DNA of 63,604 nt, the filler included, from Octopus bimaculoides (lineage: Eukaryota): NCBI RefSeq assembly GCF_001194135.2. It is 6 parts of 6 records of this genome, joined end to end, with 100 filler letters (N's around TTAATTAATTAA, not from the genome) between each part and the next. Parts side by side here need not be neighbours in the genome. Positions count along the whole stretch, not along the records: positions 53,245 to 58,696 come from NC_068988.1; 5 more parts are not named here. The stretch is one strand, 5' to 3'. Positions 1 to 63,604 of the stretch are shown one piece after another (position 1 is the first letter of the stretch; every line of letters begins with the position of its first letter). A program made the translations under genes and the position numbers. Under the pieces are notes generated by a model. The model saw only the letters and a list, made by a program, of their open reading frames with translations. It did no database searches and was not told the DNA's origin.

Positions 1-71
<71 letters not shown>

Positions 72-227
72 CATATATATACACATATATGAATAAACAC
101 ATATACTTACATATATATACATACACACATATATATACATAAATATACATAATATATATACAAATATTTATATACACAGAAATATATATTCATAAATATA
201 TATATATATATAGATATATATATATAA
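1..227. repeat. (TA)n / (TA,CA)n microsatellite
   Basis: Directly visible dinucleotide run with degenerate TACA variants. Confidence 0.98.
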
Positions 228-229
228 TG

Positions 230-760
230 TTTAGAGACGAACCACCACTCTACAACTCAGTCAACTCAGAACCCATCCAAATCCATGCTGTGAGGCATAT
301 ACCATCTTAATACATCCAAACCCCTCAGTGACCATATTCCCTTCTCTCGCCTACCCAATGAAATACATATAAATGTACTTCTTGTTTCTTAGCAACAAGA
401 ACATAAACTTCTTGTTGACAAAGAGTCCAGAACTCCAACTAAAGAGTATAAAGCCCACAGAATTGTCTTCCCTTGCACCCACTTCCTGTTTTGACACCAC
501 ACTTCCTGTTTAACATATAAACTCTCAGCCTTTTTTTAAACACAACACCATTCCTAATTCCATGCATCCTAATCTATCTAACAATTATCTACAAGGATTA
601 CCATTGAACTTTAAAAACTCAAAGACAATATAATGTATTGGTATATTTATTTTTTTATATATTATTTTTTGTATTTTTGTAAAAAACATTATTTTCATTT
701 CCCCTCTTCTTGAAAATTTGCCATGCAATGAAAGCCGGTTAGAAATCCCTTTTAATCCTC
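230..760 (+). mobile_element. Probable decayed Penelope-like element 3' tail with degenerate hammerhead-like motif (707-744)
   Basis: Stop-interrupted frame (HLNTSKPLSDH...IHINVLL...HKLLVDKES) loosely resembles the end of a GIY-YIG domain. It is followed by TTC-TTGAAAA-T-TTGC/cat/GCAA-T-GAAAGCCGGTTA-GAA. Confidence 0.3.
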
Positions 761-825
761 CTCATGCACATGTATATTAAAATATGCTTTCAGTTTAGCA
801 TTCTGCCTTATTATTTTTTATTTTC

Positions 826-859
<34 letters not shown>

Positions 860-1094
860 TCACACATATACAGATATGTACTTACACTCACATGCACACA
901 TAAGTACATATATACACACACTCGCATATACATACACAGATGCGCGCATGTGCATACATTTATATACCCATATATACAGGCATACATACATACCTACATA
1001 TACATATTTTCTTTTGATTTTTCCATTCTTGTTTTCGGATACATTTGCTGCTTTCTTCCAAGGAATCTAATGTTCTGAGCTTAGTTTTTTCTTG

Positions 1095-1290
1095 GGGCTG
1101 TCCAGATTGGAGCAATCTCAAGTATAACTAGCCGAAATTGCAAAGATAATCTGCAACTTGACTGAGGAAAAAAATTCCGAATGACCCATCCTTGTTTTCT
1201 TTGTATTGTCTATCAGGATGTTTTATTGTCCTTTTTTTGTATTACCTAACTGTCTGGATGTTTTGCGTTCTTGGCCCATTTTGTATTTTT
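1095..1290 (+). repeat. Interspersed repeat, copy 1 (second copy at 5795-5962), both ending in (TA)n
   Basis: Shared sequence such as ccgaaattgcaaagataatctg...ccgaatgac...ctgtctggatgttttg...cccattttgta occurs at both loci. Confidence 0.8.
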
Positions 1291-1384
1291 TATATATACA
1301 TATGTATGTAGGTAGATAGGTAGGTACATACATTCAGGCATGCTAAACATGTGGACAGGCATGCATACTTATGTATATGATTGT

Positions 1385-1608
1385 GTCTTTGTGTCTGTGT
1401 TTGTCTCCCTCCACTACCACTGCCTGAGAGCTGCTGTTGGTTGCTTACATATCCGTAACTTAAGCACTTCAGCAAATGAGATCAGTAAAAAGTATCAGGC
1501 TCAAAGAAAAATAAGCACTGCGGCCAAGTCATTCGACAAGAATTCTTCAATGCAGAGACCTTGCATGGCCGCAATCTAATGAGTGAAACAAATCAAAGAT
1601 AAAAGATA
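1385..1608 (+). mobile_element. tRNA-derived SINE family A, 3' half, diverged
   Basis: Matches the 3' half of the full copy at 59299-59703 (gtaactta...gcatggccgca...gaaacaa...aaaaga). Confidence 0.7.
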
Positions 1609-1978
1609 GTAAACGGATATTTAATATCTGTTTATTAGAGTCACTGTGTTTAAATTACAATGATTTTGTACTGGAATGGAATTAGAATCGCATAGTTTCG
1701 TCTTTTTAAAAACTCATTACTGATTGCTTATTTGTAGCTTATAATTTGTATCTTATAATTTGTATCTTAGAATCTACTGAAGGGAAGTATCACAACTCTT
1801 TCAGCCCTTTCCAAATTTATTTATATTTTCATGCTACAGCGTATCGATACATTAAAAGGGAGTACAACATTACACCAATTTCTGAAAGCTTTTGCAGATA
1901 ATAAAAGAAAGAAGAGATTATGAAGTTAAATTAAAAGAAAAATAATAGACAAAACCCTCTTGCTTTGGTGTCCATTAA

Positions 1979-2884
1979 CCCTTTCGTTACTATATTTCTG
2001 GCCAAAATACACCCCTCATGAGTTTCAATTAAATTCTAAAATAATTCTGAATTTAGACTAGTCTCATTAAACACCTGTAACTTTTTCATTTATCAACATA
2101 TTAATGTGATATTTGGAACATAATTAAAGAAAGGGTTCTTAATCAATTCTATTGCATAATTTTTTGTCTGACAGTTCTCCACGTACTGGGGTACTGCTAG
2201 TGTCTCTCACGTGTAAATATTGGTTCAGCTTCACGAATCGTACTCGTTCATAATACTGGAAATATATTCATCGCAAAAAGGTTCCTGATCGCTCCAGTAA
2301 TTTGTTATTCTGGGTAATTGTCTANNNNNNNNNNNNNNNNNNNNNNNNNNNNNNNNNNNNNNNNNNNNNNNNNNNNNNNNNNNNNNNNNNNNNNNNNNNN
2401 NNNNNNNNNNNNNNNNNNNNNNNNNNNNNNNNNNNNNNNNNNNNNNNNNNNNNNNNNNNNNNNNNNNNNNNNNNNNNNNNNNNNNNNNNNNNNNNTTATC
2501 GTTCATCACGTGCTTTTGTAGCTCATTCATTCTTTTCTTCGATATCTCCATATCTTCTGTTGAAAAACCTTCAAATTCGGAATCACTGCTTGATAGCATG
2601 AAACTCCTCTCCATCTTCAAAGTTGAAAAAAATTAACACCGCAAAAAATGTGGAAAAAAATCTTCCAAAATTCGCTGAGTTCAAATATCACGCCAAATAA
2701 TGTCAGAGACAATAACTCAACTGTTTGCAAAGTGAAATCAGGTGATTGAACGAATGTACTAACGAAATTTGGGTTCAAATATACATTTAAATAACAATGG
2801 GTACGCTCGGCCGGCTACGGCCGGGTTAGTCTTATGAACCAAATAAATTTTCGGCCGGCTACGGCCGGGTTAGTAACGAAAGGG
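1979..2884 (-). mobile_element. piggyBac DNA transposon, internally deleted
   Basis: Perfect 14-bp TIRs CCCTTTCGTTACTA (1979-1992) and TAGTAACGAAAGGG (2871-2884), each flanked by TTAA (1975-1978, 2885-2888). A 24-bp subterminal direct repeat lies at 2807-2830 and 2851-2874. The minus-strand frame contains LPRITNYWSD..ISSIM, typical of piggyBac transposases. Confidence 0.9.
2231..2620 (-). pseudogene. piggyBac transposase N-terminal remnant (interrupted by an N gap)
   Basis: Acidic N-terminus SSSDSEFEGFS and a P.I..YWS.D motif; truncated before the catalytic DDD core. Confidence 0.75.
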
Positions 2885-3283
2885 TTAATGACGCTTGTCG
2901 TACAGAGAACCATCATATTCGCCACATTAATTCAATCTTCATCAAAATATCTCAGATTGTTTCAATCGGTCAACATGTGCCAGACTTCATTTCCTGATAT
3001 TTAGAAAGCATTGACAAACGTTAATTGATGTCATAGACCACGTGACTACCGGAAAACCTGCCGAACACAATTTAAAGCATTACACCCATGTTTCTGTCAA
3101 TTTGCTGATGTGCAATGTTAAACGATTCAACCGAATCTGGGTTCGGAAATGTATTTATATTGACCTTACACCTAAAAAGCTTATATCTTATTCAACATAT
3201 TCTTAACACAAAGGTGTACAGAGCACTTTTGTATTTCTGTACTACAAAATAAACAAACAGCAGCAATAGCTACAATACACCGC

Positions 3284-3318
<35 letters not shown>

Positions 3319-3529
3319 GCGCGCGCATGCGATGTGTGAATAGTTTGAAAAGTACGATAGTTTGGTAATGTACAGATAAAATATATTTATCCATTTAAAA
3401 CTTTTGAATGGCAGTAGAACATTGAAAACGGAGAATTGAATTGCTGCCTAATTCTGTTGGAAGTCGCTAGCTTTTGCCTGAAGTGAGTGCGTTTGACTGT
3501 ATTGTGCGCACGTGTAATATAATTGTAAG

Positions 3530-3533
3530 ATAT

Positions 3534-3564
<31 letters not shown>

Positions 3565-3575
3565 GTATATATATG

Positions 3576-3626
<51 letters not shown>

Positions 3627-3849
3627 GTGTATATATATATATGTATGTATATATCTATATATATGTATATATATATGTGTGTTGTGTGTATGCATATATA
3701 TATATATATGTGTATGTATATATCTATATGTATATATCTATATATATATGCATATATATATATATATGTATGTATGTATATGTATGTATATATATGTGTA
3801 TGTGTGTTTATATATATATATATATGTATATACACACACACACACTATA

Positions 3850-3885
<36 letters not shown>

Positions 3886-4100
3886 AATTATACATATACA
3901 TTTATACTCATATACATACATGTACGTATGTAAATGTATGCATTAACACATATGCATACACGCACAAGCATATATATAGATATGCATACACATATATACG
4001 TAAATGTATGTATAAACACGCTCACAGACACACACACTAACACACACAAACACATACACATGCACTCAGACACACAAACACGTACATATATATATACAAC
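3530..4100. repeat. Compound (TA)n/(TATG)n/(CA)n microsatellite
   Basis: Directly visible. Confidence 0.95.
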
Positions 4101-5371
4101 CTGCCTGTTAACATTCATAATGGCGAAAAGACATTTGTCATTTGCAGCGTTGGTTGGGTTTATTGTCTTATTTCCAGTTAAAGAAAACTTCTTGCCACTC
4201 ACTAAAATATTGCCAGAGTTGTAAGTTAAAATCCATTATCGTATTATATCTAAAACTGGCCGGTCTGGTGCCATGCCATGATGACACCTCATGGAACAGA
4301 ACAAAAGCTAGGGTTAACAAATCTTTTAACAGCAGAAATATCGGTTAGTAAAAAAATAACCGAAAAGAGAAAGAAAGAAACATGTTAAGAAAAGATGAAT
4401 CATTCAGTGGCAAAAACTTTCTGACATTTGCCAGCAAGATAATCAGAGAAATATAGTGTTAGTAAAGCTAATAATGATAAATAACACAGCTTGCTGCTTA
4501 TTATTTTGCCATCTACAATGAAATATCTTCCATTGCATAAGTCGCTGGGACCGTAGAGGCCATGTGTAGATTATTGTATTTTGAAAATATTTATGGTTTT
4601 ATGAAAGACAGAGTTATTGTCAGAACCGTGGGTGGAGGTGAATATGTTAGACAATTTTAACAGTATCACTTAGTCTGGCGTTGCACAAAATCTTACTTTG
4701 AAATGTAGAATATGGAATGTGGTGAACAAAAACAGAGAAACCTTTTAAAGGTATTGATACAAGAATAGGCTTCATTGTGTAACAGCTGGAGTTCCTCTGT
4801 TCTTGTGAACTTCACGTTACTCTGCTCGGCCTATTAACTCACAGATTTCGCTTCTTCCTTCAGTAAACAAAAGAGCGATGGGGAGAAAATACTTAAAGCA
4901 GGACCAGAGAAGTAAGAGTATGCAAGAAAAGAAGAGAGGTATATGTATTGGGTGACTGTACAATCACTACTACAGAGAAGAGGTCATTTTAATAGCAACA
5001 GATATTAAAGAAAGAAGAAATTATGTATATGGAGAACGTGGTGTACAAAAACAAAGAAGCCTAACGTATCGGCACGAGAATATTTTTCATAAAGCCATGT
5101 GGTTTCCATTTGTTTGTGGTTAAGAATATGCATTCATATAACAGCAGTGTTGTCTGCGTTGTTTGAAGGTTATTGCAATTTCTTTTGTTTGAGATTCGTA
5201 GATTGTTAGCAATAATTAAAGATGGAATATTTTCTGATTCAAGCAAGAATCATAACTTGTGTGTTGATGTTTTAGATATGCAATGTATCTGTGTCCAGAC
5301 ATAAGCGAGTCTTATGAGGCTTAGCCATGTTTGAACGTTAGAACTGCCTGTTGTTTAAATGTAGTGAAAAT

Positions 5372-5787
5372 GCAGGCATGGCTGTGTGGTAAGAAGCTGG
5401 CTTTCCAACCACATGGTTCCAGATTCAGTCTCACTGCATGACACCTTGTGCAAGTGTCTTCTACTTTAGCCTTGGGCCCACCAAAGACTTGTGAGTTGAT
5501 TTGGTAGATGGAAACTAGAAATAGCCCATTGTACATATGTGTGTGTGCATATTTGTGTGTGTGTGTGTGTGTGTACGAGTACGCGTTTATGTGCCGAAAT
5601 ACATATATGTTTATAAATATATAGATATGAAATTATGATAAACAGAATTTTATATAATTTGTTCCTTATGTATCTTTCGCAGTATTGGTTGTTTGAAACC
5701 ACAGTATTGGATGTTAATATATATATTAACATGCTGCAGCATGGCCACAGTCAAATGACTGAAACAAGTAAAAGAGTAAAAGAGATA
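5372..5787 (+). mobile_element. tRNA-derived SINE family A (5' part 5372-5535 plus 3' tail 5733-5787)
   Basis: Head gcagg..tggctgtgtggtaagaag with A/B-box-like motifs; CORE-like caccttgtgcaagtgtct; tail gcatggccacagtcaaatgactgaaacaagtaaaagag. Confidence 0.85.
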
Positions 5788-5794
5788 TCTTGAT

Positions 5795-6078
<284 letters not shown>

Positions 6079-7516
6079 AAAAATAAGCAACACGGATTTC
6101 AAAGGTGATTGCAGTACGCACGTTTCATGCTACTTCAATTTATTTAAGTAATACGAGCATTACTATATATATATGTATATGTGTGTGTGTGCGTGTGTGT
6201 ATGGTTGTGTATATATATATATATATATCGAGAGAGATAGAGAGGGGGAGGGGAGCAACAGATAGTCAGTGATGCAGATTAACAGGATTAGCTTTGATAT
6301 ATATACATAAATATACATAGATACATATACACATATAGATACATGTAGATATATAGAGAGATATGTTTACATACATTTAACTAAAAGTATTCAGGAGATA
6401 AACACTTGTGTACAAGCATATATATATATATATGTTTGTGTGTGTGTGTGTGTATAGGCAAATAAATTTATAGGGAAATTTGACGTGCTCTGATTTGGAG
6501 CGGTGTTAAAGATTTCAAGACTGACAATTAAAGCATGCTGAAAGGAAAAGAAAAGTTCGTAAAAATGAGATTAATATGAATAGCTTTGTGTGTGTTTCTC
6601 ATTCTCTCTTTAAATGTTCCTTGTGCACAAAAGTATGCATATTTCACGCTGGTATGAGATGCACCAGCGCGTCCATGCAGGTAAAGCACAAATGAATGCT
6701 GGAATTTCATTTCAGATGACCAGTGTTAATGTTATGTTTATAAAAAGAAAATAACCTGTAAGTCACCTAGAGGATTGAAGCGGCACTTAAACATTCATAA
6801 TAAACAGGAGGAAAATGGAAGGAATAAACAGGAGGGAAATGGAAGGAATACAAAAATGGAAGATATTGCTACAGTATTTGTTGTCAGCTCTTAAAATGCT
6901 TTGCGGGGCTCATAAAATCATTTAAGATCTCACTCTTGGAAAGAGCAGTAGAAGAAGAGCAGACAGCCACCATATTAATGCAAGGAGCAGACAGTCACCA
7001 TCTCAATATCTGTTTGTATGTGTAAAAGCATAAATATAGCTGACACTCTCAAGCAAGTTGGACATAGCAGCGTATGACATACTTAGGGCAATTGGTTCAG
7101 GTGCCTGTGTAGTTCCATGTTTGTTCTAGAGTGTTCGTAGTAGAAGAATATGAACTCACCTTGTGTTCATTTTCCCCTGTGTGGACTGGAGTAACATCAA
7201 ATGAATTCCTTTACTCGAAACTATAATACGATATGCTGCCTGATCTAGATAATGAACCTACGACCAAAGCTCTTACCTTCTAGGCTACACGCTTTCGCTT
7301 TCTTTTCATGTGTAGTTACTTAAATATCTTTGAAGCATTAATTGGAGGATCACTCAAAGCAATTAAGTAAAATATCATGTATTTTTGAAGTGAGAAATTT
7401 ACAGATACTTCGAAGATAAAGGTGAAGGTTTATAGGATGGAGATGGAAAGAGTGAGAAAAGCGATGAAACATTGTTATAGCTGAGTATGTAGCATTTGTT
7501 CTCATCTATTCTCTAA

Positions 7517-7908
7517 GCACAGGAGTAACTGTGTGGTAAGAAGCTTGCTTCCCAACCACATAGTTCTGGGCTAAGGCCCACTGAATGGTACCTTCGACAT
7601 ATGTTTTCTGTTATAGCCACTGGCCGACCAAAGCTTTGTGAATGGATGGAAACTGAAAGAAGATCATCGCATATGTATATGCACACGCGCGTGTGTGAAT
7701 GCGTTTGTCCCCCACCACCACTTGACGTCCTGTGTTGGTGTGTTTACATCCGCATAAAATAGCGGACCGGCAAAAGAGACCGACAGAATAAGTACCAGTT
7801 TTAAAAAAATAAAGTACTGAGGTCGATTCATGCGACTAAAATTCTTCATGTTATTGCCCCAGCATGGCCGCAGTCTAATAACTGAAAGCAGTAAAAGAGT
7901 AAAAGAAT
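7517..7908 (+). mobile_element. tRNA-derived SINE family A, near full length
   Basis: Collinear with 59299-59703 from the tRNA-like head to the (TAAAAGAG)n tail. Confidence 0.9.
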
Positions 7909-7989
7909 ATTGGCATTAATGTGTCAATGCATGTAGATACATGTGGTTTACCTGCAAGCACTACTCATTTCAAGAAAACATCAACACAT

Positions 7990-8560
7990 CCCCATTACAC
8001 CTGAAGGGTATCATGGTGACTCCAAATTCTGGTCCTCACTATCACAGAAGATAAATCCTGGCAAAACCCCGCCCTTTGTGTAGCGAAAATGGTCTTCCAA
8101 GGACTGGGCCTTTACTTCAGGAAAATAATTCCCAACAATTGTTGACACCCCAACAGTTGTTGACACTCTATAAGGCACATGTGAGGCTCAAAATAAAGTA
8201 TTGCTTCCACATCAGCAATGGTGCTTTAATTTCACACAGACATCCTGGGCCGCATCTAGAGAAACGCCTCTTGACTAGTTGGTAATCAATCAGTAAGAGA
8301 CACACTCCAGCCTCGAACTCAAAGTTGTTTTATCTCCTCTCTCTCTGAATTTCCTATTGTTAATATAATGGCATTTGCTCCTCGAAATTGACTAACGTCA
8401 TGCTTCATTTCTCAAACAGCCTCGACATACTCATCTTACCCCTTCTCATCGTTTATGGTACACTCAACTCCCTCAATCCCACTGTAACAATTATTCCTAA
8501 CCTTTCCTTTGGAATCTTCTCCCTTCACATGAATTTCCTCCACTTATTGACCATCAACAG
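7990..8560 (+). mobile_element. CR1/L2-group LINE, C-terminal ORF2 relic
   Basis: Translates QLLTLYKAHVRLKIKYCFHISNGA, matching the LYKA.VRP..EYC..IW motif downstream of CR1/L2 RTs; frameshifted. Confidence 0.65.
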
Positions 8561-9462
8561 TTTAAAAGAAACTTTATCGCCTCGGAGGGACTGCAAATGC
8601 CAGCTTTCAACATTTGAAAAAAAGCTTCCTAGTCTAAATATGCAAAAATATGAATTCTATTTAAAATTCAAGTCTGAGATTTTTGATAGCTGTAGACAGA
8701 TAGAGAAACATCTGTTCTATAACTGCATCGTTCTATACCTTCCAAATTCATGCACCAATGTTAATGTATGTTTATGCACTTATCACAATACATATACGTG
8801 CGTTTTAATTTCAACTACTGTTAGTTGCCAATTCTCGTTTTCTCACTCTGATTTCAATCCTTCCTGTTCTATTGTCAATATATTTCTCCAGCTCCTTACT
8901 ATTCGTATATGAAAATATCATTATTTTAGAATTGTATCCAGTCTTCATTCATATATTGTATCTACAGCTTTTAAAATTCACTGAATAGGGAATAGCTCAT
9001 TATTACAATTTCAGATGAATAGACTTGAACGAAGACAGAAGTTGTTAAATTTCTCAAAGAATCATACAGTAAGAAATAAGAAGACTAAAGCTAAGCACCA
9101 AACCATTGTCACGTGGAAAACTATTAGAAACCATGTTAGAAAATGTATAAATTAAAATACTGAATAGGTGTGCGTTTGTCTGTGTTGATTGAGGACATGT
9201 GCATGAATGTAAGGGTTAATAATATTTGAATGAAAACTAATAAGTGAATTTAGAACTCAACAGAAGAATGAAATTAAGTATCTATTAATGTATATAAACA
9301 TATGTATTTATATATGTGTGTGTATATATATATAAATATATATATATATCTATATAGATACACTCAGGTGTATAGATATGTGTGTGCTATCTGAATAATA
9401 AGACCTCATTAAACTAAACATGACATTCAGTGGACACTATATGTATGTGTATACATACATAC

Positions 9463-9505
<43 letters not shown>

Positions 9506-9994
9506 GATGAATTTAAAGAAATATAAAGCAGAGTGTTGATAGATATCCTAAGTGATAAAGTATTTGGTATATTCATATACTACTTTATGCATCAATAGTT
9601 CAGAAAACACAGTAATGAACGAGTCAATAAAGATATACACTCACAATGTTAATTTAACATTTAATAATATATAATTATATATGTGACTGTGTAACAGTTT
9701 ATATACATCTATAGATAAATGTATATGTATACATACAGATATGCAAGTATATATTTGAGTACATATATATATGTGTGGTATATATCTATGTATGTTTATA
9801 CATATATATATGTACCTACACATACACACACATATATATATAATATATATACTGTAAATAGACGCATACAATAAGCGATGGCAGCGACATTTGAAATAGA
9901 GAGAGTGAAATTAGTTCAACTTGAAAGAAATACATCAAACTCTTGTAGAAAGTTATTATTTAAGATCTGTTAAGTGATCATATCCAATTAAATT

Positions 9995-10482
<488 letters not shown>

Positions 10483-10580
10483 TTGGGTGGATGTATTTCT
10501 ATAATTGTATTACTAATGTGGTTGAAGTTATAAAGTTAAAACAATATAATAATAATAATAATAATAGTAATCAAAACTAT

Positions 10581-10790
10581 TAAGGCGGTGAGCTGGCAGA
10601 GTCGTTAGCGTGCCAGATGTAATGCCTAGCGGTATTTTGCTTGTCACTACATTCTGGGTTCAAATTCCGCCAAGGTCGACTTTACTTTTCATCCTTTCAG
10701 AGTCGATAATATAAGTACCAGTTGAACACTGGGGTCGATCTAATCGACTCATCCCCTCCCCCAAAGTTGCTTGTACTAAAATTTGAAACC
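10581..10790 (+). mobile_element. tRNA-derived SINE family B
   Basis: aaggcggtgagctggcaga..gttagc..ttctgggttcaaattccgccaaggtcgac..ggggtcgat; many copies in the window. Confidence 0.9.
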
Positions 10791-10794
10791 TTTA

Positions 10795-11080
10795 TTATTA
10801 TTATTAGTAGTAGTAGTGGTAGTTTTGGTAGTAGTAGTGGTAGTAGTAACAATACTAATACTAAGTGTTACTAATGATGGTGATGATGATGACGATGAGG
10901 AGGAGGATAGAAATGGTAATAATGATGATGCTTTAACAATATCCACATTTCAACGATCATTCCTGTTCGTTTCCACTAAATTAATAGAAGCACTCTTCGT
11001 TGATATGAATTAAATGGAAATTTATTATAAACATAACAGTGAAATAATGAGACTGGTAATAAACATAATCACAATCGTCG

Positions 11081-11123
<43 letters not shown>

Positions 11124-11475
11124 AATCTTCATCATCATCATCATCATCAACAGCATCATCATCATTATCATCATCATCATCACCGTCACCATCACCTTCA
11201 TCGTCGTCGTTGTCGTCATCATTATCATCAATCTTCATCATCGTCAACACCATTGTCATAATCTTCACAGTTGTCGATATCATCATCATCTTAATCATCA
11301 TCAACACCATCATCATCATTTTAACCATCATTGTCATCATCATCATCGTCGTCGTTGCCGTCATCATCATCATCACCACCACCATCATAATCATCACCAC
11401 CATCATCATAATCATCATCACCATCATCATCATCATCACCATCACCATCATCATCATCACCATCATCATCATCAA
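10795..11475. repeat. Large trinucleotide block: (TAG)/(TGA)n followed by a long degenerate (CAT/CAC/CGT)n tract
   Basis: Directly visible; produces the poly-I/H/M/D pseudo-ORFs in the track. Confidence 0.97.
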
Positions 11476-11833
11476 GTCCTAATTGAAAGAAGAATTATAA
11501 TAATAACGCTGTTTGAACTAAAATGCATCAAAGGTCTTCTGTTGGAAATAAATATGAAGAATACCATGAAATATCTATTTATTGTGTGACTTATTGGAGA
11601 GTTTCTTTCATTTCATTTTGTGTCATTTAACTTTGATTCCTCTGCTATAATTTTTTCTTTCTCTTTTGTTTTCTTCTTTCAGGTTTTTAAACATTTCATA
11701 ATTGGTATTTAATTATTTACTTAACAATAACATCACAATTATATTTTGGAGACTATCACACACATCCAACACATCCAAACATATACATTTCTCGTATATT
11801 CACACACGCTTGTACGTTTGTGTAACTATATAT

Positions 11834-11996
11834 AGGCGCAAGAGTGGCTGTGTGGTAAGTAGCTTGCTTACCAGCCACATGGTTTCGGGTTCAGTCCCAC
11901 TGCGTGACACATTGGGCAAGTGTCTCCTACTATAGCCTCAGGTTGACCAAAAGCCTTGTGAGTGGATTTGGTAAACAGAAACTGAAAGAAGCCCGT

Positions 11997-12037
<41 letters not shown>

Positions 12038-12208
12038 NNNNNNNNNNTTCTCCGTAACTTAGCGGTTCGGCAAAAGAGACCGATAGAATAAGTACTTGGC
12101 ATCCAAAGAATAAGTCCTGGGGTCGATTTGCTTGACTAAAGGCGGTGCTCCAGCATGGCCGCAGTCAAATGACTGAAACAAGTAAAAGAGTAAAAAGAGT
12201 AAAAGAGT
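11834..12208 (+). mobile_element. tRNA-derived SINE family A (spans a short N gap)
   Basis: Head ggcgcaagagtggctgtgtggtaagtagc and tail (TAAAAGAG)n. Confidence 0.9.
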
Positions 12209-12241
12209 ATATAAGCCTATAAATAAATGTATGTGTGAGGT

Positions 12242-12510
12242 GTGAAGACATGTGGCCTAGTGGTTAAACTGTTGCACTCACGGTCGCTAGATCGTGAGTT
12301 CGAATGCCTGTGTGGGCGGTGCATTTTGTTCTTGAGCAAAACTCTTCTTTTTACGCTGTTTCAGTCCCCTTTCGATCAGAGGGAATGTTGGCCTGCTCAC
12401 CTAACCAGCAGAGTGATGTCATTTGAAGGCTAAAACAAAGCAAAACGCACTGTGACCAGCGATGTGTAACAACATCCGATAACCTGGTTGGTGACATGAT
12501 CATGTGTGTG
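12242..12510 (+). mobile_element. tRNA-derived SINE family D
   Basis: Head tgaagacatgtggcctagtggtt..gtgagttcgaat with a CORE-like ttgttcttgagcaaaact segment. Confidence 0.7.
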
Positions 12511-13085
12511 ATATATGTACCTATGCACCATATATATTATATACGTACATGTATTTCTCTCGCTATCTATCTGTGTGAGTGTATATACTTTTATTTCCTT
12601 TTTTTTTATTTTAGAGTAAGTTTTGACCGACCACCTATTTGATAGCAAGGTTGTGATCTTATAAAAATTCTGCTTGACATTGCGTTACTTAGTCCATCAG
12701 TAACGTTTTCAGGTGGTTAAAGAAAATGCGGAAGAAAGAAAAAAGAGTGAGTGAGAAGCGTCCATGACGTGAAGTAAGGGAAGCGTAATATTTATCACAT
12801 GGTTTAAAAAGTTAATTGAAGGTAGAGGCCGCAAGTTAAAAATATAATCTTAGCAGAAGAGTAATGCTCTGATGGTAGGGTTTAAAGAAAAATAGAGAGG
12901 GAAGAGAAAGGAAAGAGAGGTGGGAGTGAGAAAGATGGTGGTGGTGGTGGTGGTGGTGGTGGTAGCGATTGCGGTGGTGATTGCATAGTGAAAATATATT
13001 CTTTTTTAATTGAACTAAGTTATTTATATCACCCATCACTTAACGCATGCATATAAATGCAATTCCGTGAAATAAATGTAATTCC

Positions 13086-13638
13086 GAGGCGATGACTTCT
13101 GACCGAGACCTTTGGAAATATGCTGTGCGTGAAAAGACCCAGCAAGACAAGTGAGACCTAAATCCAAGGCCTCTGCCAGGGGTGTAGCCAGCCCACTTAT
13201 GGGTACCTTTCCTTCTTTGGACACTAAACACCGCTTGCAAAGACCTGTTGAGGCAAGTGAAATCGAAACTGAAAGCGAAATTGGGATGGCACCTGTGCCC
13301 AGCATCGCCTTTCTGGCACTTGTGCCCGTGGCATGTGTAAGGACTTTCGAGCGAGATTGTTGCCAGTGCCCCTGGACTGGCTCTGGTGCGGGTGGCACAT
13401 AAAATACATCATTTTGAGTGTGGCCATTGCCAGTACCGCCTGACCAGCCTTCGTGCCGGTGGCACGTAAAAGCACCCACTACACTCTTGGAGTGGTTGGC
13501 GTTAGGAAGGGCATCCAGCTGTAGAAACTCTGCCAAATCAGATTGGAGCCTGGTGTAGCCATCTGGTTTTACCAGTCCGCAGTCAAATCGTCCAACCCAT
13601 GCTAGCATGGAAAGCGGACGTTAAACGATGATGATGAT
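13086..13638 (+). mobile_element. RTE-type LINE 3' end (ORF terminus, 3' UTR, (GAT)n tail)
   Basis: Starts in frame EAMTSDRDLWKYAVREKTQQDK*, an RTE-like C-terminus. The 3' UTR ends aaacgatgatgatga and recurs at 58797-60790. Confidence 0.8.
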
Positions 13639-13950
13639 TCACGCTTATCTACATGGCAGCTATGGGCAATTTAACTAGATGTTGTCTCATATGTAGGGAA
13701 TTTTTTTTTTTTCTACGGGAAAAATGGAAAAATAAGAGTGAATATTTATTTTAAGATTGGATAAACGTAAACTGAAAGTCTGTTGTATATGTATGTATGT
13801 ATGTATGCATATGTGTATGTATGCATGTATGTATATATACATACACAAGCACAAAAACACACACACACACAGTTATCTATTTGTTTATATATATGTGTGT
13901 ATATATACATACATATATATACTTGTTATTTGCGTTCATATATATGTGTT

Positions 13951-14170
13951 ATTTCTTTACTACCCACAAGGGGCTACACACAGAGGGGGCAAAGACAGAC
14001 AGACAAACGGATTAAGTCGATTATATCGACTCCAGTGCGTAACTGGTACTTATTTAATCGACCCCGAAAGGATGAAAGGCAAAGTCGACCTCGGCGGAAT
14101 TTGAACTCAGAACGTAGCGGCAGACGAAATACCGCTAAGCATTTCGCCCGGCGTGCTAACGTTTCTGCCA
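13951..14170 (-). mobile_element. tRNA-derived SINE family B
   Basis: Reverse complement of the family B sequence. Confidence 0.9.
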
Positions 14171-14630
14171 TATATATGTGTGTCTGTATATTTATATTGC
14201 TCTACACATATATGAGTGTGCACATATACCCATCTATTTACTATTTAGCCAAAATTATATCAAACTTTCTGGAAACTCTGAGTCTTGTTCGTGTCTGTGT
14301 TGCGCTAGAATTTTCAAAACAACCACTGAACAGAATTTGCACACTCACGCTCACACACACATGCGCATGCTTGCACACACACGCACATGTGCGTATGCAC
14401 AGTTTAATGTACAGAGAAATTATACACGAACAACTTCACGTTTCATGGGGGAAGTATTTGGATGGTGTGCATGATGTGCACGGTCGAGCATTCATTGAGG
14501 CTCGTATCGGATATGTTGAGACAGAGAGGGAGGGAGATAAAGTGAAAGAGAGAGTGTGTGTGCCTAAAGCTTCGACGATAAAAATTTTTTTTCTCCACGT
14601 GGTGAATTATAGTGAAAAATATTAAAAGAA

Positions 14631-14737
<107 letters not shown>

Positions 14738-14829
14738 TATTTATGTAGCTGAGCGGTTTCTCTTGTGCTAATCATGTCTAAGAAATTCGTGATATTACAA
14801 TTTCATGCTATCATAAGAAGTTTTCATTC

Positions 14830-17700
14830 CATGATAGAGGAAGCAGACGAATAAATTTTAGGTGAGTTAATTAATTATTGTTATTATTAGAAGCTGGGGA
14901 GTTAATTGGAAGTAACTACCCTGCTGCTTTTGAAGGTGAATTGATTATATTTAGATTAAAAATTTATAAATTTATGAACTAAAAATTTAGGAAGTTCAAA
15001 GTTGGTTATAGGTTCATATTCAGGCGCAGTTTATATTTTCAAGTAAATGTAGTTTCTTTATTTAACCATTAGAAGTTTGTTTCTTTCCGTTGATAAATAG
15101 GGACAAATTCTGAAGTTTGGATGGAGATTCCACGCACATCTCCCTATGTGTTTGCTTAGTAGTATTTGCTATAACTTAGGAAACAGATTTGTTCCTTATT
15201 CAGTGTTGTTTTCTGTCTGAGAGACATTCTTGTTTGACCTCTAAAACTGTGTCTACATACTCAACAAGTTATCACATAACTAAAATTTTCAGATGCATAG
15301 GTAATCTCGGTGTTAATTTTGAATCTTTGCCCTTGTTCAAACTGGAATTCCGAACCTTCCAGTAGGACGGGTCATGTTTCACTGTTAAATCGCCCGAATC
15401 TTTTAACTTTTGGCTCCATTCTTGTTGAGTATAATTTTGCACCTGTCAGTGTTCTTTGGTGATTTTTGGTTGTTTTTTTAAATTTTTTTTTTTTTTTTGA
15501 TGAATTTGTATGTGCGTAGAATTTGGTTCATCTTGGGGTCTCTGGTGGGTATAAGTAAATTTAAAATAATAACCCTACAACCCTAGAAGCTTCATTGCTT
15601 CTAGGGTTGTAGGTAGAAATATAGGATAGTATTTTAAAATCGAGTGTGTCATTTCGTTTTATTTTCCTTAGTTTTGGATATAAATTCTCTTTGCTCGTTT
15701 TATCCCACAGTCTTTTAGTGACTTCATGAAGTCGTAGGTCCCGGGTTTTTGCATCAGACACTATTGTGCAAACCCTTTTCACTAAACTGAAGTGAATGTT
15801 TATTTTAATGTGTTGCGGGTGGCATGAGTTAAATAGTGGGCATTGTGGAATTACAATAGATGTCAGTTTTATTAGAATATCAAGAACTGGAAGATTTTCT
15901 TTCTTGTATTCCATTGTAAACTGAATATCAATAGTTTTACCACTGAGCAGTGTATTAAATTCGAATAGTTTATGAATATTTTCATTCCTAAGGACAAAGC
16001 ATCCAAATATATTTTCCAGTTCTCCTTCATATATTGATAAAATGAACAAACATATTTTTGTAGTGATACTTGATGTATAGTTAATTATAAATACCCCATT
16101 ATTAGGTTTGCAGGGACTGGAGCTCCTTGTGTTCCCATCGTAATTCTACATTTTGTTGTTCGTAATTGATACTAAACAAGAAGTAATTGTTCTGGGTAAT
16201 AAATTTTAATGCTTCAATTATAAATTCCTTTATGCGCTCTGGTAGTTCTGGATAGTTTTCCAACCAGAAATTCATTGTTTCTATTTCATAGTTGTTTGGG
16301 ATATCAGTATACAAGTTCGCAACATCGAAGGATACCATGACTGGCTCTTCATTGATTGTTTTGGGGTGGGTGTAGCATATCTAGATCATCTCCAACTATA
16401 TATTTTAGAAGGGGTTTCAGTAGGATGTCAAGAAAATTGTTTAAGCGGTGGGTTTCATATGATGGGCCAGCTATAATGTATCCTAGTTCTAAATCTCATG
16501 GTGCTTGGAAATATTTGTATATGTCTACTGATTGTTTACAGGCTTCGTTGATTATGTGACTCTTGAGGGTTTTTGGTAAACCCTAAAAATGATTAGGTTT
16601 AAATCTAAAATTCCTGATATCGTCGATTTCTTTGTCTGTCAGACATCATGTCCATGAAGTGAGAATGAGAGATTTTTCATTCTTTTCTGTTCTTTAAAGC
16701 CTTCAGCTTTGTCATAACAAAAACCGTTTTCTTGCATGGACATTGCTAGATCTGTGTGGTATTCTGTGTCCATCGGAACTATAGCACTCCCTTTATCGGC
16801 TTCTTTAATTGTCAATTATTTATAATTTTGCAATTCAATTGAGTTTTTTTTTTCCTCCATTCAGTAATGGTGAGTTTTGTGTTAATTCTTTGTTTGTGAA
16901 AGGAATTATTAGGGAAATTCAGAATATGATCACAAAAGTCATCAACTGTTTTATTCCTACCTTTAGGTGGGAGATAATAGCTTTTGTTTTTAACAGGTGA
17001 ACCATTGTCATTGTAGTTCAGTAGTGCTTCTGTAAGTCGCAATTTTGTGTAAAATTCTGTAATACTGTCTTTGATTTGTTTCTGATTAGACTTGAGTGGG
17101 ACTGGGTTAAATTTTTTGTCTTTTTGCCACTATGATGATTTTTGCTATTGAAAATATTTTCTTTGATAAGTTTATTACTTTGGGTTTCTCTTGTATGTTT
17201 TGTTCCAACGTGTGTCCCTATTTCTCTGGAATTGGTCTAAAAAAAAAAAAACGTTTGTTGTAATTACGTTCATGTAAATTGTCAATGTTATTAAATGATA
17301 TTTGAATTTTTAGAACACTAGTTTTGCTGTCTAAATATATTATGTGTATTTACGTGGTCCGAGTTCCTTCCTTGAGCATTTAATGTATTTCCCTGGGTGT
17401 TACTCGTTGCTGGAGAAAAACTGATATTCCTAATGCTGGGGTCATTCATTGTAGTCTTTCTAATTTGTGAATGGCTCCTATGGTTTAAAAGTAATTTACT
17501 TCCAAGTGTGATATTAGTTTCATTTTATTGTGTTCTTGTATGTTTTTACTTTGATCTCAATGATTGTTTAGTCATTTCCGTGTAGGTTTTCATTCTGGAT
17601 TTCTTCAAGAAAGGGTTGCTGGGGCTGTGTTCTCTTTTGAACTGGGTTTCGTAATTAAGGAAAAGCATAACATTTCTTCCCAAAATGTTAAAGGGAATTT
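14830..17700 (-). mobile_element. Penelope-like element (Neptune-like), near full length, heavily decayed
   Basis: Minus-strand frames give KPKVINLSKK (PLE N-terminal motif), VSFDVANLYTDIP (RT motif), ENLPVLDILIK, LFNSCHPQHIK (thumb), and a decayed GIY-YIG region at about 15020-15400. Many stops and frameshifts; ends approximate. Confidence 0.88.
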
Positions 17701-17799
17701 ATTTCTTCAGATACCCAAGTCTCTTTCCATACTTTGAGAAAAAATATATATACATGTATATATCTATCTATATCTATCTGATCATATATATATACCTAC

Positions 17800-17985
17800 C
17801 CTTCACCACTGGTGTTGGTGTGTTTACATACCCCTAACTTAGCTGTTCAGCAAAAAAGACAGATAGAATAAGTACCAGCTTTAAAGAAAAGTACTGAGGT
17901 TGATTCATACGACTAAATATTCTTCAAGGTGGCGCCCCAGCATGACCGCAGTCTAATGACTAAAACAAGTAAAAAGTAAAACGAA
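17800..17985 (+). mobile_element. tRNA-derived SINE family A, 3' half
   Basis: ggtgttggtgtgtttac..gatagaataagtacc..gcatgaccgcagtctaatgact. Confidence 0.85.
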
Positions 17986-18005
17986 AAATGATACATACAC
18001 ACACA

Positions 18006-18055
<50 letters not shown>

Positions 18056-18057
18056 TA

Positions 18058-18215
18058 TTTTCTCTCCCTATTTATTTCTGTGATCCTTTCTGTCGAAGAG
18101 CGTAGGCTCGAAACGTAAAAGACTTTCTCACTTCCCAAGCGTTAAACTAATACATCCGTTTATTGTTTACACACCCATCTTCGTCTTTTGATTTTTTGTA
18201 AATTCTCACATCATA
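18058..18215 (+). mobile_element. Short PLE-type terminal repeat carrying a hammerhead-like motif (family also at 34780-34950 and 61865-62030)
   Basis: cctttctgtcgaagagcgtaggctcgaaacgtaaaagactttc..gttaaactaatacat..cttcgtcttttg, flanked by microsatellites. Confidence 0.75.
18086..18121 (+). ncRNA. Minimal type I hammerhead-like motif, A6U core variant
   Basis: CTTT | CTGTCGA | A | GAGC-gtag-GCTC | GAAAC-GTA | AAAG: stems I and II pair perfectly and stem III is the ACGT palindrome. Confidence 0.6.
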
Positions 18216-18725
18216 TATNNNNNNNNNNNNNNNNNNNNNNNNNNNNNNNNNNNNNNNNNNNNNNNNNNNNNNNNNNNNNNNNNNNNNNNNNNNNNNNNNN
18301 NNNNNNNNNNNNNNNNNNNNNNNNNNNNNNNNNNNNNNNNNNNNNNNNNNNNNNNNNNNNNNNNNNNNNNNNNNNNNNNNNNNNNNNNNNNNNNNNNNNN
18401 NNNNNNNNNNNNNNNNNNNNNNNNNNNNNNNNNNNNNNNNNNNNNNNNNNNNNNNNNNNNNNNNNNNNNNNNNNNNNNNNNNNNNNNNNNNNNNNNNNNN
18501 NNNNNNNNNNNNNNNNNNNNNNNNNNNNNNNNNNNNNNNNNNNNNNNNNNNNNNNNNNNNNNNNNNNNNNNNNNNNNNNNNNNNNNNNNNNNNNNNNNNN
18601 NNNNNNNNNNNNNNNNNNNNNNNNNNNNNNNNNNNNNNNNNNNNNNNNNNNNNNNNNNNNNNNNNNNNNNNNNNNNNNNNNNNNNNNNNNNNNNNNNNNN
18701 NNNNNNNNNNNNNNNNNNNNNNNNN

Positions 18726-18780
<55 letters not shown>

Positions 18781-20083
18781 GTAGATCACACGATTACGTA
18801 CAGACATATGCACATACAAACATACAGATATACATACATATTCATATATATACATACATACATACATATATACATACATATATGCATAAAGAGAGAGAAA
18901 CAGATAGACAGACAGAAACGTAGAAAAAGAGAGACAAACAGATAGTGTGAGTGAGAGCGAAAGCAAGAGAAAGAGAAAGGCAGAGTAGAAATAAAAATGG
19001 TATCTTTAACTCCATTGTTGAGACTAAGTGTTTTGATTGTATTGTTAGTGTCCTTGACTATGCTATTTGTATTGTTACTTTAAATGTTTTTGTTATGGTC
19101 ATTGTGTGTGATTAGATCGATGTGTAATATCAATGTTTGATTTCGTTATTGTTTCATTTTGTGTCTAGATTACTTGTTTCTATGAAAATGATGATGATGA
19201 CAATGACGACGGCGATGACGATGATAATGATGCTCATCTTTGTCATTGAGATTTTGTTGTTCAAGTTGTTCCACGAAGAGTTGGTCAAACATTCTATTAC
19301 ATTCTTTTTATTTATTTATTATTATTATTATTGTTATTATTATTTCATTCTGAATCGCCAGAAGTGGCTTGATATATCAGCATTAATTTGTTTAAATTAT
19401 TGTGTCAATTGTCTTTCAGTTAATTTCATCATAATAATACCTCACAAACTTTGACTGTTAGCCAAACTTATATACATTTATATATGTAAATACACATACA
19501 TACATACATAAAAAGAGACGTATGAATGTATGTACAAATATATGAGTGTATTCAGATGCTTTTATATATATACCATCACATATGTATACGTTATTCTGAA
19601 TAAGCAATGATAGGGTGTATATGATATAAAGTAGCACACCTTGTACGAGGTGTGCTATGATAAATTTCATCTAATACTCTGTAAAATGGTTGATGCATTA
19701 ACTTATGGAATATATTGCAAAAATATAACGAATAGTAGGATAACAATTCCCGAAGTCACATTGCTGTCTCCTCATCAACGGGGGCACGAACTGAGAGTAA
19801 ATACTGATGTAGGGTCTAGCATAGTTGTCATGTTGTAATTCTTAACCTTTTGGGATATTCTCTGTCGCGTGGTGTGACGTGATATGTTGCACCGCTCGCC
19901 TCGTTTGTTGCAGTTCATGCACGATAGTGCGGATTGCGATGGCTCATTCCACATATGCCACCTTGAATTGTAGGCGTAGATATGATGCAATATATATATA
20001 TATATGTGTGTGTTAGAGTATTTGTGTGTGTGTGTGTGTGTGTGTGTATGGAGGTGTCTGCGTAGAGGATTGCTCGTGTAACT

Positions 20084-20328
20084 ATCTTTTACCTTTTACC
20101 TGTTTCATTCATTAAATTGTGGCCATGCTGGGGCACCACCTTGAAGAATTTTTCGTCAAATGAATCGACTCCAGTACTTTTTATTGAGCACCATACTTAT
20201 TCTGTCAGTGTCTTTTGCTGAACTGCTATTATAAGGGGACATAAACATACAAATATCCATTGCCAAGTGGTGGTGGAGTACAAACACAGACACAAAGACA
20301 CACACACAGACACTCACACGCACGCACG

Positions 20329-20362
<34 letters not shown>

Positions 20363-20364
20363 AC

Positions 20365-20419
<55 letters not shown>

Positions 20420-20590
20420 TATATAACAGGCTTTTTAAAGTTTCCATCTCCCACGTCTTCTTACAAAGCTTTGGTTGACCAGAGGCTATAGCAGAAAACA
20501 CTTACCCAAGGTGCCACACTGTGGGCAGATTCCGGAACCATGTAGTTGGGAAGCAAGGTACTTACCACACAACCACACCTATACCCATAT
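20084..20590 (-). mobile_element. tRNA-derived SINE family A with an expanded internal microsatellite
   Basis: Reverse complement of the family A head (20460-20590) and tail (20084-20270). Confidence 0.85.
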
Positions 20591-20747
20591 TCAAGAATAC
20601 CAGGATATTATAAAGTTATTCACTTCATGATATATATGTCGTTCAGTTCTTGAGTGTTTTATATATTCTTTATAAAGCATTGCAATAATGTATTCTGTTT
20701 CCTTGATTGGAATATACAACATATCTGTACACAATATATTGATTTCA

Positions 20748-20995
20748 TAAGGCGGCGAGCTGTCAGAAATGTTAGCACACCGAGCGAAATGCTTAGCGGA
20801 ATTTTGTCTGCCGTTACATTCTGAGTTCAAATTTCGCCGAGGTCGACTTTGCCTTTCATCCTTTCGGGGTCGATAAATTAAGTACCAGTTACTCACTGGG
20901 GTCGATGTAATCGACTTAATACCTTTGTCTGTCCTTGTTTGTCCCCTCTATGTTTAGCCCCTTGTGGGCAATAAAGAAATAAGAAACGTTAGCAA
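20748..20995 (+). mobile_element. tRNA-derived SINE family B, full length
   Basis: Head taaggcggcgagctgtcagaaatgttagc through tail gccccttgtgggcaataaagaaataag. Confidence 0.9.
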
Positions 20996-21019
20996 TAAAG
21001 AAATAAGAAATAGGATTAG

Positions 21020-21315
21020 CCTCTGGCCGATCAAAGCTTTGTGAGAAGATTTGGTAGATGGAAACTGAAAGAAGCCCGTCGTATATATGTATACATATGT
21101 ATATGTTTGTGTGTCTGTGTTTGTCCCCCTCCCATCGCTTGACAACCAATGTTGTTGTGTTTACGTACCCATAACTTAGTGGTTCGGTAAAAAGAGACCG
21201 ATAGAATAAATACTAGGCTTACAAAGAATAAGTTTCGGGGTCGATTTGTTCGACTAAAGGCGGTGCTCCAGCATGGCCACAGTCAAATGACTGAAACAAG
21301 CAAAAGAATAAAAGG
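21020..21315 (+). mobile_element. tRNA-derived SINE family A, 5'-truncated
   Basis: ggccgatcaaagctttgtgag.. through gactgaaacaagcaaaagaataaaag. Confidence 0.88.
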
Positions 21316-21429
21316 ATGTGATACCTGATACATAACTGTATATAACATAAGCTGTTTATAGTATGATACCATGTTATATAACATTTTTAAAGACATTATG
21401 CAATAGCATATAACTTGTAGTATATGATG

Positions 21430-21735
21430 GAATGAGATGCACTCAACCGTCGAAGATGATGTAAGAGTATTCAGCTATTTGCTGAACAAACCTGCACAGG
21501 TGATTTGTTTATAGTGATCAAATGTATGCGCGTACATTAGCTCAGCCCTCCATCAAATCGACGTTGCATGAACAGGTGGACAATGTATCACACGTCAGGT
21601 GTCGAAATGATCGCAGAGCAACACGTGACATGAAGTGTTTTGCTCAAGAGCACAACGCACCACATGGTCTGGGAATTGAAACCACCATCTCGTGATCGTG
21701 AGTGAAACACCCTAACCACTAAGTCGTGCGACCTT
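21430..21735 (-). mobile_element. tRNA-derived SINE with a family D-like head
   Basis: Minus strand reads gtggttagggtgtttcactcacgatcacgag..gtttcaattccc..gttgtgctcttgagcaaaacac. Confidence 0.65.
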
Positions 21736-22294
21736 ATATCATTTTATAAAATGATATAAAAATCATAAAATAAATAGTGATATCTCATATATATTATACA
21801 TATTTATAGACTGTTATGGAACCTACACAACCTTGTATCCTCTACTTCCGCCACTTCTAAACATGCATTTTTTTTTTCAAAATCCATTTCCTAAATCCCA
21901 GGTGGTATCCGTTATGCTGCGAGTGATAAACCATGCCAAAATAGATCTCCTTTACTCTATGTGTCTTACTAGCACCTCAGATGGTAATGCGTAACAAGAT
22001 CATAACTTTTCACCACGTTCCTTTAACACGAGAGCAGAGTTGTTATTATGATCTCCCATTTGGGAAATTCAGCTAACGAACAGTGCAGAAGGATCACTTT
22101 TATGGCATTTGCGTTCATCAATGTGTTATAAACACAAGTTTGTAGGTCTATTAATCTATCTTTATATGCACCTAAACATTTCTCGCAATCATATATGCTT
22201 TGTCTCTTACTAACTCACTCCAGCTTTCCTTCTATCTATCTATCTACCTACCTACCTACCTACCTACCTATCTATCTATCTATCTATTTATATA

Positions 22295-22355
<61 letters not shown>

Positions 22356-23046
22356 TTGTGTATTTAGACAGACAGATAGATAGATAGATAAACATAGACA
22401 TATACACATATATATATATACATGTATGTAATTTTGTGTTTGTTAAACTAATATTGATACATGATACAAAGTGCTCAACGCGTGAATGTTGGGTGTTTAA
22501 TATCAACAGATATTTAAAATACAGATATTTTGAACCTAATGTTTGGATATTTATCGAAAACCATCTTCAAAGGGAAACACTCGAATGATAGATGAAAAGT
22601 TCATAAAAATGCATAGAAATAGTCTAGTGTACAAGTTACCCGGGTTCTTTTCACAAAAAAACATAATCAAATATTCGTAACCATAGTTACAATATATATC
22701 TTTCAAATATTTTTATATATAATGTTTTGTATATACCAACACGTTCAATGTTTGTCAGGATGCTGGCTTTGGCTGGGTCAGATTACTTCGATAGACCTTA
22801 GTACAAGTCAATTAATTTATAAAACATTTTTAAAACGTTCACTGTTATGAATCTTTTGAAATTTCATGAAAACTATCTCGACTTGCCAGAGGACATACCA
22901 AACTAAATGTACCCAGGCAACTTCAATATTTCGATTATTTGCAAACATTTTGAAACTTCTTTCTTCTGTTATGGCAAACATGACACCATTAAGATCCAAT
23001 GAATTGTTATTTAGATACAGTTAATGTGTGTGCATGTGAGAGATTC

Positions 23047-23094
<48 letters not shown>

Positions 23095-23270
23095 TCCGCA
23101 CTGAGACACGTACACGCATATAAAACATACACTACCTTAAATCGATGTTTTAGTAGAACACTTTAAGATAGTATTTCAAATAGTCATAGATTCAGAAAAA
23201 ATATAGAAAATAAATTTAGTTTGTAAGTTGTAAATATTCTGGTCGGAAACATACGAATTTCATATAAATA

Positions 23271-24000
23271 CCAGGTTAAGTCAAAAGTGTTTTCATATTT
23301 CAAACAAATCACACACTAAAATCGCTTATTCTTCAAAATATACACGTCCAAATATATTGTCTGTTGCTATCGTTGTGCCAGCAGTTCAAAACCATGCTCT
23401 TGGTATTTTGCTGGTTTAGAGACAAAACCTTCCTGCACCTGTTTCAAATTTGTCCACATCGTTGAACCTCTGTCAGGGATCGGAAAAAGTAGTAATCTGA
23501 TGGTGCAAGGTCTGGGCTGTAGGCAAGGTGAGACAGCACTTGTAATATCCCACAATTCCTCAAGTATGTGCTTGATCAGATTGGCACTTTGTGCAAATGC
23601 GCCCTCCATTGGTCAGTTAAAGTCTAGACAGTGTCACGTGACAACTTGCTGGGGCTGCTTGCTAGAGCCTAGCGACAGGTATTTAAAGGGAAATTTGACT
23701 ACACAGTCAGTCGGCTGCTGACACTCCTTGATGCTGCATTGAAGAGGCCAGGGAACAGAAGAAAGAAGACATGCACTCAACACCAGAGCTGAAGACACCT
23801 CCGAAAGTGGGCGGGTGCCACGTCAAAACGGTAGAGGAGTAGGGGCCGAAACCGGACGTGGTTCCTTGTGATGATGTCTTGAGCAAACAGCTAAAGGAGC
23901 TGTTGTGGTAGCAGACCACAAAACATGGTTGAAATTCCTCCTGTAGGAATGCACGTCTTCTATTATCCAATGAGAGTAGAGGGCTTTCAAAGCAGCATCA
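23271..24000 (-). mobile_element. mariner DNA transposon relic (3' part of transposase plus one TIR)
   Basis: Minus-strand frames give PDLAPSDYYFFRSL (YSPDLAPSD motif), FVSKPAKY..GFELLAQR*Q and G.VYFEE*. A TA followed by a mariner-like TIR, CCAGGTTAAGTCAAAAGTG, starts at 23271. The upstream boundary is uncertain. Confidence 0.75.
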
Positions 24001-24275
24001 CTCACTTCAGTTGTTCATAAAGGTTAGCATTCACAGCATGACCATCCGGGACGGCTGAAATTGCAACACCCACCCCCTCAAAATTTCACCAAGCATACAA
24101 TATGACCTAAAAAGACAATTCACCTACGATTGGACAAGTTGTATGCTGAAATTAATAATAAACATGGAGATACAAGTTGTCAAAAACACATCAGTGAAAA
24201 TCTGCAAAAGCTTTCCATTCAACCTGGTGTGTGTGTGTATGTATGTATGTAAACATACACACACACATATATGCA

Positions 24276-24349
<74 letters not shown>

Positions 24350-24427
24350 CAGACATGCACCACACATTCATACATATAATGAAGCTTTCTATAATTTATA
24401 AATAAAGACAAAGTTGTAATATTCAAG

Positions 24428-24625
24428 TGTGGTAGGTAGTGAGCTGTTAGGATCGTTAGCACATCAGACAAAATGCTTTACGTTCTGATTTTAAGTTCAG
24501 CCGGGATAGACTTTGTCTTCTATCTTTCTGGGGTCGATAAAGTAAGTACCAATTGATCACTAGGATCAGTGTAATCGACTTACTCAATTTTTGGCCTTGT
24601 GCCAAAACTTTTAAAACCAATATTG
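24428..24625 (+). mobile_element. tRNA-derived SINE family B, diverged
   Basis: gagctgttaggatcgttagcac..ggggtcgataaagtaagtacc..gtaatcgactt. Confidence 0.75.
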
Positions 24626-25074
24626 AAGTGTGGTGTGAGCAATAGATACATAATTTTTGATGAAGACAAACATTGCAAAAATTATCAATTTATTCAACGA
24701 CAAAAGCAAATTTAGGAAAGTTTTAGAAAAATAAACAGTACCAAATTGAAAGGTGAATGAAGCAAATTAATTACTGTGATAAATGTGCAAATAAAGGCAT
24801 TCGTTTTCCAGTAAATATCTGCGAAGGAGTAAAAATACACCAACAGGGACTCCTCTAAATCATTGCATCTCATATACGACGTTTGATGAAAATGTATTGG
24901 GGCTGGAGCTATAAAAAGATACGGGAATGATATATTTGTCTCTACTAAAAAAATTACCAAAAAGAAAAAAAGAAAACAAAAAAAAACAAACAAACAAAGA
25001 AACCACTCTGATCAACGTAAATATTCCGATTCCAGACAAATAGATAAACGCATAATGACAGATACATAACGTCT

Positions 25075-25307
25075 TATTTCATTATTGCCCACAAGGGGCT
25101 AAACATAGAGGGGGCAAACAAGGACAGACAAAGGGATTAAGTCGATTACATCGACCCCAGTGCATAACTGGTACTTAATTTATCAACCCCGAAAGGATAA
25201 AAGGCAAAGTCGACTTTGGCAGAATTAGAACTCAGAATATAACAGCAGACGAAATACTGCTCAGCATTTCGCCCGGCGTGCTACCGATTCTGCCAGTTCA
25301 CCGCCTT
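25075..25307 (-). mobile_element. tRNA-derived SINE family B with a 16-bp target-site duplication
   Basis: Full copy flanked by an identical CAGATACATAACGTCT at 25059-25074 and 25308-25323. Confidence 0.95.
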
Positions 25308-25427
25308 CAGATACATAACGTCTGTTTAATACCAACTGCATAAATAGAACCATAGACAGAGACAACGAATGTTCACACAAATAAAAAGTATTAGTATTGA
25401 AATCGTTTCATAGAAGATCCTTTAGAT

Positions 25428-25748
25428 CAGTATTTCTCAATGATTTTTTACTAATGGACCCTTTTCATTACTCATTTGCTCTGGTGGACCCCCATAAACA
25501 TTCGATGTTTAAAAACTACTTTTATACATACTTCTTTCGAAATTCCTGTTTTGTTCATCACACATATACTTGTGCATGTTGAACATATGTAAAACGCTTG
25601 AGAAAGAAACCTACGTGCCTCTTGCAATAAATACATCTGAAGCAAAGGTGTTTTCATGGAGCCTTGAAATAATATCGTGGACCCACTTTACTATTTTGCT
25701 TGTGTGGACCCCCAAAACTCTTATATGGGCCCCGGTTAAGAACCACTG
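25428..25748. mobile_element. hAT (Charlie-like) MITE
   Basis: Termini CAGTATTTCTCAA and TTAAGAACCACTG; 8-bp flanks CTTTAGAT and CTTTACAT (7/8 identical). Confidence 0.85.
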
Positions 25749-26490
25749 CTTTACATTCTCTTACGTAAACTAAGACCTCCACGAATATGATCCACAGAAT
25801 AAAACAAATACAAAACGTTTTATTTGTTTAACAAAATAATATATTGAAGCAAATACATTAAAATGCTACACCTATTAAAAATACACAAACCACTGTAATG
25901 TGCATTATATGTACTAAAAGCACTCTAGCTATATATTAACTAGAGGGCATTGAGATCAAAATACTCATAAAATAGAACGCAATCCGCTTTATAACTTATA
26001 TACATAAACACCAAAATGTCAATCCTTATTATTTATAACAACCTACAGATACGTAGACCCACGAACAAGCTGTTGATGATGACAATGATGTATCAATTCA
26101 ATTACAAATGTGAAAACTAATAACTTGATATCCAACTCAGAGGCGTGGCCAGGTTCTAAAGTTAGTGGAGTCGAGTACATAAAAAGGGGGTGCCGTGACA
26201 CATAACAAATTTTTAACTCATTTCTCTTATATTACACGAAATATTTCATTAGTTATGATATACGTAATTGTATTCTACATTCATTAATTTCACGTTTAAG
26301 TAACAATGTCATTGTGTATGAAACTTAGAAATACTGATATAGGTGTGACGTGAAAAGCATGAAGCCCCACAAGATTGTCCAATGTTGAGAGGATATGAAT
26401 ACAAAACGCCAAACCTTTATTTCAGTCATTCAACATCCAGTTAATACGTAATTGTATTTCTTCATTATCTGTGTTAATATAAGCATGCAT

Positions 26491-26710
26491 TAAGGCGGTG
26501 CGCAGGTAGAACCGTTAGCAAGCCAGACAGACTGCGTAGTGGAATGTCGTCCGTCTTAACGTTCCAAGGCTCATTTTCCGCCAAGGTCAACTTTGCCCTT
26601 CATCCCTTCAGGTTCGATAAATAAGTACTAGTTGCGTACTGCAGGCGATGTAATCGACTTCCCCACCCCAACTAAAAATCTTAGCAGATCCTGTGCCAAA
26701 ATTTTAACAA
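26491..26710 (+). mobile_element. tRNA-derived SINE family B
   Basis: taaggcggtgcgcaggtagaaccgttagc..ccgccaaggtcaactttgcc..gtaatcgactt. Confidence 0.85.
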
Positions 26711-26755
26711 CTATAAACATTCTGATATTTATATATATAAATATATGTATGTATG

Positions 26756-26788
<33 letters not shown>

Positions 26789-26832
26789 NNNNNNNNNNNN
26801 NNNNNNNNNNNNNNNNNNNNNNNNNNNNNNNN

Positions 26833-26844
26833 TTAATTAATTAA
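26833..26844. other. Assembly spacer TTAATTAATTAA inside an N gap (also 47686-47697, 53189-53200, 58741-58752, 62117-62128)
   Basis: Identical 12-mer with stops in all six frames, centred in ~100-base N runs. Confidence 0.92.
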
Positions 26845-26888
26845 NNNNNNNNNNNNNNNNNNNNNNNNNNNNNNNNNNNNNNNNNNNN

Positions 26889-26943
<55 letters not shown>

Positions 26944-27229
26944 TATACATATACATACATATACATACATATACATATGCATACATACACAGACATATAT
27001 ACATATACCTACACACATACACACACACACATATATATATATATATACATACATACATATNNNNNNNNNNNNNNNNNNNNNNNNNNNNNNNNNNNNNNNN
27101 NNNNNNNNNNNNNNNNNNNNNNNNNNNNNNNNNNNNNNNNNNNNNNNNNNNNNNNNNNNNATAATCTCTTTCGTTTGGGCATTATCTCAAGGTGTTTGGT
27201 CTGTCTTCTTTTTCTCATGCTGGTTCTAC

Positions 27230-30100
27230 GGGACTCTTACTTTTGGTACCGGCACATCGAATATTTCACAGAATACTTCCATGGGAATTACTTCCTGATC
27301 TTGGGTATGCCTCTTCTTTAGTTGGTTTTTATGTTTTTTTATCTTCACTGTGTGACCCTTTAATTAGATACATCGTACTTTCAACTTTTCTGGTAACAAG
27401 GCCAACTTCCCAACCTTCTTTACCGTTTCTATAGGTTTGGAAGTGCACTTTATCATCTATTTCGACGCATTTCTTCGGATCTTTCGTATTTCCTTTACAT
27501 CTTTTTTTTCTCTGGTAATAACTTATCAAAAATAGATTCTATTCTTCTTGCAAAAATTAATTCTGCGGGAGACTTTCCTGAATATGTACTTGGATTGGGG
27601 GTCACTTAGTATATCCTTTAAAAAATTGTCAGTGCTTCGTTCGTTATTTAATTCATTCCTCGCTTTTCTTAACGCTCTCTTAAAGCTGTCCACGAATATT
27701 TCTACCTGCTCATTTGACTGCAGGTGGTAGGGCGGAGTGAAAATATGCTTTATCGCAGAAGTTCTTGAATTCATACCCAGAGAACTGGGTTCCGTCGTCT
27801 GAAATTAGAGCGTCAGAGACACCATATCGGGCAAACAATTCGTATAAGAACTTTATATCTGTCTTAGAAGTTGACATATAGCACCTGCAAGCCGCTAGTC
27901 ATTTAGTACAACTATCTATTACGATTAGGTAGTTAGTGCCGTTTACCGGTCCAGCATATTCAATGTGTAACCTCGACCATGGGTTCTCCGTCTCTGGTCA
28001 CGACTGATATTTTATTGGTGAGACTTTCGCCGCGAGGGCGCACCATGTTTTCGATATGTCGGTCCATAGACTGCTAATAGACATAGCTCCTCATCAGAGT
28101 ATTCATCCTTGCCATTCCTGGATGTCTGCTGTGTTGGAACCACCACTCTTTGGGCATGCATCAGAATATTGTCGCAAATTGAAAACTACTGGCATCTGAA
28201 CTTTTATTATGTTTATTTTTTAAAGCGTCTTTTATTTTCGTAATATACTCATCACCTACAGCTTTCATTCTTATATCTTGTGCCATCACTGGTAGTTCTT
28301 GGATAGCGTTCGTCATAACACTTTTAATTTCACTTTCTGCCTGCAGTGCGGTATAACAGTCTCTTCTAGAGGTTCCATATGTTTTGGAATTAACCTCAAA
28401 AGGCAGTCCGCATGATCGGTTTTTTTATGGAGTGTATTGCATTTTGAAATTATAATTTAGAAATATTACACTCCAATTTTGCAGGCGGTTCGCAGTATGA
28501 GTTGGTAACCCTTTTAAGACCCATAAATCGATAGCAAAGGTCTATGGTCTAGTTGAAATAAGAATTTTCTGCCATGCAGAAACCTGTGAAATTTTTCAAC
28601 TGCAAAAATAATTGCTAGGGCCTCCTTTTCAATTTGACTATATCTCTTCTCTGCCGCTATTAGCAAGTGCGAAAAACGAACCACTGGTCTTGTATTTCCG
28701 TCTTCGTATTTATGAAGTAAAACTGCACCTAATCCGCGCTTGGAAGCACCAGACGCTACAATGATGTTCATATCAGGATTGTAACGTGCTAACGACAGTT
28801 CTGAGTTTAAAATTTCTTTTATTTCTTCAGAAGTGTTCTCGCATTTAGTGGACCAATTCCACTTTACTCCTTTTTTTAATAAGTCGTTCAATGGAGCTCA
28901 TAGCTTGTGCGTATTGGGAATATAGTTTTGGTACTAGTTTGCCAATCCAAGAAATGCTTGTTAGATTGGAATATTTGTCAGAGCATCGGAGCAGGCATAT
29001 TCCTTATTGCGTCTGCCCTCGACGGGTCAGGACGTCTACCACTTTTGTCAATTATTTGCCCTAAGTACTTAATTTGGGGTTGAAAGAATTCGCATTTTTC
29101 TTCACTCAGAGTGAACCCGAAAACTTTAATTTTGTTAAACAGATTTTATGCATTCCACATAATGTTCACGAGAACTACTCTAGATCAAAATATTGTCCGA
29201 GTACGGGATTGCAAATTCAAAACCAGGTAACATAGTATCCATGATTTGCTGAAATAATGCTGGTGCCATTTTTAATCCAAAAGGTAATGTATCTGTAAAT
29301 CCTCTGCGTGTATTTATTGTCAAATACTTTGAGCATTTTTCATTTACTTTTATCTATAAACAGGCTTCGAACATATCTGATTTGGAAAAACTTTTTCCAC
29401 CATTTAACTTTGAAAAAATGTACTCTGCAGTCTGGAATGGACGGTGGAATGTTTTTAAGCTGTCGTTCAATCCGGTAGAGAAATCGGCACATACCCTAAT
29501 CTTCTTTTTTTAATACATACCGTGGGTGCCGCTCACTTCGAATAATACACCTTTTTGATGACTCCACTATTTTATAGTCTGTCCAACTCTTCATTTACAG
29601 TTTCAATTGCAACGAACGGTACTTTTCTGCTTACTTTAAATATAGGTACAGCGTTTTCACTTACTTGAAAATAGAATTTCGTCTTTTTACTTAGATCTAA
29701 ATCCTCTAACACTTGCGGGAACATTTTTCTCAATTTTTTCATCAGTTCTGCCGAAGACTTGTTTTTAACGGGACAACCATTTATGTTCTTGCAGTAAAGA
29801 TTTATGGGGAGGTGCCATAAATCGAATAGTTCTAACCAATCTGTGCCAAACAGATTGATTGTATTATCCACAACGAATAGTTTTGCTGCTTCGCGTGTAT
29901 CTCCTCGAAACGTGACGTCGATGAATGTAATTTATCACCCGTTATAACACGTGCTATTTTCGCTGTTTTACGTAATTTCGATTTACCATTTTTTTCCAAG
30001 TATCCGCATTTATAATCGAGATGTCACTACCTGTGTCTAACTGTAATTTAGTAGTCACATCATTTATTTTTACGTGCACGAATTTTCTTGTTTTCTGTCG
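27230..30100 (-). pseudogene. pol: Gypsy pol (PR-RT-RH-IN), multiple stops and frameshifts
   Basis: ORF fragments 29572-29871, 28514-28891 and 27526-27774 plus the intervening motifs. Confidence 0.92.
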
Positions 30101-30918
30101 CAACCACTCTTCGTTGAAAACACCTTAGAGTCTTTCGTGTTTGAGCCTCATAGTCTTGTTCCACAATGAGAATTCCTGTGTCCCAGCTTCTGACAACTAT
30201 AGCACTTTTTTGTTTTTAAACGGACAATCCTTTTTGTAGTGTAAGCCTCCACAAGTACAATAAGGATTGGGGCCTAACACTTTTTTTAAATTGTGCTTCC
30301 CGGGATGACACATTTGAATTTTTGCAGTCTTTATTTTGTATTTTTTTCACATCATCTTTAAGGTTTTCTTTAATCTTTTCTTCTGCGATAATCGGTCGAG
30401 ATAAATCCTGGTTCGTTTGCTCTATTTTCGAGAGAATCTTTGCCCGAATTTCTCTATCTTCACGTACTATAAGTCCTTGCATGAAGATAGATGATTTGAA
30501 CATATCCTGAGTAAGATCCTGAAGTTTGAAATTTTCGCACATACGGTTGACTACTCCAGAGTAGGTGATAAAATCATCTTCCTCATTTTTTGTTAAGTTC
30601 CAATATTCCTTTCTGATGCTGAATAATTAACTTCTATCACAAAAAATTTTCGAAAGCAGTTCCACGGTTTCTTGGAAACCAATCTCACTCGACATTTTGG
30701 GAAAAATAAAGTGACAGTAACGCTCATGTTCGGCAGGAGCTACCTTGCGTAGTAAAAACCTTACTTTCTGCTCTCTGATCATGACTTGCACTCGTTGTTA
30801 AAAATTTCCTCGTATCTTCTATAATATGCGGGAAACGTAATACCATCCTCCGGATTATACATAAATTCAGAAATTCCGTTAGCCACGCCGTCTAGCGTTA
30901 ACGAGCTTGCTGGATTTT

Positions 30919-30930
30919 CGGACTTCGCCA
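30919..30930 (-). promoter_or_regulatory. Primer-binding site, probably tRNA-Ser-type
   Basis: TGGCGAAGTCCG lies 2 nt after the LTR end ...AATAAAGTTACA. It resembles the complement of a Ser tRNA 3' end (TGGCGTAGTCGG, recalled from memory). Confidence 0.65.
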
Positions 30931-30932
30931 AA

Positions 30933-31280
30933 TGTAACTTTATTAATTATTGTTGTTGTTGTATATGTTTTTTCAACTCCTGTAGTTGTTCCTGTTGCTT
31001 CTCTTGAAGTTGTACTACTTTCCATGACGCAGAAATTGTCGAATATACAAAAGCACAACACGATTAGAAGACCCAGTAGTGATAATATACAAAAGCACAA
31101 CACGATTAGAAGACCCAGTAGTGATCAAACCGGAGCAATTAACATTATATAGGTTCCCGGAAGCTAACGCAAACATCACAAGAAACAAGTAATATAACTA
31201 CAAATAGAGGCAACCATAAAGCTGGTGATGGTAGGGAATAACTCAAAGATGACCTAGTTCAGAGCAATAACTCTATAACA
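30933..31280 (-). repeat. Putative 5' LTR of the Gypsy element, containing a perfect 42-bp tandem duplication (31042-31083 / 31084-31125)
   Basis: Ends in AATAAA..ACA immediately before the PBS. The candidate start TGTTATAG at 31280 is uncertain. Confidence 0.65.
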
Positions 31281-31284
31281 CAAA

Positions 31285-32240
31285 ACTACCAAAATATAAT
31301 CCATGAGTCATATTAGTAATAATTAAGGTCTATATTGTAGTATTATACACACGTATCAAGCTCTCGGGGAAGATTTTATAGAAGCGGTTTAAAGTATAAG
31401 AAAGTTCTACGGATAGAATTTAGGCATTTGATCCTTACTTAATCCAATTTATTAATAACTAGGTTACGTTTTGTTTCCTGTTTGTCTCTCATAGTTACTT
31501 ATATCTCAAATCATCTGCTTTTGAAAATTTAGATATTGAAATTTAGACAGATCAGTTATATGGCTATAACGAAATTACGGGATGAAAGACCAAAAGTAAT
31601 TGAAAGAGAAAACAGAACCGATGTTCCCAATTTTAGAAAAATGAAGTTACCATGAATCCTAACGTTTCTATTTACCAATATTCTCACAATATTATTTGGA
31701 ATAAAGTAAATGACTTAAAATCAAATAGGTTACAATACTACTATAATAATTTAAAATTATGTATTAAGAAAATGCTAAAAGAGTTTATAAGAAATTATTA
31801 CGAATTATAAGACCATAACTAGGGAGAATGAAGCAAAGATATCACATAAGGATATAAGCAAACTAAATGATAGTGTTTCCACTTTTTCTGTAAATAGAAG
31901 AACACCATCAAATTCTACACTGATAACAAAGAAGGCGATAAAAGAATATTTACTTCTTAAAACTTCATTAGTTCTAATTCCAGAGCTATAACATGAAGAA
32001 ATCTCAAAAACAGGTGATTTCAGGTACAATAATTATGAGAGACAAACAAGAAAAGAAAAACGTGACCTAGTTATTAATAGATCAGATTAAGTAAGGATCG
32101 AATGCCTGTGTTCTATTCGTAGAACTTATACTTTAAACCACTTCTATAAAGTCTTCCCTGAGTGCTAGATACATATTTATAACTCTAAAATATAGACCTT
32201 AATCATTAGTAATAAGATTCAAGGATTATATTTCGGTAGC
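31285..32240. repeat. Diverged ~210-bp inverted repeat pair (31285-31495 / 32035-32240) around a ~540-bp spacer
   Basis: For example, atttgatccttacttaat..attaataactaggttacg versus cgtgacctagttattaat..attaagtaaggatcgaat, collinear over about 200 bp. Confidence 0.8.
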
Positions 32241-33474
32241 TTTAACTGATTACATTTAAGCTACTTTGTTCTCATGATACCAGGGACTAATTTTTTATTT
32301 TTCATATTTTATGTTTTAATTTTTAACATTCACTTTTTCTTTCTCTATTACTTCTGCTCTTTCAATTCGTAACTTTATTACAGCCATGTAACTGATTTGT
32401 TTACATTTAGATATTTCACTAACATAAATTTATTTACTGATGATTGCCTAAATTATTTTCATTAGTTTAGTTTGTACATCTATCTGTTTATGCCAAAGTC
32501 GTCTTCCTGTCAATACATTGTCCATTTTCTTTATTCGATTTATCCTATTCTGTTTCTATCTAAGTATTTATAAGTTATGATTGTCGGCACTGTGATTATG
32601 GTTATCGATATATTAATTATTTTCTTGTCCTTTTCTATCCTCTCCTCCTTTTCCCTCCCTTTCCTCTGAAATTTCGTAGATGCCTTCGCTATCTCTGCGT
32701 TTCTTTTCTTAAGTTATTTTTCCTTGAATCATAATTCAATGAATCGCCCTTAATTAAAGTTTGTATCCCATTAGTCCTGCTATAATTAATCGAAGCACTT
32801 TAATTAAGAGGAATTAGGTAAATGAATAAGTAACGCTGGAATTTATTAACAATGACACTCCATAATGTACTAAACAATATAATACTGTTAACGAGATTTT
32901 TTTAGAACAACTCGGCAACTGTTTTAAAGCATGTTCTGATAGGATCGAATATCATTCTTGGTGTTCGCTATCCGCTGGTTTACATGTCTAGTCTAAAACG
33001 CCTATACCAGCCTTAATGAGCGGTTACTAAATTTAAGGACATCATTGGAATAGAAATGCATTTAACTATTCTTTACTGATTAGGAATTTCACTTGTTGCT
33101 GATTTAGTCATTAATAAACATGTCGTTGCTCACTTGTTTATTTGGTAAGTTAATGAGTTGAGAGATAATCTTATGGATGCTGTGCATACTGCATACTTAA
33201 CTATACCATGTTTATATCACATTATAAACGGTTTCTCAAATAAAGTTGCACTTCATTTTTTAAGTTGCGATGGCAAGCGCTCAACTATGAATGCATTGCA
33301 TCTTATAGCAGGAACAACTATAAGCTAATGAAGTTCATGACATTATTTCTTATTCCCTTGCTACTTTAATTTCTTATAACTGTTCTGTATCCGACTGGCG
33401 CTTTGCTCTGAAGCATACTGAGTTCCAACATCAGGTAGGTTATTCGTATCGCTATGCCTAAGAGAAATAATAAT

Positions 33475-33518
<44 letters not shown>

Positions 33519-33965
33519 GAAAAAAGAACAATGTTTTGACAATATATTCCCAAAACACATACACACACAGCTGGCCATATCCTACAACACATATATATAG
33601 ACACACACAAACATACCCATACACTCACACAGACAAAACAACACACACGCACGCACACAAAAAGCAAATGAAAAATCCTTTGAATGACCATCCTTTAAAA
33701 ACATCACTTAACCACTGACCATATTCTCTCAATAGAGAATGGAAAAAGGAAAAATGTTTTGGCAATATATACCAAAAACACACACACAGCAGGTCATATC
33801 CTGAATAGAAACTACCTATTCAATTCAAAAGACTTCTTTTCAATAGAATTCCAGAAACTTGAACTCTTGAACCCCACCCCCAAACCTACATAGATGAAAC
33901 ATATATAAGAACTGACTCTACAGTAAAATTTCACTATGCACTAGACTACCAAAAGAATTATTTTT

Positions 33966-34004
33966 AATATTTGATAAGATGTATACATCGAAACCGGTTA
34001 TATT
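33966..34004 (+). ncRNA. Minimal type I hammerhead motif, U3-A8 variant, at the end of a decayed PLE-like tail (about 33520-34010)
   Basis: AATAT | TTGATAA | GATG-tata-CATC | GAAAC-CG-GTT | ATATT: perfect 5-bp stem I, 4-bp stem II and ACCGGT palindromic stem III. Confidence 0.7.
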
Positions 34005-34084
34005 TTAAATCACTCACTGTAACAAAGGTATTAAACATTCTCTAAACTATACTTCTGTGCTTTTTTACAACTTTATACACTATT

Positions 34085-34950
34085 TAGTCATAATTTTTGT
34101 GATCTGTATGGACTCTTAACCCCTTTTCAACTATATATATATATGGACCATCCGGACTCCCGTTTTCACCGTGAGCAGGGATTAATCTTCTCTCTTCGCT
34201 CCTTTCCGCCACATGGGCTCAACTCTCCTCCCCTCTTCATCTAACCCTCCTCCTCTCTCCTCTCTTCCTCTCACATCTACTTCCTCCCACCTACCTCTCC
34301 TCTCTTGCTCTGACACCTACTTCCTCTCTTCACTCCTACCCACCTTCTTCCTTCCACCCTCTCTCTTCATCGTCACCCCCTCCCTCGTTGCCCTACCCCT
34401 ACACATTCCAACCCCACCATCCCTATACAGCCTATCCACCCCACCCTTGCTTCCTCCACTCTCGCCTCCCCCACACCCCAACACCACCATACCACATTAC
34501 ACCACATCACACCACCACGCACACACTAGCACTGACCACTTCTCAGCACCTACACCAGCGCACACACAAACATTGACCACTTCCCAGCATCCACACACCT
34601 ACACATGCACACACGCACACATCAAGGTCACCAGCCCCCTTTCCACACGCACATACACGCTCTCACATACACACGGACGCACACCATTTTGGAATCACCA
34701 CTACTTTATTATCTCCCCTTCTTCCCAGCTCTCCTGTGTGACCCCCTCTGTCTGGCATTCGCCATGATAAATTGCTAGCCACTAAACCTTTTTTATTTTC
34801 TCTCCCTGTTTATTGCTGTGTTCCTTTCTGTCGAAGAGCATAGGCTCGAAACGTAAAAGACTTTCCCACTTCCCGAGCGTTAAACTGATACATCTGTTTG
34901 TTGTTTACACACCCGTCTTCGTATTGTGTTTTTTTGGGGGAAATTCTCAC
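34085..34950 (+). mobile_element. PLE-type 3' region: pyrimidine-rich/(CA) tract ending in the hammerhead-bearing terminal repeat
   Basis: The terminal ~170 bp matches 18058-18215; the start ggactcttaa.cc matches the minus-strand copy near 62030. Confidence 0.65.
34824..34859 (+). ncRNA. Minimal type I hammerhead-like motif, A6U variant
   Basis: CTTT | CTGTCGA | A | GAGC-atag-GCTC | GAAAC-GTA | AAAG. Confidence 0.6.
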
Positions 34951-35344
34951 TATATGTGTGTGTGTGTGTATATACATACTCACACACACACACACACATA
35001 AACGAATGAGTGCATGTTGGAGTGCATATGTGTGTTTATACGGAAGTGGATATTCGTATTTGTGTGAACAGGTGTGAAGTGTGTATTTGTGTGTACGTAT
35101 GTGAGAGTATCGAGAGATTTTCTTGCTCTACATCACATTACTTGTGGATATTAATTCTTACTTAAGAGCACAATATGTCTTTCATTGGAGTTTTCGAGGT
35201 CTCGATCGCTCTTGGACCTGCTGCATCGTTTGCCACCCCACGTGCAAGATGTTTTTTACGAGACACCACTTATGTGGGTAGCCTTTGACTCACGAGCTCA
35301 TCTGTCATTTGACATATCTAGTTTTTAGTCCTGCAGAGTGTCCC

Positions 35345-35545
35345 CAATACCCCTGGTATTGGTAGAGCGTCGAAAAGTGCTTTGCAGTATTTCTTCCGAC
35401 TCCCTGAGTTTAAATTCTACGAGATCATCTTTGATTACCATCTCTTCGGAGTCGATAAAAGAAGTACCGGATAAGCTCGGGGTCGATGTAATCGACATGC
35501 ACCTCCCCTCGTAAGTGCCAGCCTTGTGCCGAAATTAGAAAGTAT
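35345..35545 (+). mobile_element. tRNA-derived SINE family B, diverged
   Basis: ctgagtttaaattctac..ggagtcgataaaagaagtacc..ggggtcgatgtaatcgac. Confidence 0.7.
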
Positions 35546-35677
35546 AATTATATGCATTTATTTATACATAAATACATGTGCATGAATGTATGTATCTGTG
35601 TATATATGTAGGCACATATAGAATGAAAATAATACTTTTTTTCTGATAAGTAAACTTAAAGAAAAAACTCGAGGGAG

Positions 35678-35903
35678 TTCTCCAAACACTGATAAACTCT
35701 TCTCTTCTCTACCGATACTCCTCTGCCCTCTGTTTCAATTATCTCCTTCTCTCTCTCTATCATTCTATCTTCTCCTCTTCCACCTTCCTCTCACTCTATG
35801 TATCTCTCTACTCTGTATATGTCAGATATTCTCATCCTACACCTGTATATCTTTATCTTTGTTCCACAGATCAACTGGGATTCTTTTTCTGACCCTTTCT
35901 CTA

Positions 35904-35947
<44 letters not shown>

Positions 35948-35984
35948 ACTCACCCTCTCTCTCTCTCTTTCCATCTCTCTTTCC

Positions 35985-36017
<33 letters not shown>

Positions 36018-36040
36018 TCTCTCTCTCTCTCACTCACACA

Positions 36041-36089
<49 letters not shown>

Positions 36090-36370
36090 TCCCTTTCCGT
36101 TTCACCTTCCAACTAACTTCACACTTTAATCATTAATCTTTTAAACTGAAACTTGAAACTTTAAGGGAGTTCCTTGACTTTTTGATAGGGGTAAATACGC
36201 TCGCGCGTGTGTGTAAAAAAGAAAGAGTGAGAAAATGGGTTTGTGAATGTATATGTTTGTATGTGAGGACGTGTGTGAATGAGTCACTGTATGTAATGAT
36301 GATAAGCGGTCGTTCCTCATCTCTATTTTTACATTCTCTTCCCGTCCCGTTATCTTACACACAAACACCT

Positions 36371-36401
<31 letters not shown>

Positions 36402-36402
36402 T

Positions 36403-36440
<38 letters not shown>

Positions 36441-36664
36441 GCCTCTCTCTCTCTCTTTCCTTTCTGTCTGTCTCTCTCTGTCTCTCTTTCTTTATCTCTC
36501 TCTCTCCTTCTCTCTCCCTCCCTTATCCTTCTACAACTCACCAGCATCATACCTCACCATTTAATACTCCAAATACTGATAAACTCTCTCTTCACTACCG
36601 ATACTCCTCTGTCCGCTCTTTACACAGATCAACTGGCTTATTCTCCCTCTCACCTACTCTCTCT

Positions 36665-36701
<37 letters not shown>

Positions 36702-36740
36702 GCTCCCCTCCCAACTGACTTCACATTTTACTCTTCAATC
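35678..36740. repeat. (CT)n-rich region containing two diverged copies of a unit (about 35678-36140 and 36565-36740)
   Basis: ctccaaa.actgataaactct..ctaccgatactcctctg..acagatcaactgg..caact.acttcaca.ttta recurs. Confidence 0.75.
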
Positions 36741-36819
36741 TTTACCCTAATCTGCTGGACACCCTTTCACCCACTCACCTGCTGCTTCTCTTGGAAGATA
36801 CCTACCACTTACTTTGTAA

Positions 36820-36880
36820 TGATGTGGACGATGATGGTGATGGTGATGGTAATAGTAGTGGTGGTGGTGCTGTTGTGGAC

Positions 36881-36912
<32 letters not shown>

Positions 36913-36998
36913 GGAGGAGGAGGAGGAGGAGGAGGAGGATGACGACGAAGACGAAGACGACATTGATAATGATCGTTATCATCTTTGTTATCTTTGTT

Positions 36999-37054
<56 letters not shown>

Positions 37055-37140
37055 GCTACGATGATGATAATCGTCGTGGTGTTAGTGGTAGTGTGATGGG
37101 GGAGATTATTAATGTTGATTATGATAATTATGATAATAAT
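36820..37140. repeat. Compound (GAT)n-(GAG)n-(CAT)n trinucleotide block
   Basis: Directly visible. Confidence 0.95.
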
Positions 37141-37264
37141 TATTATAATAACTCGGTTTAAGGTCTCATTTGTCAGAAGAGCAGGATTAAACCAGTCAAA
37201 TATAAAATGAGTCTTCCTGACGTTTATACTAGCAGGTGTGCACTAATAGCAACAACAACAATAA

Positions 37265-37462
37265 CAATCCTTTCTACAATAGGCGCAAGGCTTGAAATTT
37301 TGGGGAAAAGGGGCTAGTTTGTTGCATCGACTCCAGTGCTCAACTGGTATTTATTTTATGGACCCCAAAAGCATGAAAAGCAAGTTCAACTCAGGACGTA
37401 AAGACGGACGAAATGCTGCTATGCATTTTGCCCGACTCGCCAATAATTCTGCTAACTTGCCA
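37265..37462 (-). mobile_element. tRNA-derived SINE family B
   Basis: Reverse-complement family B copy followed by ttatttcagc and (TAA)n. Confidence 0.8.
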
Positions 37463-37474
37463 CCTTATTTCAGC

Positions 37475-37522
<48 letters not shown>

Positions 37523-37588
37523 TGATGCAGTGCCAGGCAGTAGCTTTCAGGGCTTTTCATCTTAAATGAATGGCAGTGTTATCATGTA

Positions 37589-37665
<77 letters not shown>

Positions 37666-37747
37666 CTTTAAAAGGATTGACGTAACTCTTCACAAAGATA
37701 AACAGTTAAGACGAAGAGCGCAATTCGATTGTAAGATATTTTATTAG

Positions 37748-37790
37748 TTGAACGATATTTCAACAGTATGTCTGCCTTTGTCAAGTTCAA
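37748..37790 (-). ncRNA. Type I hammerhead motif, U3-A8 variant, in the left pseudo-LTR
   Basis: TTGAAC | TTGACAA | A | GGCAG-acata-CTGTT | GAAAT-ATC | GTTCAA: perfect 6-bp stem I. Confidence 0.72.
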
Positions 37791-38209
37791 AATAAGAAGT
37801 GATAAAAATTCAAAATTACAGAAATGTGAACGTAAAGTATGAACGAGAGCAACCAGCGTCCACACGTCGATGGAATGACATCATCAGTTTTTAAGTTACA
37901 ATTTTATAACAGGAGAAAACAAAAAGACAGAAAGAAATAGAAAAAAGACGACAGAAATAAAGGAAAGAAAATTGGGTTTTCGGATTTGACCGAATAAGAT
38001 GATGTGGATGATCGGAGCGGCGGTGGAGATAAATGTGGGATGACGTGGGCTTGCAAAATAACTCTGTTACTATTCTGCCTCCAGAAAACTTGACTTTTGT
38101 GTCCAAAAATTCAATGCTAGTTTTTAAAAAATTAGACGTAAATTCTATGTTGGAATTAAAGCCATAGTTTCTAGCATAACAGTCACAAAAATGCAAGAAG
38201 CCCATTAAA

Positions 38210-39643
38210 CTATCCTGTGATCCTTCCCAGACAAAGTATTGGTTCATGACACAGTAACTGTGTCTCGAATTTCGTCATAAAGACATTAGCGAAATTAACT
38301 GTCATGGGGGTACCCGTGGCGCAACCCTTCGTCTGGTGGTAACATCTTTGTCTAAACTTCATTGTGTTACTTTCTAACACAAACCCCAATAATCTACAGA
38401 GTAAATTTGATGGAATACTTTTGTTTGACCGCTTTTCAAAGGCATCCATGCATGCTTCTACCCCTTCATTGTAGTCAATATTGGGATATAAGGAAGAAAC
38501 ATCCATGGTTACCAAAAAACAGTTCTCAATACGGCCTTGGCGCTTAAAAAAGTTGTTGATTTTAAATACAAAATCAAAGGTGTCCCGAATATAGGAACCT
38601 GATCGTTTTGCGACGGGGAGTAGAAAGCCATACAGCCATTCCGAAATTTTGACCGTGCAACATTCATATCCGCTGTAAATTGGGTGCATCGGAGGAAATC
38701 TTTCGAACTTTTTGTGTATTTTAGGGAGACCATAAAATACAAGTGTTCTTCTTTCTGATCTTAAAATCTTAGATTCAGCCTTACTAACGAAATTGTTTTC
38801 GTCCATTTCCAGAATTATTTTGTCAAGTTCCTCTCTGTAATTGGGGTTTGGATCGACAGGTAATTCTTCATATGAAGTTTTGTCATTTAAAACTTCTTCA
38901 CAAGCCGAAATATACTCACTTTTGTCTATAATTACGATAGCGCCTCCCTTATCTGCCATCTTAATAACAATAGAATCGTTATTAGCTAGATGTCGGAGTG
39001 CGTAACGTTGGGAATTTGTGAGGTTATTCCAGGACTTTCCACTTGTTTTNNNNNNNNNNNNNNNNNNNNNNNNNNNNNNNNNNNNNNNNNNNNNNNNNNN
39101 NNNNNNNNNNNNNNNNNNNNNNNNNNNNNNNNNNNNNNNNNNNNNNNNNNNNNNNNNNNNNNNNNNNNNNNNNNNNNNNNNNNNNNNNNNNNNNNNNNNN
39201 NNNNNNNNNNNNNNNNNNNNNNNNNNNNNNNNNNNNNNNNNNNNNNNTACTGCTTGTGAATGTCCATCCCGAACTTTATCTGGATACCAATTGGGATTCT
39301 TTTCAATCCAATTATGCCAGATTCGATCATCATTTTTAGTAAACATAGGGTTTTCTGACTCCTCGTTACCAGTTTTTTCATAAAAATTTTCTTTCAGCTT
39401 GTAGCGGTGGACAAACTGAAATAACCATTGAGCTAGTTTATTCTTGTCGAAATTCTTAGTGCTTGGGCAGAAACTCAGTCCAAGATCTAAGACAGAAATA
39501 TCGTCTGGTGAAAGTTTTCGTTTAGATAAATTTATAACCGACTTATTCTCTAGTGTGATGGTTTTTCTGGGGCAAGTGGTTTTCAGAGTCTTTTTCTCAT
39601 TAGATTCCTGACTACCTTTTTGGACTCTGCTAGAAATCTTCAC
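38210..39643 (-). pseudogene. PLE reverse transcriptase (contains an N gap; continues by frameshift to about 37970)
   Basis: PLE RT motifs as listed for the element. Confidence 0.92.
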
Positions 39644-39737
39644 TTAAAACACGGAACCTTTTGGGTGATAAAATTTGTTCTGAATGTTCATGTGAAAAGT
39701 TATAATTTTTAGTCGTCTTTCTAGGGGTAATCAATTT

Positions 39738-40434
39738 CTAGGTGGGTGATAGAAAGGTAGTGACTTTTGTGGTTTTTGTAGACATTTGAAAAACCTTTAC
39801 TTTCGGGAAAGGAACAAATTTATTGTTTTCGAGGCAAAATCTTAAGTGTGCTCGCATTTTTGACTGATCAAATAGAAACTTCTCTGGAGCGTTTCTAATG
39901 ACCAGTTCAAATGCATACGCCAGGGCAAAAAGCCACAATCATATGCGCCAACTTGGGGATTAATTATATGAACTTGTTGAATTGTAGGAATAATGTTTGT
40001 TTGTGGTGAATACAAGGTTGCTATTTGTGCCATTAGTTCCTGCGAAACTGGTAAATTCAAACTGTCATAAATATAAACATCTCTGAAAAAATTTGTTGAT
40101 AAGACAAAATGATTGTTCCTGGTGTGATGAATAAACAGTGTGCAGTGTGGATTGAATGTTAAAAATTCCGTGTGAGAAAAAAATGGTTGGTTGTATTGGA
40201 ATTTCTAGAAAATTTTCCGTTACNNNNNNNNNNNNNNNNNNNNNNNNNNNNNNNNNNNNNNNNNNNNNNNNNNNNNNNNNNNNNNNNNNNNNNNNNNNNN
40301 NNNNNNNNNNNNNNNNNNNNNNNNNNNNNNNNNNNNNNNNNNNNNNNNNNNNNNNNNNNNNNACCCGAGATCTCCACAATGTCTGCACCAGGCAGTATTA
40401 ATTTTGAACGATAGTGTTCAATAATAGCTTCCAT
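39738..40434 (-). pseudogene. Ulp1/C48-like cysteine protease domain, frameshifted
   Basis: Manual splice of three frames gives LFIHHTRNNHFVLSTNFFRDVYIYDSLNLP...PQVGAYDCG(L)FALAYAFELV..NAPEKFLFDQSKMRAHLRFCLEN, with the His-Asp-(Gln)-Cys order of clan CE proteases. Confidence 0.75.
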
Positions 40435-40691
40435 TATGAATAAGATGGCAGGAGAATATCATCAAATTTATACAAAACTGTTTGATTGAATATTCTTCTT
40501 TCTCTCTTTTTCTTTCCTTTTTTTCTGTCGTCTTCTTTTTTCTATTTTTTTGTCTTTTTCTTTTTGCCTGTTATAGAATTGTAACTTAAAAACTGATGAT
40601 GTCATTCCATCAACGTGTGGACGCTGGTTGCTCTCGTTCATACTTTACGTTTAAATTTCTGTAATTTTTGAATTTTTAATCACCTCTTATT

Positions 40692-40734
40692 TTGAACTTG
40701 ACAAAGACAGACATACTGTTGAAATATCGTTCAA
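40692..40734 (+). ncRNA. Type I hammerhead motif, U3-A8 variant, in the right (inverted) pseudo-LTR
   Basis: TTGAAC | TTGACAA | A | GACAG-acata-CTGTT | GAAAT-ATC | GTTCAA. Confidence 0.72.
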
Positions 40735-40777
40735 CTAATAAAATATCTTACAATCGAATCGCGCTCTTCGTCTTGAC

Positions 40778-40847
<70 letters not shown>

Positions 40848-42672
40848 GCCTTTGCACAGCTTCTAAGGTAACACCTATTTTTCGAACATCTTCTGGAGTA
40901 TTCGAGCGGTTCCAAGCAGTACTGTTTTCTGCACGTGCTCTTTGTTCCACGTACTTATCGAGATTTTTGCTCACTCTTCCCAGGGCTCCGACAATCATTG
41001 GTACTACTGCTACCTTTTTCACCGACTACAACTACTTAACTTCCCAAGCTAACTTGTCATATCTCTCAACTTTTCTTTCTTTCTTATCGCATACCTTGTT
41101 GTCAGGTGGGCATGCTATATCTATGATCTAGCATAGTTTGTTTTCTTTCTCAATTAAGACTATGTCCGGCTTCCTATTCTTTATCCCATGGTTGCACTGA
41201 ATCATAAAATCCCATAGGATTTTTGCATTTCTAAATTCGACGACGCCTTCAGGTTTGTGGTCGTACCAATTTTTTGCTCTGTCAAGTCCATACTTGTTGC
41301 AAAGTGTCCAATGGATAAGCCTGGCTATATTGTCGTGGCGTCTCTTATATTCCTTCTGGGCTAGTGGCGTACATTGACTGGTAATATGCCTTACGGTTTC
41401 ACCGGTTTGTCAACAGATTCTGCACTTATCACTTTCTGATGTGTTGTCTATTCTGTATTTTATATAATTTGTTCTTAGTGCTTGCTCTCGGACAGCACAG
41501 GTTAGAGTCTCCGTTTCCGGTTTGAAATCACTTTTAGTCATCCACAGCCATTTTTGTCTGTCTTATCTTCAAAATCCCTATGAAATTGACCATGCATTCT
41601 TTTCTTTACCAATTTATTTTCAGTTTCATTCGTTTTCAATTTCTTGTACAGTGCTTTATTTTTGCCTGACCTTCTTACTTCTAATAATAGCGGTTCCGTG
41701 GCATTTTTTACATATTATGCTATGTTGATTTCTTCTGCTCTAATGCTGCGTTCGTATCCAATAAGTCCTCTCCCCCTCTTTTTCTTGGTACATGCAGTCA
41801 CTTTTGGGTGGAGTGTCCCATATCTAGTTAGCAACTTCCTTTTCTTTCTGTCTAAGCTATTTAGATCGTCTACTGTCCATGCGATTACCCCTGCTCCATA
41901 TCTAAGGAGTGAAATCGCCCAGGTGTTGATAGCTTCAATCTTATTCCGTCCGTTTAATTTCGACTTAAGTTTCAGTCTCAGTCTTCATCATAAATTTTTC
42001 TGTCATTTCTTTCTCCATCAATTTATCCATTTCCAATATCCCCAAGTACTTATAGCCCCTCTCTTTTATTTGCTTTATAACCTCTCCCGACGGTATCGTC
42101 AGCCCGTCCATACATTTGATTTTGCTCTTCTTCAAGACTAACACACCACACTTTCTCAGTCCTAACTCCATTCTGATATCAGCATTGAGGGTATACACCG
42201 TATCAACGAGGGAACTGACTTGGGCTTCATTTTTACCATAAAGTTTGAGGTCATCCATGAATGGTTGACTTTTGTTAATGGTTGACTTTTTGTTGGCGGC
42301 TTTTGAATACATACCCACCTTTTGCTTTCCTCAGAATCAGTGTGTTAGTGGTATAAAGCACAGTACAAAGATCAGTGGGAGCAGGCAGTCCCCTTGGAAG
42401 ATGCCCCTCCTAATTTCTACTGTCCCTAAACTTCTTCCGTATGCTGTCAAGTCCGTTCTCGAATTTGCCATACTTTTTCCAAGCAATCGCTCAACATTCA
42501 ATGCAATACAAAATAGGTTCATACATTCCATAATCCAAGAATCTGGGATCATATCGTACGCCTTATGATAGTCGATCCAAGACATGGCTAAGTTACTTTT
42601 CCTTCTCTTGCACTCTCTAAGTACAGTTTTGTCTGTCAGGAGCTGATCCTTGGTACCTCTGCACTTACGCTG
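40848..42672 (-). mobile_element. R4/Dong-clade non-LTR retrotransposon, 5'-truncated (RT, CCHC knuckle, restriction-like endonuclease)
   Basis: [46 protein letters not shown]...ETV.HITSQC, RKPDIVLIEK..IIDIACP, KTVLLGTARIL. The 3' end runs directly into (AAT)n. Confidence 0.93.
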
Positions 42673-42690
42673 TCATATTAGTATTATTAT

Positions 42691-42930
42691 TGAGAGAGCA
42701 GCGTATGCCATCAAAGTGATACTAGGGTACAAATATACGAAGCCCAATATACCCATCATGACTACCCGTTTAATAAGGGTATACTAGGCACATGCATCAC
42801 AACTATATGTGTGCGACATGGTGATCCCATATCAAGACAAACAGCGCATGACTTTGCAGGTAGGGTCCAGTTAGAATTTTCATCAGGTTGAGTAGCCTAT
42901 CCCGCTCAAAAGATCTCTTAATAAAGTTTG
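42691..42930 (-). mobile_element. (AAT)n-tailed retroposon (non-autonomous element or LINE 3' UTR); other copies at 43678-43795 and 45361-45842
   Basis: Shared 3' end ..tttgatggcat.c.ctgctctctca(ct)caataataat. Confidence 0.8.
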
Positions 42931-43044
42931 TTTGAACAAAACTGTACAAATCCAAATATATGGTACCCTAGGCATAACACCTACATGAACTTCTAACTTG
43001 TTTCCCATGTTTCCAGAGGTGAATTATTCAAACCCTAAAGAATT

Positions 43045-43200
43045 AAGGCTAGTTAGTTGCAATGACCGCAGTGCTCAACTGGTATTTATTTTATCGACAC
43101 CAAAAGCATGAAAAGCAAGTTGAACTCAGAAAGCAAAGACGGACGAAATGCCGCTATGCATTTTGTTCGTCTCGCCAATAATTCTGCTAACTCACCGCCT
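43045..43200 (-). mobile_element. tRNA-derived SINE family B, near-duplicate of 37305-37462
   Basis: Same internal deletion and same ttatttcagctaataa flank as the 37.3-kb copy. Confidence 0.8.
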
Positions 43201-43213
43201 TATTTCAGCTAAT

Positions 43214-43620
<407 letters not shown>

Positions 43621-43621
43621 A

Positions 43622-43677
<56 letters not shown>

Positions 43678-43679
<2 letters not shown>

Positions 43680-43795
43680 TGATGCAGGTGCCTGGTGCAC
43701 CCTTATAAGACGGGTAGTCATGATGGGTATACTGGGCTTCGTATATTTTACCACAGTGTCACTTTGATGTCATGCACTGCTCTCTCACTCAATAA
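43678..43795 (+). mobile_element. (AAT)n-tailed retroposon, 3' fragment
   Basis: Matches 45725-45842. Confidence 0.8.
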
Positions 43796-43809
43796 TAGTG
43801 ATAATTGTC

Positions 43810-44162
43810 GTAATAAATAAAAAAGAAAGAACATGTATGATAATCGACATAGCATGTCCCAATGAATGTGAAAGAAGAAAAAATAATCAACTATGATGAT
43901 TGAAGTGGGAAGTACGAACATTGTGGTGAATGAAGAGAGTAGACGTGATACCAATAGTAATTGGTAAACTTGGAAGTATCAGCACTCAACTACCAAAATG
44001 GTGCAAGTGTGAAGGTAGAACAGTTACAAACATCAGCATTGCTTGGAACTGCAAAGAATTCTTCGCAGGGTTCTTGAAGCATGACCAGTAAACAAGTGCC
44101 ACCTTAGTCTGTGGACAACTGACACTTTCCATCATACACAACAAAATAAGTTGTGAGTTTTC
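43810..44162 (+). mobile_element. R4/Dong-type element 3' end, different subfamily
   Basis: IDIACP..LKWEVRTLW..VDVIPIVIGKLG..QTSALLGTA.ILRRVLEA*, then an (AAT)n tail. Confidence 0.8.
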
Positions 44163-44218
44163 AAATAATAATAATAATGATAATGATAATAATAATAATA
44201 ATGATGATGATGATAATC

Positions 44219-44270
<52 letters not shown>

Positions 44271-44272
<2 letters not shown>

Positions 44273-44484
44273 GAAAAGGTCACAGAAAACGAGAAAGCAA
44301 CCATACTCTGGGATATGCCAATACACACAGATAGAGAAATTAAGGCAAATAGACCACATATAGGTGTCAAATATCATGAAGAAAAAAAATGCTTTCTAAT
44401 TGATGTATCAATACCAGCAGATGACAACGTTTCTCTAAAAGAAATGGAAAAACTTTCAAAATACAAAGACCTGGAAATAGAGAT
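44271..44484 (+). mobile_element. R4/Dong-type restriction-like endonuclease fragment (runs into a gap)
   Basis: ENEKATILWDMPIHTDREIKANRPHI..KKCFLIDVSIP.D.NVSLKEMEKLSKYKDLEIE. Confidence 0.9.
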
Positions 44485-45360
44485 NNNNNNNNNNNNNNNN
44501 NNNNNNNNNNNNNNNNNNNNNNNNNNNNNNNNNNNNNNNNNNNNNNNNNNNNNNNNNNNNNNNNNNNNNNNNNNNNNNNNNNNNNNNNNNNNNNNNNNNN
44601 NNNNNNNNNNNNNNNNNNNNNNNNNNNNNNNNNNNNNNNNNNNNNNNNNNNNNNNNNNNNNNNNNNNNNNNNNNNNNNNNNNNNNNNNNNNNNNNNNNNN
44701 NNNNNNNNNNNNNNNNNNNNNNNNNNNNNNNNNNNNNNNNNNNNNNNNNNNNNNNNNNNNNNNNNNNNNNNNNNNNNNNNNNNNNNNNNNNNNNNNNNNN
44801 NNNNNNNNNNNNNNNNNNNNNNNNNNNNNNNNNNNNNNNNNNNNNNNNNNNNNNNNNNNNNNNNNNNNNNNNNNNNNNNNNNNNNNNNNNNNNNNNNNNN
44901 NNNNNNNNNNNNNNNNNNNNNNNNNNNNNNNNNNNNNNNNNNNNNNNNNNNNNNNNNNNNNNNNNNNNNNNNNNNNNNNNNNNNNNNNNNNNNNNNNNNN
45001 NNNNNNNNNNNNNNNNNNNNNNNNNNNNNNNNNNNNNNNNNNNNNNNNNNNNNNNNNNNNNNNNNNNNNNNNNNNNNNNNNNNNNNNNNNNNNNNNNNNN
45101 NNNNNNNNNNNNNNNNNNNNNNNNNNNNNNNNNNNNNNNNNNNNNNNNNNNNNNNNNNNNNNNNNNNNNNNNNNNNNNNNNNNNNNNNNNNNNNNNNNNN
45201 NNNNNNNNNNNNNNNNNNNNNNNNNNNNNNNNNNNNNNNNNNNNNNNNNNNNNNNNNNNNNNNNNNNNNNNNNNNNNNNNNNNNNNNNNNNNNNNNNNNN
45301 NNNNNNNNNNNNNNNNNNNNNNNNNNNNNNNNNNNNNNNNNNNNNNNNNNNNNNNNNNNN

Positions 45361-45842
45361 TTTGTCTTGGTATAAAAAGATGGGCTACAGCAAATATTCT
45401 GCTTAATACCACAGATTTGCTTGTCAGTTGCTTGACCATAACCAGTTGATCATGTACCTTGGTGGCTGACGATATGTGCATCTCTGATCATGAGCAGAAG
45501 TAGTGGGGGTATATCATAGCCATGTGCTGAGAGGAATTCTTTGGGGTTTGAATAATTCATCTCTGGAAACATGGGTGTTTTGCTCAACATCCTTAAACAA
45601 ACCTTATTCAGGGACCTTTTGAGCGGGATGGGCTACTCGACCTGAAGAAAATTCTAACTGGGCCCCACCTGCGAGGTCATGCGCTGTTTATCTTGATATG
45701 AGATCACCATGTCGCGTACATATAGTTGTGATGCATGTGCCTGGTGTACCCTTATCAGACCGGTAGTCATGATAGGTGTAATGGGCTTCGTATATTTTAC
45801 CCCAGTGTCATTTTGATGGCATGCACTGCTCTCTCACTCAAT
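45361..45842 (+). mobile_element. (AAT)n-tailed retroposon, longest copy
   Basis: Its 3' ~240 bp match 42691-42930; ends ctctctcactcaataat. Confidence 0.8.
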
Positions 45843-45877
45843 AATGATAATAATAAAAATAATAAAAATGATAATAA

Positions 45878-46310
45878 CATGTTCAAAAATAACCCCAAAA
45901 ATTTCTACAGGAAGATAGGGAAAACACCAGTAACAATAAAGTCTGTCCCATCAAAAGAAGAAGTGCGGGAATTTTGGAATAAAATCTGGGCAGAAGATAA
46001 AACACACAATGAAAAGGCCCCTTGGGTTGATAGAATATCTACAGACTTAGACTCCTTAGAGGAGAAAAAGTGGGAGGGGATCAAAGTAGAAGATATAAGA
46101 TCTGCTCTCAGGAGGTCAAGCAAATGGAAGTCTCCAGGAAAAGATAAAATTCCTAGCTTCTGGTTGAATGCCTTCCCAGAGAGCCATGAACCGCTAACAA
46201 AACTTTACAACGATGTTTAGCAAAATCCTAGTATGATACCCTCTTGGCTAGTTAATGGTTTAACATTCCTGCTTCCAAAAACTGAGGAAACAAACGAACC
46301 AAAAGACACA
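45878..46310 (+). mobile_element. R4/Dong-type RT N-terminal fragment
   Basis: FKNNPKNFYRKI..PSKEEVREFWNKIW..WKSPGKDKIPSFWL..PSWL..GLTFLLPK. Confidence 0.85.
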
Positions 46311-46643
46311 ATTACCACCTTAAAATCTCCGAGAATAACAAACCACATTTTAGGCTAGCAAAAGAAAGAAAATGAATCAAAACTTTAAAATCGTGAAGCA
46401 TGTTACGTAATGACAGGCTAATCAGATATGACATAATAACAATTCAAAGTAAATAACTCTGAAAAAGGATTTTGTGCGTTCCCAGAAAATATTGCCCTCA
46501 GAGACGCTAGTGTTGTTATATTCGTAAATACGTCACTAACCGCAATAAGTGGATCTATTGTTTAGGAAAATACTCTTTGTTTGTTTAAAGGTTGTACTGG
46601 ATAAATTGCGAAAATAACTCTAACAGTTCANNNNNNNNNNATA

Positions 46644-47216
46644 TTGAAAACCAACGGGTATCCTAGATCCATTATAAATCGGCTTAAGTACTCAAGACGA
46701 CCAACACGCCGAACACATAGAAAATCCAGCAACACATGCTTCCTTAAAATACCCAATTTTAGCGAGAGGATAACTACAGCCATCCGAACAGCCATAAGAA
46801 GAGAAGGGCTAGACATACAACTAACCCAATCCGGCCCCTCTCTGCGCGAACACCTCGCAAAGAAACGAATAAGGGACAACAATCAATGCACATTAACAAA
46901 TTGTCCCATCCGTGACACAGATTTATGCCAACGAGTAAATACTGTGTATAGAATACAATGTAACAAATGCAACAAGTTCTATGTGGGTAGCACAAGACCG
47001 TTACACGTCCGCATCAAAGAACATCTGAACACGAGAGCCTCCTCCTTCAGAAAACATCTAGACAGATGCCGGAACACTGACAAAAGCATAACAGTCACAA
47101 TTGAGGACAATGAAAGAAATTTGGGTAATTTAAGAATTAAGGAAGCATTATTCATACACAGACTAGGACCCCAAATTAACAATAGGCTGGAGATTGGTAA
47201 TCAATATACTATTTAG
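46644..47216 (+). CDS. GIY-YIG endonuclease C-terminal ORF fragment of a PLE (5' end lost in a gap)
   Basis: Open 190-codon frame with VY..YVG, R..EH and EAL.I...P.IN motifs. Confidence 0.85.
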   Translation: MKTNGYPRSIINRLKYSRRPTRRTHRKSSNTCFLKIPNFSERITTAIRTAIRREGLDIQLTQSGPSLREHLAKKRIRDNNQCTLTNCPIRDTDLCQRVNTVYRIQCNKCNKFYVGSTRPLHVRIKEHLNTRASSFRKHLDRCRNTDKSITVTIEDNERNLGNLRIKEALFIHRLGPQINNRLEIGNQYTI

Positions 47217-47449
47217 CTACATCTGGACGTGTGTACGTTCATTCTTAACAACATGCTCATGTATTGTTTATAACAAAAAAAAGAGAAGCTGCACGTAAAA
47301 CACATAACTTAGAAGCAGCGCTACAGATATACCAACACACACGAGATAAGGAATTATGTAAGGAGCTTCGTGAGACCACTACTGAGACACTTCCGAAAAA
47401 AAAGAAAAGCCGTTAGTAAACAGTTTATAGCAGAGACTCCAACTTAGAA

Positions 47450-47484
47450 GATCTGAAGAAGGAATTGTATTCTGAAATATCATC
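47450..47484 (+). ncRNA. Degenerate minimal hammerhead-like motif
   Basis: GAT | CTGAAGA | A | GGAAT-tgt-ATTCT | GAAAT-ATC | ATC; only a 3-bp stem I. Confidence 0.5.
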
Positions 47485-47741
47485 GGACTATAGATAACTA
47501 GACTACAACAAGTATATAGTCCATTTTTTTGTATTATGGTATATATATATATAATGTTATTAGGGACAAAATCCATAATTACAGGTAAAAACTCAATTAA
47601 AATCAATTTATAAAAAATTAAAATTAAATTGAGCTTTACAGNNNNNNNNNNNNNNNNNNNNNNNNNNNNNNNNNNNNNNNNNNNNTTAATTAATTAANNN
47701 NNNNNNNNNNNNNNNNNNNNNNNNNNNNNNNNNNNNNNNNN

Positions 47742-47776
<35 letters not shown>

Positions 47777-48017
47777 TATGTATGAATGCATATGCAAGTA
47801 TACGTATATGCACTGTATCAATAATAATACGTATGTGTATAGACGAACATCTAAATAGACTGGAAATCGCATGATCTGTTTGTGTACAAATATTAAAATA
47901 AATATTCAATATGTGAATAGAAAATAGATTACGTTGATACAGTTTGCTTACATGTTAAACCTCTATGAGCGCATCTGTTTGCGTCTATGTGTGTATGTAT
48001 GGGTGTGTATACATATA

Positions 48018-48055
<38 letters not shown>

Positions 48056-48198
48056 NNNNNNNNNNTATATATATATATATATATATATATAAATATATAT
48101 ATATATGTATGTGTGCGTCTGTATGTAATATATATAATACAAATAATATGTGAGTGTATGCATATATATATACGTACATGTATGTACATACCTACGTC

Positions 48199-48242
<44 letters not shown>

Positions 48243-48476
48243 NNNNNNNNNNNNNNNNNNNNNNNNNNNNNNNNNNNNNNNNNNNNNNNNNNNNNNNNNN
48301 NNNNNNNNNNNNNCATACACACACATTCGCAAAAACATCTTTTGAATAGAAAATGTCGAAGTCAGCTTTTGACTTTTTCTAAACGAAGGACTTTTTAACC
48401 CACAGTTAGACCACTACTAAATGTCTTCTATACAGAGAATCTCTCTGGGTCTCATCTGTGAACCATCCATCCATCC

Positions 48477-48515
<39 letters not shown>

Positions 48516-48698
48516 TGCATATATTGGGATTGATAATATTGGGATAAAGTGCAGGAAATTCACCACTAGAAATAATTTTGACTGTTACATATTTATATGT
48601 ATGCATATATATAACTTCCGGTCATTTCAAAATGTAACCACCTGTGAGCTGTTGGTGATTTTCTTTCTCCGGCTTCGCTTCTTTTGGACTTTCCGCTA

Positions 48699-48732
48699 TT
48701 TCTGAAGAAGAGCATTTGTTCGAAACGCTAAA
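48699..48732 (+). ncRNA. Degenerate hammerhead-like motif in a short PLE-type tail (about 48615-48760)
   Basis: TTT | CTGAAGA | A | GAGC-attt-GTTC | GAAAC-GCT | AAA; the cleavage triplet is mutated. Confidence 0.4.
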
Positions 48733-48981
48733 CCATCTTTCTTTCCTTTCCATATATATAGGTGAATAGATACATACTTACATACACAACAGTAACATGT
48801 CATGGATCACTTCACCTTTCGTACATCCAGTCAATGGAGAGTCGATTAAACGATTAATTAACGTAATAATTCTAAAGTTCGTTGTATTTATTAATTATAA
48901 TTAATAATTATGTAGTTCTCATGCAGATCATGCACCTGAGTATTTGCCCTGCTCCTTATTTCAGATTCCCTTCAAATTTAC

Positions 48982-49037
<56 letters not shown>

Positions 49038-50167
49038 AGTTAAGTTCGTTTGGTAGGACATTACTAAAGACTATATTACGCTGAAAATGGTGTAATAAGA
49101 CCGGAACATAACTAGAATTTTCACAAAGCTGTACAGTCAAGTTCAGACCCACTTCTACTACATATATTACTCATTTGTGATTATTCTCCCCACCTATCTT
49201 GACCAGAATTAACGAGCAAGCTAATGAGCATTTCTCCTCACCACATGCATAATTTTACTTAGTTAATATTTCCTCGTTCACTCTATTAAATATATTAGCA
49301 CCGACTACACCATTTGTTTGGGTTTTTTTTTTCATGCAGAGCACATCCCTGTCTATTTCTCCACAAGTCCTTAAATAATTAACAGTCCTGTAGCGGGGAG
49401 CTATTTAATGGGCTGTTACCTCACGCTAGGTATTTCAGCTCTCATACCAGGGTATAAGAAATACTTATTTACTTTTATGCTTCTGTGTAATTTCCCGCTG
49501 TGAGCGATAAAAAAAAACTTGATCCTACTTTAGCGTGTTAATTTTGCTGCATATATTAACCCTGCTTTTATCAATTTGATAATTATTTATCGTGTGCGGA
49601 AGGGTTTAATTTATCTGAAAGCGAAATGGCTGCAACAAAGCAAATTGGCAGACTTATAAGAGCTTTGGATAATATTCATAGCTATATTTTTTCTGAATCT
49701 TGGCGGTCTGAGTACAAATTCCACCAAAATCAATTTTCCCGTTATTTCCATTGTGGGTCGACGGAAAAAGAAAAGCACTAATCTAAGGCAACAGATTAAC
49801 GGAATAGTTATGTAATTCAAGCTGGATGCTTTGCTCCATGTGTTCCGGCTCTTAGCATGTTGATGCTATGATAGAGCTGTACAAAGCTCTATCGGCCCAA
49901 AGCCCAGGCCATCTTCTTGCTAAATGTTAGTGGCCTGGTGAGAACAGAATTGCATGTATGAACAACTGGAGATTTTCTTTAAAAATAACTTGCCTACGCA
50001 TGCGCATACAAGTGCAAACCCCATAGTCAACCCTAACCAGCAGATGACTTCATCTTCTCTACTCAAGTATAACAAACTACAGTTTTATATTCAAGAGATG
50101 AGGAATTATGTACATTATTTACATTATTTACATTCGACGGATATTTGTCCTCATTTTGTTTGTTGTT

Positions 50168-50212
50168 AACACAACTTTCGGCTGATATACTCTCCAGCCT
50201 TCATCAGGTGTC
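50168..50212 (-). ncRNA. Minimal type I hammerhead motif in a ~190-bp PLE-type terminal repeat (about 50085-50270)
   Basis: GACAC | CTGATGA | A | GGCTG-gagagtatat-CAGCC | GAAA-GTT | GTGTT: canonical CUGAUGA box; the C of GAAAC is missing. Confidence 0.65.
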
Positions 50213-51756
50213 TTGTGGAAATTTCGAACCTGGGTTCTCATTCCTAAGGTATTTTTCGATGTTATTATTATTAATATTATTATCGTTATTATCCTTTTCA
50301 TTTAAGACAGTACAGTATATTATTGGAGGTAGATTTGGTAGTCGTTTCTAGCAAGTGGGGAAACGGCTTAGAGGTTCCTCCTCTTGTTGGCGCAAACAAA
50401 ATAATTATAGAAGAAATAAATAAATTAAAAAAAAAAAACGAAATTAAAATAAAAGGAAGTAGATTCAGCTTGCAATCGAAACCGGATAGCCTACACGGTT
50501 CGTTGCTATCGTACCTATACTTTTACGGCAGTCACTATGTAATGTAATGTATATATAATGACAATGGCTTTAAATGCCAAATTAAGGTTCCCCTTCACAT
50601 AATATACACTGTTACATTTGTCAATTAGTACACAGGCAGTATTCAATAGGCTGTTGGGAATTACTTGAAACTTCAATTAAAACAAACAAACCGCCAAAAT
50701 CTGGGTAACAGATAGTCAAAGAGTGAATAGCCGACACGTTATTCCAGCAAAAGCCGGCAGGTGGCAACACTGCTTGTCAGACACATTTTGAAGAATTCGT
50801 TCAGTCTTTTTCTCGTCAAATTCTTCCTTGCTTTCTCTAAATCGCGCTCTCTCTCTCTCTCTCTTCTCTCTCCTCCGCCTCTTCCTTCCTTCTTTCCTTT
50901 CTCCTGTTCTTTCTTTCTTTCTTTCATTTTTGTCCCCCCCCACCTCTCTTTTTCTCTGTCACCGTTTCTCATACTTTCTTCCTAACTCGGCCTGTCTTTC
51001 TTTTTAAAGTAAATCTTAGAGTCTCTTTGGACGTTGTTCTTCCTTTGCTAAGATGGGCGTCACCTCCAAATCTTACAGCTGCTGTTGGCATCAGTTAAAC
51101 TAATTCCCTATCTGTGTCAATAAAGGACATTTTCAGTTTTGCTTTCACAATTTATGCATATTTTCCGTATGCATACACACAATAATACCTAAAAGCACGA
51201 CATGCCATCACACATATACGCAAATACAGTCTCTCTCCTCCCCTCCTCTCGTTCACACACACACACACAATTACACACACAGACACACGTATATATAATA
51301 TATGTATGAGAGCACATACACTTGCACACGCCCGTTACAAAATTATTGACACGTAAGCAAAGTCACATGTGAGATCACATAGTTTTAGATCCTTGAACTA
51401 AACGCAATGCACTCATATTATATATAAACACACGCATACTCTCACACACATATACACACTTACATATACGCGCATACATGCACACACATACATACACACA
51501 CACACACACACATTCATACACACACACGCGCAAATATGTACATGCGTCCAGCTCAATAAGCTGTGGTATGTTCTTCAGCAGCGCCATTTCGGGTAAATTA
51601 GTCTTATTGAATTTTTGAACTGTAAAAGCATATAAGCTGAAGATTGTTGGTTGCGGAGCTGTAGGAATTTCTTCTTGTCTTCACAACTGCTTTCCAGGCA
51701 TACAGAAATATATTCAAGTTATTCCATGCCGTTACAAAAGGAATAAAATGAAGTCC

Positions 51757-52139
51757 GTGGAGGCGCAATGGCCCAGTGGTTAGGACAGCGGACTTGCGGT
51801 CATAGGATCGCGGTTTCGATTCCCAGACCGGGCGTTGTGAGTGTTTATTGAGCGAAAACACCTAAAGCTCCACGAGGCTCCGGCAGGGGATGGTGGTGAA
51901 CCCTGCTGTACTCTTTCACCACAACTTTCTCTCACTCTTACTTCCTGTTTCTGTTGCGCCTGTAATTCAAAGGGTCAGCCTTGTCACACGCTGTGTCACG
52001 CTCAATATCCCCGGGAACTACGTTAAGGATACACGTGTCTGTGGAGTGCTCAGCCGCTTGCACGTTAATTTCACGAGCAGGCTGTTCCATTGATCGGATC
52101 AAGTGGAACCCTCGACGTCGTAAGCGACGGAGTGCCAAC
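51757..52139 (+). mobile_element. tRNA-derived SINE family C, full length, with a 15-bp TSD
   Basis: tRNA-like head ggaggcgcaatggcccagtggttagg..ggtttcgattccc; AATAAAATGAAGTCC at 51742-51756 and 52140-52154. Confidence 0.93.
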
Positions 52140-52219
52140 AATAAAATGAAGTCCCTTCGCAACCATGAAAAAGAAAATGAAATATTTAAAAAAAATTAAC
52201 AGATAATAAAAATATGATT

Positions 52220-52400
52220 TCAAATTTTGCACAACACCAGTAATTTTGAGGGAAGGAGTAAGTTGATCACATCGACTCCAGTGCTCAACTGGCACTTCTG
52301 TTGTCGACTCCGAAAGAATACGAAGCAAAGTCAACCTCGTTGGAATTTGAACTGAGTACGGAAAGAGGATGAAACACCACCAAACATGAAAACGTAATTC
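52220..52400 (-). mobile_element. tRNA-derived SINE family B, diverged
   Basis: catcgactccagtgctcaactgg..gcaaagtcaacctcgttggaatttgaact. Confidence 0.7.
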
Positions 52401-53063
52401 GCACAGCCAAAAATAATTCATGTACTTGTTAAGAGTCGTTGAGGTCATAGGTAATCTATCTTATTCACAGTATGATTTATTTAGAACTACATTATCCAAA
52501 CGTCTATATTTTTTAACATTTACTGTATAATATGAAGCGGGTTTGGGAGTTTTATTCATGTAGCCCGTGCAACCGCGTAGAAATCCTCTTGAAAGTTTGA
52601 GACTATTGATGTTCTTCAAGTTACTCTTAAAGAATAGATCACTATGCGCGTGAATTTCAAAGTGTTTCTTTATCTCTTTAGTTAAGCTCAAAACCGTTTC
52701 TATAATTGAAGTTTTCTTATTGCTTCCGCCGGTAGACGGGTATGATCCTATGATCAGAGCTATGATCAAAATTGTTAAAGCAATGACCAAACCGTCTGTC
52801 TTATCTTTAAATATAATGCATTTAAATAGTCATGAACAACCTACGGCCCAAGGAATTTTTTTAATGGTAAGACTAATCAAAAATTCGGCTTTCAGCGATT
52901 TACATTTATACGATTAGTAGATGATTATTTTAACATAATACTGCTTCTGTTGCATATAATTTGCTATTTCAAAACTCTGTTTCACCTCTCTGTCTGTCTT
53001 TCTCTCTTTGTACATATACATTATATATATATGGTATATGACACATACAGACACACACACGCG

Positions 53064-53144
<81 letters not shown>

Positions 53145-53361
53145 NNNNNNNNNNNNNNNNNNNNNNNNNNNNNNNNNNNNNNNNNNNNTTAATTAATTAA
53201 NNNNNNNNNNNNNNNNNNNNNNNNNNNNNNNNNNNNNNNNNNNNAGAAAATTAAGGAGTTATCTCCCCTATAATAACAAAGACGAAAGCTAACGAGATCC
53301 TAAAGACCTAATAATAGTTATGTATGTGTTTTTTCGTGTTTTGTTCGAAAGGTAACCACCC

Positions 53362-53427
53362 CTGAAGAAGTGCCAAATGTCTAAATCCAATGGACCAGTC
53401 ACTGGATAAGTTTGGCACAGAAATGTG
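53362..53427 (+). ncRNA. Hammerhead-like motif with an unusually long stem II, degenerate
   Basis: CTGAAGA | A | GTGCCAAA-(33 nt, itself hairpin-prone)-TTTGGCAC | A-GAAAT-GT-G; stem I and the cleavage site are not intact. Confidence 0.4.
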
Positions 53428-53500
53428 GTAAATAAATCGATATATCGAATTTGAAGTCTCTGTCTCTTTTGAATATGAAAATTTAAAAGTTTAAAAACCT

Positions 53501-53551
<51 letters not shown>

Positions 53552-53556
53552 ATGTG

Positions 53557-53591
<35 letters not shown>

Positions 53592-56427
53592 GTGTATATA
53601 TAAATCCTATTTTACTAATTGTAGTAATTATAATTTGTAATTATTAATTGTGTATTAATTAGTACGAAAGTATTTTAGCTTCTTTGATATATATTATATA
53701 TTTTATGTATTCTAGTCTTAATTCTTTAGACTCTAAAATTTCTTAGATTTTAAAATTCCCAGGAAATGTTTATAATACAGTTAATTTTTTTATTATGATT
53801 TAAGCTAAAATACATTTTGATTTTATAAATAAAACTTTTATTCATGTTTAAATAAAACGCCCATTCATGTTTATATATGTCTTTATTCTATTACTTTTCT
53901 TTACGCCATTATTTTCACGCGACTTAATTCTAATGAATGCTAAGTTAATAGTATAACGTTTAAAATTTTAGTTTAAACTAAAACTTCGATAAGATAAGTA
54001 TTGCAGTTATCTTCAGTAATATTTTTAAATGTTTTTCTTTTATTTATTGGTAAAATAAGTATTTTTATATAAATTCATTTGATATTTATTGTTAGTCGGT
54101 ATATATACATTCATTTTATTATTATTATTATTGTATTTTGACCCGAAGATTAGCTATATTTTTGAATAGAATTGATTTTCGATCGGTTTATTTTGAATCG
54201 ATTTGATTTTTATTTTATTTTCTATTTGAAAATGTGGTTGTGAAACGCGTGTAGTCGTTTTATTATTTTAATATTTATGACTTTGTATTTTTATTATAGG
54301 GCTTTTTAGTGTATCTACTTATCAAATCTTTTTATATATGACTGTGGATTTTCATTGATTAATTCAATAATTGTAGTTTTTTATCTCTGAATTATATATC
54401 TATATATTATATATTGTGAAATTTAATTNNNNNNNNNNNNNNNNNNNNNNNNNNNNTGTATGTATGTATGTATGTATGTATGTATGTATGTGTGTGTTAA
54501 CTGGAATAATAAAAAATTATGATGAATATATACTTGTTAAATATTCCCTCCAAACACAGTACTAAATTTCTGGCTTAATCATGGAAATATACGAACTGAA
54601 GTTATATCATCATTCATTAAAATGAAGAAGTAGCAGTTATAAAAGAACTTACAAACAGTGCATTGTAATTGGAAAATGACAGAAAGAGCCAGAATTTGAG
54701 AAGCCCATGATGTTTGTTTTTCTTTTCTTTTTCTTTTTTACATTCTGTAGAGTTGTAATAGTTTAAAATAGCATTGAAAACAATTTTAAATAATATTCTG
54801 AAAATGAGTACTATAACAATGGATACTGATTTATGTACAATGCTTGCAATTCTTAGGGGAAAGAGTTACTCAATACTATCAAATCCATACTTGACTAGTA
54901 CTCTACTATATCAAATTTAAAAGGATGATAGGCAAAGCTGACCTCAGTAGCATTAGAAAATTATTTGACGTAATACCACATAAATATGAAGAAAATACCT
55001 TTCATACAAATTGTTTTTGCAGAGGGCTTGACAAAAAGGAAAAGTGTTTATGTTTAGATCCTTCATACAATGGGATTTATTGAACTAAACGAACGTTGAA
55101 ATACACATGTACATATGTTACATATTTTCTCTGGGCACAGCCGATGTATTTTGTCATTGTCAGTGGAATCAAACACAGGCAGTCTCATAAAAGAATCTGT
55201 TGTTTATGTGAAACCAAAATAGAATAAATGGAAAGTGGCATGTGAAGCCTACTACAGTAATGTTTTCTTGTAAAAGAAACAACTTTACAGAGTACTTCAA
55301 TAAACCAAAATTAAATATTAAAAAATGAGTTACAATAATAATATTACATATACAAAAGAAATCATACGCTTGAGACTGTGTACTCCTGATGAAAACGAAG
55401 ATACAGTTAACAAGGGAAAACAATCCTACCGCTCCACCTATAACCATATTCTTCATTTCTTTCAATAGATCCACTATAAGATACTTTCTACTGTATTTCC
55501 ATTGAAGAGAAGAAACTGAAAGAATCAATGAAGAAGTTAAAATGCCGGAGGCAACCATTTCTAAAGAGTGGTAGAACACATTTACCACCTCCCTAGCAAT
55601 GGCATTTATAGCAACGAAAAGTTACAACTAAAATATAAACTATTCTGAAAGTTTTAAAACGGAAGCAAAAATCAAACACCAGTAAAAATAAACATCGAAC
55701 AAATGTCAAATAGAATTTATGATAGAGTATTGAAGAAACTTCACTGGATAAGGGTATAGAAATTGAAATTAATGGTATCCTTTTGCGGAAATACTTCTTT
55801 ATATATATATATATGGACAAATATCCTCCACATATATATCAGTGTGTATACATATATTTGCGTGCGTATGTATATATGTATGTAAATATATATATNNNNN
55901 NNNNNNNNNNNNNNNNNNNNNNNNNNNNNNNNNNNNNNNNNNNNNNNNNNNNNNNNNNNNNNNNNNNNNNNNNNNNNNNNNNNNNNNNNNNNNNNNNNNN
56001 NNNNNNNNNNNNNNNNNNNNNNNNNNNNNNNNNNNNNNNNNNNNNNNNNNNNNNNNNNNNNNNNNNNNNNNNNNNNNNNNNNNNNNNNNNNNNNNNNNNN
56101 NNNNNNNNNNNNNNNNNNNNNNNNNNNNNNNNNNNNNNNNNNNNNNNNNNNNNNNNNNNNNNNNNNNNNNNNNNNNNNNNNATATATATATATATATATA
56201 TAGATAGATAGATAGATAGATGCAAAATTCTCTCTAAGAGATCAACACAGTAGTTGTACTAACAAGTAACGTTCATAGCCACTTCAACATGACTGTTCTT
56301 TCGAAAGGACTTTGCTGCAGTATTTTAACTCCAAGAGGACATCTCCTCTATCTGGTTAACGATGCATAGCTGCATCCAAGATATTGTGAGCAGAGGAGTG
56401 AAACTCTACCACCTTCTAGTGATGGGA

Positions 56428-56477
56428 CCAACAGACCAGCCTGCTTTCAGGCTACTTTTACTTCACTTCAGTACTGG
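56428..56477 (-). ncRNA. Type I hammerhead motif, copy 1
   Basis: CCAGTA | CTGAAGT | gaagtaaaagtaGCCT | GAAAG-CA-ggc-TG-GTC | TGTTGG. Confidence 0.65.
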
Positions 56478-56813
56478 ACACCTCGTCTGCTAGTGACCGC
56501 AGTAGCTCACTTCTGCTTACAATATATATAATTTCAAGTGACATACAGTCACTGATTTTGCAACAAGCAAAAATGCTAGTTCTAAAATCTCTCTAAGAGT
56601 AGCTGTACTAACATGTAATTTTCATACCCACATCAATATGTCTGTCTATCCGAACGAATTTTACTGTGATATTTTAACTCTAAGAGGACATCTCTAGCTG
56701 GCTAATGATGCTTGTTGCCTGCAACACGCATCATTAGCCAGTGACTATGTTGCTTGAAATTATATATATTGCGAACAGAAGTGATCTGCTGACATCTTTA
56801 GCAGACGAGGTGT

Positions 56814-56863
56814 CCAGTACTGAAGAAAGGCAAAAATAGCCTGAAACCAGGATGATCTGCTGG
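56814..56863 (+). ncRNA. Type I hammerhead motif, copy 2 (best-preserved core)
   Basis: CCAGTA | CTGAAGA | A | AGGC-aaaaata-GCCT | GAAAC-CA-gga-TG-ATC | TGCTGG; predicted cleavage after C56857. Confidence 0.78.
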
Positions 56864-57116
56864 TTCCTTTGCTAGAAGGTAGTAGGGGTTCATACCCATG
56901 CTAGCAATATCTCTTGGTGTTAAAAAATCGCAGTAAAGTCTATTCAAAAGGAACAGTCATGTTGAAGTGGTTATGAACATTATAGCTACTGTGTTGATCT
57001 CCTAGAGAGATTTTAGAACTAGCACTTTTGCTTGTTGCAAAATCAGCGACTGTATGTTGCTTGAAATTATATAGTGAGTAGAAGCAAGCTACTACCATCA
57101 CTAGCAGACGAGGTAT

Positions 57117-57165
57117 CCAGTACTGAAGAAAACAGAAGTAGCCTGAAAATAGGCTGGTCTGCTGG
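57117..57165 (+). ncRNA. Type I hammerhead motif, copy 3 (best-preserved extended stem I)
   Basis: CCAGTA | CTGAAGA | A | aacagaagtaGCCT | GAAAATA-ggc-TG-GTC | TGCTGG; predicted cleavage after C57159. Confidence 0.7.
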
Positions 57166-57379
57166 TCCCGTCGCTAGAAGGTGGTAAATGTTCACTCCCC
57201 TGCTCGTAATATCTCGGCTGCAGCTGTGCCTCATTAACCAGCTAGAGGTGATGTCCCTCTTGGGGTTTTAAAAATATCACAGTAAAGTCCGTTCAAATGG
57301 CTACAAACATCATTTATATATCTGATATATTATAAAATTTACTCTGTGTGTGTGAGAATGCCTTTCCTCAATGCATGGC

Positions 57380-58250
57380 CAACCTGTTTGTGTGTGTGTG
57401 TGGATCAATCTGTACCAAATTTTGCTGTCTGGAAATTCGCTTTAAAGATAAACGATTCTGAAATGCTTTTTAATTGTGACAATGAAACAAGAAGTTTAAA
57501 GTAAAAGAAACAGTAAGGTTTCTAAATAACGAAAGGTCTTCATATGGACACATGCTTATACACTGTAGGATATCTTTCAATTTATATGATAAACTTTATA
57601 AATTTTAAAGTTCAATATTTCCGTGACATAAGTTAGAGATATCGACATAGTTATTCAAATAATTGTTCATGGAATCTACCTAATAAAATTAGCTAGAGTA
57701 CACTTGATATTTCATATTTAAATCTGCTTGGATATTGGTCCTGCCTCAGATTCGAAATCGAATCTACAATTTTCCCCTAGCCATGCAACTTATTGCTCTG
57801 TCAAGGAGTAACGAAGATTTATATGTTCCCCACTTCACTCTTAATCTTTTCTATGCCATGAAAAGTTGAAATAGATAATGAGTGACCTGCATTAATTCAT
57901 CCATTGTTAGAGTGGTATATCTCTTTTTCTACCTGCTCTGCATAAGCACGGTATCTATAAAATTCACTGTCTATGTGTGTGTATTTTCTCTTTGCACGGA
58001 CAAATCGCCGGATCAATCTGTACCAAATTTGGCATGAAGGTTTTTCATTACTCGGAGGAGATACTTAACTTTTTTCAAAAACAGAAATATGTTCTACATG
58101 TTTGTTGTATACGTCGGTTTTATTTTTCTCTTTAAAGGCAAACGATTCTGATTGAAGCAAACACAATATTGAATAATTCTCAGTCATACGTTTACAATAC
58201 CAACTCTTTTTCTTAAAGTAAAGATAAACGCTTTTTAATTGTGATAATTT
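57380..58250 (+). repeat. Two related segments (about 57380-57490 and 57960-58250), possibly Helitron-like non-autonomous elements
   Basis: ggatcaatctgtaccaaattt, tttaaag..aaacgattctga and gctttttaattgtga.aat recur. The accaaatttggcatg motif is reminiscent of invertebrate Helitron-like repeats. Confidence 0.4.
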
Positions 58251-58796
58251 AGGTTTAGTACTTACCACCAAAATATATTTCTCTTGGGAAATATAAGGGT
58301 AATGAGGCCTTCAATCTATGGATCCCATTAATCCCATCTGACCATCTCTATGAAGTTAAGCGGCTCCCGTTCCCAGTGAAACTAAGTTTTGTTTTGTCCA
58401 TAAACAAATCTCAAGTACAATGTCTCAAAGTTGTTGGACTTAACTTTGCTTCTCTCATGGGCAATTATATATAGGATGTTCGCGAGCTGGAAGTCCTGAA
58501 ACACTTTTCTTTTTTTGTACACCAATTAAAGGACACACTGAAAACACTGTATATTTAGAAGTTCTACAAAATTAAGCTGTGATTGATTCCAGGATTTGTT
58601 TTGAAAATTTTCTTTATACTCATGACATCTGATAGACTCTTTCTGAAAATATATGTTTTATCAGAATAAATATATTTACTTTACCATTCTTACATTNNNN
58701 NNNNNNNNNNNNNNNNNNNNNNNNNNNNNNNNNNNNNNNNTTAATTAATTAANNNNNNNNNNNNNNNNNNNNNNNNNNNNNNNNNNNNNNNNNNNN

Positions 58797-59140
58797 ACAG
58801 CTGGATGCCTTTCCTAACGCCAACCACTCAGAGTGTAGTGGGTGCTTTTACGTGCCACCCGCACGAAAACGGCCACGCTCGAAATGGTGTCTTTTATGTG
58901 CCACCCACACAAGCCAGTCCAGGGGCACTGGCAACGATCTCGCTCGAAAATCCTATGTGAGCCAGTCAAGCGGAACTGGCAACGGCCACGCTCAAAATAG
59001 TGCATCTCATGTGCCACCCGCACAAGAGCCAGTCCAGGGGCACTGGCAACGATCTTACTTGGCTTGCCGGGTCTTCTCACGCACAGCACATTTCCAAAGG
59101 TCTCGGTCAGTAGTCATCGCCTCGGTGAGGCCCAATGTCA
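58797..59140 (-). mobile_element. RTE-type LINE 3' region
   Basis: Reverse complement of 13086-13520, with internal gccagtccaggggcactggcaacg repeats. Confidence 0.85.
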
Positions 59141-59298
59141 TACCGTTTGAAATTGGTACAACTGGAAACGGTACACGACCATCTTGAGGGAGTATTTATT
59201 TCCACATAACTGAGGACGTTCTGTTAGAACAAACCGATGGCAACTCCGGTATTTGGGATGTTCGGGCTTAGCCTGAGTGTAAATTTAGTAAAGAGAAC

Positions 59299-59703
59299 GC
59301 AGGAGTGGCTGTGTGGTAAGTAGCTTGCTTACAAACCACATGGTTCCAGGTTCAGTCCCACTGCGTGGCACCTTGGGCAAGTGTCTTCTACTATAGCCTC
59401 GGGCCGACCAAAGCCTTGTGAGTGGATTTGGTAGACGGAAACTGAAAGAAGACTGTCGTATATATGTATATATATATACATATGTATGCGTGTATATGTT
59501 TGTGTGTCTGTGTTTGTCCCCCCCAACTTCGCTTGACAACCGATGCTGGTGTGTTTACGTCCCCGTAACTTAGCGGTTCGGCAAAAAGAGACTGATACAG
59601 TAAGTACTAGGCTTACAAAGAATAAGTCCTGGGGTCGATTTTCTCCACCAAAGGCGATGCTCCAGCATGGCCGCAGTCAAAAGACTGAAACGAGTAAAAG
59701 AGT
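59299..59703 (+). mobile_element. tRNA-derived SINE family A, full length, little diverged
   Basis: gcaggagtggctgtgtggtaagtagc..gttcagtcccactgcgtggcaccttgggcaagtgtc..gaaacgagtaaaagag. Confidence 0.93.
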
Positions 59704-59942
59704 AGAACGTGTATTTGCAAGCAGATTTAATTTCTGCCAACACTGGACTTCAAGTATGTAATTACAGCCAATAACTTGGGCTCCTTTTATTGAGCCTGGT
59801 TGTAGTTCATTCAGCGTCTGGCAATCGTCTTAGAGATGACCTGTGTCGTAAAATATCATTCATAGCAGACGTCCTCTCAACATCGTCCACATGCGCTTAA
59901 CTCGGGCTCAGAAGTTACAGCCTGAGTTGTTACCTATAATCG

Positions 59943-60103
59943 TACACTCTCGGAATGGTTGGCGTCAGGAAGGGCATCCAGCTGTAGAAACTCTGCCAGA
60001 TCAGATTGGAGCCTGGTGTTGCCATCTGGTTTCACCAGTCCTCAGTCAAATCGTCCAACCCATGCTAGCATGGAAAGTGGACGTTAAACGACGATGATGA
60101 TGA
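59943..60103 (+). mobile_element. RTE-type LINE extreme 3' end with (GAT)n tail
   Basis: Matches 13480-13638; a further partial copy lies at 60263-60350. Confidence 0.88.
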
Positions 60104-60107
60104 CATT

Positions 60108-60145
<38 letters not shown>

Positions 60146-60470
60146 ATTTCTAAATCTCTCAGAGAGATTTAAGCAGTAGTGATGCGATAAAGTTGTTGTA
60201 TATTGTCAACTTAATGTGACAATCCCAATAAGGGAATACATATATATATATATCACATAAAATCACCCACTACACTCTTGGAGTGGTTGGCGTTAGGAAG
60301 GGCACCCAGCTGTAGAAACTCTGCCAAATCAGATTGGAGCCTGGTGTTGCTCTCCGCTCTCGTAATTTGATTGCTGTTATTCTGTGCATCTGCGCGCAAA
60401 GATCAGTTGTGTTTTGCAGGGTTGCTCTATTTTAATCCTTAACTTAGAAATGGAGAAAGACATAGTACTC

Positions 60471-60790
60471 ATCATCATCATTGTTTAACGTCTGCTTTCC
60501 ATGCTAGCATGGGTTGGACGATTTGACTGAGGACTGGTGGACCAGATGGCTACACCAGGCTCCAATCTGATTTGGCAGAGTTTCTACAGCTGGATGCCCT
60601 TCCTAACGCCAACCACTCCGAGACTGTTGTGGGTGCTTTTACGTGCCACTGGCACAAAGGCCAGTCGGGCAATACTGGCAACGGCCACACTCAAAATGGT
60701 GTATTTTACGTTACGTGCCACCTGCACAGGATCCAGTCCAGGGGCACTGGCAACGATCTCGCTCGAAAGTCCTTACACATGCCACGAGCA
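60471..60790 (-). mobile_element. RTE-type LINE 3' UTR
   Basis: Begins (ATC)n-gtttaacg and is the reverse complement of the 13.3-13.6 kb UTR. Confidence 0.88.
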
Positions 60791-60802
60791 TTTACTCTAT
60801 TG

Positions 60803-61089
60803 CAGGGGTTTTCAAACTTTTTGACTTGCGGACCCCTTTATATTTCAGGCTTTACCTTAATAAATGCTTATGCAATTTATACATAAATATTTGCTTAAAA
60901 TAGCATATATTTTTACATTTATTTATTTAACAGTATTTAACAAAATAGGTTTATTGTCAATTAAAAGATTTCGATTAAAAAACATATATAAAATCAAATT
61001 GCCCATAAAAAGTATTTGCTGTCCATGGACTTCCTGTCTTGTCCTTGCGGACCCCCTGTGGTCCGCGGACCACAGTCTGAAAACCCCTG
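60803..61089. mobile_element. hAT MITE
   Basis: Perfect 12-bp TIRs CAGGGGTTTTCA / TGAAAACCCCTG and a perfect 8-bp TSD CTCTATTG (60795-60802, 61090-61097). Confidence 0.95.
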
Positions 61090-61797
61090 CTCTATTGTGT
61101 TTCTTCTTTTGTTTTTTTTTTTGCATCTGTTATTTAATTTTTGATCCTCTATATAAAGGCCCATTGTTTTGCTGCTTTTCTGTACATGAAATGAAAAGAT
61201 ACATTGCGGAACTGTTATTTTAATGAGTTACGTCTATTTATAACCCAAGGAGACACATCTGCACCGCCAGATGGTCCTGAACCAGTTTTTAAGTATCCCA
61301 CCCATGAGAGATCGATGCTAGGTGTGTTGAAACAACTGTAGTGATTAATAAAAATCCTCATATCTTCCATCTTTCATTTATCATACATCAGGGACGTTCC
61401 CCCTGGGTAGGCAAGGTAGGCAGTGCCTATCCTGAATAAAATAGATTGATAGCAACATTTTCCTTGTATGGCAAAATATGCCCCTAATTCAATAAGATTA
61501 TGAAGGTTACTCTGATTACGATGCATAAAATGCCAAATACTTTATTTCTTTCTGGATTAGGTAGGCATAATTCACCCCTGCCTTTCAATCTCAGTATCAA
61601 AATTACGCATAGAACTGTTGTAGTACATGTGCTGCGTACATTCCTACAACAATGTTTTCTTTACGTATTATAAAGGCAGAAGTAAATCTACCTTCAACTC
61701 AGTCGCACGGCTGCTTCGCTTGTATTTGTGTGTTTTACGCTACATAAACGTCACCAACTGCCTACCCTGAGTAATTACTCATGGCACATGCCTGATA

Positions 61798-61828
<31 letters not shown>

Positions 61829-61829
61829 G

Positions 61830-61863
<34 letters not shown>

Positions 61864-61864
61864 C

Positions 61865-62030
61865 ACAGTTGAAATTTAGAGAAAACAAAAGACGAAGACA
61901 AGTGTAGGAACAACAGGCGGGTGTATTAGTTTAACATTCAGGAAGAATGGAATAAGTTTTTTTATATATTTTGAGCCTACATTCTTTGGCAGAAAGGACT
62001 GTGAAGGGGAAAAAATGGAGAGGGGAAAAA
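61865..62030 (-). mobile_element. Decayed copy of the 18058/34780 PLE-type terminal repeat
   Basis: Minus strand cctttctgccaaagaatgtaggctcaaaa..gttaaactaatacac..gtcttcgtcttttg. Confidence 0.7.
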
Positions 62031-62172
62031 ATGGAGAGGGGGAAAATGTGTAAGGATTAAGAGTCCAACATGNNNNNNNNNNNNNNNNNNNNNNNNNNNN
62101 NNNNNNNNNNNNNNNNTTAATTAATTAANNNNNNNNNNNNNNNNNNNNNNNNNNNNNNNNNNNNNNNNNNNN

Positions 62173-62210
<38 letters not shown>

Positions 62211-62239
62211 TAAGTAAATGGAGTTAAATGCAGGTGTTA

Positions 62240-63020
62240 TTCAAATTCTTTTCCATCCGACATATGTTTCAAAGACAAAATTGGTGTAATTCTGAACTGT
62301 TCCACATTTTTTTTCCAAAGGATCCCCTTGTAAACACGTTTATTGAGCGTTCGTACCGATGTAATCATTGGCAGAATCACACCTTTAGCTCATATAGGTG
62401 ATTTCTGCCAATTTATGCAGTTTGAGCATTTAGTTCATCTCTCACTCTACTTCCAATAGAGATATCTATTTCCAAGCCTTTCAACATTTATTTAACTCAC
62501 ATATTACTCTATATTTCTCATTTATTAGTTCTCTCCTTATTGATTTCTTTACCCCTTCTCTCCATATGCGCTATCTTTGACGTCATATATACAAACGTTT
62601 TTTTTTTAAATACTCAATAGCATCCTGTTCATCATTTACGCAGTCATCACATTTGTTAAAATGTCTTATTGTTGAGTTTAATTCTCTTTCTTTCCCTGAT
62701 GAGAAGATTACATTATTTTACACCATTTATTCCTTGCTTGGCAGTCTGCCATTTGCAAGAAAGCTCTGGAAGAGAATCTGGTGGGGTTTTGCCAGGGCAT
62801 GCTTACACGATTTGAAGAGGGTTGCTGGGAAACCATCAGGACCAGCAGTCGAGATTGTGTCCACTTCATTTATAGCTAGTAGTACATCTTCTTTGCTAAT
62901 GTCGATGTATTCCATCGTAACTGCCTTGCTGGTTATAGGGGAGGTGGCAAACAAGACCACTGGTTCATTCACTTGTCTGTGTTCCAACAGGGTGTTGAAG
63001 ACACTTTTGAACTGGTCATT
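62240..63020 (-). mobile_element. LINE (CR1/L2/Jockey-group) pre-RT relic
   Basis: IDISKEDVLLAINEV..STAGPDGFPATLFKSCKHALAKP..ILFQSFL..G.LP. Confidence 0.75.
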
Positions 63021-63130
63021 CAGTACTTCACTGATATATTTATATATTTATAGATATATATATTTATAAATATATATTTATAGATATATATATTTATAAA
63101 TATATATATTTATAAATATGTAAATATATA

Positions 63131-63563
63131 AGGTCCGGAAGGACTCCCCAGACGCTTTCGATATCACCATGGGAGCCCCAGATTCAGCTCAGATAACTGA
63201 CTTAGTGGGCATATATTTGTTTTCATACAAACAGGAAACTTGAACTCATCAATAAAAACCTACGCAAATTCTTTAAAAGATTCGGACTAGCCATTTCCAT
63301 AGAAAATGAACACACCTCCATAAATTACTTAGACGCAAACTGCAACCTAGCCACAGGACTTCGTGAACCTTACATAAAACCAAGCACTTACCTCAAATAT
63401 AAAAACGCATCCAGTAACCACCTGCTATTCCTTAAGAGAGGCTTAGTACATAGCATAAGCAATAGAATATCACGCCTCTCCTCTAACCAGGATATTTTTA
63501 ATAAGCATAAGGAAATCTATATCACACTACAAAAAGCAGGATTCAACCATAAAATTAAATATA
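63131..63563 (+). mobile_element. Naiad-type Penelope-like element, RT C-terminal fragment
   Basis: FDITMGAPDSAQITDLVGIYL, FKRFGLAISIE..INYLD..L.TG..PYIKP..SNH..ISNRISRLSSN..F, matching the FDVTMGS.DGAE..ELVG.Y signature I recall for N-terminal-endonuclease PLEs. Confidence 0.75.
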
Positions 63564-63604
63564 TATACATATATATATATGTGTGTATATATATATATAT
63601 ATAT

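What the first reader, a model, noticed from the sequence alone, without database searches (positions are those of the whole stretch)
56224..57303. Retrozyme-like ~360-nt repeat with a full type I hammerhead ribozyme
Seen: a non-coding ~360-nt unit occurs about 3.5 times (two forward, two reverse). The three copies that span the relevant part all carry the same motif. Their consensus is CCAGTA-CTGAAGA-A-AGGC(loop)GCCT-GAAAC-CA-GGC-TG-GTC^TGCTGG: 6-bp stem I, 4-bp stem II, 4-bp stem III and a GUC cleavage triplet. This is more complete than the minimal PLE hammerheads elsewhere in the window, and no RT or PLE ORF is adjacent. Established: non-autonomous hammerhead tandem repeats of a few hundred nt (newt satellite 2, Schistosoma Sm-alpha, cricket pDo500 and related retrozymes) are transcribed, self-cleave to monomers and can form circular RNAs. 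Inference: this is a cephalopod family of that kind. Each copy here has some mutations, so this locus may be inactive while better copies lie elsewhere. I cannot tell whether the family has been described.
Basis: partly seen in the sequence, partly recalled or inferred. Interest (0 to 1): 0.88.

Follow-up and report, generated by a model that had tools for sequence, protein, structure and literature searches.

The report
Decayed hammerhead-bearing retrozyme-like repeat cluster
A 1.1-kb cluster of four worn-out copies of a ~360-nt non-coding repeat carries the remains of a self-cutting "hammerhead" RNA motif; this kind of mobile element is already known from many invertebrates, so the locus is a dead copy of a known type, not a new mechanism.

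Summary
The repeat is real: four copies of a ~360-nt non-coding unit lie at 56224-57303, two on each strand, joined head to head. Three copies carry a hammerhead-like motif on the same sense strand.

- Helix I (6 bp) is intact in all three copies.
- A 4-bp helix II exists only in copy C.
- The 15.2-16.2 pair of helix III is broken in all three copies.
- One core reads CUGAAGU instead of CUGAAGA.
- Rfam reports no hammerhead at E<=10.

The motif is still not chance. No match as good as copy C occurred in 20 Mb of composition-matched random sequence. A covariance model built only from four experimentally active retrozyme hammerheads (coral, mussel, two axolotl) ranks copies C and D first and second in the piece (15.7 and 10.7 bits).

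Unit size, tandem order, lack of ORFs, 42% GC, a rod-like fold with the motif at its tip, and a head-to-head layout next to a microsatellite all fit a non-LTR retrozyme moved by Penelope-like elements.

Copy number, expression, cleavage and host organism could not be tested. Best reading: an inactive relic and a new member of a known kind, of modest interest.

The parts
56224..56583 (-). Copy A: the only full-length unit (360 nt), 94% identical to the 4-copy consensus
56584..56722 (-). Copy B: partial unit (consensus positions ~212-365), head-to-tail with A; lacks the hammerhead part
56698..56746 (.). Head-to-head junction between the two arms: a near-palindrome (CTGGCTAATGATGC..GTTGC / GCAAC..GCATCATTAGCCAG). 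To its right, the sequence jumps to consensus position ~39 at a shared CAG
   Evidence: sequence read directly; the template-switch origin is inference
56739..57015 (+). Copy C: unit from consensus position 37 to 365, with 47-nt and 10-nt deletions, 86% identical to the consensus
57008..57297 (+). Copy D: unit positions 1-291, head-to-tail with C, 3'-truncated, 89% identical to the consensus
56814..56863 (+). Best hammerhead-like motif (copy C). Helix I 56814-19/56858-63; CUGAAGA 56820-26; extra A 56827; helix II AGGC 56828-31/GCCU 56839-42 with a 7-nt loop; GAAA 56843-46; helix III 56846-49/56853-56 with a C.A mismatch. Predicted cut after C56857 (triplet AUC)
   Evidence: (15.7 bits, E 0.0025)
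57117..57165 (+). Hammerhead-like motif of copy D: core CUGAAGA and GAAA intact, no extra A, helix II 2/4 pairs, helix III 3/4. Predicted cut after C57159 (GUC), 302 nt downstream of the cut site in C
   Evidence: (10.7 bits, E 0.084)
56428..56477 (-). Hammerhead-like motif of copy A: core mutated to CUGAAGU, helix II 3/4 pairs, helix III 3/4, triplet GUC. Predicted cut after C56434 on the - strand
   Evidence: (4.2 bits, E 7.9)
57069..57212 (+). Long imperfect hairpin ('rod') of copy D with the hammerhead motif at its tip; helix I continues outward (57101-57113 with 57167-57177). The same rod lies in C (56766-56910) and in A (56525->56381, - strand)
56182..56221 (.). (TA)n(ATAG)n microsatellite that abuts the 3' end of the left arm, preceded by a 286-N assembly gap (55896-56181)

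Best explanation
This is a dead insertion of a non-autonomous, non-coding retroelement of the non-LTR retrozyme type. It has a ~360-nt unit whose RNA carries a type I hammerhead ribozyme at the tip of a long self-paired rod.

Inferred life cycle in a working copy, by analogy with validated retrozymes:
1. A head-to-tail multimer is transcribed.
2. Each hammerhead cuts after the GUC triplet. Helix I is CCAGUA/UGCUGG, the core is CUGAAGA...GAAA, helix II is short with an A-rich 7-nt loop, and helix III is short and nearly palindromic, so two units may pair as a dimer. The products are ~360-nt monomers.
3. A host RNA ligase closes the monomers into circles.
4. The reverse transcriptase/endonuclease of a Penelope-like element copies the RNA back into DNA as partial tandems.

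At this locus two partial tandems (B-A and C-D) sit head to head beside a microsatellite. The copies have since drifted 6-14% from their consensus, mostly by transitions. Every hammerhead now has at least one disabling change, so the locus itself is most likely inactive.

Shown here: the repeat anatomy, the non-random hammerhead-like geometry, the absence of coding capacity and the rod-like fold. Inferred: cleavage, circles, mobilisation by Penelope-like elements, and the existence of better copies elsewhere.
For: 1. Four copies of one unit lie in two head-to-tail pairs.
2. Copy C satisfies a hammerhead descriptor: exact CUGANGA and GAAA, UH, 6-bp helix I, 4-bp helix II, helix III with one mismatch, and a 0-1 nt insertion. 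That descriptor found 0 hits in 20 Mb of composition-matched random sequence, an upper bound of about 1e-4 per 360-nt unit on both strands.
3. Model R1 was built only from four experimentally self-cleaving retrozyme hammerheads taken from the supplement of PMC7229834. It ranks C first (15.7 bits, E 0.0025) and D second (10.7 bits) in the 5.4-kb piece, each over the full model length. In 25 kb of bacterial DNA that contains the same CCAGTACTGAAG...AGCCTGAAA strings, those sites do not score and the best hit is 9.8 bits.
4. Helix I is paired in 18/18 cells and continues outward for 11 more pairs (91% paired). Four of the changes there are G-C to G.U and keep the pairing.
5. The 366-nt consensus folds as a circle at -119.9 kcal/mol, z = -4.85 against shuffles, 64% paired, with the motif at the tip of a ~45-bp rod. 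The consensus folds better than copy A, the only complete unit (-104.3, z -2.75). This is as expected if the copies decayed from a structured ancestor.
6. The hammerhead fold lies 4.3 kcal/mol above the predicted minimum in the consensus. The gap is 2.3-7.4 kcal/mol in the validated coral, mussel and axolotl ribozymes.
7. There are no ORFs above 55 aa in the unit, no Pfam hits, no tRNA, and GC is 42%.
8. Unit size matches mussel retrozymes (350-390 bp). Low GC and tandem organisation match the published description.
9. Partial tandems with an inverted 5'-truncated copy and a preference for microsatellites are the published signature of insertion by Penelope-like elements. Retrozymes are reported to derive from the terminal repeats of those elements.
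10. An extra A between A9 and helix II is tolerated in a natural hammerhead, that of CChMVd (+).
Against: - Rfam's hammerhead families give no match at E<=10 on the piece, on 1.1 kb, or on 81 nt around copy C.
- No single copy has all three helices intact, and the 15.2-16.2 pair is unpaired in all three.
- With only three related copies there is no compensatory change in any helix of the motif, and the shuffle control is uninformative.
- A competing hairpin, UAGCCUG-AAAN-CAGGCUG, is paired in 95% of cells against 75% for helices II and III.
- RNAalifold does not predict the hammerhead fold. It finds a second alternative in which the cleavage site is buried in a 10-bp helix.
- The rod folds about as well on the antisense strand in two of three copies. 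It is therefore a DNA-level inverted repeat and not proof of selection on the RNA.
- TRF does not call the array, and it would not pass the 'two consecutive complete hammerheads' rule of the 2026 preprint.
- Copy number, transcription and cleavage are untested.
Confidence: 0.6

Rival explanations
1. It is an ordinary hairpin-forming interspersed or local repeat (a foldback, satellite-like or other non-autonomous element). Its resemblance to a hammerhead is coincidental, or at most a long-dead vestige. The conserved feature would be the long inverted repeat with the UAGCCUG-AAAN-CAGGCUG hairpin, and no ribozyme ever worked in this family.
For: - Rfam finds no hammerhead.
- The alternative hairpin is better preserved than helices II and III.
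- Alifold prefers non-hammerhead folds.
- The rod is as stable on the antisense strand in two of three copies.
- There is no covariation.
- About 16 chance matches to the relaxed descriptor would be expected in a genome of a few Gb (my own estimate from base frequencies).
Against: - CUGAAGA directly abuts one strand of a 6-bp helix and UC directly abuts the other, with GAAA and a helix II in register. Nothing as good occurs in 20 Mb of random sequence.
- Given the hairpin, the remaining coincidences still multiply to roughly 1e-5 (inference).
- An independent model puts the two + strand copies first and second in the piece.
- The motif sits in exactly the kind of repeat where such ribozymes are known: tandem, ~360 nt, non-coding, low GC.
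Confidence: 0.2
2. The units are not a self-standing retrozyme. They are pieces of the terminal repeat (pseudo-LTR) of an autonomous Penelope-like element, left as a tandem/inverted insertion scar after 5' truncation. The hammerhead would then belong to the autonomous element.
For: - Penelope-like elements carry hammerheads in their pseudo-LTRs. They insert as partial tandems with inverted 5'-truncated copies, and prefer microsatellites.
- Retrozyme consensus sequences match the termini of those elements in Xenopus.
- Penelope-like elements are reported in cephalopod genomes.
Against: - The units follow each other with a ~350-360-nt period and no coding sequence between them.
- No RT or endonuclease remnant occurs in the piece.
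- The motif has normal-sized helices I and II. The minimal variants said to typify those elements have very small helices.
Confidence: 0.15
3. The head-to-head arrangement, and possibly the copy count, is an assembly artefact of a draft scaffold. Reads from a simple tandem array or from dispersed copies would have been collapsed or mis-joined.
For: - The piece has two N gaps, one directly to the left of the cluster.
- Complex insertions of Penelope-like elements are known to be mis-assembled from short reads.
Against: - The four copies differ from each other by 14-25% and by distinct indels, so they are not collapsed duplicates.
- The junction has a specific near-palindrome with a microhomology jump, as expected of a real template switch.
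- This rival concerns the layout only, not the nature of the unit.
Confidence: 0.05

Closest known systems
Non-LTR retrozymes of metazoans (Cervera & de la Pena 2020, PMC7229834), especially the Mytilus galloprovincialis retrozyme
   Same: - Non-coding unit of ~360 nt (mussel 350-390 bp) in head-to-tail copies.
- GC below 50%.
- A type I hammerhead layout with a 6-bp helix I, a short helix II closed by a 7-nt loop, and a very short near-palindromic helix III.
- A predicted highly self-paired monomer.

   Different: - No sequence similarity to the mussel unit.
- Every copy here is mutated.
- There is an extra base between the core and helix II in two copies.
- Only 1.4 and 1.8 units per arm, arranged head to head.
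- Expression, circles and cleavage are not shown.
Classical satellite hammerheads (newt satellite 2, Schistosoma Sm-alpha, cave cricket pDo500)
   Same: From my own knowledge, as a lead only: tandem units of a few hundred nt, a type I hammerhead, a helix I with an internal loop about 6 bp from the core, an A-rich loop 2, and a weak helix III that favours action as a dimer.
   Different: Those are high-copy arrays with demonstrated transcripts and cleavage. Here copy number and activity are unknown, and Rfam's Hammerhead_1 model, which covers them, does not match.
Hammerheads in pseudo-LTRs of Penelope-like elements
   Same: - A type I hammerhead within a terminal repeat.
- Insertion architecture of partial tandems plus an inverted 5'-truncated copy, often at microsatellites.
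- Proposed common origin with retrozymes.
   Different: No RT/endonuclease ORF lies between or next to the units. The helices are of normal size, not minimal.
Rfam Hammerhead_1 loci reported in the giant squid genome (235 loci; PMC6962438)
   Same: If the host is a cephalopod, this shows that type I hammerheads are already annotated in that group.
   Different: Those loci pass Rfam's model; this one does not. Their repeat context was not described in that paper.
CChMVd (+) hammerhead with an extra A10
   Same: One extra A between A9 and position 10.1, which lowers the cleavage rate only moderately.
   Different: It is a type III viroid hammerhead and is unrelated in sequence and biology.

Membership tests
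Hammerhead ribozyme, type I | Conserved core CUGANGA ... GAAA(Y) ... (R)UH in the right order and register | tested here: inconclusive
   CUGAAGA is present in C and D, CUGAAGU in A. GAAA is present in 3/3. GAAAY/RUH holds fully only in C (GAAAC/AUC); A and D have GUC but GAAAG/GAAAA. C and A carry one extra base after the core.
Hammerhead ribozyme, type I | Three helices around the core, with helix I open-ended | tested here: inconclusive
   Helix I is 6/6 in all copies and extends outward. Helix II is 4/4 only in C. Helix III is 3/4 at best, with 15.2-16.2 unpaired in all three. Only a reconstructed ancestor has all helices.
Hammerhead ribozyme, type I | Match to curated covariance models (Rfam Hammerhead_1 and its clan) | tested here: not met
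   No hammerhead family at E<=10 on 5.4 kb, 1.1 kb or 81 nt.
Hammerhead ribozyme, type I | Match to a model built from experimentally active retrozyme hammerheads | tested here: met
   R1 scores: C 15.7 bits (E 0.0025), D 10.7 bits (E 0.084), A 4.2 bits. C and D are the top two hits of the piece. The control DNA maximum is 9.8 bits. The match is weak but specific.
Hammerhead ribozyme, type I | Covariation supporting the helices | tested here: inconclusive
   There are three sequences only and 0 pairs with changes on both sides. Several G-C to G.U changes keep helix I paired.
Hammerhead ribozyme, type I | Self-cleavage at the predicted site | not testable with these tools
   Needs in vitro transcription of the consensus and of copy C.
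Non-LTR retrozyme | Short (150-450 bp) head-to-tail repeats, each unit with a hammerhead | tested here: inconclusive
   The unit is ~360 nt. C and D are head to tail, with motifs 302 nt apart; B-A has one motif. The array is very short and TRF does not call it. It fails the 'two consecutive complete hammerheads' rule of the 2026 preprint.
Non-LTR retrozyme | No coding capacity, no LTR/PBS/PPT, GC below 50% | tested here: met
   The longest ORF in the unit is 55 aa, with no Pfam hit and no homologue in the 5.8-billion-protein search. GC is 42%.
Non-LTR retrozyme | Monomer RNA predicted to be highly self-paired | tested here: met
   Consensus as a circle: -119.9 kcal/mol, z -4.85, 64% paired. 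The rod is not strand-specific.
Non-LTR retrozyme | Multi-copy family dispersed in the genome | not testable with these tools
   No collection within reach holds the host genome. Pattern scans gave chance hits only.
Non-LTR retrozyme | Abundant linear and circular unit-length RNAs | not testable with these tools
Penelope-like element (autonomous) | RT plus GIY-YIG endonuclease ORF between the terminal repeats | tested here: not met
   No such ORF or Pfam match in 53245-58696.

The most novel reading that the evidence does not exclude
The locus is a relic of an undescribed retrozyme family that is still active elsewhere in this genome and makes ~360-nt circular RNAs. Its hammerhead would be an unusual working variant: an extra A between the core and helix II, and two built-in competing folds (a 7-bp hairpin that consumes helices II and III, and a 10-bp helix that buries the cut site). 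These folds could act as a switch between cleavage during transcription and a stable, uncleaved circle.
Probability: 0.25. Interest if true: 0.45.

Novelty: new member of a known kind. Interest (0 to 1): 0.3.

Why it matters
If the family is confirmed genome-wide, it would add another animal group to the hosts of ribozyme-bearing circular-RNA retroelements. It would also give a further case for studying their link to Penelope-like elements. It would not change the picture, because such elements are already reported across invertebrate phyla, including molluscs. This particular locus is most likely a non-functional relic. Its practical use is as a seed sequence to find the family's intact copies.

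Tried and rejected
- Rfam at permissive thresholds on three nested ranges gave only microsatellite-driven miRNA hits and noise.
- I tried several routes to more copies:
  - Exact-pattern scans of the metagenome, viral and prokaryote collections gave 0-2 hits, about the number expected by chance. Those hits do not score with the hammerhead model.
  - A search of the 5.8-billion-protein database with the three antisense pseudo-ORFs, hoping for spurious ORFs called on other copies, gave nothing.
  - An exact look-up of the 139-aa neighbouring ORF, to identify the source, gave nothing.
- Similarity to the mussel retrozyme: none.
- tRNA/SINE origin: no tRNA-like gene.
- Strand asymmetry of folding, as evidence for selection on the RNA, was inconsistent (D yes, A and C no) and I dropped it.
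- Higher conservation of the hammerhead region (84% against 76% elsewhere, p 0.01) is inflated by misaligned copy ends. I do not rely on it.
- Target-site duplications: none recognisable at 56224 or 57303.
- The scripting machine was lost, so I could not compute sense and antisense z-scores of the consensus rod.
Full report
**Observation**

The piece 53245-58696 is AT-rich, microsatellite-rich, non-coding DNA with two N gaps (54429-54456 and 55896-56181). Repeat finding, multiple alignment and a BLAST of the derived consensus show four copies of one unit between 56224 and 57303.
- Copy A (56224-56583) is complete at 360 nt and 94% identical to the consensus.
- Copy B (56584-~56722) covers only consensus positions ~212-365.
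- Copy C (~56739-57015) starts at position 37 and has 47-nt and 10-nt deletions.
- Copy D (~57008-57297) covers positions 1-291.

A and B lie head to tail on one strand, and C and D lie head to tail on the other. The two arms meet head to head at a near-palindromic junction (56698-46). The copies differ from the consensus by 6-14%, mostly by transitions, and by separate indels. They are therefore old and independent, not assembly duplicates. No further fragment of the family occurs in the piece.

**The hammerhead-like motif, copy by copy**

All three copies that include the region carry the motif on the same sense strand.

Copy C (56814-56863) reads CCAGUA-CUGAAGA-A-AGGC-AAAAAUA-GCCU-GAAA-CCA-GGA-UGA-UC^UGCUGG. 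Helix I has 6 bp and helix II has 4 bp. Both core boxes are intact. There is one extra A after the core, a C.A mismatch at the 15.2-16.2 pair, and the triplet is AUC.

Copy D has an intact core and GUC and no extra base. Helix II is reduced to 2 of 4 pairs and helix III to 3 of 4.

Copy A has CUGAAGU in place of CUGAAGA, 3 of 4 pairs in helix II, and a G.G at 15.2-16.2.

Pair counting on the three copies gave these results:

| Helix | Cells paired |
|---|---|
| Helix I (6 bp) | 100% |
| Outward extension of helix I (11 bp) | 91% |
| Helix II | 75% |
| Helix III | 75% |

The 15.2-16.2 pair is unpaired in every copy, and no change on both sides of any pair was seen. It is a reasonable ancestor, because GAAAC...GUC is the usual natural form and AUC is essentially absent from natural hammerheads. 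It is not observed in any copy.

**Is it more than chance?**

I wrote a descriptor loose enough to accept copy C: exact CUGANGA and GAAA, UH, 6-bp helix I, 4-bp helix II with a 3-20-nt loop, a 4-position helix III with at most one mismatch, and an optional 1-nt insertion. It finds only copy C in the piece. It finds nothing in 20 Mb of random sequence generated from the repeat's dinucleotide frequencies.

Rfam is negative. No hammerhead family reaches E<=10 on 5.4 kb, on 1.1 kb, or on 81 nt around copy C.

I then built a covariance model from the four hammerheads shown experimentally to self-cleave in the retrozyme paper's supplement: coral Amil224, mussel Mg353 and axolotl Ax353 and Ax330. With filters off, the results were as follows.

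| Copy | Rank in the piece | Bits | E-value |
|---|---|---|---|
| C | 1 | 15.7 | 0.0025 |
| D | 2 | 10.7 | 0.084 |
| A | 9 | 4.2 | 7.9 |

The C and D matches cover the full model length.

As a control I used 25 kb of bacterial DNA fished out because it contains the same CCAGTACTGAAG...AGCCTGAAA strings. Those sites do not score, and the best hit is 9.8 bits over part of the model.

The resemblance is therefore weak in absolute terms, but specific.

**Competing folds**

The segment GCCUGAAA(N)CAGGC is self-complementary. A 7-bp hairpin, UAGCCUG-AAAN-CAGGCUG, uses the 3' strand of helix II and most of helix III. It is paired in 95% of cells, better than helices II and III. RNAalifold prefers this hairpin, together with a 10-bp helix (ACUAGCAGAC with GUCUGCUGGU) that buries the cleavage site.

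This does not count against a ribozyme on its own. In the reconstructed consensus the hammerhead fold lies 4.3 kcal/mol above the predicted minimum. The same gap is 3.6, 7.4 and 2.3 kcal/mol in the validated coral, mussel and axolotl ribozymes.

**The whole unit**

The 366-nt consensus, folded as a circle, gives -119.9 kcal/mol (shuffles -93.5 +/- 5.4; z -4.85), with 64% of bases paired. It forms a ~45-bp imperfect rod whose tip is the hammerhead region. Copy A alone gives -104.3 (z -2.75). The consensus folding better than copy A, the only complete unit, fits decay from a structured ancestor.

The rod is an inverted repeat at the DNA level. Z-scores for sense and antisense were -2.97/-1.12 for D, -2.92/-3.22 for A and -2.04/-2.12 for C. 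I therefore do not claim strand-specific selection.

The unit has no ORF above 55 aa. Its pseudo-ORFs hit neither Pfam nor the large protein database, and there is no tRNA-like part.

**Context and likely origin**

The left arm ends against a (TA)n(ATAG)n microsatellite. Both arms are 5'-truncated at the centre, with their 3' ends pointing outward.

The literature describes exactly this for insertions made by Penelope-like elements: partial tandems, an inverted 5'-truncated copy, and a bias for microsatellites. Animal retrozymes are thought to be mobilised by these elements and to derive from their terminal repeats.

The central junction is a near-palindrome that coincides with a small hairpin of the unit. 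It then jumps to consensus position ~39 at a shared CAG, which looks like snap-back plus template switching during copying. This is inference. No target-site duplication is recognisable.

**Mechanism proposed**

The following steps are inferred by analogy.
1. Multimeric transcripts of intact family members fold co-transcriptionally into the hammerhead, possibly as dimers through the near-palindromic ACCAGGCUGGU of helix III.
2. They cut after GUC.
3. The ~360-nt monomers are ligated into circles by a host ligase and settle into the rod, in which the alternative pairings keep the ribozyme off.
4. The RNA is occasionally reverse-transcribed and inserted by a Penelope-like element's enzyme.

This locus is a decayed product of that cycle. 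Copy C might retain residual activity. Copies A and D most likely do not.

**Comparison with what is known, and novelty**

The closest described system is the non-LTR retrozyme family of metazoans (PMC7229834). It includes a mollusc example of nearly the same unit length and a similar hammerhead build, although there is no sequence similarity to it.

A giant squid genome paper lists 235 Rfam Hammerhead_1 loci without further study. I found no paper in the searchable library that describes retrozymes in cephalopods.

If the host is a cephalopod, which I could not verify, this is a new member of a known kind. The membership features that could be tested are met or inconclusive. The Rfam match is not met. 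The decisive features (copy number, RNA, cleavage) were out of reach.

**Limits**

- Only three related, decayed copies were available.
- No public collection within reach holds the host genome.
- The scripting machine was lost.

Noticed in passing
window 58330-58500 (+): A decayed, frame-shifted fragment of a Helitron-type (Pif1-like) helicase C-terminus (FPVKLSFVLSINKSQ...FSHGQLYIGCSR). The best solved-structure match is the Helraiser transposase 7lcc (E 8.8e-6), followed by PIF1 helicases. Pfam gives nothing.
   Followed up: partly
window 57402-57483 and 58010-58248 (+): A second small repeat. Three blocks (GGATCAATCTGTACCAAATTT..., ...AAAGATAAACGATTCTGA..., ...GCTTTTTAATTGTGA...) recur in the same order at 88-100% identity. 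They are spread over ~240 nt in the second copy, so this is probably another interspersed element with insertions.
   Followed up: partly
window 56698-56746: Near-palindromic head-to-head junction between the two arms of the repeat cluster. It coincides with a small hairpin of the unit and is followed by a jump to another unit position at a CAG microhomology. It looks like a snap-back/template-switch scar.
   Followed up: partly
window 55896-56181 and 54429-54456: Assembly gaps (286 and 28 N), both flanked by TA/TG/TGTA microsatellites. The inverted repeats I1-I4 reported by the repeat finder are artefacts of the N run.
   Followed up: yes
window 53510-53580, 55801-55896: Sub-threshold Rfam matches to mir-297, mir-3149, mir-466 and similar families fall entirely on (TA)n/(TG)n microsatellites and are artefacts of low complexity.
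   Followed up: yes
window 56843-56856, 57145-57158, 56448->56435 (-): The helix III segment ACCAGGCUGGU (consensus) is nearly palindromic. Two units could form a 10-bp intermolecular helix III with one G.G mismatch, as proposed for hammerheads that act as dimers. I did not test this.
   Followed up: no
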